Shown: positions 1-46,979, counted from the first letter of the stretch. The stretch: 46,979 nt of DNA from a candidate division WOR-3 bacterium (GCA_965649055.1 CBFGJG010000005.1:25726-72704), one strand, 5' to 3'. A program made the numbers and translations. The notes: generated by a model not told the origin, from the letters alone.

Positions 1-2
1 CA

Positions 3-713
3 AATGTTCTTGGAACAATAAACGATGTAGAAGGGATAATACAGATTGCGAAGAAAAAAAATGCTATAGTTCTTATAGACGGAGCTCAAGCTGCGCCACA
101 TATACCTGTTGACATTAAATCACTTGATCCCGATTTTTATGTGGCAAGTGGTCATAAAATGTTAGGTCCGACCGGGACAGGTATTCTTTTCATAAATGAA
201 AGGATAAAGGATATATTAAACCCTGCATTAATTGGTGGAGGAACAATAAAAGATGTAGACAAAAAAGAATACAAATTAGTTGACAACTATGAGAGATTTG
301 AGGCAGGAACACCCAACATAGCAGGTGGAATTGGTCTTGGTGCTGCTTGTGAATACCTAATGGATATCGGGATGGAAAATGTGAAGAATTATGAACACAG
401 ACTTACAGAAAAGATAGTTCAAGGGCTCCTTGAAAGAAATGTAAAAATTTTTGGTCCAAAAGATAATCATAAGAGAATAGGTGTTGTTTCTTTTGAAATA
501 GAACATATACCGCCGCACAGACTTGCATTTCTCCTTTCCGATCTTTACAATATTGCTGTTCGTTCAGGTCATCATTGTGCATATAATATTTTAAAATATG
601 TGATAAAAAGAGAACAGGGAACATGCAGGGCTTCAACTTATATCTATAATACAGAAGAAGAGGTGGAAATATTTTTAAAAGCAATTGATGAAATAAAAAG
701 GATGGAACTATGA
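3..713 (+). CDS. sufS: Cysteine desulfurase, SufS-like (class V PLP aminotransferase), 5'-truncated by window edge
   Basis: Frame is open from base 3 (NVLGTIND...DGAQAAPH). PLP lysine motif SGHKMLGPTG, ERFEAGTPN, catalytic Cys motif RSGHHCA (group II), RASTYIYN. Confidence 0.88.
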   Translation, partial: NVLGTINDVEGIIQIAKKKNAIVLIDGAQAAPHIPVDIKSLDPDFYVASGHKMLGPTGTGILFINERIKDILNPALIGGGTIKDVDKKEYKLVDNYERFEAGTPNIAGGIGLGAACEYLMDIGMENVKNYEHRLTEKIVQGLLERNVKIFGPKDNHKRIGVVSFEIEHIPPHRLAFLLSDLYNIAVRSGHHCAYNILKYVIKREQGTCRASTYIYNTEEEVEIFLKAIDEIKRMEL

Positions 714-982
714 ATGTTAAATTTACAGTAAAAAAATTATGCCAGAAAGAAGGGGTTGGAAATTTTAAACTGATCCCTGAAAAACCAATTGAACTTAATC
801 TTGATGAATTACAGAAGAAACCGGGTTTTGAAACTAAAAGGCCTATAGAATCTGTTTTAATTATGAAAAAAGGTGGAATAACATGGACAATATCAAAAAA
901 GAATAGCACTATTCTTATTGAGAATGTAAAACCTGATACACCTGAAAAGGCTTTAGAACTATTGAATGAAATATTTTCGTAA
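710..982 (+). CDS. Small hypothetical protein (90 aa) with one N-terminal Cys
   Basis: ATGA overlap with the sufS stop; purine-rich upstream sequence; overlaps the start of apbE. Confidence 0.7.
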   Translation: MNVKFTVKKLCQKEGVGNFKLIPEKPIELNLDELQKKPGFETKRPIESVLIMKKGGITWTISKKNSTILIENVKPDTPEKALELLNEIFS

Positions 983-1883
983 TTTTTTGATTTTTTTCTT
1001 TATTTTTATTATTTTGTTTTTTGTTTTTTTATTCAAAAATAAACTATATAATAAACAACTTTTTTTGTTTGATACAGTCATAGAGATAAAATTCTTCACC
1101 AGAAATTTTATCAGTGCTAAAAATGTAATGGATGAAATAGAAAAAGAATTTAAAAATATAGATTCAATATGCTCACCTTTATTTGAAAATGATATAAAAA
1201 ATAAAATTGTAGCTGAAATAGTTTCTAATTCAATAGATGTTTCATTAAAAACAGATGGAGCGTTTGATGTTACAATCGGTGTTATCTCAAAAATGTGGAA
1301 AAGATTTAAAGAACCTGTTTTACCAGACTCTAATGAAATAATAAAATGTTTAAAATTTGTTGATTTTAAAAGAATCCAGATATTACAAGACAGCATATCA
1401 ATGGAGAAAGGACAGATAATAGATATTGGTGGAATAGCAAAAGGATACGCAATAAAAAAAGGAATTGAAATTATGAAAGAACATAATATAAAATCCGGAA
1501 TGATAAATGCAGGTGGTGATATTGGTATTCTCGGTGATAAGAATGGAAATATGTGGAAGATCGGTATAAGGGACCCATTTAACAGGAATGGTTTAATTGA
1601 CACACTATTACTTAAAGACATTTCTATCGCAACTTCAGGAGACTATGAAAGATTTTTTGAAATAAATGGGAAGATATACCATCATATTCTAAATCCTAAG
1701 ACAGGTTATCCTGTCTATAATTTCAGGTCTGTAACTGTTATATGCGAAGATCCAGTGTATGCTGACGCATATGCAACTGCTATATTCGTTCTTGGAGATA
1801 AAGGTGTTGAATTTGCGAAGAATAATAATCTAAAGGTGATAATTGTAAAAAATAACAGGGAAGTAATTAGAATTAATATATGA
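966..1883 (+). CDS. apbE: FAD:protein FMN transferase (ApbE family)
   Basis: N-terminal TM anchor; motifs GAFDVTIG, DIGGIAKGYA, NAGGDI, ATSGDYER, HHILNPKTGYP, ADAYATA. Confidence 0.95.
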   Translation: MKYFRNFLIFFFIFIILFFVFLFKNKLYNKQLFLFDTVIEIKFFTRNFISAKNVMDEIEKEFKNIDSICSPLFENDIKNKIVAEIVSNSIDVSLKTDGAFDVTIGVISKMWKRFKEPVLPDSNEIIKCLKFVDFKRIQILQDSISMEKGQIIDIGGIAKGYAIKKGIEIMKEHNIKSGMINAGGDIGILGDKNGNMWKIGIRDPFNRNGLIDTLLLKDISIATSGDYERFFEINGKIYHHILNPKTGYPVYNFRSVTVICEDPVYADAYATAIFVLGDKGVEFAKNNNLKVIIVKNNREVIRINI

Positions 1884-2860
1884 GGGAAGCAATATTTTAT
1901 TCTAAATTAGATAATAGAAAGGTAAGATGTGAACTATGCCCACATTACTGTGAATTAGACATAGGACAGACAGGAATTTGTATGGGAAGAAAGAATATAG
2001 ATGGTAAATTGTTTGCTGTAAATTATGGTGAAGTTATTTCTATGGCTATCGACCCAATTGAAAAGAAACCAATTTTTCATTTCTATCCAGGTTCAAGAAT
2101 ATTTTCTATTGCTACATACGGATGCAATATGAGATGTCCATTCTGCCAAAATTACTCCATATCTCAATATAAACAGGAAACAAATTTTTTATCTCCAGAA
2201 GAACTCTTCAATCTTGTTTTAAGTTATAAATTAAATATGATTTCATTCACATATACGGAGCCTTTCATATGGTATGAATACATCTATGATTTCTCAGTTA
2301 TTTCAAATGGAAGATTAAAGATTGTTCTTGTAACAAATGGAATGATAAATGAAAAACCATTAATACAATTATTACCTTACATAGACGCTATGAACATAGA
2401 TCTAAAATCAATGAATGAAGATTATTATAAGAAAACATTGAAAGGAGACCTTCCCGCTGTCAAAAGAACAATTGAAATCTCTCATAAAAAAACACATATC
2501 GAGATAACAAATCTTTTAGTAACAGATGAAAATGACAGTGATAAAGATATTCAGGAAGTCATCAATTACGTATCAAAACTTGACAAGAATATACCATTGC
2601 ATTTTTCAAGATATTTTCCACATTATAAATACAATAAAAAGGAAACTCCTCTGGAAAGATTGAGATATGCATATGATAATGCTAAAGAAAAGATTAACTA
2701 TGTTTATCTCGGGAATACATTGCTTGAAGATGTTGAAAATACTTATTGTCCTGCCTGTAAAACATTATTGATAGAAAGATATCTTTACAGGATTAAAATT
2801 AAAAATATAAAAGAAGGAAAATGTTCAAATTGTGGAAGAAAAGTAGATATTATCTTATAA
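1880..2860 (+). CDS. amrS: AmmeMemoRadiSam system radical SAM enzyme
   Basis: N-terminal CELCPHYC...GIC, DPIEKKP, radical SAM CNMRCPFC, FTYTEP, HFSRYFP, C-terminal CPAC...CSNC. Confidence 0.9.
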   Translation: MREAIFYSKLDNRKVRCELCPHYCELDIGQTGICMGRKNIDGKLFAVNYGEVISMAIDPIEKKPIFHFYPGSRIFSIATYGCNMRCPFCQNYSISQYKQETNFLSPEELFNLVLSYKLNMISFTYTEPFIWYEYIYDFSVISNGRLKIVLVTNGMINEKPLIQLLPYIDAMNIDLKSMNEDYYKKTLKGDLPAVKRTIEISHKKTHIEITNLLVTDENDSDKDIQEVINYVSKLDKNIPLHFSRYFPHYKYNKKETPLERLRYAYDNAKEKINYVYLGNTLLEDVENTYCPACKTLLIERYLYRIKIKNIKEGKCSNCGRKVDIIL

Positions 2861-3189
2861 AACCATTAGATATTCTGTTTCTACTACCTTTATTATTAAT
2901 TTTTTCTAAAAAAACTGAATCAGGAAAACAGGTTGAAATTTTTGTTGACGGAAAATTAAAATTCATATATAGTCTTAATGATGATAGAAATATTGAAATT
3001 AAAGGAAATATTGGTTCATCAACAATTGAAATCAAGAATGGCAAAATCAGGATGGTTTTTTCTCCTTGTCCTGATAAATTGTGTATGAAACAAGGATTTA
3101 TAGGAAACAGAGGGGAAAGCATAGTTTGTGTGCCAAATAGAATTGTTATAAAAATAAAAGGTGAAAATATTGATGGGATCACAGAATAA
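2821..3189 (+). CDS. NusG domain II-containing (DUF1312-type) membrane-anchored protein
   Basis: N-terminal hydrophobic segment; SPCPDKLC...G.I...GESIVCVPNRIVI pattern typical of the family. Confidence 0.85.
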   Translation: MFKLWKKSRYYLIKPLDILFLLPLLLIFSKKTESGKQVEIFVDGKLKFIYSLNDDRNIEIKGNIGSSTIEIKNGKIRMVFSPCPDKLCMKQGFIGNRGESIVCVPNRIVIKIKGENIDGITE

Positions 3190-3691
3190 AACCGGAACAA
3201 TAGTTCTTTTTTCAGCAGTATCAAGTATACTCTATGCTTTGGAATCTTACTTTCCTAAACCCTTTCCTTTTTTAAGATTAGGGCTCGGTAATATTCTGAT
3301 ATTATTTACGATAATAGAAATAGGATTTTTACAAGGTATAATTGTTGGCATATCAAAGTCAATTATAGGTGGAGTAATTTCCGGTTCTCTTTTTACACCA
3401 TCCACAATTCTTTCTCTCGCCGGAACGATGACATCTATGATAACTATGTTTTTATTATGGAAAACTAATCTTTTTGGAATATTGGGTTTAAGTATTGCAG
3501 GTTCAATTATAAATACAACAACCCAGGTATTTATTGTGACTCTTATTCTAACCGGAATATCATCTTTCTTTTATCTTTTAAAAACATTATCCATTTTTTC
3601 AATTCCAGCCGGTATCCTAACGGGTCTTATAACGTGCTATCTTTTAACTATAATTGAAAGGAGGAAGGATGCCTTTAAATCTTTCTCGTAG
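3161..3691 (+). CDS. Gx transporter family / heptaprenyl diphosphate synthase component I-like membrane protein
   Basis: LESYFPKPFPFLRLGLGNI motif; multiple TM helices; follows the NusG-II gene as is typical. Start could instead be the Met at 3173. Confidence 0.82.
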   Translation: MKILMGSQNKTGTIVLFSAVSSILYALESYFPKPFPFLRLGLGNILILFTIIEIGFLQGIIVGISKSIIGGVISGSLFTPSTILSLAGTMTSMITMFLLWKTNLFGILGLSIAGSIINTTTQVFIVTLILTGISSFFYLLKTLSIFSIPAGILTGLITCYLLTIIERRKDAFKSFS

Positions 3692-3941
3692 GATTACACT
3701 AACATTATTCATAATAATAGTCGGTGGAATAGCCTTTGGTGTTATTGGAGAATTTATAGGATATCTTTTGCCTGACGGGACCGTAAAGACAGTATTCTTA
3801 AAATATATATGGGTTGGTTTTTCCCCTGTTACTGTTAACCTACATATAGTAAATTTTACTATAGGATTCCATATTAAATTTAACCTTATTTCCGTTCTTG
3901 GGATTATATTCCTGTCATATATATTAAAATGGTTATTTTAA
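3669..3941 (+). CDS. DUF4321-like small membrane protein
   Basis: GGAGG just upstream of ATG 3669; pattern GFSPVTVNLHIVNFTIGFHIKFNLISVLG. Confidence 0.7.
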   Translation: MPLNLSRRITLTLFIIIVGGIAFGVIGEFIGYLLPDGTVKTVFLKYIWVGFSPVTVNLHIVNFTIGFHIKFNLISVLGIIFLSYILKWLF

Positions 3942-4501
3942 AAGGTATTAGAAATTTAATTATAGCTAACTTTATAGTTTTTACGATCCAGATTATTTTC
4001 AGAAACAGACTGGAATATATCTTCGGATTAGTTCCGGTTATGCTGTTCAAAGGTTACATATACCAGTTATTCACCTATATGTTTCTACATGGTGATTTCT
4101 TCCACATCATTATGAATATGTATGCTTTATGGCTTTTTGGCAGTGAGCTTGAATACTTTTGGGGAACAAAGGAATTTTACAAATATTATTTCATAACCGG
4201 TATTGGTGCCGGTATTATATATGCATTATTTAATATTAACTCTTCTATACCTGTAATCGGGGCTTCAGGTGCTGTATTTGGAATATTGCTTGCATTTGGG
4301 CTTCTTTTTCCTGAAAGAGAATTATTCATTATCTTCCCTATCCCGTTAAGACTTAAAGCAAAGGCATTTGTATTTATTATTGGTGGATTGGAGCTCCTAT
4401 ATCTAATGAGTGGTTCAAGAGGAATTGCTCATCTTGCCCACCTCGGTGGAATACTTATAGGTTTTATCTATTTAAGATGGAAGAGAAGAAAATTATATTA
4501 A
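3929..4501 (+). CDS. Rhomboid family intramembrane serine protease
   Basis: TYMFLHG..HI..NM, catalytic GASG, AHLAHLGG. Confidence 0.93.
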   Translation: MVILKGIRNLIIANFIVFTIQIIFRNRLEYIFGLVPVMLFKGYIYQLFTYMFLHGDFFHIIMNMYALWLFGSELEYFWGTKEFYKYYFITGIGAGIIYALFNINSSIPVIGASGAVFGILLAFGLLFPERELFIIFPIPLRLKAKAFVFIIGGLELLYLMSGSRGIAHLAHLGGILIGFIYLRWKRRKLY

Positions 4502-4508
4502 ATTTTAA

Positions 4509-4538
4509 TTGACAAAAAATTACTTTCTTATTTAATTT
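4509..4538 (+). promoter_or_regulatory. Putative sigma70 promoter for the GGDEF-STAND-TPR gene (likely leaderless)
   Basis: TTGACA 4509-4514; -10 candidates TTTAAT 4531-4536 or TAATTT 4533-4538; ATG at 4544; no SD. Confidence 0.5.
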
Positions 4539-4543
4539 TAATT

Positions 4544-7500
4544 ATGAACCCTACAAGAGATGCATTTATAGATGACCTTACAGGAGTTTACAACAGAAGG
4601 TATCTTATACAGTGGGCTGAAGATGAGTTAAAGAAATGTAGAAGATATAGATTACCATTATCAATAATCCTTATAGACCTTGATGACTTTAAAAATATTA
4701 ATGATACTCTTGGACATCTTGTAGGTGATAAGGTATTGAGGCTTTTTGGACAATTTTTAAAAATGGCTATCAGAGAGTCGGATATTATCACAAGGTATGG
4801 TGGTGATGAATTCATTATATTACTACCAAATACACCTAAAGAACAGGTAGAATTTGTTGGGACAAGGCTTATTGAAGATATTAAAAAGAATAAGTTTTCA
4901 GATATAAATCTATCTGCAAGTGTTGGGGTTGCAACATATCCAGACGATGGTCTTACATGGGAAGACCTTTTTGAAGTTGCTGACAGAAGATTATATGTTG
5001 CAAAGAATAGTGGAAAAGGAAGAATAATAACAAAAGAAGAGAAGATAGAAAAATTAAATATACCTGCGCCTGTTTTTATTGACAGAAGGGAAGAGATACA
5101 GGAAATAAAAAATTTAGTCTTTCAGAATAAAAAATTGTTTATTTTTGTTGCAGGTGAAGCAGGGGTTGGAAAAACAAGGCTCGTAAAGAAAACAGCAAAC
5201 GAGATACCCGGTTTTACTTTGTTCACGGGACATTCTTATGCTTCAATGAATACTTCACCATATTACGCATTCAGAGACCTTCTGAATTCAATTATAGAAA
5301 AAAATGAGAATGAAGTTCGTTCTGTTTATGTGAATGACCTCAATATACAACAGAAAAAAGAGATTTCAAGATTAATACCAAAACTTCCAGGTTATCTCGA
5401 ACCTTTTATGGGTGATAAAATAATGCTATTTGATACAGTAAGACAATTCCTTGATGCTTTATATAGAAAATTAAAATTTATGCTACTCTTTGATGACATT
5501 CACTGGGCAAACGAGTCTACTCTTGAATTACTTTATTATCTTATAAAGACCTCAGAAGAAAATTTTACAATATTTGGAACTTACAGGATTGAAGAGGTTG
5601 AAAATTCCTCACTTCCAAGGTGGCTTAAATTAATTGGCAGGGAAAATCTTTATAACCTCATAAAGTTATCACCTTTTAACAGGGAAAATGTTAAAGAAAT
5701 GCTGGAGGTTATCCTTAACTCTGAACCACAGGATAAACTTATTGATTATGTTTTTAAAGAAAGTGGAGGAAATCCTTTCTTTATTGAAGAGATAATGAAG
5801 ACACTTCACCAAAATAATATTATTTTTTATTCTGATAATGCGTGGGAGTATATGCCAAAAACTGAAAAAATCTTCATTCCAAAATCAATCGAGGATACCG
5901 TATTATACAAGACTGAACTTTTATCAGATGAGACAAAAAAAATACTCGAAACAGCAGTGGTTATCGGAAGAGATGTTGAGTTTAAGCTATTAAAACAGAT
6001 AACGGGTATGAATGAAGGGCAGCTCTATGATATCCTTGACAAACTGATGAATATAGACCTTATAAAAGAAACTATAAAAAATGAAAAATATTTCTTTACC
6101 GAGGATATTCTAAGAGAGGTTATATATAACAATATTCCAAAAGGGAAGAGGATTGAACTTCATCTAAAAATTGCTAATATTTTTGAAGAGCATTATCAGG
6201 ATAATCAATTCTACAACGAAATTCTTGCCTATCATTATTTCAATGCAGGTGATAAAGAAAAAATAAAGGAATATGCTTTAAAGGCAGCCGAGAACGCAGA
6301 GAATATTTATGCACACAACGAAGCACTAAAATTTTATAACTGGGCGCTTTCTGCTAACTTAAAAGATGAAGAAAAAATCGAGATATTGAGAAAAGCGGGA
6401 AATGTAGCAAGGTTAAAAGGTGATTTGAAACTTGCCCTATCTTATATTGAAGAAGCAGTTACATTATCACAAGGAATAGAAAAAGGAAAGTCATATTATT
6501 ATCTTGGAGATGTTTATACAGATTTAGGTGATTATGAAATGAGTGTAAAGTATTTTCTTAAAGCAAGAAATTTATTGAAATCTATGGATGAAAAATATTT
6601 CATAGATATCGACCTTGCATTTGCATATGTCCAGTTAGGTAAGACACAATCCGCATTAAAAAAGATAATAAAGGCAAGGAATAATATAGATAAAAACAAA
6701 TACCCTAAACAATATGCAAAAGCTCTCAATGTGAATGCTATTATTCTTATGGATCTTGGAAATTTAGATAATGCAAAAGAATTATACAAGGAAAGTTTGA
6801 AATTGAGGGAAAAGATCGGTGACAGAATTGGTGTTGGGAGTGTTTGTCTAAATATAAGTTCAATACTTAGAGATGAAGGAAAATATAAAGAAGCCGAAGA
6901 ATATCTAAAAAAAGCACTTGATATCTACATAGAAACAGGTTTTAAAGAAGGTGAAGCATCTGCTTTAAATAATCTTGGTGTGAATTACTTAAGAATTAAT
7001 GATATTAAGAAAGCAGAAGAATATTTCACAAGAACTTTAAGAATAGCAAAGTGGACTGGTGCTATTGGAACACACCTCCTTGCCTTGAGAAATCTGTCTT
7101 TTATATACCAGGTCAACAATAAGATTGAAGATGCCCTTAAACTCCTTGATGAAATTATACAAACAGCAAAAGAAAAGAACAATACTACCGGTGAATATAA
7201 TGCATACATAAGGCTTGTAGATATTTATCTGAGGAATAAGAATGATCCTGAGACAGCAAAAAAATATCTCGATATTGCAGAAGGATTCCTGAAAGAGATT
7301 GAAGACCCTGACAGGATTGGAACCTTCCACTTAATGAAAGCAAGATATTATTACAAGATAAAGGAATATAAAAAGGTTATTTTTGAAATACAGGAATATA
7401 TAATTCCAATTATTAAAAAACCTGGTTTTGAGTTTCTTGATGCAAGGGCATCATTTCTTTTAGCATTATCTTATTTGAGATTAGATAAGAAAAAAATGGC

Positions 7501-7723
7501 ATTGAGATATCTTGATAGGTCTTACAAAGCTGCTTTAAAGACAAAAGATGAGTCAGAAATTGCTGAATTTTATGATGTAAAAGGAGATTTCCTGAAGATT
7601 GAAGGTAAGAAGAATCTCGCTAAAAAATATTACGAGAAAGCTCTGCGAATCTACAAAAAATATAATTTCCCAATGGATATAAACAAAATAGAAGAAAAAT
7701 TAAAAGAATTATTCTCTACCTAA
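4544..7723 (+). CDS. Diguanylate cyclase (GGDEF) - STAND-type AAA ATPase - TPR repeat protein
   Basis: DDLTGVYNRRY, DLDDFK.IND..GH..GD, RESD I-site, RYGGDEF. Walker A GEAGVGKT, Walker B LLFDDIHWA, SGGNPFFIEE, followed by about 450 aa of TPR-like repeats (e.g. ALNNLGVNY). Confidence 0.9.
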   Translation: MNPTRDAFIDDLTGVYNRRYLIQWAEDELKKCRRYRLPLSIILIDLDDFKNINDTLGHLVGDKVLRLFGQFLKMAIRESDIITRYGGDEFIILLPNTPKEQVEFVGTRLIEDIKKNKFSDINLSASVGVATYPDDGLTWEDLFEVADRRLYVAKNSGKGRIITKEEKIEKLNIPAPVFIDRREEIQEIKNLVFQNKKLFIFVAGEAGVGKTRLVKKTANEIPGFTLFTGHSYASMNTSPYYAFRDLLNSIIEKNENEVRSVYVNDLNIQQKKEISRLIPKLPGYLEPFMGDKIMLFDTVRQFLDALYRKLKFMLLFDDIHWANESTLELLYYLIKTSEENFTIFGTYRIEEVENSSLPRWLKLIGRENLYNLIKLSPFNRENVKEMLEVILNSEPQDKLIDYVFKESGGNPFFIEEIMKTLHQNNIIFYSDNAWEYMPKTEKIFIPKSIEDTVLYKTELLSDETKKILETAVVIGRDVEFKLLKQITGMNEGQLYDILDKLMNIDLIKETIKNEKYFFTEDILREVIYNNIPKGKRIELHLKIANIFEEHYQDNQFYNEILAYHYFNAGDKEKIKEYALKAAENAENIYAHNEALKFYNWALSANLKDEEKIEILRKAGNVARLKGDLKLALSYIEEAVTLSQGIEKGKSYYYLGDVYTDLGDYEMSVKYFLKARNLLKSMDEKYFIDIDLAFAYVQLGKTQSALKKIIKARNNIDKNKYPKQYAKALNVNAIILMDLGNLDNAKELYKESLKLREKIGDRIGVGSVCLNISSILRDEGKYKEAEEYLKKALDIYIETGFKEGEASALNNLGVNYLRINDIKKAEEYFTRTLRIAKWTGAIGTHLLALRNLSFIYQVNNKIEDALKLLDEIIQTAKEKNNTTGEYNAYIRLVDIYLRNKNDPETAKKYLDIAEGFLKEIEDPDRIGTFHLMKARYYYKIKEYKKVIFEIQEYIIPIIKKPGFEFLDARASFLLALSYLRLDKKKMALRYLDRSYKAALKTKDESEIAEFYDVKGDFLKIEGKKNLAKKYYEKALRIYKKYNFPMDINKIEEKLKELFST

Positions 7724-8548
7724 ATCCCTGTAAATAACCCTTACATCTTCATATATTCTCGACAGATAATCATATATATAATCTGATACTACAACCGATC
7801 TATGCTTTCCTCCTGTGCATCCAAAACCTATTGTAAGATATACTTTTCCTTCCTTCTTGTATTGCTCGATTAAAAATATAAGAAGCTCTTTCAGAATGGA
7901 TAAAAATTTCCTTGTCCTTTTATTTTTTAATACAAAGTCTCTAACTTTCTTGTCCCTTCCTGTTAACAATCTCATCTCATCGATAAAGTATGGATTAGGA
8001 AGGAATCTAACATCAAAAACAAGGTCACAGTTCTCCGGAATTCCATATTTAAAGCCAAATGACACTATATTAATATAGAATACCCTGCCTTTCCCGTATA
8101 ACTTTGTAATCAGTTCTCTTAACTCATGCACTGAAAGATGAGAGGTGTTTATTACCTTTGTGGATAATGGGAATATCTTTGAAAGTCTTTCCCTTTCTTC
8201 TTTCAATCCCGAATCAAGGTCTCCAAGTGGATGTTTTCTTCTTGTTTCCTGAAATCTTTTCTTTAATGTTTCATCACTGGCATCAAGGAAAAGTATCTCT
8301 GTTTTTAGATTTTTTTTCTTCAGGTTTTCTTTAACCTTATTAAACTCTTCAAGTAATATACCCTCTCTTATATCGATAACAATAGCTATGTTATTAACCT
8401 TAAGATTTTTTTCTATAATAATATCTACAAACTCGGGAATTAAAGGTAAAGGGATATTGTCAGCACAGTAAAATCCTATATCTTCAAGAGAACGTAGAAC
8501 AGTTGTCTTACCGGCACCTGAAAGACCTGTTACAAATACAATCCTCAT
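7709..8548 (-). CDS. rapZ: RNase adapter RapZ (YhbJ/YvcJ) P-loop protein
   Basis: TGLSGAGKT, DNIP, ETRRKHPL, SFGFKYG, DVRFLPNPY, GCTGGKHRSV. Confidence 0.95.
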   Translation of the reverse strand: MRIVFVTGLSGAGKTTVLRSLEDIGFYCADNIPLPLIPEFVDIIIEKNLKVNNIAIVIDIREGILLEEFNKVKENLKKKNLKTEILFLDASDETLKKRFQETRRKHPLGDLDSGLKEERERLSKIFPLSTKVINTSHLSVHELRELITKLYGKGRVFYINIVSFGFKYGIPENCDLVFDVRFLPNPYFIDEMRLLTGRDKKVRDFVLKNKRTRKFLSILKELLIFLIEQYKKEGKVYLTIGFGCTGGKHRSVVVSDYIYDYLSRIYEDVRVIYRDLGRE

Positions 8549-9531
8549 TCCTCATCCTCTTCAAGCATTGCTATTTTTTTCCCTTGTTTTTTCATAAGTT
8601 TAAGAAGTTCTTCATTAAAAAGTCTCGGTGCATCATAACCCATTATCCTTGATATATGATTTAATGCTACAAGCTCAGAAATAGTCCCAACATTTTTACC
8701 CGGAATTAATGGTATCTGCACATAAGGCAGGTTAACACCAAGAACATTTTTCTCCTTCTCTTCAAGACCTGTTCTTGTCCAATCCTCATTCTCTTTCCAT
8801 GCAACAAGGTCAACTATTACTTCCACTCTTTTATGCATCCTGATTGATTTTATGCCAAAAAGAAGCGGTATATTAACTATTCCAATACCCCTTATTTCCA
8901 TATGATATTTTGACATTTCAGAAGGTTCTATCCCTTCCCCGATAATTATATTTCCTCTTTTTTTTAATTTTACAACATCATCTGCAATCAATCTATGTCC
9001 TCTTGCTATCAAATCAAGGGCAGTTTCACTCTTACCAATTCCACTCTCACCTGTAAGGAGCAATCCAATTCCATATACATCAACAAGTGTTCCATTGACA
9101 ATAGTATATTGGGCGAGTTTGTCATAAAGGTATGCATCAATTACCTTTTGAAATTCAATCATACTTAGTTCAGATACAAATAATGGGATCTCTTTCTCAT
9201 TACAATTCTTTTTAATTTCATCATTTGGTTTTTCGTTGTCAGTTACTATTATACAGGGAAATGAAAGTGTGAATAGATTTGAAACAGCCCTGTTTCTATC
9301 ATCATCACTCAATTTATTAAGATATAAAATCTCTCTTTTACCCAAAAGCTGAATAGAACCTTCCGGAAATTCTTCCCTGAATCCTATGAACACAAGAGAA
9401 GGGATATTCACATATGGAATACTTATATTATTTTTTAGACCATTAAAACCACCGACTATTTTTAACCTGAATATTTCTTCATTGTCTTCAAAAAATTTCT
9501 GGACTGATATAATATCTTTATTATCTACCAC
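8545..9531 (-). CDS. hprK: HPr kinase/phosphorylase
   Basis: GESGIGKSETALDL..RGHRLIADD, MEIRGIG. Confidence 0.95.
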   Translation of the reverse strand: MVDNKDIISVQKFFEDNEEIFRLKIVGGFNGLKNNISIPYVNIPSLVFIGFREEFPEGSIQLLGKREILYLNKLSDDDRNRAVSNLFTLSFPCIIVTDNEKPNDEIKKNCNEKEIPLFVSELSMIEFQKVIDAYLYDKLAQYTIVNGTLVDVYGIGLLLTGESGIGKSETALDLIARGHRLIADDVVKLKKRGNIIIGEGIEPSEMSKYHMEIRGIGIVNIPLLFGIKSIRMHKRVEVIVDLVAWKENEDWTRTGLEEKEKNVLGVNLPYVQIPLIPGKNVGTISELVALNHISRIMGYDAPRLFNEELLKLMKKQGKKIAMLEEDEE

Positions 9532-9817
9532 TATGGTCCCTTATTTTATCATCAAGTTTTGCTAATTTTCTTTTCATTTTTTTTAAGGCATCTTCAAATG
9601 TTAAATAATGGTCATAACCTGTGGATTTTACTGTTAAAACATTCTTCTTTGTTTTAACAATAATTTCTGCATTTCTTCTTCCACCCTCAAGGTCTAATAT
9701 AATTTCAACATTATGGATAATCCTCTTAAATTTTTCAAGCTTTTTTAAATCCTTTTCAATCTTTTCTTTCAAGTGGTCCGTCATTTCAAAATGTCTTGTT
9801 GTCAGGATAAATTCCAT
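9521..9817 (-). CDS. hpf: Ribosome hibernation promoting factor (short HPF/RaiA)
   Basis: TRHFEMTDHLK..IEK..KLEKF pattern; AGGAGG SD; usual position next to hprK/rapZ. Confidence 0.85.
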   Translation of the reverse strand: MEFILTTRHFEMTDHLKEKIEKDLKKLEKFKRIIHNVEIILDLEGGRRNAEIIVKTKKNVLTVKSTGYDHYLTFEDALKKMKRKLAKLDDKIRDHSGR

Positions 9818-11403
9818 AATTCCTCCTTTTTTAGTATTGTTGGTTTTTTATAATCTTCTCTCTTATAAGGGTAATCTTTATTGTAATGTAAACCTCTTGA
9901 TTCTTTCCTCCTGTATGCGGAAATTGTTATGAGGTAACCTATTATTGCAAGATTCCTCAGTTCTATAACACTTTTTGTTATCTTTGCCCTTGTAATTATA
10001 TCTTTTACATCATCAAGGATAACCTGGAATCTTTTAAGTGCCTTTTCAAGCCTTTCATCACTTCTAACAATACCTACATAATCCCACATTGTTTGTTTTA
10101 TTTCTTTTATTAGATGCGATACCATTATTTCCTCAAATTCAGAATTTGACTTTGAAATCTTTTCAGAATATGAATAAATTTCTCTAAAATCATTTATTTT
10201 CCTTTTTGCATCTTCAGCTGCCCTTGATGAAAAAACAAGTGCTTCAAGTAATGAATTACTTGCAAGCCTGTTTGCACCATGAACACCGGTATATGCCACC
10301 TCACCCGATGCATAAAGGTTTTCAATATCTGTTTTACCCCAGAGGTCTGTAACTATACCACCACATAAATAATGTGCAGCAGGAACAACGGGTATAGGTT
10401 CCGATGTTATATCAATATTTTCTTCAAGGCAGTATCTGTATATATTGGGAAACTTGTTCTTAATTTTATCTTTATCAATATTTCTTAAATCAAGAAAAAC
10501 ATATTCATCACCTGTATCTTTTAAAACCTTATCAATTGCCCTTGCAACAACATCCCTTGGTGCAAGCTCTCTCAATGGGTGAAAATCTTCCATAAATCTT
10601 CTTCCTCTTTTATCGATAAGTATTCCACCCTCACCTCTAACAGCCTCTGATATAAGTATATTTCTTTCCCTTTCCTTCTTTGAATACAATGTTGTAGGAT
10701 GGAATTGAACAAATTCAAGATTTCCTACAGAACATCCTGCCTTTACACCCATTGCAATACCATCACCTGTTGCTATCTCGGGATTTGTTGTATGTAGATA
10801 AACCTGACAACCACCGCCGGAACAAAGTATCGTTATTTTTGAATAAATCTTTATAAATTCATTCGTATCAAGGTCAATTGCGTTAACACCAATACATCTG
10901 TTATCATCTATAATCAAATCATAAACAAGTATATTTTCAAAAATTCTTATATTTCTTTTCTCCCTGATCCTTGATAATAATGTATGTTCAATTTCTTTCC
11001 CTGTAAGGTCTTCAGAATGCAATATTCTTCTGTGTGAGTGACCACCTTCCTGCCATAGGTCATATACTTCCTTTCCGTTAACAATCTTTTTTGAAAATCT
11101 AACACCTATCTCTATTAATTCCTTAACATATTTTATCCCTTCTTCTACCATAATTTTTACTGCATTATAATCACATATGCCTTCACCGGCTTTCATTGTA
11201 TCCTCAATATGAGATTCAACGCTATCTTCCTCACTCATCACCACTGCAATTCCACCCTGAGCATAGTTTGTGTTTGCATCTGTCTTATGTTTTTTTGTAA
11301 GAATGATAACATCACCAGCATCTGCAACACGGAGAGAGAAATTTAGCCCTGAAAGACCGCTTCCTATTACAAGAAAATCAGTTCTTATTCCCGAACTCTC
11401 CAT
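9802..11403 (-). CDS. nadB: L-aspartate oxidase
   Basis: VIGSGLSG FAD motif, YAQGGIA, EGGHS.RRILH, QFHPT, SEAVRGEG, LAPRDVVAR, HGANRLASNSLLE, ESRGLHY. Confidence 0.96.
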   Translation of the reverse strand: MESSGIRTDFLVIGSGLSGLNFSLRVADAGDVIILTKKHKTDANTNYAQGGIAVVMSEEDSVESHIEDTMKAGEGICDYNAVKIMVEEGIKYVKELIEIGVRFSKKIVNGKEVYDLWQEGGHSHRRILHSEDLTGKEIEHTLLSRIREKRNIRIFENILVYDLIIDDNRCIGVNAIDLDTNEFIKIYSKITILCSGGGCQVYLHTTNPEIATGDGIAMGVKAGCSVGNLEFVQFHPTTLYSKKERERNILISEAVRGEGGILIDKRGRRFMEDFHPLRELAPRDVVARAIDKVLKDTGDEYVFLDLRNIDKDKIKNKFPNIYRYCLEENIDITSEPIPVVPAAHYLCGGIVTDLWGKTDIENLYASGEVAYTGVHGANRLASNSLLEALVFSSRAAEDAKRKINDFREIYSYSEKISKSNSEFEEIMVSHLIKEIKQTMWDYVGIVRSDERLEKALKRFQVILDDVKDIITRAKITKSVIELRNLAIIGYLITISAYRRKESRGLHYNKDYPYKREDYKKPTILKKEELWNLS

Positions 11404-12647
11404 ATTTTAGCCCCTATTTCCTCAAGTTTCTTGTCAATTTTTTCGTATCCTCTATCAATATGATAAACCCTTGATATTGAAGTTTCACCTGATGCAATAA
11501 GGCCTGCTATTACGAGTGCAGCACCTCCTCTAATATCAGAAGCCATAACAGGAGCACCTTTTAAATTACCTCCTCCTTTTATTATTGCAGTATTATCATC
11601 TATCTTAATATCAGCACCCATTCTTATAAGTTCAGGTATATGCATAAATCTATTCTCAAAAATTGTTTCGGTAATAACACTAACACCTTCTGCCCTTAAA
11701 AGCATCGAAGTAAAAGGTGCCTGCAGGTCTGTGGGGAATTTTGGATATGGTCCTACAACAATATCAACAGGTTTTATCTCCCCTTCAGATTTGATATTGA
11801 TGTTTTTTTCATATACACTCAAATTAACACCGGCTTCTTTTAATTTTTCAATAACATTCTCAAGATGTTCAGGTATAACATTCTTAATTGTTACATCACC
11901 ACCTGTTGCTGCAACAGCTGATAAAAATGTCCCTGCCTCAATCCTATCGGGTATAACTTCATAATCAACAGGTGTGAACTCTTTTTTTCCTCTTATCTTT
12001 ACTACCTTTGTTCCTTCTCCTTCTATATCTGCTCCCATCTTCTTTAAAAAACTGATAACATCTAAAACCTCAGGTTCAATTGCTGCTCCATTTATAATAG
12101 TTTCCCCTTCACATCTTGTTGCTGCAAATATTGTGTTTATAGTTGCACCGACACTTGAACCTTTATCCCCCTCAAGGTATATCTTATTACCTTTTATCCT
12201 ATCTGCCTCGGCTTCTATATAACCATTAATTATGTTCACAGAAACATTCAAAGCCTTCAATCCTTTTATATGTAAATCAACAGGTCTTGGACCGAGAACA
12301 CATCCACCCGGTAAAGATACCCTTGCCCTTTTAAGTCTTGAAACAAGTGAGCCCAAAACATAATAACTTGCTCTCATCTTCTTCACAATATCATAAGGTG
12401 CTTCATAACCAACTGCACCTCTTGTATCTATAACAACTGAATTTTCTTCAAACTGAACCTTTACACCAAGAACCCTTAAAACATCTGCCATTGTGTATAC
12501 ATCCATTAATAGTGGAACATTTTTTATCCTGTAAACTCCTTCCTGGATAAGGGTTCCTGCCATAATTGGTAATACTGCATTTTTGGAACCACTTACCTCT
12601 ATTTCTCCGGACAATTTTGAACCACCAAGTATAAAAATTCTATCCAT
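11385..12647 (-). CDS. murA: UDP-N-acetylglucosamine 1-carboxyvinyltransferase
   Basis: SGSKNA.LP, MRAS, LPGGC..GPRPVDLH (catalytic Cys), DRIEAGT, FPTDLQ, HIDRGYE. Confidence 0.97.
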   Translation of the reverse strand: MDRIFILGGSKLSGEIEVSGSKNAVLPIMAGTLIQEGVYRIKNVPLLMDVYTMADVLRVLGVKVQFEENSVVIDTRGAVGYEAPYDIVKKMRASYYVLGSLVSRLKRARVSLPGGCVLGPRPVDLHIKGLKALNVSVNIINGYIEAEADRIKGNKIYLEGDKGSSVGATINTIFAATRCEGETIINGAAIEPEVLDVISFLKKMGADIEGEGTKVVKIRGKKEFTPVDYEVIPDRIEAGTFLSAVAATGGDVTIKNVIPEHLENVIEKLKEAGVNLSVYEKNINIKSEGEIKPVDIVVGPYPKFPTDLQAPFTSMLLRAEGVSVITETIFENRFMHIPELIRMGADIKIDDNTAIIKGGGNLKGAPVMASDIRGGAALVIAGLIASGETSISRVYHIDRGYEKIDKKLEEIGAKIWRVRE

Positions 12648-14355
12648 TTTTCAGAAACATTATTAAATTTTTATAATTATTTGTATTTATTATGTCACTT
12701 TTATTAAGCCATGCTCTTCTTGCAAGAAAGACGCCATATTTAATATCTTCCATCATTTTTATATTATGTGCATCTGTATTTATTATCAACTTAATTCCGA
12801 ACTCCTTTGCTCTTTTAGCGTTCACCTCGTTTAAATCAAGTCTATCATAATATGAGTTTATTTCAAGTAAAATATTTTTCTCTTTAGCCTTCATAAATAC
12901 TTTCTCAATGTCTACATCGTATCCTTCCCTACCTGAGAGTAATCTTCCGGTAGGATGTGCTATTATCTTTACATAAGGATTATCCATTGCTGAAAGTATC
13001 CTTTCTGTTACATTTTTTTTAAACCCCTGATGTATAGCTGCTATAACATAATCAAGTTTTTTTAAAACATCTTCCGGAAAATCCAATTCTCCATTTTTCA
13101 ATATATCAACCTCAGCACCTTTCAAAATCTTTATACCTTTAATTTTTTTATTCAATTCATCTATCTCTTCCATCTGTTTATATATTCTTTCTATCTCAAG
13201 ACCACCAGCATATTTAACACTCATAGAATGGTCTGCTATCCCTATATACTCATATCCTAACTTTATACCGTATCTTGCAATCTCTTTTATACTATCCGAA
13301 CCATCGGAATAATCAGAATGAATATGCAAATCACCTTTTATATCTCTTAAATTAATTATTTCTGGAATCTTACCTTTCTGTGCAAGTTCAATTTCTCCTC
13401 TATCTTCCCTTAATTCAGGTGGTATCCATATGAGCCCAAGCAAATTATAAATATCTTCTTCCTTTTCACCACACAAGAATTCTTCATTTTTAAATATCCC
13501 GTATTCACTCAACTTTAATCCTTTATCTTTTGCTATGCCCCTTAATTTAACATTGTGTGCCTTGGAACCTGTAAAATATTGTAATGCAGCACCGAATGAT
13601 TTTTCAGGGACAACCCTTAAATCAATCTGTATATTTATCTGGTTATCTATTATTGAGCCTTTTGTATCACCCTTTGAAAGAATCTTCTGAACATTCTTTA
13701 AGTTTGTGAAGTATTCAACAATTTTTTCTCCATCTTCACCAGCCACAAGTATATCTATATCCCCGATTGTTTCACAATGTCTTCTGTATGAACCAGCAAC
13801 CTCTATATTTTTTATCATTTTACTCTTCTTTAGTTCATTAACAAAGTAATCAACCACCTTCTCAACTATTCCAATTGGATATCTTCTCCTTGTATTTTTC
13901 AAAGAGAGATATTGTTTTATACCATCCTGGATATTTTCTATTTTTTTTCTACCCATCATAGGCAGTTTTTCAAGCTTACCATTATTTATAACCTCTATGA
14001 GTTGCTGGAGATTCTGAACACCAAGTTCTTCATAAGCAAGTTTAATTGTCTTAGGACCAAGATTAGGGATGTTAAGAAGTTCGAAAAGCCCCTCAGGTAT
14101 ATCTTTTACAACCTCATCATATTTTTCTATTTTACCTGTTTTTATGTATTCTTCTATCTTTTTTGCAATCCCTTCACCAATACCCGGGATTTCCCTGATT
14201 CTTCCTTCTTTTACAATATCTTCTATGTCTTCTGTCAGGTCATTTAAAGATCTTGCAGCATTTCGATATGCAATTATTTTAAATTTATTTTCCCCTTTTA
14301 TCTCCAATGCATCTGCAATCTTCTCAAAAATCTTTGCTATCTCGTTATTTTTCAT
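12640..14355 (-). CDS. polX: DNA polymerase X with C-terminal PHP domain
   Basis: HhH IPGIGEGI, AGSYRR..ETIGDIDIL, QIDLR, YFTGSK.HN; PHP motifs DLHIHSDYSDG, IAHPTGR, NTDAH. Confidence 0.95.
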   Translation of the reverse strand: MKNNEIAKIFEKIADALEIKGENKFKIIAYRNAARSLNDLTEDIEDIVKEGRIREIPGIGEGIAKKIEEYIKTGKIEKYDEVVKDIPEGLFELLNIPNLGPKTIKLAYEELGVQNLQQLIEVINNGKLEKLPMMGRKKIENIQDGIKQYLSLKNTRRRYPIGIVEKVVDYFVNELKKSKMIKNIEVAGSYRRHCETIGDIDILVAGEDGEKIVEYFTNLKNVQKILSKGDTKGSIIDNQINIQIDLRVVPEKSFGAALQYFTGSKAHNVKLRGIAKDKGLKLSEYGIFKNEEFLCGEKEEDIYNLLGLIWIPPELREDRGEIELAQKGKIPEIINLRDIKGDLHIHSDYSDGSDSIKEIARYGIKLGYEYIGIADHSMSVKYAGGLEIERIYKQMEEIDELNKKIKGIKILKGAEVDILKNGELDFPEDVLKKLDYVIAAIHQGFKKNVTERILSAMDNPYVKIIAHPTGRLLSGREGYDVDIEKVFMKAKEKNILLEINSYYDRLDLNEVNAKRAKEFGIKLIINTDAHNIKMMEDIKYGVFLARRAWLNKSDIINTNNYKNLIMFLKNG

Positions 14356-14362
14356 TAATAGA

Positions 14363-14390
14363 ATTATAATAATAAATTTTTTTAAGTCAA
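14363..14390 (-). promoter_or_regulatory. Putative sigma70 promoter of the polX-murA-nadB-hpf-hprK-rapZ operon (leaderless)
   Basis: Minus strand TTGACT-16 bp-TATAAT, 7 nt before ATG 14355; no SD. Confidence 0.7.
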
Positions 14391-14453
14391 GACTTTCTCA
14401 AAAAGCGGTCATTTCTTGATATAAAATAAAGGATTGAATGCTAAATTTTATCT

Positions 14454-16898
14454 TTATACACCTAATGAAACAGGTTCGGATGACAGGAATATAAGTTTAT
14501 CATCCTCTCTTGAGACAACAATCTTTGTCCCTTTCTTCCATCTACCCTGTAATATTGCTTCGGCAAGTGGGTCTTCAAGGTATGTATTAAGAACCCTCAA
14601 AAGTGGTCTTGCACCAAATTCAGGATCAAAACCTTTCTCTATAAGAAATTCCCTTGCCTCATCTGTCAGAGAAATTTCATAACCTTTGTCTTTCACCCTT
14701 TCCTGTATTTCTTCAAAATGTATATCTATGATTTTTTTCATTATATCTTTTTCAAGTTTTCTAAATACAACTACTGCATCAACCCTATTTACAAATTCTG
14801 GATTAAATGTCTTTTTCACCTCTTCAACCAGATATTCCTTCATCTTGTTATAATCTTTTTCAGCATCATCCTTCTGAAAACCTACCTGTGTTCCCCTCAT
14901 AAGTTCTTTTGTTCCAATATTTGATGTCATTATTATAACTGCATTCTTGAAAGAAACCCTTCTACCGTAGGCGTCTGTCAGGCTCCCATCATCAAGAATC
15001 TGTAATAGAATATTAAAGACATCAGGATGTGCCTTTTCAATTTCATCGAATAAAACAACAGAATACGGCCTCCTTCTTATTTTTTCAGTCAGCTGACCAC
15101 CTTCATCATAACCGACATAACCCGGAGGAGCACCTATAAGTTTTGAAACATTGAATTTTTCCATATACTCACTCATATCAAGTCTTATAAGTGCATTCTC
15201 AGAATTGAACAGGAATATTGCTATCTGTCTTGCGAGTTCTGTTTTTCCAACACCTGTTGGACCGAGGAAAATAAAAGAACCTATTGGTTTACGCGGGTCT
15301 TTAAGACCGGTCCTGCTTCTTCTTAATGCCTTTGCAATTATGGCGATTGCATCATCCTGTCCAACAATCCTTTTCTTCAGTTCTTCTTCCATCTTCAGTA
15401 ATTTTTCAGATTCCTTTTCTTCTATCTTTACAAGCGGAATACCTGTCCACATGGAAATAACGTATCTTACATCCTCCTCGCTCACTTCACCAAGGATACT
15501 ATCTTTTTGTTTTTTCCATTTATCACGTTCTATCTGTATCTTCTTCTCAACCTCATCCCTTTTATTTTTAAGCCCAATTGCAAGCTCATATTTACCTTCG
15601 TTTCGAACCTCACTAAGCTTTTCATTTATTTCCTTTAATTCTTTATCAAGTCTTTTCAATTCTTCCGGATACTGTGATGATAATAATTTTACCCTTGCAC
15701 CTGCTTCGTCCAATACATCAATCGCCTTATCCGGGAGGTATCTTTCATTTATATATCTATCCGCAAGTTTTGCAGATGCTTCAATAGCAGATTCTGAATA
15801 TTTAACTTTATGATGTGCCTCATATTTTGGGGCAAGACCTTTTAATATCTTTATTGTCTCATCAACGGTTGGTGGGTCAACAATAATTATCTGGAACCTT
15901 CTTTCAAGGGCACCGTCCTTTTCAATATGTTTTCTGTATTCTTCCATAGTTGTTGCACCTATACATTCAATCTCACCCCTTGCAAGTGCAGGTTTTAACA
16001 TATTTGATGCATCAATAGCACCCTCGGCAGCACCAGCACCAACAAGTGTATGAATCTCATCAATAAAAAGTATTATGTTTTTTGATTCCTGTAACTCAAA
16101 CAGTATATTCTTGAGCCTTTCTTCAAACTGACCTCTGTATTTTGTTCCGGCAATAACAGCAGCAAGGTCAAGGCTTAAAATCCTCTTTTCGAGCAGGGCG
16201 TCAGGAACTTCTTTTAGCACAATCCTCTGTGCGAGCCCTTCTACTATTGCTGTTTTCCCAACACCAGGTTCACCTATCAAAACAGGATTATTTTTCTTCC
16301 TTCTTGAAAGAACCTGTATCACCCTCTCTATTTCTTTCTCCCTTCCTATCACCGGATCAAGTTTTCCATCTTCAGCAAGCTGTGTAAGGTCCCTTGTATA
16401 GTATTCAAGTGTTTAACCAATTTTTTTTCTACTTTTTCTTTCCGATTCGTAGAGTGTTAACATTATATTTCTTGCCCTTGTAATATCCAGTGAGTATTCC
16501 ATCAATAGCTCAGAAGCAAATGAATTCTCCACCTGTATTATACCAAGTAATAAATGTTCTGTCCCCATAACAGTTCCAGATCTCTGTATCATTTCCCTTT
16601 TTGCAATGTCAAAGGCTTCCATTGTCTTTGAATCAAATTGTATATTACCCCTCTTTTGGAAACTCTGATAACCAAAACCTCTTTCCTTTTCAATATAATC
16701 TTCAAGTTCCTTTCTGACCCTTGGAATATCAACACCAGCCTCTTTTAATATCTCAAAAGCTTTATTTTGTGCATCGTTTATGATTGTGAGAAGCAAAAGT
16801 TCCACTGTGATTTGATAGAGATTCCTACTCATTGCCTCTCTTTCTGCTATCTGAAGAATTCTATTTAAATGTTCAGAAAATCTCGAATCTTTATACAA
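14454..16898 (-). CDS. clpC: ClpC AAA+ chaperone, interrupted by one in-frame TAA at 16413-16415 (codon 162)
   Basis: TTG 16898 with GGAGG SD. Clp N-domain (GTEHLLLG), then ...[15 protein letters not shown]...[10 protein letters not shown] in the same frame. Two NBDs ([14 protein letters not shown]; [17 protein letters not shown]), coiled M-domain, VGF ClpP-docking loop. 814 codons if read through. Functional status uncertain. Confidence 0.9.
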
Positions 16899-17934
16899 TT
16901 TTACCTCCAAGGTTTAATTTAACAAATTTAGCCCTTTTCTCTTCAATCGTTTCATCATCTCCAATATCCAAGTATTTTAAATGTTTATTTTGTGTAAATA
17001 TAATAAATTTATTGATAAAGTCAATAGGTGTATCCTTTATTATTCCATAGTTTAGACCGAGCTTATATGCAGAAAAAAGATTCAAAAATTCATCAAACAT
17101 AAGTAATTTCGCATAAAGAAGGACACCATAAGCCCTCCATATTCTATCTTCTATTTCTTTTTTAGCATATTCAATTATATATTTCCTTTGGTTGTATTCC
17201 AGTATTATTATTTCTTCTACAAATTTTTTAAAGCTCTCAATAAGTTCTTCTTCAGAGTATTTCAAAGTATACTTATTTCTTATCACAAAGATACTTCCCA
17301 CTGCGGTCCTGTTATCTTCAAAATAAGGATATATTATAAATCCTCTTTCTGTTGCATTTAAAACGACCTCTTTGAATTTGTCTGTTATAACAATACTTGG
17401 AAGATGGAGAAAGGATTCTATAATTATACCTGTTCCTGAATAAAAAGGTGAAGATGTAAGATAACCGAATTGTTCATTTAAAGATATTTTAAATTCCTTT
17501 GAAATTATATAGAATTTAGAGACCAAATCTTCATAATTCAAATTTGTTTCAAGTCCTGAAAAAAGGTTAAAGAAGGTAAGATGGTCTTCATAATTAAGAA
17601 TTATACCGCTATCAAACTCATTGTTAAACATAATATAACCTTGTGGTTTTAAAGTAATCTTATCATCTATAAGAAATCTTTCCCTCAAGATTTCCCTTTC
17701 ATCTGTTTCGAGCTCTTTTAAATCATAGTGATTCTGGAATAATTTCTTACTTTCAAGGTATTCAGTTATGTATTTTTTAAGTTCCTCCTTTTCATTATCC
17801 AGCATCTTGTTGGGGAAACAGTACTCAGATAAATTTCTTTTCATAATCATTTTTGTAAACATAACAATATCATTATAGCTTCCGTTATTTTTAAGATAAT
17901 TTGGGACCTCTTCTATCCTATCAATTATCCTCAT
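16891..17934 (-). CDS. mcsB: McsB-like ATP:guanido phosphotransferase family protein, catalytically degenerate
   Basis: Lies between mcsA and clpC; LNYEDHL, GYLTSSP..SGTG....FLHLP, EDRIWRAYGVLLYA. Confidence 0.85.
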   Translation of the reverse strand: MRIIDRIEEVPNYLKNNGSYNDIVMFTKMIMKRNLSEYCFPNKMLDNEKEELKKYITEYLESKKLFQNHYDLKELETDEREILRERFLIDDKITLKPQGYIMFNNEFDSGIILNYEDHLTFFNLFSGLETNLNYEDLVSKFYIISKEFKISLNEQFGYLTSSPFYSGTGIIIESFLHLPSIVITDKFKEVVLNATERGFIIYPYFEDNRTAVGSIFVIRNKYTLKYSEEELIESFKKFVEEIIILEYNQRKYIIEYAKKEIEDRIWRAYGVLLYAKLLMFDEFLNLFSAYKLGLNYGIIKDTPIDFINKFIIFTQNKHLKYLDIGDDETIEEKRAKFVKLNLGGKIV

Positions 17935-18376
17935 ATATCTTCAACTCTTCCTCATATTTTTCTATTTTATCCCTTACCTTAACAGCTTCTTCATAATCTT
18001 CAATTTCAATAAGTCTTTCAAGTTTTTTCTTGAGATTTCTTAACTTCATCTTTATTAACAATGCTTCGTTGAAACGTTGAATAACCTTTCCACCAAATCT
18101 ATCGGTATCCTGAATCTTCTTAAAAATTGATATTAAAATAGGCTTAAAATTTGAATAGCATTCTTCACAACCTAATTCCATCTTTTCTAATATCTCTTCA
18201 TATGTTTTTCCACATCTTGGACATGGTCTCATAGATACAGGTGAAGATATCTTATCTTCTATACCTTCCATTTTTGCACAATCTTCGCAGAGATGCCGGA
18301 TTACCTTAACTCCATCTTTTTCTATTTCATAAATATTCAATTTCGCCTCATTTTTTTTACATTTATCACATTTCAT
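17921..18376 (-). CDS. mcsA: McsA (four CxxC motifs plus UVR domain)
   Basis: CDKC, CEDC, CPRC, CEECY; C-terminal UVR motif EDYEEAVKVRDKI. Start placed at MKCDKC. Confidence 0.9.
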   Translation of the reverse strand: MKCDKCKKNEAKLNIYEIEKDGVKVIRHLCEDCAKMEGIEDKISSPVSMRPCPRCGKTYEEILEKMELGCEECYSNFKPILISIFKKIQDTDRFGGKVIQRFNEALLIKMKLRNLKKKLERLIEIEDYEEAVKVRDKIEKYEEELKIYEDN

Positions 18377-19040
18377 ATGCTTCAAGGACTCCTTTTCTTA
18401 TAATATATACTTTTTTTGCTATTTTCGCAACTTTTTCGTTATGGGAAACAAGGATAACCGTCCTGTCTTTGAGCCCTTTTATTACATCAACCACTATAGA
18501 TGCATTTTCTTCATCAAGGTTCCCGGTTGGCTCGTCTAAAAGTAATATTTCAGGGTCATTAATAAGAGCCCTTGCGATAGCTGCCCTCTGTCTTTCACCA
18601 CCGGAAAGCTGGTTTGGCTTATAGTTTATCCTGTGTGAAAGATTAAACCTTTCAATAATGGATAGTGCCTTTTTCCTTGAATCTCTGAAACTCATATTAC
18701 ATATAAGTAAAGGAAGCATTACATTTTCAAGGAGGGTAAAATCCTGCAAAAGATGATGGAATTGGAATACAAAGCCTATTGATTTATTTCTTATATTAGA
18801 TATCTCTTCCTCTGTATTTCTGTAAAGATCTTTACCAAGAAATAGAACCTCTCCTGATGTAGGATGCTCAAGCCCACCAATAATATGTAATAATGTTGAT
18901 TTTCCTGAACCTGAAGGGCCTACAATTGAAATAAAATCATTTTTATAAACATTGAAATTTACACCTTTTAAAACCTCAAGATGTTCTGATGATGTTATAA
19001 AGACCTTCCTAACATCTTTCAGTGTTAATATTTCATTCAT
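18366..19040 (-). CDS. lolD: Lipoprotein-releasing ABC transporter ATP-binding protein
   Basis: GPSGSGKST, GFVFQFHHLL, LSGGERQR, DEPTGNLD; adjacent to the LolC/E permease. Confidence 0.9.
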   Translation of the reverse strand: MNEILTLKDVRKVFITSSEHLEVLKGVNFNVYKNDFISIVGPSGSGKSTLLHIIGGLEHPTSGEVLFLGKDLYRNTEEEISNIRNKSIGFVFQFHHLLQDFTLLENVMLPLLICNMSFRDSRKKALSIIERFNLSHRINYKPNQLSGGERQRAAIARALINDPEILLLDEPTGNLDEENASIVVDVIKGLKDRTVILVSHNEKVAKIAKKVYIIRKGVLEAYEM

Positions 19041-20244
19041 TTCTTATTGCCTCCACTGGATCCATCTTTGATGCCCTTCTTGCCGGATAAAGCGTAGCAA
19101 GAAGTGAAAGCATAATTGCTGAAATGGACACAATTATAAAATCGGTTATTTCCATCTTTACCGGTAATTTGTCAAGAAAATAAACATCAGAAGGTAAAGA
19201 AATGAATTTATATTTCCCAAGTGCCCAGGAGAGTGTATAACCTATTATTAAACCCAAAATAGTCCCTATAATACTTATAATCAAACCTTCTATTACAAAT
19301 ATATGCATTATATCCTTTGAAGTTGAACCTATTGCCTTGAGTATCCCTATTTCTCTTGTCTTTTCAATAACTGTCATAATCAGTATACTCATAATATTGA
19401 ATGCGGCAACTATAATAATAAGTATCAATATCACAAACATTGCGAATTTCTCTAATTTTAATGCTGCAAAAAGATTTCTGTTCATATCAATCCAGTCTGA
19501 TACGCGGTAAGGATAACCTAACAATAAAACTATCCTCTTTGATATATCTTTTACTTTATATATATTATTTGTGGTCAATTCAATACCACTCACACCATTT
19601 CTTCCCATCATCTCCTGTGCTGACTTGATTGAGACCAGTGAAAGTGTCGAATTAAAATCATACATACCCGCATCAAATATTCCTTTCACAACAAATCTCT
19701 TTGTCCTTGGGATAATCCCGAAAGGTGTTACAAGTTCGGAAAAAGGTAATGCAACCTCCACAGTATCACCGATATGGGCAAACAATCCATCAGCAACATA
19801 ATTACCGAGTATTATACCATCATCACCGAGTTCAAATTTTCCAAGAATTATTTTTTCTCTTAAATTGCTCACCTCATCAAATGTTAATGTATCTATTCCC
19901 TTCATTATTATTCCATCAACATTATCTTTATTCCTTATAAGTATCTTTGTGTATATGAATGGAGTTGCACCAATAATCCCATTAACTTTCTTTAAAGAAT
20001 CTATAATTAATTCATAATCGTATATTTCTTCTCCATAAAATTTTGATACAAGTATGTGTCCATTCGTTCCCAAAATCTTTTCCCTCAGGTCATTTTGCAT
20101 CCCGTTCATAACGGATAGAACCACTATCAATGTTCCAACACCGATAGCAATACCAACTATAGAAAATATTGTTATTAATGACTTAAATAATTCATCCTTT
20201 TTTATTCTCACATATCTTTTTGATACGAATAATTTATAATTCAT
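19033..20244 (-). CDS. lolE: Lipoprotein-releasing ABC transporter permease (LolC/E family)
   Basis: GIAIGV..LIVVLSVMNG, LFAALKLEK, EKTREIGILKAIG, YPARRAS. Confidence 0.88.
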   Translation of the reverse strand: MNYKLFVSKRYVRIKKDELFKSLITIFSIVGIAIGVGTLIVVLSVMNGMQNDLREKILGTNGHILVSKFYGEEIYDYELIIDSLKKVNGIIGATPFIYTKILIRNKDNVDGIIMKGIDTLTFDEVSNLREKIILGKFELGDDGIILGNYVADGLFAHIGDTVEVALPFSELVTPFGIIPRTKRFVVKGIFDAGMYDFNSTLSLVSIKSAQEMMGRNGVSGIELTTNNIYKVKDISKRIVLLLGYPYRVSDWIDMNRNLFAALKLEKFAMFVILILIIIVAAFNIMSILIMTVIEKTREIGILKAIGSTSKDIMHIFVIEGLIISIIGTILGLIIGYTLSWALGKYKFISLPSDVYFLDKLPVKMEITDFIIVSISAIMLSLLATLYPARRASKMDPVEAIRNE

Positions 20245-21689
20245 TCTTTAAGCTGTGGAAAAAGGATAACATCCCTTATTGAATCACAGTCAAGAAGAAG
20301 CATAACTATTCTGTCAATGCCAAGTCCAAGACCACCCATAGGTGGCATACCATAATACATAGCATTTATAAAATCTTCATCAAAAGATTCTGTTTCAAGG
20401 TCTCCTTTTTTTCTAAGTTCAGCCTGATTTAAAAACCTCTCCTTTTGTTCTTCAGGGTCATTTAATTCAGAATATGCATTACCAACTTCCATTCTTGCAA
20501 TGAATGGTTCAAACCTTTCAACAAGCCCCTGTATTTCCCTGTGTTTTTTTGCAAGTGGTGAAATGTCTATTGGATAATCCATAATGAAAGTTGGGTTCAA
20601 GAGGTGTGGTTCAACATATTTATCAAACACGGCATCAAGGATTTTACCTTTTGTAAATTTACCTTCTGTACTGACATTAAGTTCGTTTGCCTTTTTCTTG
20701 GTTTCCTCAAAATTAAGTGGCATAAAATCAACACCTGTTTCTTCTTTTATTATATCAAAATATCTGAATCTTTGCCATTTCTCAGGGAAAGTTATTTCTT
20801 CACCTTGGAATTTTATTACATTTGTTCCAAAAAGATTTTTTAACAAAAATGAGAAAAGCCTTTCAACAAGTTCCATCATATCGTAGTAATCTGCATAAGC
20901 CCAGTATGCCTCAAGGTTTGTGAATTCAGGATTATGAAACCTGTCAAGGCCTTCATTCCTGAACATTTTCCCCATTTCAAACACCTTCTCCATACCACCA
21001 ATCACCAATCTTTTTAGATATAACTCATTAGCAATCCTTAAATAGTATTCTCTTTTTAAAACATTATACATAGTCTTGAATGGCTTTGCAAGTGCACCAC
21101 CATATACAGGTTGTAATATGGGTGTTTCAACCTCTATAAATCCTTCTTTTATGAAAAATTCCCTTATAAGTCCTATTATTTTTGTCCTTTTAATAAATCT
21201 TTCCCTCGCGTTTTCATCTGATATAAGGTCAAGATATCTTTCCCTATATTTGATTTCAATATCTTTAATACCGTGCCATTTCTCAGGTAAAGGATGGAGT
21301 GATTTTGCAAGGATAGTTATATCGTTTGAAAGAATTGTTATCTCACCAGTATGAGTCTTAAAAACATTACCTTTCACACCTATAAAATCACCAATGTCTA
21401 TAAGTCTCACAATTTCATATTTTTCATTAAGTAAATCATTCCTGAAATAAATCTGTATTTTTCCTTTCGCATCATCTATATCAACGAAACAGGCCTTTCC
21501 ATGCATCCTTCTTGTCTTTATCCTTCCACAGACCTTTACCTCTTTATTTTCAAGTTCTTCAAAATTGGATTTTATATCTATAGAATAATGTGTCCTCTTA
21601 AAATTATAAGGATATGGCAGAATGCCCATAGATTTCAATTTTTCAAGTTTTTCTTTTCTAAATTTTATCTGGTCAAGTTCATTTTCCAT
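20241..21689 (-). CDS. lysS: Lysine--tRNA ligase (class II)
   Basis: OB-fold N-terminus, YRERYLDL, EVETP, LRIANELYLKRL..GG, FRNEG...HNPEF, YGMPP.GG.G.GIDR. Confidence 0.97.
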   Translation of the reverse strand: MENELDQIKFRKEKLEKLKSMGILPYPYNFKRTHYSIDIKSNFEELENKEVKVCGRIKTRRMHGKACFVDIDDAKGKIQIYFRNDLLNEKYEIVRLIDIGDFIGVKGNVFKTHTGEITILSNDITILAKSLHPLPEKWHGIKDIEIKYRERYLDLISDENARERFIKRTKIIGLIREFFIKEGFIEVETPILQPVYGGALAKPFKTMYNVLKREYYLRIANELYLKRLVIGGMEKVFEMGKMFRNEGLDRFHNPEFTNLEAYWAYADYYDMMELVERLFSFLLKNLFGTNVIKFQGEEITFPEKWQRFRYFDIIKEETGVDFMPLNFEETKKKANELNVSTEGKFTKGKILDAVFDKYVEPHLLNPTFIMDYPIDISPLAKKHREIQGLVERFEPFIARMEVGNAYSELNDPEEQKERFLNQAELRKKGDLETESFDEDFINAMYYGMPPMGGLGLGIDRIVMLLLDCDSIRDVILFPQLKE

Positions 21690-21695
21690 ATAACT

Positions 21696-21723
21696 ATTTT
21701 ATAATAAAATCAACATTAGTCAA
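21696..21723 (-). promoter_or_regulatory. Putative sigma70 promoter of the lysS-lolE-lolD-mcsA-mcsB-clpC operon (leaderless)
   Basis: Minus strand TTGACT-16 bp-TAAAAT, 6 nt before ATG 21689; no SD. Confidence 0.65.
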
Positions 21724-22939
21724 TCTTTCTTTTTATTTTTCTGTAGAGATTGAGCATAACGAATGAAGATATTAAAAAGAACAAAGAACCGGTAAGAAAT
21801 GCTGCAAGGTCATTCACTTTACTCATAATTAAAAGACCAAGTGGTGGTGCAAGAAGGCCTCTTATTGCTGTTAATGTAACATGAATACTCTGGTGGACTA
21901 TTGCATCTTTACCCCTTGTAAAATAAATTGAGCCCAAATACCATGTTATCTCAACACCGGTCATAGCAACTGCATATATAAAAAATACTAAGACTACAAG
22001 GCTTTTTGCAGGAAAAAGTGTCTGGTAGGGTATAAAACCAATTGAAGTTGAAAAAATAAATAAAAGAAAGTAACTAAAACCTGTAAGACCTATAGGATGT
22101 ATGTATCTATTCAAATACCCACTAAGGGGCATAAATATTGCAAATACCAGATGCAGCATAAATACTCTAACAAAAGATATCTCCGAATAATTCATATTTA
22201 TCTTGTTCACTAAAAATTGCGGGATAATAGCAAGGACAAGGAGGATACCCATACCATAGATTGTGAAGGCTATCTCAAATTGTAGAAAATTTCTATTTTC
22301 CCTGAATTCTTTTATCATATTCATAATAGGTGAAAATATGGAGAATTTTTCAACTTTTTTTATTTTTTTCTCATTTATTTTTATTTTAGAGAGAAATATC
22401 AGTGATAAAAACCCAGAAAGACCACATAATAAATATATTATACCAAAAGCACCTTCATTCATATCAAGTAGCTTTCCGATAATTGTGGATGTTATCAGTG
22501 TGAAAATTGAATATACGGATATTGATATTCCAAAAAGAATATTCCTCTTCTTTTCAGTATAATTCTTTTGAAAAATAGTATTCTGGACAGGAATTATAAA
22601 TGAATTAAAAAAGTATGTAATAAAAAGTATAGGGAGCAGCTGATAACCTTCCTTCACAAATATTGAAAGAGCAAGTGGTAATCTACCCAAAAAACCTGCC
22701 AGATAAAATAGTTTCTTTCTATCTTCTATATGTTCAAGATAGTAGCCCCAATATATTGAAAAAAGATTTGAAACAGGCCAGAGCATTACCGCAATTGTAA
22801 TAACAGTGTTTGGACTTATAAATTTCTTCTTTAATATAATTTCCTGTAATGCAAGACCACCGTTTAAAATTCCATTAAATAATGAGAATAAAAGATGGTA
22901 TTTAAATGTCTCTCTTTCTATCTGATTAAGTTTTAACAT
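21716..22939 (-). CDS. MFS transporter
   Basis: 407 aa with about 12 hydrophobic segments in two halves separated by a basic central loop. Confidence 0.8.
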   Translation of the reverse strand: MLKLNQIERETFKYHLLFSLFNGILNGGLALQEIILKKKFISPNTVITIAVMLWPVSNLFSIYWGYYLEHIEDRKKLFYLAGFLGRLPLALSIFVKEGYQLLPILFITYFFNSFIIPVQNTIFQKNYTEKKRNILFGISISVYSIFTLITSTIIGKLLDMNEGAFGIIYLLCGLSGFLSLIFLSKIKINEKKIKKVEKFSIFSPIMNMIKEFRENRNFLQFEIAFTIYGMGILLVLAIIPQFLVNKINMNYSEISFVRVFMLHLVFAIFMPLSGYLNRYIHPIGLTGFSYFLLFIFSTSIGFIPYQTLFPAKSLVVLVFFIYAVAMTGVEITWYLGSIYFTRGKDAIVHQSIHVTLTAIRGLLAPPLGLLIMSKVNDLAAFLTGSLFFLISSFVMLNLYRKIKRKID

Positions 22940-22943
22940 TCTT

Positions 22944-22970
22944 AAAAAAAGGGGGCTTAAAAGCCCCCTT
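22944..22970 (-). terminator. Intrinsic terminator after the 395-aa membrane protein gene
   Basis: Minus strand AAGGGGGCT-TTTA-AGCCCCCTT hairpin ending in a T7 tract, about 30 nt after the stop at 23003. Confidence 0.85.
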
Positions 22971-23002
22971 ATAAAATTTATTTCAAAAATATACTGATAA
23001 AA

Positions 23003-24190
23003 CTACTTCTTTTTTGTTTTTCTTTTAGCTACTCTTTTTTTTTCCTCTTCCTTTTTCTCTTCAGGTTCAGCTTCTTTTTCTTCTTCTTTCATCTCTGCCT
23101 CAAAAACCTCTTCCTTCTTCTCCAAAAGATTCTTGTCATCTTTCAGTTTAACAAGGGTTATGTATATAATTGTCTGTCCCGCCTGGAAAGATGCAAGTGC
23201 ATAACCAAAGATTGCAAATGCTACAAAATAGAAAACAAGGCCGAGAATAAAACCTGCAAATGGTGTTGTAATACCGGGGTTAACTGAAAGTGTTGCTAAA
23301 GATGGGAAGTTCATTGGTTGAACTATGCCCGGGAACCATTGCAGCAAGAATGTTGGGGCAAATGGAAAATATAGATACCATTTTCCCTGTTCCCACATAA
23401 CAGAGAGCCAGTTTCTTGGTCCCTGCCACACACCCAATGCCCAGTGTGTTAATTTCAAGGTATAAAGTAAGAGTAGTGCAAAAACAAATGTTGCAAGGAA
23501 TGTACAGATAACAAGTATAAATTCCCACAGGAAGAATCTCCATGTCTGGTCATTCAGGACACTGAATCCTTCAAATAATGTATCAAATGTATCGCTCTCA
23601 GTTGTTGATACAACTGCAGGTGCTATTATCATAACAACAAACAAAACAATAGAGAGATAAACAATGAAGAAAGCACCTGAAATAAGTGGTATCGAGAAAA
23701 GTGCTATTATAATCTGTCCTACATATGGTATCCTTCCCACAAGACCAAAGAAAAGACCGACAAGGAGTAATATACCTATGAAGATACCAAGATAGATAGG
23801 TGAAAGAAATGTTCCTTTCCAGTTTTTATAAGCAAACTTCCAGGCTTCTTTTGATTCATAGAATTCATCACCTTTAAGCTGTTCGTAGGTTACCTTTGAT
23901 ATTGCTGTTGATGTAACAAAATAAAAGAACAAAGCTATTAGGGCACCAATTATCCAGAAAATCCAACCATACCATGTTAAATTTGCATTATAAAATGGCC
24001 AGGGGATGAATCTGAATTGCTGCCATATAGTTTTTATACCCCAACCACTTAAAAGAAACCCTATGTAGGAAAAAATAGCATAAAAAACAATAGAGATCAA
24101 AATTCCTACGAGTCCAATCCATATTTTTTTAGGAGAAGCGCCAAGCCTTACGCTTCTAAAAACATCCTTATAAGTAAAACCAAATTCCAC
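23003..24190 (-). CDS. Hypothetical polytopic membrane protein with a Glu/Lys-rich C-terminal tail
   Basis: GTG start with GGAGG SD (24196-24200); several TM segments; own promoter and terminator. Confidence 0.8.
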   Translation of the reverse strand: MEFGFTYKDVFRSVRLGASPKKIWIGLVGILISIVFYAIFSYIGFLLSGWGIKTIWQQFRFIPWPFYNANLTWYGWIFWIIGALIALFFYFVTSTAISKVTYEQLKGDEFYESKEAWKFAYKNWKGTFLSPIYLGIFIGILLLVGLFFGLVGRIPYVGQIIIALFSIPLISGAFFIVYLSIVLFVVMIIAPAVVSTTESDTFDTLFEGFSVLNDQTWRFFLWEFILVICTFLATFVFALLLLYTLKLTHWALGVWQGPRNWLSVMWEQGKWYLYFPFAPTFLLQWFPGIVQPMNFPSLATLSVNPGITTPFAGFILGLVFYFVAFAIFGYALASFQAGQTIIYITLVKLKDDKNLLEKKEEVFEAEMKEEEKEAEPEEKKEEEKKRVAKRKTKKK

Positions 24191-24212
24191 AGTAACCTCC
24201 TTTTTTTATTTT

Positions 24213-24241
24213 ACTATATGATTTTTATAGAAAATTGTCAA
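24213..24241 (-). promoter_or_regulatory. Putative sigma70 promoter of the 395-aa membrane protein gene (leadered)
   Basis: Minus strand TTGACA-17 bp-TATAGT; divergent from the glmS promoter. Confidence 0.65.
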
Positions 24242-24271
24242 GTAATTTTTTACATTATTTTTTAATCTTTC

Positions 24272-24299
24272 TTGACAAAAATATTTTTTAAAATAACCT
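24272..24299 (+). promoter_or_regulatory. Putative sigma70 promoter of glmS (leaderless)
   Basis: TTGACA-16 bp-TAACCT, 6 nt before ATG 24306; no SD. Confidence 0.55.
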
Positions 24300-24305
24300 A
24301 AAAAT

Positions 24306-26117
24306 ATGTGTGGATTCTTCGGTATAATATATAAAGATGAAGAAGAAAACTTAGGTAATATCTTATTTAATGCAGGTGTAAGATTATCTTATAGGGGTTA
24401 TGATACATCAGGTGTTGCAGTGATAAATTCAAAGAATGAATTTGTAATTAAGAAAGATGTTGGAAGGATTGAAGAAGTTGGGGAGAAATACAGATTTAAA
24501 AAACTTAAAGGTAAACGTGGAATAATACAATTAAGGTGGGCAACCTTTGGTATTCCATCAAGGAATAATGCACAACCACATAAAGATTGTAAAGGAGCGC
24601 TCATTGGTGCACATAATGGTAATATAATAAATACCCCTTTGTTGAGATTAAGATTGATTGAATCGGGTCATAAACTTAATGGTGAAAACGATGGGGAAGT
24701 CATATTACATATTGTTGAAGATTATAAAAATCTAAAGAAAGATATGATAGATGCAATCCTTCTTGCTATAAAAGAACTTGAAGGCGATTATGCATTTATT
24801 ATAACAGACATAAAAGAAGACAGGATGTTCGCAGTAAAAAAGGGCTCTTCTCTATTTTTCGGGAAAGGAATAAATTTTACATGTGTTTCAAGTGACCTCG
24901 CTTCTATACTTGACCATACAAAGGATATACTGATATTAAATGATGGTGAAATGATTGAATTCGGGAGTGATTATTACATTTTAAGGGATACCAAAAATGG
25001 TGAAGAGATAAAAAGGAAGATAACCAAAACAGATATAGATATAGAGAAGGCAGAGAAGGGAAATTTTCCTCATTTTATGATAAAAGAGATATATGAATCA
25101 CCTGAGAAGGTATCAAATCTTTTGGGTCTTCTTTCAACAAATGTAGTTTATGAAGAGGCTGTTGACCTTATAAATTCTGCAAGAAATATCTATATAACAG
25201 GCGCTGGAACATCTTATCATGCATCTTTACTTGGAACCTATTATTTTTCAACGATTGCCGATAGATTGTTAAATATATCGTTTGCGAGTGATTTTGGTGT
25301 TTTCTTCTCATCCATCATTGAAGACGATGATGTTCTTATTGCTGTCTCACAGAGTGGAGAGACAAAGGATGTTAAGAATGTTTGTGATATTTTCAGGAAG
25401 AAAACCAAAGGTAAAATAATATCCGTAGTGAACAATATCGGTTCAACTATTGCTTTGAATTCGGATATAGTTCTACCAATAGTTTCAGACATTGAAATAT
25501 CTGTTCCAGCAACAAAAACATTTATAAATCAATCTGTCCTTTTCCTTTATCTTTCAGTCCTGAGTGCTAAGAAGAGATTGAAAAAATTCCCAAATATATA
25601 TTTTGAAGAGATACCCGAGATAATAAAAAAGACTATTAAAATTTCTGAAGAGTATTCTGAAGAAGTTTTAAAGCATATAAAGGATTACAAAGAATTCTAT
25701 ATATTAGGTTATGGTCTCACATATCCTGCTGCTCTTGAAGCTTCTCTGAAGATAAAGGAAGTTGTCTATGTGCATTCAGAAGGTATGTATTCAGGTGAGT
25801 TCAAGCACGGACCATTATCAATAGTTGAGAAAAACTATCCGGTATTTTTCATCTCAAATAAGGAAGATAAATTCTTCACATTATCACATATAAATGAAGT
25901 GAAAACAAGGCTTGGTAAGATTATAACAATTGCACCAGAAGACAAGGAATTAATGAATGAAAGTGATTTGTTTGTTCCACTCCCTACAGATAATAAATTT
26001 TTAGTCCCGATATGTGGAACGGTCTTCTTCCAGATACTTGCATACAAATTCTGCGTTTCAAAAGGGATAGACCCAGACTATCCTAAAAATATATCAAAGA
26101 CAATAACAGTGGATTAA
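24306..26117 (+). CDS. glmS: Glutamine--fructose-6-phosphate transaminase (isomerizing)
   Basis: N-terminal MCG, YRGYD, RWAT, HNG; SIS domains with SQSGET, LEASLKIKE, GEFKHGP; C-terminal NISKTITVD. Confidence 0.92.
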   Translation: MCGFFGIIYKDEEENLGNILFNAGVRLSYRGYDTSGVAVINSKNEFVIKKDVGRIEEVGEKYRFKKLKGKRGIIQLRWATFGIPSRNNAQPHKDCKGALIGAHNGNIINTPLLRLRLIESGHKLNGENDGEVILHIVEDYKNLKKDMIDAILLAIKELEGDYAFIITDIKEDRMFAVKKGSSLFFGKGINFTCVSSDLASILDHTKDILILNDGEMIEFGSDYYILRDTKNGEEIKRKITKTDIDIEKAEKGNFPHFMIKEIYESPEKVSNLLGLLSTNVVYEEAVDLINSARNIYITGAGTSYHASLLGTYYFSTIADRLLNISFASDFGVFFSSIIEDDDVLIAVSQSGETKDVKNVCDIFRKKTKGKIISVVNNIGSTIALNSDIVLPIVSDIEISVPATKTFINQSVLFLYLSVLSAKKRLKKFPNIYFEEIPEIIKKTIKISEEYSEEVLKHIKDYKEFYILGYGLTYPAALEASLKIKEVVYVHSEGMYSGEFKHGPLSIVEKNYPVFFISNKEDKFFTLSHINEVKTRLGKIITIAPEDKELMNESDLFVPLPTDNKFLVPICGTVFFQILAYKFCVSKGIDPDYPKNISKTITVD

Positions 26118-26133
26118 AGTAAAAAAATTTTAT

Positions 26134-26162
26134 TTGACACAGAATATATTATTTATTAAGAT
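26134..26162 (+). promoter_or_regulatory. Putative sigma70 promoter of the PLD-purB operon (leaderless)
   Basis: TTGACA-17 bp-TAAGAT, 6 nt before ATG 26169; no SD. Confidence 0.65.
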
Positions 26163-26168
26163 GATTTT

Positions 26169-26690
26169 ATGAAAAGGTTTTTCATTTTTATTATTATTTT
26201 CTTTGGATGCACCAAAAACAATGATTCCTTACCTGATATAAAACTTGTTACAAACAGGGACTATTTCCCTGTTGTTAGAGACCTTATCAGATTATCAGAT
26301 GAATATATTTATTTTGTAATATATGTGGCAAAACTCGATGGTTATAATCAGGTGTCAATGTTACTTGATGAACTTGTTCATGCAAAAGAAAGAGGTATTG
26401 AGATAAAGGTCTTACTTGATTCTTCTTCTTATGATAATAATCTAAATGCTTCAAATTTTGCATTTGCTGAAACACTCAAGAAATATAATATACCTGTGAG
26501 GTTTGATGACCCTGATACCACAACACATTGCAAATTCGGTATATTTGATGGAGAAAAGGTTTTGATAGGTTCTACAAACTGGACTTATTCCGCACTTGAA
26601 AAGAATAATGAAGTGAATATTCTGATAAGCGACAAAGATATAGCCTTAGAATTAAAGAAATACTTTGAAAAACTATGGGGGTATGAATGA
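26169..26690 (+). CDS. Single-domain phospholipase D-like (Nuc-type) lipoprotein
   Basis: Signal peptide with lipobox-like FFGC; one HxKxxxxD (HCKFGIFD) followed by GSTNWT...NNE. Confidence 0.85.
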   Translation: MKRFFIFIIIFFGCTKNNDSLPDIKLVTNRDYFPVVRDLIRLSDEYIYFVIYVAKLDGYNQVSMLLDELVHAKERGIEIKVLLDSSSYDNNLNASNFAFAETLKKYNIPVRFDDPDTTTHCKFGIFDGEKVLIGSTNWTYSALEKNNEVNILISDKDIALELKKYFEKLWGYE

Positions 26691-27979
26691 TTGAAAGATA
26701 TTCGGTTCATGAGATAAGTAAAATATGGTCAGAAGAAAACAAATTTAAAAAATTTCTTGATGTAGAGATTGCAGTTCTTGAAGCACTTGAAGAAATGAAG
26801 ATAATTCCAAGGGTATCTGAGAAAATCAAGAAAAAAGCAAAGGTAAATATTAAAAAAATCAAAGAGATTGAAGAAAAAACAAGGCATGATGTAATTGCAT
26901 TTGTTCAATCGATAGAAGAACAAACAGGTAAAGAAGGGAGATTCTTTCATTTTGGATTAACATCTTCTGATGTTATTGATACAGCAAATGGGATACTCCT
27001 TAGAGAAACACTTTTAAAGATACTATCAATGCTTGATGATTTAAATAAAAGTATACTTAAAAAAGCGGAAGAGAATAAGTATTTAATCTCAATGGGTAGA
27101 ACACATGGGATACATGCAGAACCGATAACATTAGGATTGAAATTTTTATCCTGGTATGCAGAGATGAAAAGATGCCAAAAAAGATTAGAAGAAACAATTG
27201 ATAAAATATCTTTTGGAAAGATATCCGGTGCTGTTGGAACATATTCTCAGATACCTCCTGAAATTGAAAAAATAGCATTGAATAAACTCGGACTTAAAGT
27301 AGAACCAGTATCAACACAGATTATTCCAAGGGATAGATACTGTGAATTTATGTTCTCGCTTGTTATGATTGGTGAAGGGATAGAAAGGATTGCATTTGAA
27401 ATAAGGAATCTTCAAAGGAGTGAGATTGACGAACTTAAAGAGCCATTTAAAGAAGGACAAAAAGGTTCCTCTGCTATGCCGCATAAAAGAAATCCGATTT
27501 TATCTGAAAGGTTGTGTGGTATGGCAAGGATTCTGAGAGGTTATCTTCTTCCAATTCTTGAAAATAATGCACTCTGGAACGAAAGGGATATAAGCCATTC
27601 ATCAGTTGAAAGAATTGTTATCCCGGATGCATCTGAAATTACAGGGTATATGATAAAGACACTGAATTATATTATAAATGGCCTTGAGATAAACAAAGAT
27701 AAGATAAAAGAAAATCTTGAAAAGTCAGGTGGAATTATATATTCCTCATCAATATTGACAAAATTAATATTAAAAGGATTATCAAGGAAACACGCTTACG
27801 AGCTGGTTCAAAAGAATGCCTTCCTTTCAAAAGATAAAGAAAGTTTTATTGATAATCTAATTAAAGATAAAGAGATTAGAAAATATTTAAGTGAAGATGA
27901 AATAAAGTCATTATTTTCGATTGAAAACTATATAAGAAACATAGATTATATATTTGAAAAGATAAGAAATGAAAAATGA
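26687..27979 (+). CDS. purB: Adenylosuccinate lyase
   Basis: MIERY, TRHDV.AF, H.GLTSSD, GRTHG.HAEP, GSSAMPHKRNP, ERDISHSSVER. Confidence 0.97.
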   Translation: MIERYSVHEISKIWSEENKFKKFLDVEIAVLEALEEMKIIPRVSEKIKKKAKVNIKKIKEIEEKTRHDVIAFVQSIEEQTGKEGRFFHFGLTSSDVIDTANGILLRETLLKILSMLDDLNKSILKKAEENKYLISMGRTHGIHAEPITLGLKFLSWYAEMKRCQKRLEETIDKISFGKISGAVGTYSQIPPEIEKIALNKLGLKVEPVSTQIIPRDRYCEFMFSLVMIGEGIERIAFEIRNLQRSEIDELKEPFKEGQKGSSAMPHKRNPILSERLCGMARILRGYLLPILENNALWNERDISHSSVERIVIPDASEITGYMIKTLNYIINGLEINKDKIKENLEKSGGIIYSSSILTKLILKGLSRKHAYELVQKNAFLSKDKESFIDNLIKDKEIRKYLSEDEIKSLFSIENYIRNIDYIFEKIRNEK

Positions 27980-29592
27980 TTTTTATTATTTTGATATCAA
28001 GAATCATAATAAACGAAGTGATGTCTAATCCGAAAGGGCTTGAATCCGGTTCAGGAACACCGGGTGATAGGAATGAATTTATAGAGCTTTATAATACCGG
28101 GCCTGATACGATTGATATCTCTTTTTTTAAAATTGCAGATAATAATGCGAAAGATACCATTATAAAATGGGATAATTTTCCTGAAAAAAATTTAATTTCA
28201 GGAACAACGAAGATACCTCCTTATTTTTATGCTATAATACTTGACCCTGAATACACTGATACTGGTGATGGGACATATTTTATGCCTTACAGATTCACTG
28301 ATTCAACTGTGATTTTAAGAGTAGGTAATACAACAATCGGTGATGGTCTTTCAGGAAATGATTATATTTATCTTATCTATTCACCAACAAATGAAACAAT
28401 CGATATATTCGTTCCAGTTATATCACCTCCCGATGGTATTTCAATAGAAAGGGGGACACCTGAATTTGGATTTACAGGTGATAATGAATTTCTGTGCAAT
28501 GATACAACAGGTAATACCGCTGGAAGAAGGAATTCCAACTATCTTTTAAGTGGTATTTATATAAAGAATATAGAAATCTTAAATGATACAATATTTTTAT
28601 CTTTAAAGAATGTTTCAACCACGAATTTTTACGATTCAATAATAATATTCGATGATACGAACAGGAATGGTCTTCTGGATAATGGAGAGATTATAAAAAT
28701 CCATTATGTGAATATCCCACAGGGTGATGAATTAAATATGCAGATACCATTCAATGTGAATGAAGGTTTTCATCATATCTTTGCGAAGACCTCTGTTTCA
28801 TTAAAATCAAGATATTACAGAAAAGGTGATTTTCCATCTGATGTTGTTATAAATGAGATTATGCCAAACCCTGAGGTGGGTTGTGAATGGATAGAAATCT
28901 TTAACAGAACTGATTTTGATATTGATGTTTCAGGATGGATGATTGATGGTAAAAAATTTGGCGATTTTGTTATGAAGGGGAAAAGCTACCTTGTGATTGC
29001 AAATAATTCTTCTGAATTCTATGCTGTGTATGGTAATATCCCCTGTCCATTAGGTGTTTCATCTTTATCCTTTTCAAACACATCTGATTCAATAGCATTT
29101 TTCTCAAATGATTCATTTCCCATGGATATTTATAAATACGAAAAGACATTGAAAGGATACAGTATTGAAAGGATAAATCCTGATTTCCCGACAGAGGTTC
29201 AGAACTTTGGATATTCGGTCATAAAAGGTGGAACACCGGGTTATAAGAATTCAATATTCCTTTCAGGTATTGAAGGTGAGAAAGAGATTATTATTCATCC
29301 TAAGGTATTCACACCGGATGGTGATGGAATAGATGAACAAACACTTATTACATTCCCTCTTGAATATTTAAGAAACCATATAGACATTTTTATATTTGAT
29401 TTAAGGGGAAAGATAATAAGAAAAACATCATTTGATGCAGGTGGCGAATTTTCTTATTTTTACTGGGATGGTCGGGATGATAATGGTAAAATTCTTCAAT
29501 CAGGTATTTATATTATTCTGATAAGGATAAAAGATATGGAAAGTCCTAATTTTATCCAGTATAAAAGAACTGTATCAATAGGTAAAAAATAG
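27976..29592 (+). CDS. Secreted protein with two lamin-tail domains and a C-terminal FlgD/CHU_C-like (T9SS-type) Ig domain
   Basis: IINEVMSNP...NEFIELYN and VINEIMPNP...EWIEIFN repeats, GTPG..NS; C-terminal FTPDGDGIDE...IFDLRGK...WDGRDD.G..L.SGIY. Confidence 0.8.
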   Translation: MIFIILISRIIINEVMSNPKGLESGSGTPGDRNEFIELYNTGPDTIDISFFKIADNNAKDTIIKWDNFPEKNLISGTTKIPPYFYAIILDPEYTDTGDGTYFMPYRFTDSTVILRVGNTTIGDGLSGNDYIYLIYSPTNETIDIFVPVISPPDGISIERGTPEFGFTGDNEFLCNDTTGNTAGRRNSNYLLSGIYIKNIEILNDTIFLSLKNVSTTNFYDSIIIFDDTNRNGLLDNGEIIKIHYVNIPQGDELNMQIPFNVNEGFHHIFAKTSVSLKSRYYRKGDFPSDVVINEIMPNPEVGCEWIEIFNRTDFDIDVSGWMIDGKKFGDFVMKGKSYLVIANNSSEFYAVYGNIPCPLGVSSLSFSNTSDSIAFFSNDSFPMDIYKYEKTLKGYSIERINPDFPTEVQNFGYSVIKGGTPGYKNSIFLSGIEGEKEIIIHPKVFTPDGDGIDEQTLITFPLEYLRNHIDIFIFDLRGKIIRKTSFDAGGEFSYFYWDGRDDNGKILQSGIYIILIRIKDMESPNFIQYKRTVSIGKK

Positions 29593-29602
29593 GAGGTTAA
29601 AT

Positions 29603-30517
29603 ATGTTCATACTAATCTTCTCATTTTTTAACTATAAGTTCAGTGTTTATAGCGGGATTGGTATAACAAGCTATGATTTTAACAGGAAAAACTCAATAAA
29701 CCTGGACCATCTAAACTTTGCCAAGATACTATTGGGTTATGAAGACGTTAAAATTGGGACTTCATTGTTCTACTCTAATTTCAGCAATTTCGATTTATTC
29801 ACATTTGCACCTTTCATTTTAGAATACGAAAAGAAATTTGGAATCGTTAATTCTGGTGTTGAAATAACCACATCTTTTTGGTGTCGAAATAATGATGAAG
29901 ATGAAATAAGTAAATTTGTTAATGTATCTTCATATTTTAAGATTTTAATAGCAAAAGGTTTAAATACACGCTTCTTAGCAGGTTTAAATTACCAACATTT
30001 AAAAAAGGCTGAGTTTGTTCCTTTCATAAAATGGGATCTGGATTTTATAATCTTAGAGAATGATGAATATTTAAGTGATTTTTATAACGAATCAAACAAG
30101 AAATTGTTCTACAAGCATATGATACAGGGCTTGCTTGGTGGAATATCAAATATAATCCTTGGGAATTTATTAGATGGTGAGAGGATAAAAGATGTCAAAC
30201 CATTAGAAAATTACACTATACTTTTCATTTCACCCGTAATAGGAGAAGGAATTGGAAGTTCCCTTATGAATCGGGGTTTAAATTACGATAAAGATAATAA
30301 TATACTTGATTTTATAACCTTAGGAATATCAGAAGGTATGCTTTCTGGTTTTATCAGTGGATTTGGATTCGGTGCATTGTATGACCCTTTAAGTGATGTC
30401 CCTATTGATGAAAAATATAATATTGGAAATATGCTTGGATATGGTATTGCTTTTTCCTTTTTGGGTGGCTTTTTAGGAACCTTTAGTGGTCTTGTAAACT
30501 ATTTTTTAGCAAGGTAA
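29603..30517 (+). CDS. Hypothetical membrane-associated protein
   Basis: AGGAGG SD; 304-aa ORF; aromatic beta-strand-like N-terminal half and Gly-rich hydrophobic C-terminal half. Confidence 0.7.
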   Translation: MFILIFSFFNYKFSVYSGIGITSYDFNRKNSINLDHLNFAKILLGYEDVKIGTSLFYSNFSNFDLFTFAPFILEYEKKFGIVNSGVEITTSFWCRNNDEDEISKFVNVSSYFKILIAKGLNTRFLAGLNYQHLKKAEFVPFIKWDLDFIILENDEYLSDFYNESNKKLFYKHMIQGLLGGISNIILGNLLDGERIKDVKPLENYTILFISPVIGEGIGSSLMNRGLNYDKDNNILDFITLGISEGMLSGFISGFGFGALYDPLSDVPIDEKYNIGNMLGYGIAFSFLGGFLGTFSGLVNYFLAR

Positions 30518-30551
30518 TTTTCTTATTTAATTTATTGGATTTATAAAGGGA

Positions 30552-31898
30552 TTATAACCCCATCTTTATAAACCCTTCCTTCATCAACTCCTGGGTTTCT
30601 TCCCTTGCCCTTTTTATTATTTCTTCAGCTTTTTTAAGGAGTTCCTCCCTCCTTGCCTTCTTCCTCGCAATACCCTGTTCGATTGCCTTCATTCCTACTG
30701 CTGCTGCTTCCCTTGGGAAGACCTCCCATTCATCCATCTTTGGAATTATATAATCTTCACTCAAACCTTTATCTTCTGCACATTTTGCAAGTTCCTTTGC
30801 TGCTTCTATACACATCTCGTCTGTTATTGTCTTTGCAGCAACATCAAGTGTTCCCCTGAATATACCGGGAAACCCGAGTGAATTGTTTACCTGGTTCTCA
30901 AAATCAGACCTTCCAGTTGCAACTATCCTCGCACCTGCTTCTTTTGCTTCCCATGGCCACATTTCAGGGATTGGATTTGCACAAACGAAGACTATTGCAT
31001 CCTTTGCCATGGTCTTTATCCACTCTTTCTTTATAACATCCGGTCCGGGTGTTGAAAGTGCTATACAAACATCCGCATCTTTTAAAGCCTCAGGAATTCC
31101 GCCTTTTATATTATTTTTATTTGAAATCTCACAGATATGCCATTTCTCTTTATTTTCAGGTGTTTTTAAATCATCTCTTTCCCTGTGTAGTATCCCTTTT
31201 GTATCAACCATTATTATATTCTCAGGCTTGAAGCCATAAAGTGTTATCATTCTAAATATAGCTATGTTTGATGCACCTGCACCTATCATTGCTATTCTTA
31301 CTTCTTTTACATCTTTTTTTACAACCTTAACAGCATTTATAAGCCCTGCAAGTGTTACAGCTGCAGTTCCCTGCTGGTCATCATGCCATACAGGGATATC
31401 CATCTCTTTACGCAGTCTTTCAAGCACATAAAAACATTTTGGTTTTTCAATATCTTCAAGATTTATTCCACCAAACGTAGGCTCTATAATCTTACAGGTT
31501 TTTATTATTTCCTCTGCATCTTTTGTCTTAAGGCATATAGGGAATGCATCAACACCACCAAGATATTTAAATAGTATCGCCTTACCTTCCATAACAGGTA
31601 ATGCTCCATATGGTCCTATATCTCCAAGCCCTAAAACCCTTGTTCCGTCAGAAACAACCGCAACAAAATTACCTTTGTTTGTATGTTCAAATACCTTCTC
31701 TGGATTCTTGTGAATATCCTTACAGGGTGCTGCAACACCCGGTGTATACCATATACTGAAATCGTCAAAGTCCTTGATCCTGCATTTTGGGGTTACCTCT
31801 AACTTTCCTTTATAAAAAGGATGTAACCTCATTGCATCTTCACTTGGCTTCTTTGCTTTCGCAAGAAGTGCCTCAACATCATATTTTTTATTTTCCAT
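30552..31898 (-). CDS. NAD(P)-dependent malic enzyme
   Basis: YTPGVA, DGTRVLGLGDIG, PVMEGKA.LFK, GINLEDI, HDDQQGT, GAGA, ANP.PE, ATGRSD..NQVNN; GGAGG SD. Confidence 0.95.
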   Translation of the reverse strand: MENKKYDVEALLAKAKKPSEDAMRLHPFYKGKLEVTPKCRIKDFDDFSIWYTPGVAAPCKDIHKNPEKVFEHTNKGNFVAVVSDGTRVLGLGDIGPYGALPVMEGKAILFKYLGGVDAFPICLKTKDAEEIIKTCKIIEPTFGGINLEDIEKPKCFYVLERLRKEMDIPVWHDDQQGTAAVTLAGLINAVKVVKKDVKEVRIAMIGAGASNIAIFRMITLYGFKPENIIMVDTKGILHRERDDLKTPENKEKWHICEISNKNNIKGGIPEALKDADVCIALSTPGPDVIKKEWIKTMAKDAIVFVCANPIPEMWPWEAKEAGARIVATGRSDFENQVNNSLGFPGIFRGTLDVAAKTITDEMCIEAAKELAKCAEDKGLSEDYIIPKMDEWEVFPREAAAVGMKAIEQGIARKKARREELLKKAEEIIKRAREETQELMKEGFIKMGL

Positions 31899-31957
31899 AT
31901 ATCCTCCATTTCACCTTATTTTGTTTATTTAATATACTACATTTTAAAAAATTATTG

Positions 31958-33046
31958 TTAACAAGTATATTTTAAATTTTTTAAAATATTTACTATCCTC
32001 AAGGATGCTTTACCATCCCAAAGTTCAGGGATTTTTCCTTTTTTCCATCTACCATCAATCATATCTTTCACAAGTTCTAAAATATATTCTAATGGTCTAT
32101 CTCTTAAAACTACATTTGTTCCAATCTTCTCAGTTATTGGCCTTTCTGTGTTTGGTCTTAATGTTATACAAGGGATACCAAGAACAGTTGTCTCTTCCTG
32201 GATACCACCAGAATCAGTAATAACACCAAGAGCGTATTTTTCAAGTGTTAAAAATTCTTTATAATTTAAAGGTTTTTCAAGTATAACATTGTTTGTCTTT
32301 ATAGAAAAATTCTTTATCATTTTTTTGGTCCTTGGATGAACAGGGAAAAAAACAGTCTTTTCCTTCCCTATTTTCTCAAGGATATAAATTATTTCCTTTA
32401 GCCTTTCTCTATCATCAACATTTGATGGCCTATGGAGTGTAACAAGTATGTATGAATTTTTCTTTAGGTTGTAAATCTTCAGATATTCTTCATCACAGAA
32501 TGGTAAAATCTGATAGAGTGTATCTATCATTGTATTACCAACAAAAAAAATCCTGCTTAAATCTACACCTTCCCTTTTGAGATTTTCAATACCTGATTCT
32601 TCTGTAACAAAGAGATAATCTGAAAGAACATCCGTAACAATCCTGTTAATCTCTTCTGGCATAGTCCTATCAAAACTCCTTAAACCTGCCTCGACATGTG
32701 CAATTTTTATCATTAATTTTGCTGCAACAATTGATGCTGCAAGTGTAGAATTAACATCACCAAACACAACAACAAGATCCGGCCTCTCATCTATAAATAC
32801 CTTTTCAAGTTTTTCTATTATCTTAGCAGTCTGTTCACCATGTAAACCTGAACGGACATCGAGAAATATATCGCGCTCCTTCAAAGAAAGAACTTCAAAG
32901 AAGGCTTCTGACATTTCATAATCATAGTGCTGTCCTGTATGAATAATTTTAATCTCCCAATCTTTACAGGATTCAACCAGTCTATTATAAACTGGCATAG
33001 CCTTCATAAAATTAGGCCTTGCACCAACTATGAGATGTATCTTCAT
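31958..33046 (-). CDS. wecB: UDP-N-acetylglucosamine 2-epimerase (non-hydrolysing)
   Basis: GARPNFMK, HTGQHYD, GDVNST, HVEAGLRSFD..MPEEINR, TLHRPSNVD, TDSGGIQEE, TERP. Start placed at MKIHL. Confidence 0.95.
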   Translation of the reverse strand: MKIHLIVGARPNFMKAMPVYNRLVESCKDWEIKIIHTGQHYDYEMSEAFFEVLSLKERDIFLDVRSGLHGEQTAKIIEKLEKVFIDERPDLVVVFGDVNSTLAASIVAAKLMIKIAHVEAGLRSFDRTMPEEINRIVTDVLSDYLFVTEESGIENLKREGVDLSRIFFVGNTMIDTLYQILPFCDEEYLKIYNLKKNSYILVTLHRPSNVDDRERLKEIIYILEKIGKEKTVFFPVHPRTKKMIKNFSIKTNNVILEKPLNYKEFLTLEKYALGVITDSGGIQEETTVLGIPCITLRPNTERPITEKIGTNVVLRDRPLEYILELVKDMIDGRWKKGKIPELWDGKASLRIVNILKNLKYTC

Positions 33047-33053
33047 ACAAGAT

Positions 33054-33081
33054 AACATAATAAAGATATTAATTTTGTCAA
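33054..33081 (-). promoter_or_regulatory. Putative sigma70 promoter of wecB (leaderless)
   Basis: Minus strand TTGACA-16 bp-TATGTT, 7 nt before ATG 33046. Confidence 0.55.
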
Positions 33082-33095
33082 ATCATTTTAGATAC

Positions 33096-33123
33096 TTGCG
33101 AATTTTGATTTTTTTATTATATT
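33096..33123 (+). promoter_or_regulatory. Putative sigma70 promoter of dnaG-rpoD (leaderless)
   Basis: TTGCGA-16 bp-TATATT, 5 nt before ATG 33129; back-to-back with the wecB promoter. Confidence 0.5.
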
Positions 33124-33128
33124 GTATT

Positions 33129-34781
33129 ATGCCACTTAAAGATGTGGTCGAAAAAATAAAAGATTCAGTTGATATCGTTGATTTTATCGGTTCTAAAATC
33201 TCCTTAAAGAAGGTTGGGAAGAATTATAAGGCTTTATGTCCTTTTCATAACGAGAAAACACCTTCATTTTATGTCTCTCCAAGTCTGAAGATGTTTCATT
33301 GTTTTGGATGCGGTGCTTCGGGAGATGTTATAAAATTTGTTCAGGAATATGAAAAATTATCTTTCACAGATGCAGTTAAATTATTGGGGCAGTATGCGAA
33401 CATTGAGGTTGATTTTGAAGGTGAAGAACTTGACAAGTATTACAAGGTTAATGAAGATATCGCAAGGCACTACCATTCAATACTTCTTAATGACAGATTT
33501 GCTATGGATTATCTAAAAAAAAGGAATATAAAAGAAGAGACAATTGAGAAATTTCTGCTTGGATATGCACCTAATAAGGATACACTTGAAAAATTTACAA
33601 AGATTTACGATAGGGGAATACTTCTCAAACTCGGGCTTATAGGGGAAAAAGAACGTTTCAGGAATCGTATTATTTTCCCCATATTTGCCCTAACTGGAAG
33701 GATAGCAGGTTTTGGTGGCAGGATAATAGGGGATGGGGAGCCAAAGTATCTAAACTCTCCAGAATCACCTGTATATTCAAAAAGAAATATATTATATTCA
33801 CTTTACCATTCAAAGAAAAGTATTTTGGAAAAGAAAGAGGTTATGATAGTTGAGGGTTATTTTGATTATCTTTCCTGTTTTCAAGCGGGCTTTGAGAATG
33901 TCCTTGCTACACTTGGAACTGCTTTAACCGAAAATCAGTCTTCAATATTGTCAAGATATGCAAATAAAATAATTTTATTTTTTGATATGGATAAATCTGG
34001 TATTGAAGCTTCTTTAAGGAATCTTGGATTACTCATTGATAAGGATGTAGAGATATTTATAGTTTCATCCAGGGATGTAAAAGACCCGGATGAGCTTATA
34101 AATAAGTTCGGTGTAGAAAAATTAAATGAGATTGTTCAGAATTCAAAGGACTTCATTGTTACATTAATAGAAAATGATAAGGAAAAACATGATTTAAAAA
34201 AGCCTGCTCAAATTACAAAGGTGGTCAAAAAATTCAGAGAAGTTTTATCAAAGATAAAAGACCCTTTAAAAAGGGAGATTTACATTGAAAAAATCGCAAG
34301 TGAATTAAATATAAGGAGGGAATTTTTAATAACAAATAATAGAGAAAATATCGATTATGTTAAAAACAAAAAAAATGAACCAACACTTCTTGAGAAGTTA
34401 GAATTATCAATGCTCATCTCCATAATTGAAGGGCGATACGACAAGGAAAAAATCCAGAATATTGATGAAACAGAGTTTTCACTGGTTCAGCTGAGAGAGG
34501 CTATAAGACTGATAAAAAATAATGCATTAGTAGAGAAAGACATAGTAACAAAGATACCTGAAAAATATCAGGAGTTTGTCTTTACACAATCCATTGGTAA
34601 TGAAGAGGTCTTTGAAAATTTGTATAAAAGATGGAGGATAAAAAAAATAGACGAGAAGATTTCTGAAAATTCCTTAAAAATAAAGGAATTTGAAAAAGTT
34701 GGTAAAGATACAAGGGATATATTAAGGATACAAAATGATCTTTTAAAATTAAAATCTCAACTTCAAAAGGAGGTTTCATGA
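33129..34781 (+). CDS. dnaG: DNA primase
   Basis: Zn finger CPFH.EKTPSF...[34 protein letters not shown] and FDMD. Start moved to MPLKD. Confidence 0.96.
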
Positions 34782-36433
34782 GTTCACAATCTTTTGATTG
34801 GGAGGAAGTAATCAAACTTGCAAATCCAAAAGGAGAAATACATTTTGATCAGTTAAGAGATTATTTTAGTGGTGATGAAATTTTGATAGAAGAAGTGATT
34901 GAAAAATTACAGAAAGTTGGTTTTCAGATAGTGACAGAGTCATCATCCGAGTGGAAAAAAAGGCTTGATGAGCATTCAAAGGATATTATTAAAGAAACAG
35001 ATTCAGTAAAACTTTACCTGAAAGAGATGGGAAAATTTGACCTTCTCACAAAAGAAGAGGAGTATGAAATAGCGAAGAAAATGGACGAAGGAAGGGCAAA
35101 GATATGCGAGATTCTTTTCAGTTCATTGACTGCATTAAAAAAATTCCTTTCATACGACGAAAAGATAAAAGAAAATGCAATTCCACCGGAGGAATTTATA
35201 CATATTGATCTTTTCAGATTGAAGGAAGAATATTTTGACAAGAACAGAACATCTCTTCTTAGGTCTTTTAATATTATAAGAAAATGGATGAATGAACTTG
35301 AAGGGATAAAAACAGGTGAGAAAAAAGTAAAAGAGAAGAGCGAAAAAATAAAAGAACTTGAATCCAAGATTACAAATAAATTAATAACATTGAGGATTCA
35401 AGCCCCATATCTTAAAAAAATTATAGATGCTGAAAAAGATGTCTTAAGACAGATGGAAGAAGAAATGAATTATATTAGAAACATAGAAAGGAAAACAGGT
35501 TTTAAGGCATCCGAACTGATTTCTATGATGAAGAAAAAGAAGAAAAAATGCAAACTTTCAAAAGAAGAAATTATCTCTTATGGGACAAGTCTAAAAGAAC
35601 ATTTAAAGAGATTAAAAAAACTTGAGAAAGATGTATGCGATAAATATGAAACAATAAAACAAAGGATAGAGAAAGTATCAGAGCTGGAAAAAGAAATAAA
35701 TGAACACAAACAGAAAATGGTCCAGGCGAATGTAAGGCTTGTTGTGAGTATTGCAAAAAAATTCATAGGAAGGGGACTTGAATTCAGTGATATAATCCAG
35801 GAAGGAAATACGGGTCTTATAAAGGCGGTTGATAAATTTGATTACAAAAAAGGATATAAATTCTCCACATATTCCACATGGTGGATAAAACAAGCTATAA
35901 CAAGGGCTATAGCAGAGCAATCAAGGACAATAAAGATTCCTATACATATGATTGATATTATCCACAAGGCTTCAAAGGCAGCAAGGATTATTTTGCAGGA
36001 GACTGGCCGAGAGCCAACATTTGAAGAGATAGCAGAAAAGAGTGGAATAGAACTCGAAAAGATAAAAGGACTCTATTATAACATACATGATATTATTTCC
36101 CTTGATACACCTATTGATGAAGATGGAGAAACTAATTTTGGTGATTTCATTGAAGACAGCAAGGCACAAACACCCCATAAACTTACCTCAAGAACACTCA
36201 TGAGGGAAAAACTTGAGAAAGCGATGTGTTCTCTTACACCGAGGGAGAAAAAGGTTATTGAGTTAAGATTTGGACTTATTGATGGAATACCGAGAACACT
36301 TGAAGATGTTGGGCTTATGTTCAATGTAACAAGGGAAAGAATAAGACAGATTGAAGCAAAGGCATTGAGAAAGCTCAGACACCCTTCAAGGTCAGGAATG
36401 TTAAAGGCATTCTTTGAAATGACAGAATATTAA
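34778..36433 (+). CDS. rpoD: Primary RNA polymerase sigma factor (sigma70)
   Basis: Region 1.2 [10 protein letters not shown]...LLT; long non-conserved region; [31 protein letters not shown]; region 4 [18 protein letters not shown]. Confidence 0.96.
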
Positions 36434-36440
36434 AAAAAAC

Positions 36441-36468
36441 TTGACAAACTGATATATTTTGTTAAATT
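36441..36468 (+). promoter_or_regulatory. Putative sigma70 promoter of rho-rpmE-purC
   Basis: TTGACA-16 bp-TAAATT with extended -10 TG, 9 nt before ATG 36478; no SD. Confidence 0.55.
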
Positions 36469-36477
36469 ATCATATCT

Positions 36478-37848
36478 ATGGATGCCAGTGAACTTAAAAA
36501 CAAAACATACAGAGAACTTACAAAGATAGGTTCTGAACTCGGTATAAATACTTCTGGTAAGAAGAAATCCGAATTGCTTGATGAAATTGTGAAATATTTT
36601 GAAGAAAAGGAAAAGAAGGAGGAAAAAATCCAGAAAGAAAATGAGAAAGAAGAAGTCAAATCTACAAAAGGCACTGAAAATCAACAGAAAACAGAGCAGC
36701 ATACATTCCAGAATATCCTCCTTCCAGGTGAGGTAGTAATACAGGTAGAAGGCGTCCTTGAGGTTATCCCTGAAGGTAATTACGGATTTATGCGTTCATC
36801 CATACATAATTATACAGCTTCACCTGATGATATCTATGTTTCACCTGTTATAATAAAAAAATACGGATTAAAGACAGGTGATACGATTTATGGGGATGTT
36901 CGTCCACCAAGGCAGGGAGAAAAATACTTTACACTTGTTCAGGTTCTTAAGGTTCAGGGTGAAGACCCAGCTAAATTACGTTCAAGGGTAACATTTGAAA
37001 ATCTTACCCCATTACATCCAAAGGAAAGGATACAGCTTGAAAGGTCTGATGGTGATATATCTATGAGGATAATAGACCTTCTTGCACCTATGGGAAAAGG
37101 ACAAAGGGGGCTTATTGTATCCCCACCAAGGGCCGGTAAGACAATTCTATTACAGAAAATAGCAAACTCTATTACCGAAAATCACCCTGAAATATATCTT
37201 ATTATATTATTGATAGATGAAAGACCCGAAGAAGTTACGGATATGAAAAGGTCTGTTGTTGCAGAAGTCTTAAGTTCAACTTTTGATGAACCACCGGAAA
37301 GACATCTGCAGGTTGCAAAAATGGCAATAGAGAAGGCTAAAAGGCTTGTAGAATATGGAAAAGATGTTGTTATCCTACTTGATAGTATTACAAGATATGC
37401 AAGGGCAAACAATCTTGTAATTCCCCACAGTGGTAAGACGCTCTCAGGTGGTGTAGATTCAAATGCCTTACAGGTTCCAAAAAAGTTTTTTGGAGCTGCA
37501 AGGAAGGTTGAAGAAGGTGGAAGTCTCACAATAATTGCAACAGCATTAATAGAAACAGGTTCAAGGATGGATGAGGTGATATTTGAAGAATTCAAGGGAA
37601 CTGGTAACCAGGAGATAGTTCTTGATAGGCAACTTGCTGATAGAAGGATATTCCCAGCTATGGATATATTCAAGTCAGGGACAAGAAAAGAAGAACTTCT
37701 TTTAACACCTGAGGAGTTGAGCCGTGTCTGGATTTTAAGAAAGATATTGAGCGATATGTCAAATCCTGTTGAAGCAATGGAATTTCTAATCAGCAAGATG
37801 AAACAATCAAAGAGGAACAAAGATTTCCTCAGAATGATGTCAGGTTGA
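36478..37848 (+). CDS. rho: Transcription termination factor Rho
   Basis: Rho N-terminal domain plus a short K/E-rich insert; [46 protein letters not shown]. Confidence 0.97.
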
Positions 37849-37884
37849 AATTTTTTTATAAAAGTGAATTAAAACGGAGGTTAC

Positions 37885-38094
37885 ATGAAAGATAAAATTC
37901 ACCCTAAATATGATATGTGTATAATAAAGTGTACCTGCGGGAACATAATAGAGACAAAATCTACGAAGAAAGAGATACACATTGAGATATGTTCAAAATG
38001 CCATCCATATTTTACTGGAACACAGAAGCTCGTTGATTCAGCAGGTAGAATTGAAAAATACAGGAAAAAATATTCCAAAAAAACAGAAAAATGA
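37885..38094 (+). CDS. rpmE: 50S ribosomal protein L31 (Zn-binding type)
   Basis: [27 protein letters not shown]; GGAGG SD. Confidence 0.96.
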
Positions 38095-38936
38095 ACGCAA
38101 TTGGCTTTGCAGAAATTTCAGGACTAAGATTAAAAAAAAGGGGTAAAGTAAGGGATATATTTGAAATTGATGAACAGAGACTCCTTATTGTTTCAACAGA
38201 CAGGATTTCAGTATTTGATAATGTTTTGAAATCTTTAATTCCCGGTAAAGGGATTTATCTAAATGCTTTATCAACATATTGGTTCAAAACAATACAGGCC
38301 CAGAATCACTATATTACAAATGATGTGAGTGAATTAACAAAGGATGAAGAAATAACTAAAAGAAGTATGATTGTAAAGTATGCAAATCCATTACCTGTTG
38401 AATGTATTGTCCGTGGTTATCTTGCAGGTTCGTCTTTAAAAAGTTATAAAGAGACTGGGAAGGTAAACGATGTTATACTACCTGTTGGTCTAAGCGATTT
38501 CTCGAAACTCCCTGAACCAATATTCACCCCTACAACAAAGGAAGAAGGGACACACGACAGGCCAATCAGTTTCTTAGAATTTAAGAATCTTGTTGGAACA
38601 GAACTTGCACAGATCATAAAAGAACTTTCTATTATGATTTATGAAGAAGGTTCTGCAATAGCCGAAAAGAAAGGAATAATAATTGCTGATTCTAAATTTG
38701 AATTTGGTATAGATAATGATGGTAATCTAATCTTGATAGATGAACTTTTTACACCTGATTCATCAAGATTCTGGGATTTATCACTATGGGAGAATGGTGA
38801 AGTAGTTGACCTTGACAAAGAATTTGTAAGGGAATATGTTCGTTCAGCTGATTACACTGATATTTTACCTGATGAGGTTATAGAAAAGACAAGACAAAGA
38901 TATAGAAGAATATTTGAGATAATTGTTGGTGTATAA
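38091..38936 (+). CDS. purC: Phosphoribosylaminoimidazole-succinocarboxamide synthase
   Basis: [49 protein letters not shown]. Confidence 0.96.
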
Positions 38937-38940
38937 AAAA

Positions 38941-40977
38941 TCAGGCAGTATCAATTAATTCTCCTTTTTTGAATATCCTGTTTAACCATTCACATGTTTC
39001 TATTTCTTTTTTATCTGTTATAATTTTTTCTGCGATTCTTTTTGAAGGCTCAATTAGCTCTTTATCTTTAAATATATTGAATATAAGAAAATCTGAAAAT
39101 CCATGTTGCTTTGTTCCAAAAAATTCACCTGGTCCTCTTATCTTAAGGTCTATTTCTGAGAGTTCAAATCCATCCATTGTTTTTTCTATTGCTTCCAATC
39201 GTTTTTTCGCATCATCTGTTACATTTTCATCTGTGATAAGAATAAAATAAGATTTGCTTCCCTTTCTTCCTATTCTTCCCCTTAATTGATGAAGCTGTGA
39301 AAGACCAAACCTATCAGCATGCTCAACAACCATTATATTTGCATGAGGTATATCTACACCAACTTCAACAACTGTTGTTGAAATCAATGCCATAATCTTC
39401 CTTTCCTTGAAATCTTGCATAACCTTCTCTTTTTCTTCCGGGTTCATACTACCATAAATCATTCCAATATTCACATCTTTAAAGTATGAATTTTTTAACT
39501 CATCAAACATCTTTTTTACTGCTTTAAGTTTTATATTTTCACTCTCTTCAATCAATGGTAGGATTATGAATGCACCGTTTCCTTCTTTTATCTTCTCTTT
39601 TACAAAATTATATACCTTATCCCTCTTCTCTTCTTTAGTCCATTTTGTTAAAGTATTTCTTTTAAATGGGAGTTCATCAATAACAGAAATATCAAGGTCA
39701 CCATAAACAGATATTGCCAGTGTTCTTGGAATGGGTGTTGCGGTCAGAAAAAGGGCATGTGGCGCTTCGCCTTTCTCCATCAGTTTCTTCCTCTGCAATA
39801 CTCCAAACCTGTGATGTTCATCCATTATTACAAGACCTAATTTGGGGATAAAAATATCTTCCTGTATCAAAGAATGTGTCCCGACCAATATTGACGGCTT
39901 ATTAGTTATAACACTCATAATTTCCTGTTTTTCTTTCTTTTTAACTGAACCTGATAAGAAAAAAACATCTATTTCTTGCCCTTTTAACAATTCTTTGAAA
40001 ACGGTCCAGTGCTGGAAAGCCAAAATCTCTGTAGGTGCCATAATAGCAACATTGTATCCATTACCTATAACTATAAGGGATGCAACTAATCCAACAATCG
40101 TCTTACCAGAACCCACATCCCCTTGCAGTAATCTTTGCATAGGAGTTGGCTTTTTCAGGTCATTTTCTATCTCCTGTATAACTTTTATTTGGGATTTTGT
40201 AAGTTTATAAGGAAGTGATTTTAGGAATTTTTCCTTTATCTCAACTTCTACATTCATTTCTATCCCTTTCTTTTTCATATATCCTTTTCTCATAGAACCA
40301 AGGTAAAGCTGAATATGCAGGATTTCATCAAACGCAATTCTTTTAACAGATTTTCTAAGCAATTCCTGGTTTTCAGGAAAATGAATGTTCTTCAAGGCTT
40401 CCTTTAGATTCATATGATTTTTAAGGTAATCTTCCAGTGGATCTTCTATAAATTTGAGAAAATCATTCAAAGCTGAATATATAATTTTTCTCATTGTTTT
40501 CTGACTCATCAGGGAAGATAATCTGTAATATGGGACAATCCTTCCTGTATGTATTGCATCATAATCTTCTTCGTCAATTCTTTCATATTCAGGATTCAGA
40601 ATCTGTAAACCATTATAAAAAGATACAGGGCCACTTATAGAGATAACATCGCCTGTATTAAAATATTTTGTTACCCAATCCTGATTGAACCATTTTAATG
40701 TTATAAATCCGGTCCCATCTGAGAGCAAAACATTACCTATCTTTTTTCTTCCCTTACTTATATAAACATCTTTTACTCTTCCTATCAAAGTTACATATTC
40801 ACCAATCCTAATTTCTTCTATCTTTTTTATTGAACTCCTGTCGATATACTTATATGGTAGATAATATAGTAATTCAAGAATATTGTTAATACCTAATTTA
40901 TTTAGTGTCCTGGAAAGATTAAGCCCCACCCCTTCAATCTTCATCAAAGAGGCAGGGCTTATGATTTCGTTGAGCAA
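38941..40977 (-). CDS. recG: ATP-dependent DNA helicase RecG
   Basis: OB wedge domain, LLQGDVGSGKT, MAPTEILA.QH, DEHHRFGV.QR, TATPIPRTL, QLHQLRGRIGR, DL.IRGPGE. Confidence 0.96.
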   Translation of the reverse strand: MLNEIISPASLMKIEGVGLNLSRTLNKLGINNILELLYYLPYKYIDRSSIKKIEEIRIGEYVTLIGRVKDVYISKGRKKIGNVLLSDGTGFITLKWFNQDWVTKYFNTGDVISISGPVSFYNGLQILNPEYERIDEEDYDAIHTGRIVPYYRLSSLMSQKTMRKIIYSALNDFLKFIEDPLEDYLKNHMNLKEALKNIHFPENQELLRKSVKRIAFDEILHIQLYLGSMRKGYMKKKGIEMNVEVEIKEKFLKSLPYKLTKSQIKVIQEIENDLKKPTPMQRLLQGDVGSGKTIVGLVASLIVIGNGYNVAIMAPTEILAFQHWTVFKELLKGQEIDVFFLSGSVKKKEKQEIMSVITNKPSILVGTHSLIQEDIFIPKLGLVIMDEHHRFGVLQRKKLMEKGEAPHALFLTATPIPRTLAISVYGDLDISVIDELPFKRNTLTKWTKEEKRDKVYNFVKEKIKEGNGAFIILPLIEESENIKLKAVKKMFDELKNSYFKDVNIGMIYGSMNPEEKEKVMQDFKERKIMALISTTVVEVGVDIPHANIMVVEHADRFGLSQLHQLRGRIGRKGSKSYFILITDENVTDDAKKRLEAIEKTMDGFELSEIDLKIRGPGEFFGTKQHGFSDFLIFNIFKDKELIEPSKRIAEKIITDKKEIETCEWLNRIFKKGELIDTA

Positions 40978-40981
40978 TTTT

Positions 40982-41596
40982 TTACTTATTTATTCTCCAG
41001 CGGAATGGCATAGAGACCCATACATCTACAGGAATATCTCTCTGCATCGCTGGTGTAAACTTCAAGTTTTTATAAGCTTCTATTGCTATTGAATCAAGTG
41101 GTGGATAAAGGCTTTTTACAAGGATTACTTTCCTAACATCACCTTTTTTATCAACCCACATCTTAAGCCATACATCACCTTCAATCCTTAATTTTAATGC
41201 AATTTCCGGATAAGTAACACTTCTTTGAATCTGTTCAAGATTTATGGGTTGTGGTGCTTTATCGTAGGCAACAAAATCAGGTGGTGGTAGGTCAACCTCT
41301 GTCTCTTTTTCAAATCCTGTAAAATCTGTTTTTTCAATTGTCTGTTCCTGAACCTCTTCATCAGTCTGTGCGGCAACAGGAAGTTTCGGTTTCGGTGGCG
41401 GTGGTGGTTCTGCAATGTTTTTAAGTTGTGGTGGAAGTTTCTCCACCTTAACATCTATCTTAAAATCACTTTCATAGGGTTTTACTTCTGTCTTGGGTAT
41501 TATCACAAATGCTATTATCCATCCTACAAGAACAATAAGTAGTGCTATTCTAAGATGTATGGGATAATCTTCTTTCAAATCAACTTTTTTCTCCAT
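40982..41596 (-). CDS. tonB: Energy transducer TonB
   Basis: Single N-terminal TM, Pro-rich linker (PPPPPKPKLP), TonB_C domain (YPEIA....IEG.V...VD..G.V...FTPAMQ...PV). Confidence 0.9.
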   Translation of the reverse strand: MEKKVDLKEDYPIHLRIALLIVLVGWIIAFVIIPKTEVKPYESDFKIDVKVEKLPPQLKNIAEPPPPPKPKLPVAAQTDEEVQEQTIEKTDFTGFEKETEVDLPPPDFVAYDKAPQPINLEQIQRSVTYPEIALKLRIEGDVWLKMWVDKKGDVRKVILVKSLYPPLDSIAIEAYKNLKFTPAMQRDIPVDVWVSMPFRWRINK

Positions 41597-41598
41597 AA

Positions 41599-42006
41599 CT
41601 ACCCCCTTTTCTTTAACGTTGCAAGGGAGATTTTTAATAGTCCTGCTTCAACAAGCTGATTAAAAACCTTCTCAACATCTGTATATTTAGTGCTTTTATC
41701 ACATTGAATGGAAATAATGATATCCGGATTTATCTGTTTTTTCTTCATCATAATCTGTGAAATTTTTGGTAATGGTATTAGGACATCATCTATTGAAACA
41801 ATACCTTCCTCACTTATCCATATACGAGAAAGGTTTTTTGTTGGTATCTTCTTTGCAGCTTCAGCCTCTGGCAGAATTATTTTTAAGCCTGTATCCTGTC
41901 TGAAGGTTGTCGTTACCATAAAGAAGATTATTAAAAGGAACGCTATATCAGCTGTTGATGCAGTTGGTATGGTAGCCTTTTCTTCTTCTCTGAATTTTAT
42001 CTTCAT
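41599..42006 (-). CDS. exbD: ExbD/TolR family protein (second copy)
   Basis: STADIAFLLIIFFMVTT with the essential Asp; periplasmic domain ..CDK..KY. Confidence 0.92.
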   Translation of the reverse strand: MKIKFREEEKATIPTASTADIAFLLIIFFMVTTTFRQDTGLKIILPEAEAAKKIPTKNLSRIWISEEGIVSIDDVLIPLPKISQIMMKKKQINPDIIISIQCDKSTKYTDVEKVFNQLVEAGLLKISLATLKKRG

Positions 42007-42015
42007 AGTTCACCT

Positions 42016-42417
42016 CTATTCATTTGGGACAAGGCTTATTCTTTCAGCATTGGCAAGCCTCAATTTATCGAAGACATCTATCATAAATTCATATTTCGCA
42101 TCAGGTTCTGTTTTAAGGGAAAATATTATCTCAGGATTTTGTCTCAATAAGCTCTTCGCAATACTTGTAACATCACTTAAAGCAACAGGTTCACCATTTA
42201 TCCTGACATTTCCATCTTTCGTAACAAGAACCTTCGCAATGTTTTCGGATTTCACCTTGACCTGTTCTCCTTTTTCTGGAAGAATAATCTGTAGCCCCAT
42301 CTCATTTGAAAAAACAGTGGAAACCATAAAGAAGATTATAAGAAGAAAGGCAATATCTCCCATTGAGGCAGTTGGTATCTCTGCTGATTGCACAATCTTC
42401 TTATGAATTGGTTTCAT
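42016..42417 (-). CDS. exbD: ExbD/TolR family protein (first copy)
   Basis: SMGDIAFLLIIFFMVST with the essential Asp. Confidence 0.92.
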   Translation of the reverse strand: MKPIHKKIVQSAEIPTASMGDIAFLLIIFFMVSTVFSNEMGLQIILPEKGEQVKVKSENIAKVLVTKDGNVRINGEPVALSDVTSIAKSLLRQNPEIIFSLKTEPDAKYEFMIDVFDKLRLANAERISLVPNE

Positions 42418-43035
42418 TTATTCCTCCATTATCTTTTCAATGATCAAGGACGATGCTTCCTCCATTGACCTTGCATATGCATTCACCCTTGAAGAGAAAT
42501 AAGTATGGAATAATGCATTTGGAATTGCAACAATGAGACCAAACTCTGTTGTGATTAGAGCTTCTGATATACCTGCTGCAACTAATGTTGGTTCTACAGT
42601 TCCGGCAAGTGCTATTGCATTGAATGCCCTGATCATACCTGCAACGGTTCCAAGGAAGCCTAACATCGGTGCAAGGGTTGTAGCAGCAGAGATAAATGGT
42701 AAACCTCTATCAAGGAATGCAAGTTCTTCAGTTGCAACTGTCGTAAGCTCTTCTTCAAGAACTGCTTTATCTTTTATTTTCTTTGATTTTTCAAGGACTG
42801 CTTCAAGTATCCTTGCTATTGGTGTCCTTTGTGATTTGCAATATTTTATTGCAGAATCAACACCACCCTTCTTCATCCTTGATACAACCTGTTCAGTAAA
42901 CTTCTTTGGGTCTGCACCTGCCCTTGTAAATGTTATTATTCTCTCAATAATAAAGGTTAGACCAAGAAGTGCCATAAATAAAATTCCATGCATAACGGGA
43001 CCGCCGTTCATATACCATTCAATCAAACCACTCAT
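42418..43035 (-). CDS. exbB: MotA/TolQ/ExbB proton channel protein
   Basis: GGPVM, APMLGFLGTV.GMI.AF, GISEALITT..GL.VAIP; AGGAGG SD at 43040-43045. Confidence 0.93.
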   Translation of the reverse strand: MSGLIEWYMNGGPVMHGILFMALLGLTFIIERIITFTRAGADPKKFTEQVVSRMKKGGVDSAIKYCKSQRTPIARILEAVLEKSKKIKDKAVLEEELTTVATEELAFLDRGLPFISAATTLAPMLGFLGTVAGMIRAFNAIALAGTVEPTLVAAGISEALITTEFGLIVAIPNALFHTYFSSRVNAYARSMEEASSLIIEKIMEE

Positions 43036-43068
43036 AATACCTCCTTTTAGATTTTTGTTTTATTTTTT

Positions 43069-43419
43069 CTAACGGCTTATCCATCTAAAATAAACTCCAC
43101 TTCCAACTAAAGAAATAAAACCTGCAGCAAGAATAATCCACGATTCCACAGATGTGAATTTAAGCATCTGTAGCAATAAAGGGAACAAATCCTCAGGGTC
43201 AACATGTGATAGCAGCCTACCAAAATATGTAATCCTATAAAAATGGATGAAAGTTCCAAAGAGAAGAACTATTCCAGAAAGAACAAACATAATCCAGATA
43301 CCTTTTTTCTCTATGAGAACAAGTAATCTCTTTATTATTATTGCATAAATGAAAAGTGAGATAGTAAGCAGGAACATACCTATTGCAAATAGAAATTCAA
43401 GCGGTAGATTTATCCTCAT
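43069..43419 (-). CDS. Hypothetical 3-TM membrane protein (paralog of the 43416-43793 gene)
   Basis: ATGA coupling to the upstream gene; GGAGG SD; three hydrophobic segments. Confidence 0.8.
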   Translation of the reverse strand: MRINLPLEFLFAIGMFLLTISLFIYAIIIKRLLVLIEKKGIWIMFVLSGIVLLFGTFIHFYRITYFGRLLSHVDPEDLFPLLLQMLKFTSVESWIILAAGFISLVGSGVYFRWISR

Positions 43420-43793
43420 TGAGAACCTCCTTTTTTCTTCGGGGAGATCACCCTTCTAAAATTTAGGGCACCTATGAATGAGAATACGCAGGAAATCAAG
43501 AATAGTCCATAACCAATAGTGGATTCAATTGCTCCCATCTTTAATTTACCGAGAATAACATTTGAATAGAACATAACAATAGCGAACACAAGAATTCCAG
43601 AAGGTGAAGCAATTATGAATTGCCAGCCTGTTTTTTTCCTTAGGACAACTTCATATCTTTTTGCAACAATACCAAAGATTAAGAAAGTGAGCCAAAGTAG
43701 AACAGCAGCAATAATCATAATATTACTACTTAAAAAACCTATACTTGTTATTTCTTTAGGGAAGGCACTCTTTGAAATAGTTTGGAAAAACAT
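43416..43793 (-). CDS. Hypothetical 3-TM membrane protein
   Basis: ATG directly after the upstream TAA, with GGAGG SD; three hydrophobic segments. Confidence 0.8.
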   Translation of the reverse strand: MFFQTISKSAFPKEITSIGFLSSNIMIIAAVLLWLTFLIFGIVAKRYEVVLRKKTGWQFIIASPSGILVFAIVMFYSNVILGKLKMGAIESTIGYGLFLISCVFSFIGALNFRRVISPKKKGGSQ

Positions 43794-44450
43794 TTATACC
43801 TCCTTTAATTGTTTTAAAATGTCATCTTTCATATTTCCCGCTTTAGTAGGTCCAACAATCATCTTGGCCGACTTTTCAAGTTCATTTACAAGTTCCATCA
43901 GCTTATCTTTATTCAGATTATCTTTATTTATATTTAAATCATTTAAAATATTATCAAATATTTCTGAAGCAAAATCTCCAAGTGTGTCAGTTGATATATC
44001 ACGAATTTTATCAAGAATATCCGGTGATAAAACAATCTTTTCTTCTTTGGTTTCGAGTTTTTCTTCTATCTTTTTTTCTTCTTTCTCTATCTTTTTGGGT
44101 TCTTCAATTTTAACTTCTGGTTTTTTCTTTGGGAATAATTCTTCAAATATCTCCTCTTCTTTTGTGTGATAAATCCTCAAAATATCTTCCTTATCTTTTT
44201 CATTAGGAAGAACAAAACCAAATATCTCTTTCCCTTTCAGAATTATCAAAATGTACTCATTTTCACCCTTTATTGTTATTTCCCTTATAGGAACTTCTTT
44301 AAGAGATTCAATTGCCTGGGTTAGAACTATTGAAATACTCTCAAGAATTTCATCCGAATTCTGTGCCTCACCAAACAAAAGTTTTTTTCTTCCCACATAA
44401 AAAACTATCCTTGAACCTGTTTCATTCATTAAATTTTCAATTGCGCTCAT
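43794..44450 (-). CDS. Hypothetical protein: roadblock/LC7-like N-domain, K/E-rich linker, helical C-domain
   Basis: The first ~95 aa show the helix-b-b-helix-b-b-b-helix pattern (IREITIKGENEYILIILKGKEIFGFVL). ATGA coupling. Fold call is by eye. Confidence 0.65.
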   Translation of the reverse strand: MSAIENLMNETGSRIVFYVGRKKLLFGEAQNSDEILESISIVLTQAIESLKEVPIREITIKGENEYILIILKGKEIFGFVLPNEKDKEDILRIYHTKEEEIFEELFPKKKPEVKIEEPKKIEKEEKKIEEKLETKEEKIVLSPDILDKIRDISTDTLGDFASEIFDNILNDLNINKDNLNKDKLMELVNELEKSAKMIVGPTKAGNMKDDILKQLKEV

Positions 44451-45115
44451 TTTTTCTCTTTGCTTAATTTTTCAATTACATTATGAACCCTGTTTTTTGC
44501 CTCGTCATTCCCGAATTCTTTGATCGCTTCTTTCACAAGAAAATCGAGGAGCATCTTCATAAATTTATCAACGATTTCTTTATCGAGGTCTTTTGCGCCT
44601 TTTACTACGAGTTCCATTCCTTCTACTTTAAGAAGTTTTTCAAACCTCTTTTCCTGGTCAAGCATCTCTATCGCTTTCGAGAGCAAATTCTTCCATTTTT
44701 CAGGGTCTGAACCTATTGAAAACTCCTCAATCAGAAGTGTGAGTTGCCTTGCCTTTGTATTTAGAACCTTAAGGACCTTTGGGTCACCTGTAAGGTCTTC
44801 TTCTTTTATTATTTCTATTATCTTATTAATCGTGGTTTCATTGAATTCGTCCACCATTACCCCGAGAAAATTTTCATCTGGTTTAAGTATTATATATTTA
44901 TCTCTTCCCTCAACCTGGATAGAAAGAACATTCTGGATATTAAATTTTCTTGCGATTATCTCGCTTGCTGAACCGATGTATGCTATGAGTTCATCCATAT
45001 AACCAGGTGTTATACCTCCATTTGATATAATGGAACCATCATTTGAATTCACATATGTATAACCTGAAATATTTTCAATTGCAAGTAAACCTTTTAATTT
45101 CTCACTTTGTATCAT
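44447..45115 (-). CDS. Roadblock/LC7 (MglB-like) domain protein with a C-terminal helical domain
   Basis: LKGLLAIENISGYTYVNSNDGSII...IAYIGSASEIIA...VLSIQVEG...FLGVMV resembles a roadblock domain; 14-bp overlap with the upstream gene. Confidence 0.7.
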   Translation of the reverse strand: MIQSEKLKGLLAIENISGYTYVNSNDGSIISNGGITPGYMDELIAYIGSASEIIARKFNIQNVLSIQVEGRDKYIILKPDENFLGVMVDEFNETTINKIIEIIKEEDLTGDPKVLKVLNTKARQLTLLIEEFSIGSDPEKWKNLLSKAIEMLDQEKRFEKLLKVEGMELVVKGAKDLDKEIVDKFMKMLLDFLVKEAIKEFGNDEAKNRVHNVIEKLSKEKK

Positions 45116-45929
45116 CTATCATCTTCCATTTTTTGTTCACAATTATTTTACCAAGAATCTCTTCTGCCTTTTTCTTAAGATTATTGAGTATTTCTTCAAA
45201 CCAAGCCTCAAGTTTATCTGTTCCCACAGGTATATCTTGTTTCAAGATTACAATTTTATTATCTTTAACCTCTGCAAAACCTTCAAAATTTTCTTTCTTT
45301 AAGCTCTCATCAATGATTTCCTTCCAGATCTTTTCTCCTGAATAAAGTTCAAAGAATTTATTGATTTTCCCGGTCCATTTCTTAATGATTCTTTCCCTTG
45401 CCTTGGGATCAAAAATCAAACCCTCATCAAATAAATATTTCAAAGCACGCATTGTTGTTCCTTTTTCGAGCCCACTTGATTCTATTATTTCATAAAGATT
45501 TTTCTTCCCATCAACGGTAATAAATATTTTCCAGTGTATTTTATTCATTTCAATCTTTGATTTCCCTTCGGTCTTTGAAGACTTTAAAGGGACAGTTTCA
45601 AGTGGTGGTAAATTTTTCTTAACTTCTTCTATCTCTGTTCTTCTTCTTTCTATCTCTTCAAAAAGGTTTGAAAGCTGTTCATTTATTGTAATAAGATCCG
45701 GTTTTTCATCTATAATAAATTTAAAAACACCATGTTCTTTCAAGACAATATTAAAAAGAGCCTCCTGTCCACTCAATTCGTTATCTTGTGCATGAACTAT
45801 ATTTCCATCCTGAAAGAATATAGAAGAATTAGATATTGTAAGTTTACCACTTTTCTTAAACCTTGATAAGAAATACAAAATCTCATCAATTTTAAAATAT
45901 TTTAATTCACCAGTAAGTGCTTCAGGCAT
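45102..45929 (-). CDS. DUF4388 (PatA-N-like) domain protein with winged-HTH and C-terminal helical domain
   Basis: LTGELKYFKIDEIL.FL...KKSG.L.I....IFF.DG.IVHA.....G.EAL......G.F.F; then WKIF..VDG.KNL.EI....GL......AL..L...GLI. Confidence 0.85.
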   Translation of the reverse strand: MPEALTGELKYFKIDEILYFLSRFKKSGKLTISNSSIFFQDGNIVHAQDNELSGQEALFNIVLKEHGVFKFIIDEKPDLITINEQLSNLFEEIERRRTEIEEVKKNLPPLETVPLKSSKTEGKSKIEMNKIHWKIFITVDGKKNLYEIIESSGLEKGTTMRALKYLFDEGLIFDPKARERIIKKWTGKINKFFELYSGEKIWKEIIDESLKKENFEGFAEVKDNKIVILKQDIPVGTDKLEAWFEEILNNLKKKAEEILGKIIVNKKWKMIDDTK

Positions 45930-45938
45930 ATTAAGATT

Positions 45939-45966
45939 ATTTTATAGAAAAGTGTAAAGTTGTCAA
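45939..45966 (-). promoter_or_regulatory. Putative sigma70 promoter of the DUF4388...tonB-recG operon
   Basis: Minus strand TTGACA-16 bp-TAAAAT, 9 nt before ATG 45929; no SD. Confidence 0.65.
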
Positions 45967-45973
45967 GTTAAAT

Positions 45974-46978
45974 TTAAATTTTTAATCTTAAAATTTCTTT
46001 TATTATTTTCTTTATATTTTCTATGTATAACTCTGCTCTGTAATTCTTCAAAAATGCATTTTTTTCTTCATATCCTATTTTTAATCTCTTTTTTTTATCA
46101 TTTGAAAGAATCCCTATCCATTCAACAACTTTCTCGATCTCTCCAAAATTCACAATAATACCTGTCCCTTTTAATACTTCTCGAATCGCACCAATATCAT
46201 GTGTAACAATCGGAACTCCAAGCCCCATTGCCTCCATCAAGACCCTCCCAAATGGTTCTGGTTTAACGGGTAAATGGACTATAATATCCATTGAAGAAAT
46301 GTAATTGAGGTTATCTTTTTTAAAACCAAGAAATGAAACTTTTTCTTCAAGTTTATTATCTTTTATATATTCTTTCAGCATTTTTAGATATTCTTCTTCA
46401 CCAAAAAGGACATCACCAATAATATATCCCTTCGCATTTTTAACTTCTTTCATCACTTTAAGGAAATTCATCTGTCCTTTCCATTCCGCAATCTGTCCGA
46501 TATAACCTATTTTTGTTTTTCCCCCTTTTATTTTTTTTGTTAAATTATCTGGAATACTCAAACCATTATAAACAATAGAAATTTTTCTCTTTATAAAAAA
46601 CTGTTTTTTTACTTCATTTGAAATTGCAATTATTTTATCAGGAAAAACACTGAAAAGATTTACCAAAAATCTATTTTTCCCTTCAAGTATATCTCTAAAA
46701 TGCCATACCAGCCTGAGATTAAAAAAAATTTTTAAGAAGATACTTAAAATATGTGCTTTCTGGCTGTTTGTCCATAAGATATCCGGTTTTTCCTTTGAAA
46801 TTATTCCTTTTAATTCTCTTATTGCGCAAATTAATTCCCTAAGATAAAAAATAATATTTAGAATTTTATCTCTTTTTATTTTGAAAAAAGAATATTCATT
46901 TATAGAAAATACATTTATACCTTCTTTCTTTATTTCATCTTTAAGCTGTCCCTCTCCCGGAAGGATAACAGAAATTTT
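45974..46978 (-). CDS. Glycosyltransferase family 4 (GT-B), 5'-truncated by window edge
   Basis: The frame stays open upstream of the listed ORF (KPDILWTNSQKAH...VWHFRD); YNG, GQIAEWKGQ, PEPFGRVLMEAM..GVP. Confidence 0.9.
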   Translation of the reverse strand, partial: KISVILPGEGQLKDEIKKEGINVFSINEYSFFKIKRDKILNIIFYLRELICAIRELKGIISKEKPDILWTNSQKAHILSIFLKIFFNLRLVWHFRDILEGKNRFLVNLFSVFPDKIIAISNEVKKQFFIKRKISIVYNGLSIPDNLTKKIKGGKTKIGYIGQIAEWKGQMNFLKVMKEVKNAKGYIIGDVLFGEEEYLKMLKEYIKDNKLEEKVSFLGFKKDNLNYISSMDIIVHLPVKPEPFGRVLMEAMGLGVPIVTHDIGAIREVLKGTGIIVNFGEIEKVVEWIGILSNDKKKRLKIGYEEKNAFLKNYRAELYIENIKKIIKEILRLKI

Positions 46979-46979
46979 T

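Follow-up and report, generated by a model that had tools for sequence, protein, structure and literature searches.

Why does an ExbB-ExbD-ExbD-TonB motor in a candidate division WOR-3 bacterium share a tightly packed operon with a PATAN (DUF4388) protein, two Roadblock-like proteins and a pair of small membrane proteins, and what might these do for the motor? We approached the question from a window of 46,979 nucleotides (the whole stretch of DNA analysed), on whose minus strand nine close-packed genes run in the order g1-g2-g3-g4-g5-exbB-exbD-exbD-tonB (Table 1); g1-g5 are called the cassette below. Upstream of g1, in a 44-bp gap after a glycosyltransferase-like ORF, lies a promoter-like site that is the top sigma-70-like match within 38800-46200, a stretch where such sites occur at chance level (32 versus 29.6 +/- 6.0 in shuffles). 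The genes g1 and g2 overlap by 14 bp, g2 and g3 by 4 bp and g4 and g5 by 4 bp, while g3 and g4 abut (0 bp). A gap of 33 bp with AGGAGG upstream of the ATG separates g5 from exbB, followed by spacings of 0 (exbB/exbD), 9 (exbD/exbD), 2 (exbD/tonB) and 4 bp (tonB/recG), and no terminator-like site was found on the minus strand in 38800-46200. The junctions listed in the initial annotation agree exactly with the gene coordinates, and the nine genes, the promoter-like site and the Shine-Dalgarno sequence in the 33-bp gap are borne out as well. The next gene, recG, is probably a passenger, because a recG directly behind tonB is confined to the gene order of the window itself (families f1 and f2).

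Table 1 Features of the operon and its downstream neighbour, with positions counted from the first letter of the window
Feature	Position	Strand	Basis
Promoter-like site TTGACA-16-TAAAAT	45939..45966	-	consensus match only, 11/12 positions
g1, PATAN (DUF4388), cytoplasmic, 275 aa	45102..45929	-	Pfam PF14332 E 8.6e-11; no hydrophobic segment
g2, Roadblock/LC7-fold N-domain (1-~105) joined by a linker to a helical C-terminal domain, 222 aa	44447..45115	-	structure model, Foldseek, VIA-align
g3, Roadblock fold, linker and helical C-terminal domain, 218 aa	43794..44450	-	structure model, Foldseek, hhalign
g4, membrane protein, three hydrophobic segments, 125 aa	43416..43793	-	hydrophobicity, alignment
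g5, paralogue of g4, three hydrophobic segments, 116 aa	43069..43419	-	hhalign, BLASTP, alignment
ExbB (MotA/TolQ/ExbB proton-channel family)	42418..43035	-	PF01618 E 5.2e-30
ExbD copy 1	42016..42417	-	PF02472 E 2.3e-23
ExbD copy 2	41599..42006	-	PF02472 E 3.5e-25
TonB	40982..41596	-	PF03544 E 6.8e-15; N-terminal TM (hydrophobic 15-33), proline-rich stretch, TonB_C
recG	38941..40977	-	Pfam RecG_wedge, DEAD, Helicase_C

The assignment of g1 as a DUF4388 protein stands: its residues 6-99 match PF14332 (DUF4388/PATAN) at 42.4 bits (cut-off 25), and a genome-wide search with this family recovers the same locus. No Pfam or NCBIfam family matched g2-g5. For g2 and g3, earlier described as roadblock-like, structure models place a Roadblock/LC7 fold in both N-terminal domains. 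The best Foldseek match of the g2 model (pLDDT 88.8) is the Asgard Roadblock protein 7yh1_A (E 2.2e-5), and VIA-align superimposes 104 residues (Z 13.7, rmsd 2.3) in alignments that spanned residues 1-106 only and barely covered the C-terminal domain. The g3 model (pLDDT 84.7) best matches MglB of M. xanthus (6hjm_B, E 1.7e-5). PF03259 (Robl_LC7) gave no match in g2 or g3 at E<=1, and its five matches across the whole genome all lie off the window's contig (C5); because both proteins fall short of this model, we regard them as diverged from true MglB. Alignments identify g2 and g3 as paralogues (hhalign probability 94.3%, E 1e-7) and the C-terminal ~100 aa of g1 (176-274) as homologous to the C-domain of g2 (112-217; hhalign probability 96%, E 5e-9), a helical C-terminal domain thus being common to g1, g2 and g3 by the g1-g2 and g2-g3 comparisons. 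In g3 this domain is acidic and the linker before it (116-137) is charged and disordered. An ESM Atlas feature search with the shared domain returned a best score of 0.78, under the lead level of 0.9.

These folds place the cassette near the MglA/MglB switch with PATAN neighbours known from Myxococcus and Thermus, with which it shares the Roadblock fold and a PATAN gene in the operon. Unlike MglA/MglB loci, the cassette operon has no GTPase gene, and unlike MglB, g2 and g3 carry the extra C-terminal domain in common with the PATAN protein and occur together with membrane proteins and a Ton motor. The initial annotation had suggested searching the genome for an MglA-like GTPase, and a true MglA-MglB pair is present outside the window: MglA adjoins MglB on contig C23 and a second MglA lies on C4, the only two contigs with MglA homologues.

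The membrane proteins have hydrophobic segments at 25-43, 59-77 and 92-110 (g4) and at 11-29, 40-58 and 93-111 (g5), and they are paralogous by hhalign (probability 80%, E 1.3e-5, 88 columns) and BLASTP (E 2e-4). In alignments, the basic loop KRYExVLRKKTxWQF of g4 is nearly invariant; the invariant residues of g5 (E8, H59, P75 and E92) would lie on the periplasmic side in the predicted topology. The g4 family is rare, with 55 representatives among 1.84 billion at E<=1e-3, and the N-terminus of g4 is likely to be outside the cytoplasm because some family forms carry an N-terminal Lamin Tail Domain fusion. As to origin, hhalign probabilities of 0.1-1.1% led us to reject the idea that g4 and g5 are reduced ExbB- or ExbD-like proteins, and P0116 (260 aa) is only weakly matched as a g4-g5 fusion (hhalign probability 12.5%, E 0.0023, 49 columns). 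Complex prediction for g4 and g5 with g3 as partner gave an ipSAE of 0.54 versus 0.00 for the best of 3 controls, with contact agreement between runs of at least 88% and partner pLDDT of at least 66, on a mark that was reached in calibration by 58/80 solved complexes and 2/110 mismatched pairs, and at ipSAE <=0.60 by only 7 of the 80 solved complexes plus both passing mismatches. The model lends weak support to binding of g3 to the g4/g5 pair; of the earlier proposal that the membrane pair tethers the roadblock module, it bears on g3 only.

Is the motor then a Ton system or something else? ExbB, both ExbD copies, TonB_C and RecG all score above their Pfam cut-offs, and one operon holds the full Ton set of PF01618, PF02472 twice and PF03544. 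As the initial annotation noted, genes for a TonB-dependent receptor (TBDT), TolB/Pal and a small GTPase are missing from the window: the window's contig has no Plug match (the four in the genome are on C20, C14, C7 and C59), MglA is on the contigs named above and a separate TolQ/TolR locus is on C6. Relatives supply the receptor, a TBDT of ~1000 aa in which a CarboxypepD_reg extension at the N-terminus accompanies Plug; T9SS-tailed proteins and one resembling PorV are encoded alongside. Since the motor or the cassette of relatives adjoins such a TBDT, we read the motor as that of a conventional Ton system, probably working with an outer-membrane receptor and showing no clear sign of a motility machine, and the absence of a receptor is a peculiarity of this window only; the closest homologue here of the relatives' linked receptors is at C14:4444-7062. 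Relatives that lack the cassette retain the same motor and an Oar-type receptor. A close known counterpart is Ton(Oar) of Myxococcus xanthus (tonB1-exbB1-exbD1-exbD2 plus Oar), which shares the one ExbB, two ExbD and TonB and, with our relatives, a TBDT of this architecture; we saw no mention there of accessory genes of the PATAN, Roadblock or 3-TM kind (PMC6434023). Unlike in these relatives, where the receptor is adjacent, it is unlinked in the window.

The initial annotation had preferred envelope remodelling, secretion or motility over nutrient uptake, a view in line with a proton-driven surface machine of the Agl-Glt kind, controlled in space by MglA. Precedents for such a machine are reported: in M. 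xanthus, MglA-GTP and MglB bind GltJ, a TonB-C-domain protein working with a TolQR-like motor (PMC11135422), and secretion of the protease PopC depends on Oar, a TBDT of the same CarboxypepD_reg and Plug architecture whose partner system is tonB-exbB-exbD-exbD; a model there proposes that this secretion is polar (PMC6434023). We nevertheless consider this very unlikely for the present locus, whose motor genes match the ExbB/TolQ, ExbD and TonB families in a genome with a separate TolQR locus, and whose relatives show a TBDT flanked by T9SS-tailed and PorV-like proteins, a layout typical of substrate capture and uptake that speaks against the preference for non-uptake functions; gene content at the inspected loci is limited to Ton, TBDT, T9SS-tailed and PorV-like genes, with no Glt-type genes seen. 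The resemblance to Agl-Glt would be a functional analogy, in which an MglA/MglB-type layer acts on a TonB-C protein beside a TolQR/ExbBD-like motor. GltJ is described as having its own long cytoplasmic ZnR-GYF region (PMC11135422), whereas the window's TonB is almost without a cytoplasmic part and the separate g4/g5 and g1-g3 would supply the cytoplasmic link. Transducers of the FecA-FecR-FecI type share the concept of a Ton receptor wired to the cytoplasm through dedicated inner-membrane proteins. They differ in that a Pfam scan of 6 associated receptors found CarboxypepD_reg, Plug and barrel families and no STN domain, the inspected loci showed neither anti-sigma nor ECF sigma genes, and the cytoplasmic parts here are PATAN and Roadblock proteins.

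Comparison across relatives indicates that the cassette is conserved and accompanies a TonB-type motor in several uncultured bacterial lineages. Among 43 related loci collected with the g4 profile, g1-g5 occur in the same order at 38; at the remaining five a contig end cuts the upstream part (L084, L105, L111) or the g1 and g2 frames overlap (L107, L113). At 28/43 loci no more than 185 bp separate g5 from exbB, at 4/43 exbB lies ~4.6 kb away with an NHL protein and a TBDT in between, at 7/43 it was not found within the available sequence (at least 1.5 kb in each case), and 4/43 are too short to judge. Around g2 homologues, exbB comes directly after g5 at 25 of 34 loci. The arrangement also has visible joints. 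Family f6 has the order g1-g3, g4-g5, receptor, motor; in UBP2-like genomes the cassette abuts the receptor cluster without the motor; two families keep g4-g5 with motor and receptor but have g1-g3 elsewhere, on another contig in G091 and G096; G025 has g1-g3 on C2 and g4-g5 alone on C1; and the sub-modules are separated in G092 too.

Such separations might mean that g1-g5 regulate polarity and type IV pili and have stayed next to a housekeeping Ton operon, with no shared function, simply because gene order was inherited. Consistent with this, other PATAN genes of the genome adjoin prepilin-like genes (C3) or pilT-like, MglA and Che-like genes (C4), and a g5-exbB gap is always present (26-134 bp in relatives) while g1-g5 overlap or abut. 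However, the rearranged cassette or its membrane half still has part of the same Ton system as its neighbour: UBP2-like genomes and family f6 retain the receptor there, families f24 and f25 the motor. Linkage persists to about 25-30% g2 identity, and the cassette is beside pilus genes at none of the loci examined; we regard mere adjacency as quite unlikely. Comparative genomics instead supports a functional link that is modular in nature. The proposed association of the five-gene block with exbBDD-tonB is thus found in many related genomes but is not absolute. What persists of the initial interpretation is the conserved and linked cassette, the Roadblock folds, an MglA in the genome and, weakly, binding of g3 by the membrane pair; the preference for a function other than nutrient uptake does not.

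If the cassette is tied to the motor, does it also involve a GTPase? We scored 272 genomes of the phylum for g4 (present in 107, absent in 165) and for MglA at E<=1e-30. MglA was found in 102/107 g4-positive versus 65/165 g4-negative genomes, counts that overstate the case because related genomes are not independent. Four of the g4-positive, MglA-negative genomes are only 62-76% complete; the fifth, G092, is 93% complete and has both g4 and g2. G092 would fit a scaffold that needs no GTPase, in which the PATAN protein and the Roadblock pair, held by g4/g5, assemble, stabilise or gate ExbB-ExbD-TonB without MglA. Ragulator/LAMTOR uses Roadblock folds as scaffolds, p14/MP1 and LAMTOR proteins are among the best structural matches of g2, and no GTPase gene lies in or beside the cassette at any locus examined. 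E. coli ExbB has also been reported to interact with unknown proteins (bioRxiv 10.1101/2024.07.10.602958). We judge a GTPase-free role unlikely given the frequency of MglA among g4-positive genomes and the fact that MglB itself provides the best structural matches of g3; moreover, scaffolds of the Ragulator type serve GTPases too.

We therefore favour, tentatively and at somewhat less than an even chance, a Ton system with a g4/g5-anchored PATAN-Roadblock accessory that is coupled to the MglA/MglB-PATAN polarity network. The locus would comprise the Ton system (ExbB, two ExbD, TonB) and an undescribed accessory of two sub-modules: the paralogous 3-TM pair g4/g5, predicted to sit in the inner membrane beside ExbB-ExbD-TonB, and a cytoplasmic part made of g1 and the Roadblock pair g2/g3, presumably a heterodimer. 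We infer the physical contacts and the role of MglA as follows. The proteins g1, g2 and g3 would assemble into one complex, which would dock on the short basic cytoplasmic loops and tails of g4/g5. Small GTPases use Roadblock dimers as platforms. PATAN is reported to bind the type IV pilus motor parts PilB and PilC, and genes for MglA/MglB are frequent neighbours of PATAN genes (bioRxiv 10.1101/2021.06.11.447907). From these two properties, the most likely job of the accessory would be to couple the Ton motor and an Oar-type receptor to the MglA/MglB-PATAN network encoded elsewhere in the genome; coupling may place or gate the motor or, equally, report motor activity to the polarity and motility apparatus. 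Binding of MglA-GTP and MglB to GltJ beside its TolQR-like motor, described above, is a precedent for such coupling. A more specific version, possible but on the doubtful side, is that through the docked PATAN-Roadblock complex MglA positions or gates the Oar-type transporter, or that a signal of transporter activity passes inward and steers type IV pilus motility.

A literature search, whose reach excluded gene-neighbourhood supplements, found no paper on a PATAN-Roadblock-3-TM cassette with a Ton motor, and our analysis suggests that the cassette is an undescribed way of linking TonB-type motors to the cell interior. To our knowledge, the usual picture of a Ton system is a trio of inner-membrane proteins that lacks partners in the cytoplasm. 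A cytoplasmic module that is conserved, genetically linked to the motor and equipped with membrane anchors of its own would be a concrete candidate for regulation or placement of the Ton motor from the inside. Should gating by MglA or inward reporting prove true, TonB systems would gain their first described layer of cytoplasmic regulation, and the reach of MglA, Roadblock and PATAN polarity proteins would extend beyond pili and gliding to outer-membrane transport.

The cassette g1-g5, which encodes a PATAN (DUF4388) protein (g1), two Roadblock-fold proteins (g2, g3) and two 3-TM proteins (g4, g5), forms with the Ton motor genes a run of nine minus-strand ORFs, all co-directional, in the window, and ORF coordinates give gene junctions from g1 to recG that agree exactly with the initial annotation. 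The TTGACA-16-TAAAAT sequence named there was likewise found at 45966-45939 and is the top sigma-70-like match within 38800-46200 (11/12 positions), an interval in which such sites occur at chance level (32 versus 29.6 +/- 6.0 in shuffles). A search for a terminator-like site on the minus strand of 38800-46200 found none, and AGGAGG sits in the 33-bp gap ahead of exbB. Among the relatives, families f1 and f2 retain the tonB-recG joint, which here spans 4 bp and contains no terminator-like site, with gaps of ~25-80 bp (longer in genome G002); it is absent from more distant families. Plus-strand ORFs lie antisense to exbD (41708-42406, 232 aa), exbB (42533-43072, 179 aa) and g3/g4 (43615-44169, 184 aa); at 31-35% GC, they most likely represent shadow frames instead of genes.

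Genes of the cassette-motor run and the adjoining recG in the window
Gene	Coordinates	Strand	Assignment
g1	45102-45929	-	DUF4388 by Pfam
g2	44447-45115	-	without family in Pfam or NCBIfam
g3	43794-44450	-	without family in Pfam or NCBIfam
g4	43416-43793	-	without family in Pfam or NCBIfam
g5	43069-43419	-	without family in Pfam or NCBIfam
exbB	42418-43035	-	MotA_ExbB by Pfam
exbD (copy 1)	42016-42417	-	ExbD by Pfam
exbD (copy 2)	41599-42006	-	ExbD by Pfam
tonB	40982-41596	-	TonB_C by Pfam
recG	38941-40977	-	RecG by Pfam; begins 4 bp past tonB

A g2 homologue is present in 40/61 related genomes, and we fetched ~16 kb around the g2 matches of 34 of 39 relatives, omitting G003 and G020-G023 with their short contigs. 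In 25 of these 34 loci exbB-exbD-exbD(-tonB) directly follows g1-g5; in family f6 (4/34) an insertion of ~4.7 kb separates g5 from exbB, three loci end too early for motor linkage to be judged, G025 has g1-g3 alone, and G035 carries a reduced form in which a DUF4388 protein and an 87-aa ORF (no Pfam family above cut-off) precede the motor. Scanning 185,579 species genomes with a pattern from the g4 alignment yielded 43 loci, many on contigs already in the g2-based set, with record titles of Ca. Stahlbacteria, candidate division TA06, 'Ca. Cloacimonadota', Ca. Edwardsbacteria and UBP2. An HMM search placed exbB at most 185 bp from g5 in 28 of the 43 and ~4.6 kb off in four, and detected none in seven with 1.5 kb or more of room (L107, L108, L111-L114, L117); four were too short to judge. 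Conserved linkage of the five genes to the Ton motor, as initially proposed, is borne out. In the window's phylum g4 occurs in 107/272 genomes, 69/181 high-quality genomes and 45/110 genera.

Within the f6 insertion lie genes for a TonB-dependent receptor (TBDT; 1023 aa, CarboxypepD_reg + Plug) and for an NHL-repeat protein. Downstream of g5, UBP2-like loci encode a T9SS-type-tailed protein, a 1022-aa TBDT (likewise CarboxypepD_reg + Plug) and a 778-aa protein; no motor was found near the cassette there, and ExbB homologues lie elsewhere in those genomes. Locus L117 combines g1-g5 with a TonB_C protein and a 929-aa TBDT. The receptors of these three arrangements are mutually homologous (~29-33% identity), and their best homologue in G000, the genome of the window, is C14:4444-7062. 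The order in G091 and G096 is g4-g5-exbB-exbD-exbD-tonB-TBDT (1068-1069 aa), with g1-g2-g3 not upstream and grouped on a separate contig, and in G025 g4-g5 stand by themselves on contig C1. Five relatives that have no cassette retain orthologous exbB-exbD-exbD genes; in most of these, tonB and a TBDT of ~1000 aa come next, and T9SS-tailed and PorV-like proteins are encoded close by. These loci break down into g1-g3 (module C), g4-g5 (M), the motor (T) and the receptor cluster (R), found in the joints C-M, M-T, C-M-R and T-R, and M is the part that remains with the Ton system.

The initial suggestion of a role apart from a TBDT is not borne out for the motor, whose architecture is that of the Myxococcus xanthus Ton(Oar) system, described in PMC6434023 as tonB1-exbB1-exbD1-exbD2 with a CarboxypepD_reg + Plug TBDT. 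Oar is required for secretion of a protease, according to the same paper (PMC6434023), and export may therefore still be a function of the receptor of this motor. The neighbouring T9SS-tailed and PorV-like proteins resemble parts of a substrate-capture and uptake locus and hint at an Oar-type TBDT fed by T9SS-anchored surface proteins. Proteins bearing T9SS C-terminal sorting domains, and a PorV-like outer-membrane protein (PF19572, E 1.3e-7), are encoded in those receptor clusters of relatives that are joined to the cassette or motor, at L138:161-1093, L137:9594-11363, L114:8952-10697 and L141:14556-16673. Elsewhere in G000 are a further Ton locus, with one ExbD (contig C26), and a TolQR locus (C6).

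We aligned 25-27 orthologues of each of the five cassette genes. AlphaFold models bear out the Roadblock folds initially proposed for two of the proteins: the N-termini of g2 (pLDDT 88.8) and g3 (pLDDT 84.7) are Roadblock/LC7 domains, with an Asgard Roadblock as the top Foldseek match of g2 (E 2.2e-5; VIA-align Z 13.7, rmsd 2.3, 104 residues) and MglB of M. xanthus and T. thermophilus as those of g3 (E 1.7e-5 and above). In both, a charged linker of varying length and a helical C-terminal domain follow. Since g2 and g3 are remote paralogues from end to end (hhalign 94.3%, E 1e-7) and g1 shares homology with the g2 C-terminal domain over its own last ~100 residues (hhalign 96%, E 5e-9), one domain is common to all three cytoplasmic proteins; VIA-align of the g2 model, with matches spanning residues 1-106, and an ESM Atlas feature search gave it no known family. 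Hydrophobic segments number zero in g1-g3 and three each in g4 and g5, which are themselves paralogous (hhalign 80%, E 1.3e-5; BLASTP E 2e-4). The G016 orthologue of g2 is broken into two ORFs (L078:7980-8809, the same locus as L091; 7980-8324 and 8363-8809), either by a genuine frameshift or stop or by assembly error.

The g4 family is rare, with 55 representatives at E<=1e-3 and 40 at E<=1e-10 among 1.84 billion; kinship of g4/g5 with ExbB or ExbD was ruled out by hhalign. Distant g4 relatives of 310-400 aa (P0113, P0115, P0123, P0128 and similar) begin with a signal peptide, followed by a Lamin Tail Domain (PF00932, E as low as 1e-12) and then the 3-TM module. Because of these fusions and the positive-inside rule, we infer that the g4 N-terminus is probably outside, so that the conserved KRYExVLRKKTxWQF loop, which is basic, would face the cytoplasm together with the C-tail.

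An MglA-like GTPase, a search for which the initial annotation had recommended, is present in G000. A 193-aa MglA (Arf, Gtr1 and Ras matches) adjoins a true Robl_LC7 MglB on C23, and a 57% identical paralogue lies near a PATAN gene on C4. At E<=1e-30, MglA was detected in 102/107 g4-positive versus 65/165 g4-negative genomes among the 272 of the phylum; because related genomes are not independent, this co-occurrence is no more than suggestive. The g4-positive genomes lacking such a match are G092 (93% complete) and four at 62-76% completeness (G023, G095, G156, G182).

Further PATAN and Roadblock genes of G000 lie on C14, C3 and C4. A second PATAN/Roadblock cluster, all on one strand of C14 (~17.1-30.3 kb; L122:2165-15272), starts, in reading direction, with a CheW-, CheY-, CheA- and CheC-like run (named by first residues), followed by an 874-aa TPR-like protein, a 324-aa DUF4388 protein, a TPR + Robl_LC7 protein, two small Roadblock proteins, a 1048-aa TamB-domain protein and a 540-aa protein. 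On C3 (L126:7255-10763) is a 209-aa PATAN protein that comes closest to g1 in this genome (g1 HMM score 114 bits); ORFs with prepilin-like N-termini come directly after it and so suggest a link to type IV pili. C4 (L127:1416-10016) has on one strand a PilT-like ORF, the second MglA (198 aa), a 576-aa ORF and a PATAN protein of 532 aa with its DUF4388 match broken in two, as well as CheR-, CheD- and CheB-like ORFs.

In the mechanism we propose, g4/g5 would sit beside ExbB-ExbD-TonB, and their basic cytoplasmic loops would dock a g1-g2-g3 complex, held together by Roadblock dimerisation and the common C-terminal domain; the module might then either control the motor or report its activity. Rivals to this mechanism are a scaffold that works without a GTPase, synteny alone, and a machine of the Agl-Glt-like type. 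Prediction of g4 + g5 with g3 as partner gave an ipSAE of 0.54 versus 0.00 in the best of three controls, with runs sharing at least 88% of contacts and a partner pLDDT of at least 66, on a mark that 58/80 solved complexes and 2/110 mismatches reach, and that at ipSAE <=0.60 is reached by 7/80 solved complexes and by both passing mismatches; this weakly suggests a contact of g3 with g4/g5. Precedents lie in reports that GltJ, a TonB-C protein alongside a TolQR-like motor, is acted upon by MglA-GTP and MglB (PMC11135422), and that PATAN domains bind PilB and PilC and are frequent neighbours of mglA/mglB (bioRxiv 10.1101/2021.06.11.447907). By analogy, we propose that these could provide the logic for g1-g5 acting on a Ton motor. 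No published description of the cassette was found in the article texts searched, and we rate the locus as a Ton system whose accessory, part cytoplasmic and part membrane-borne, is undescribed.
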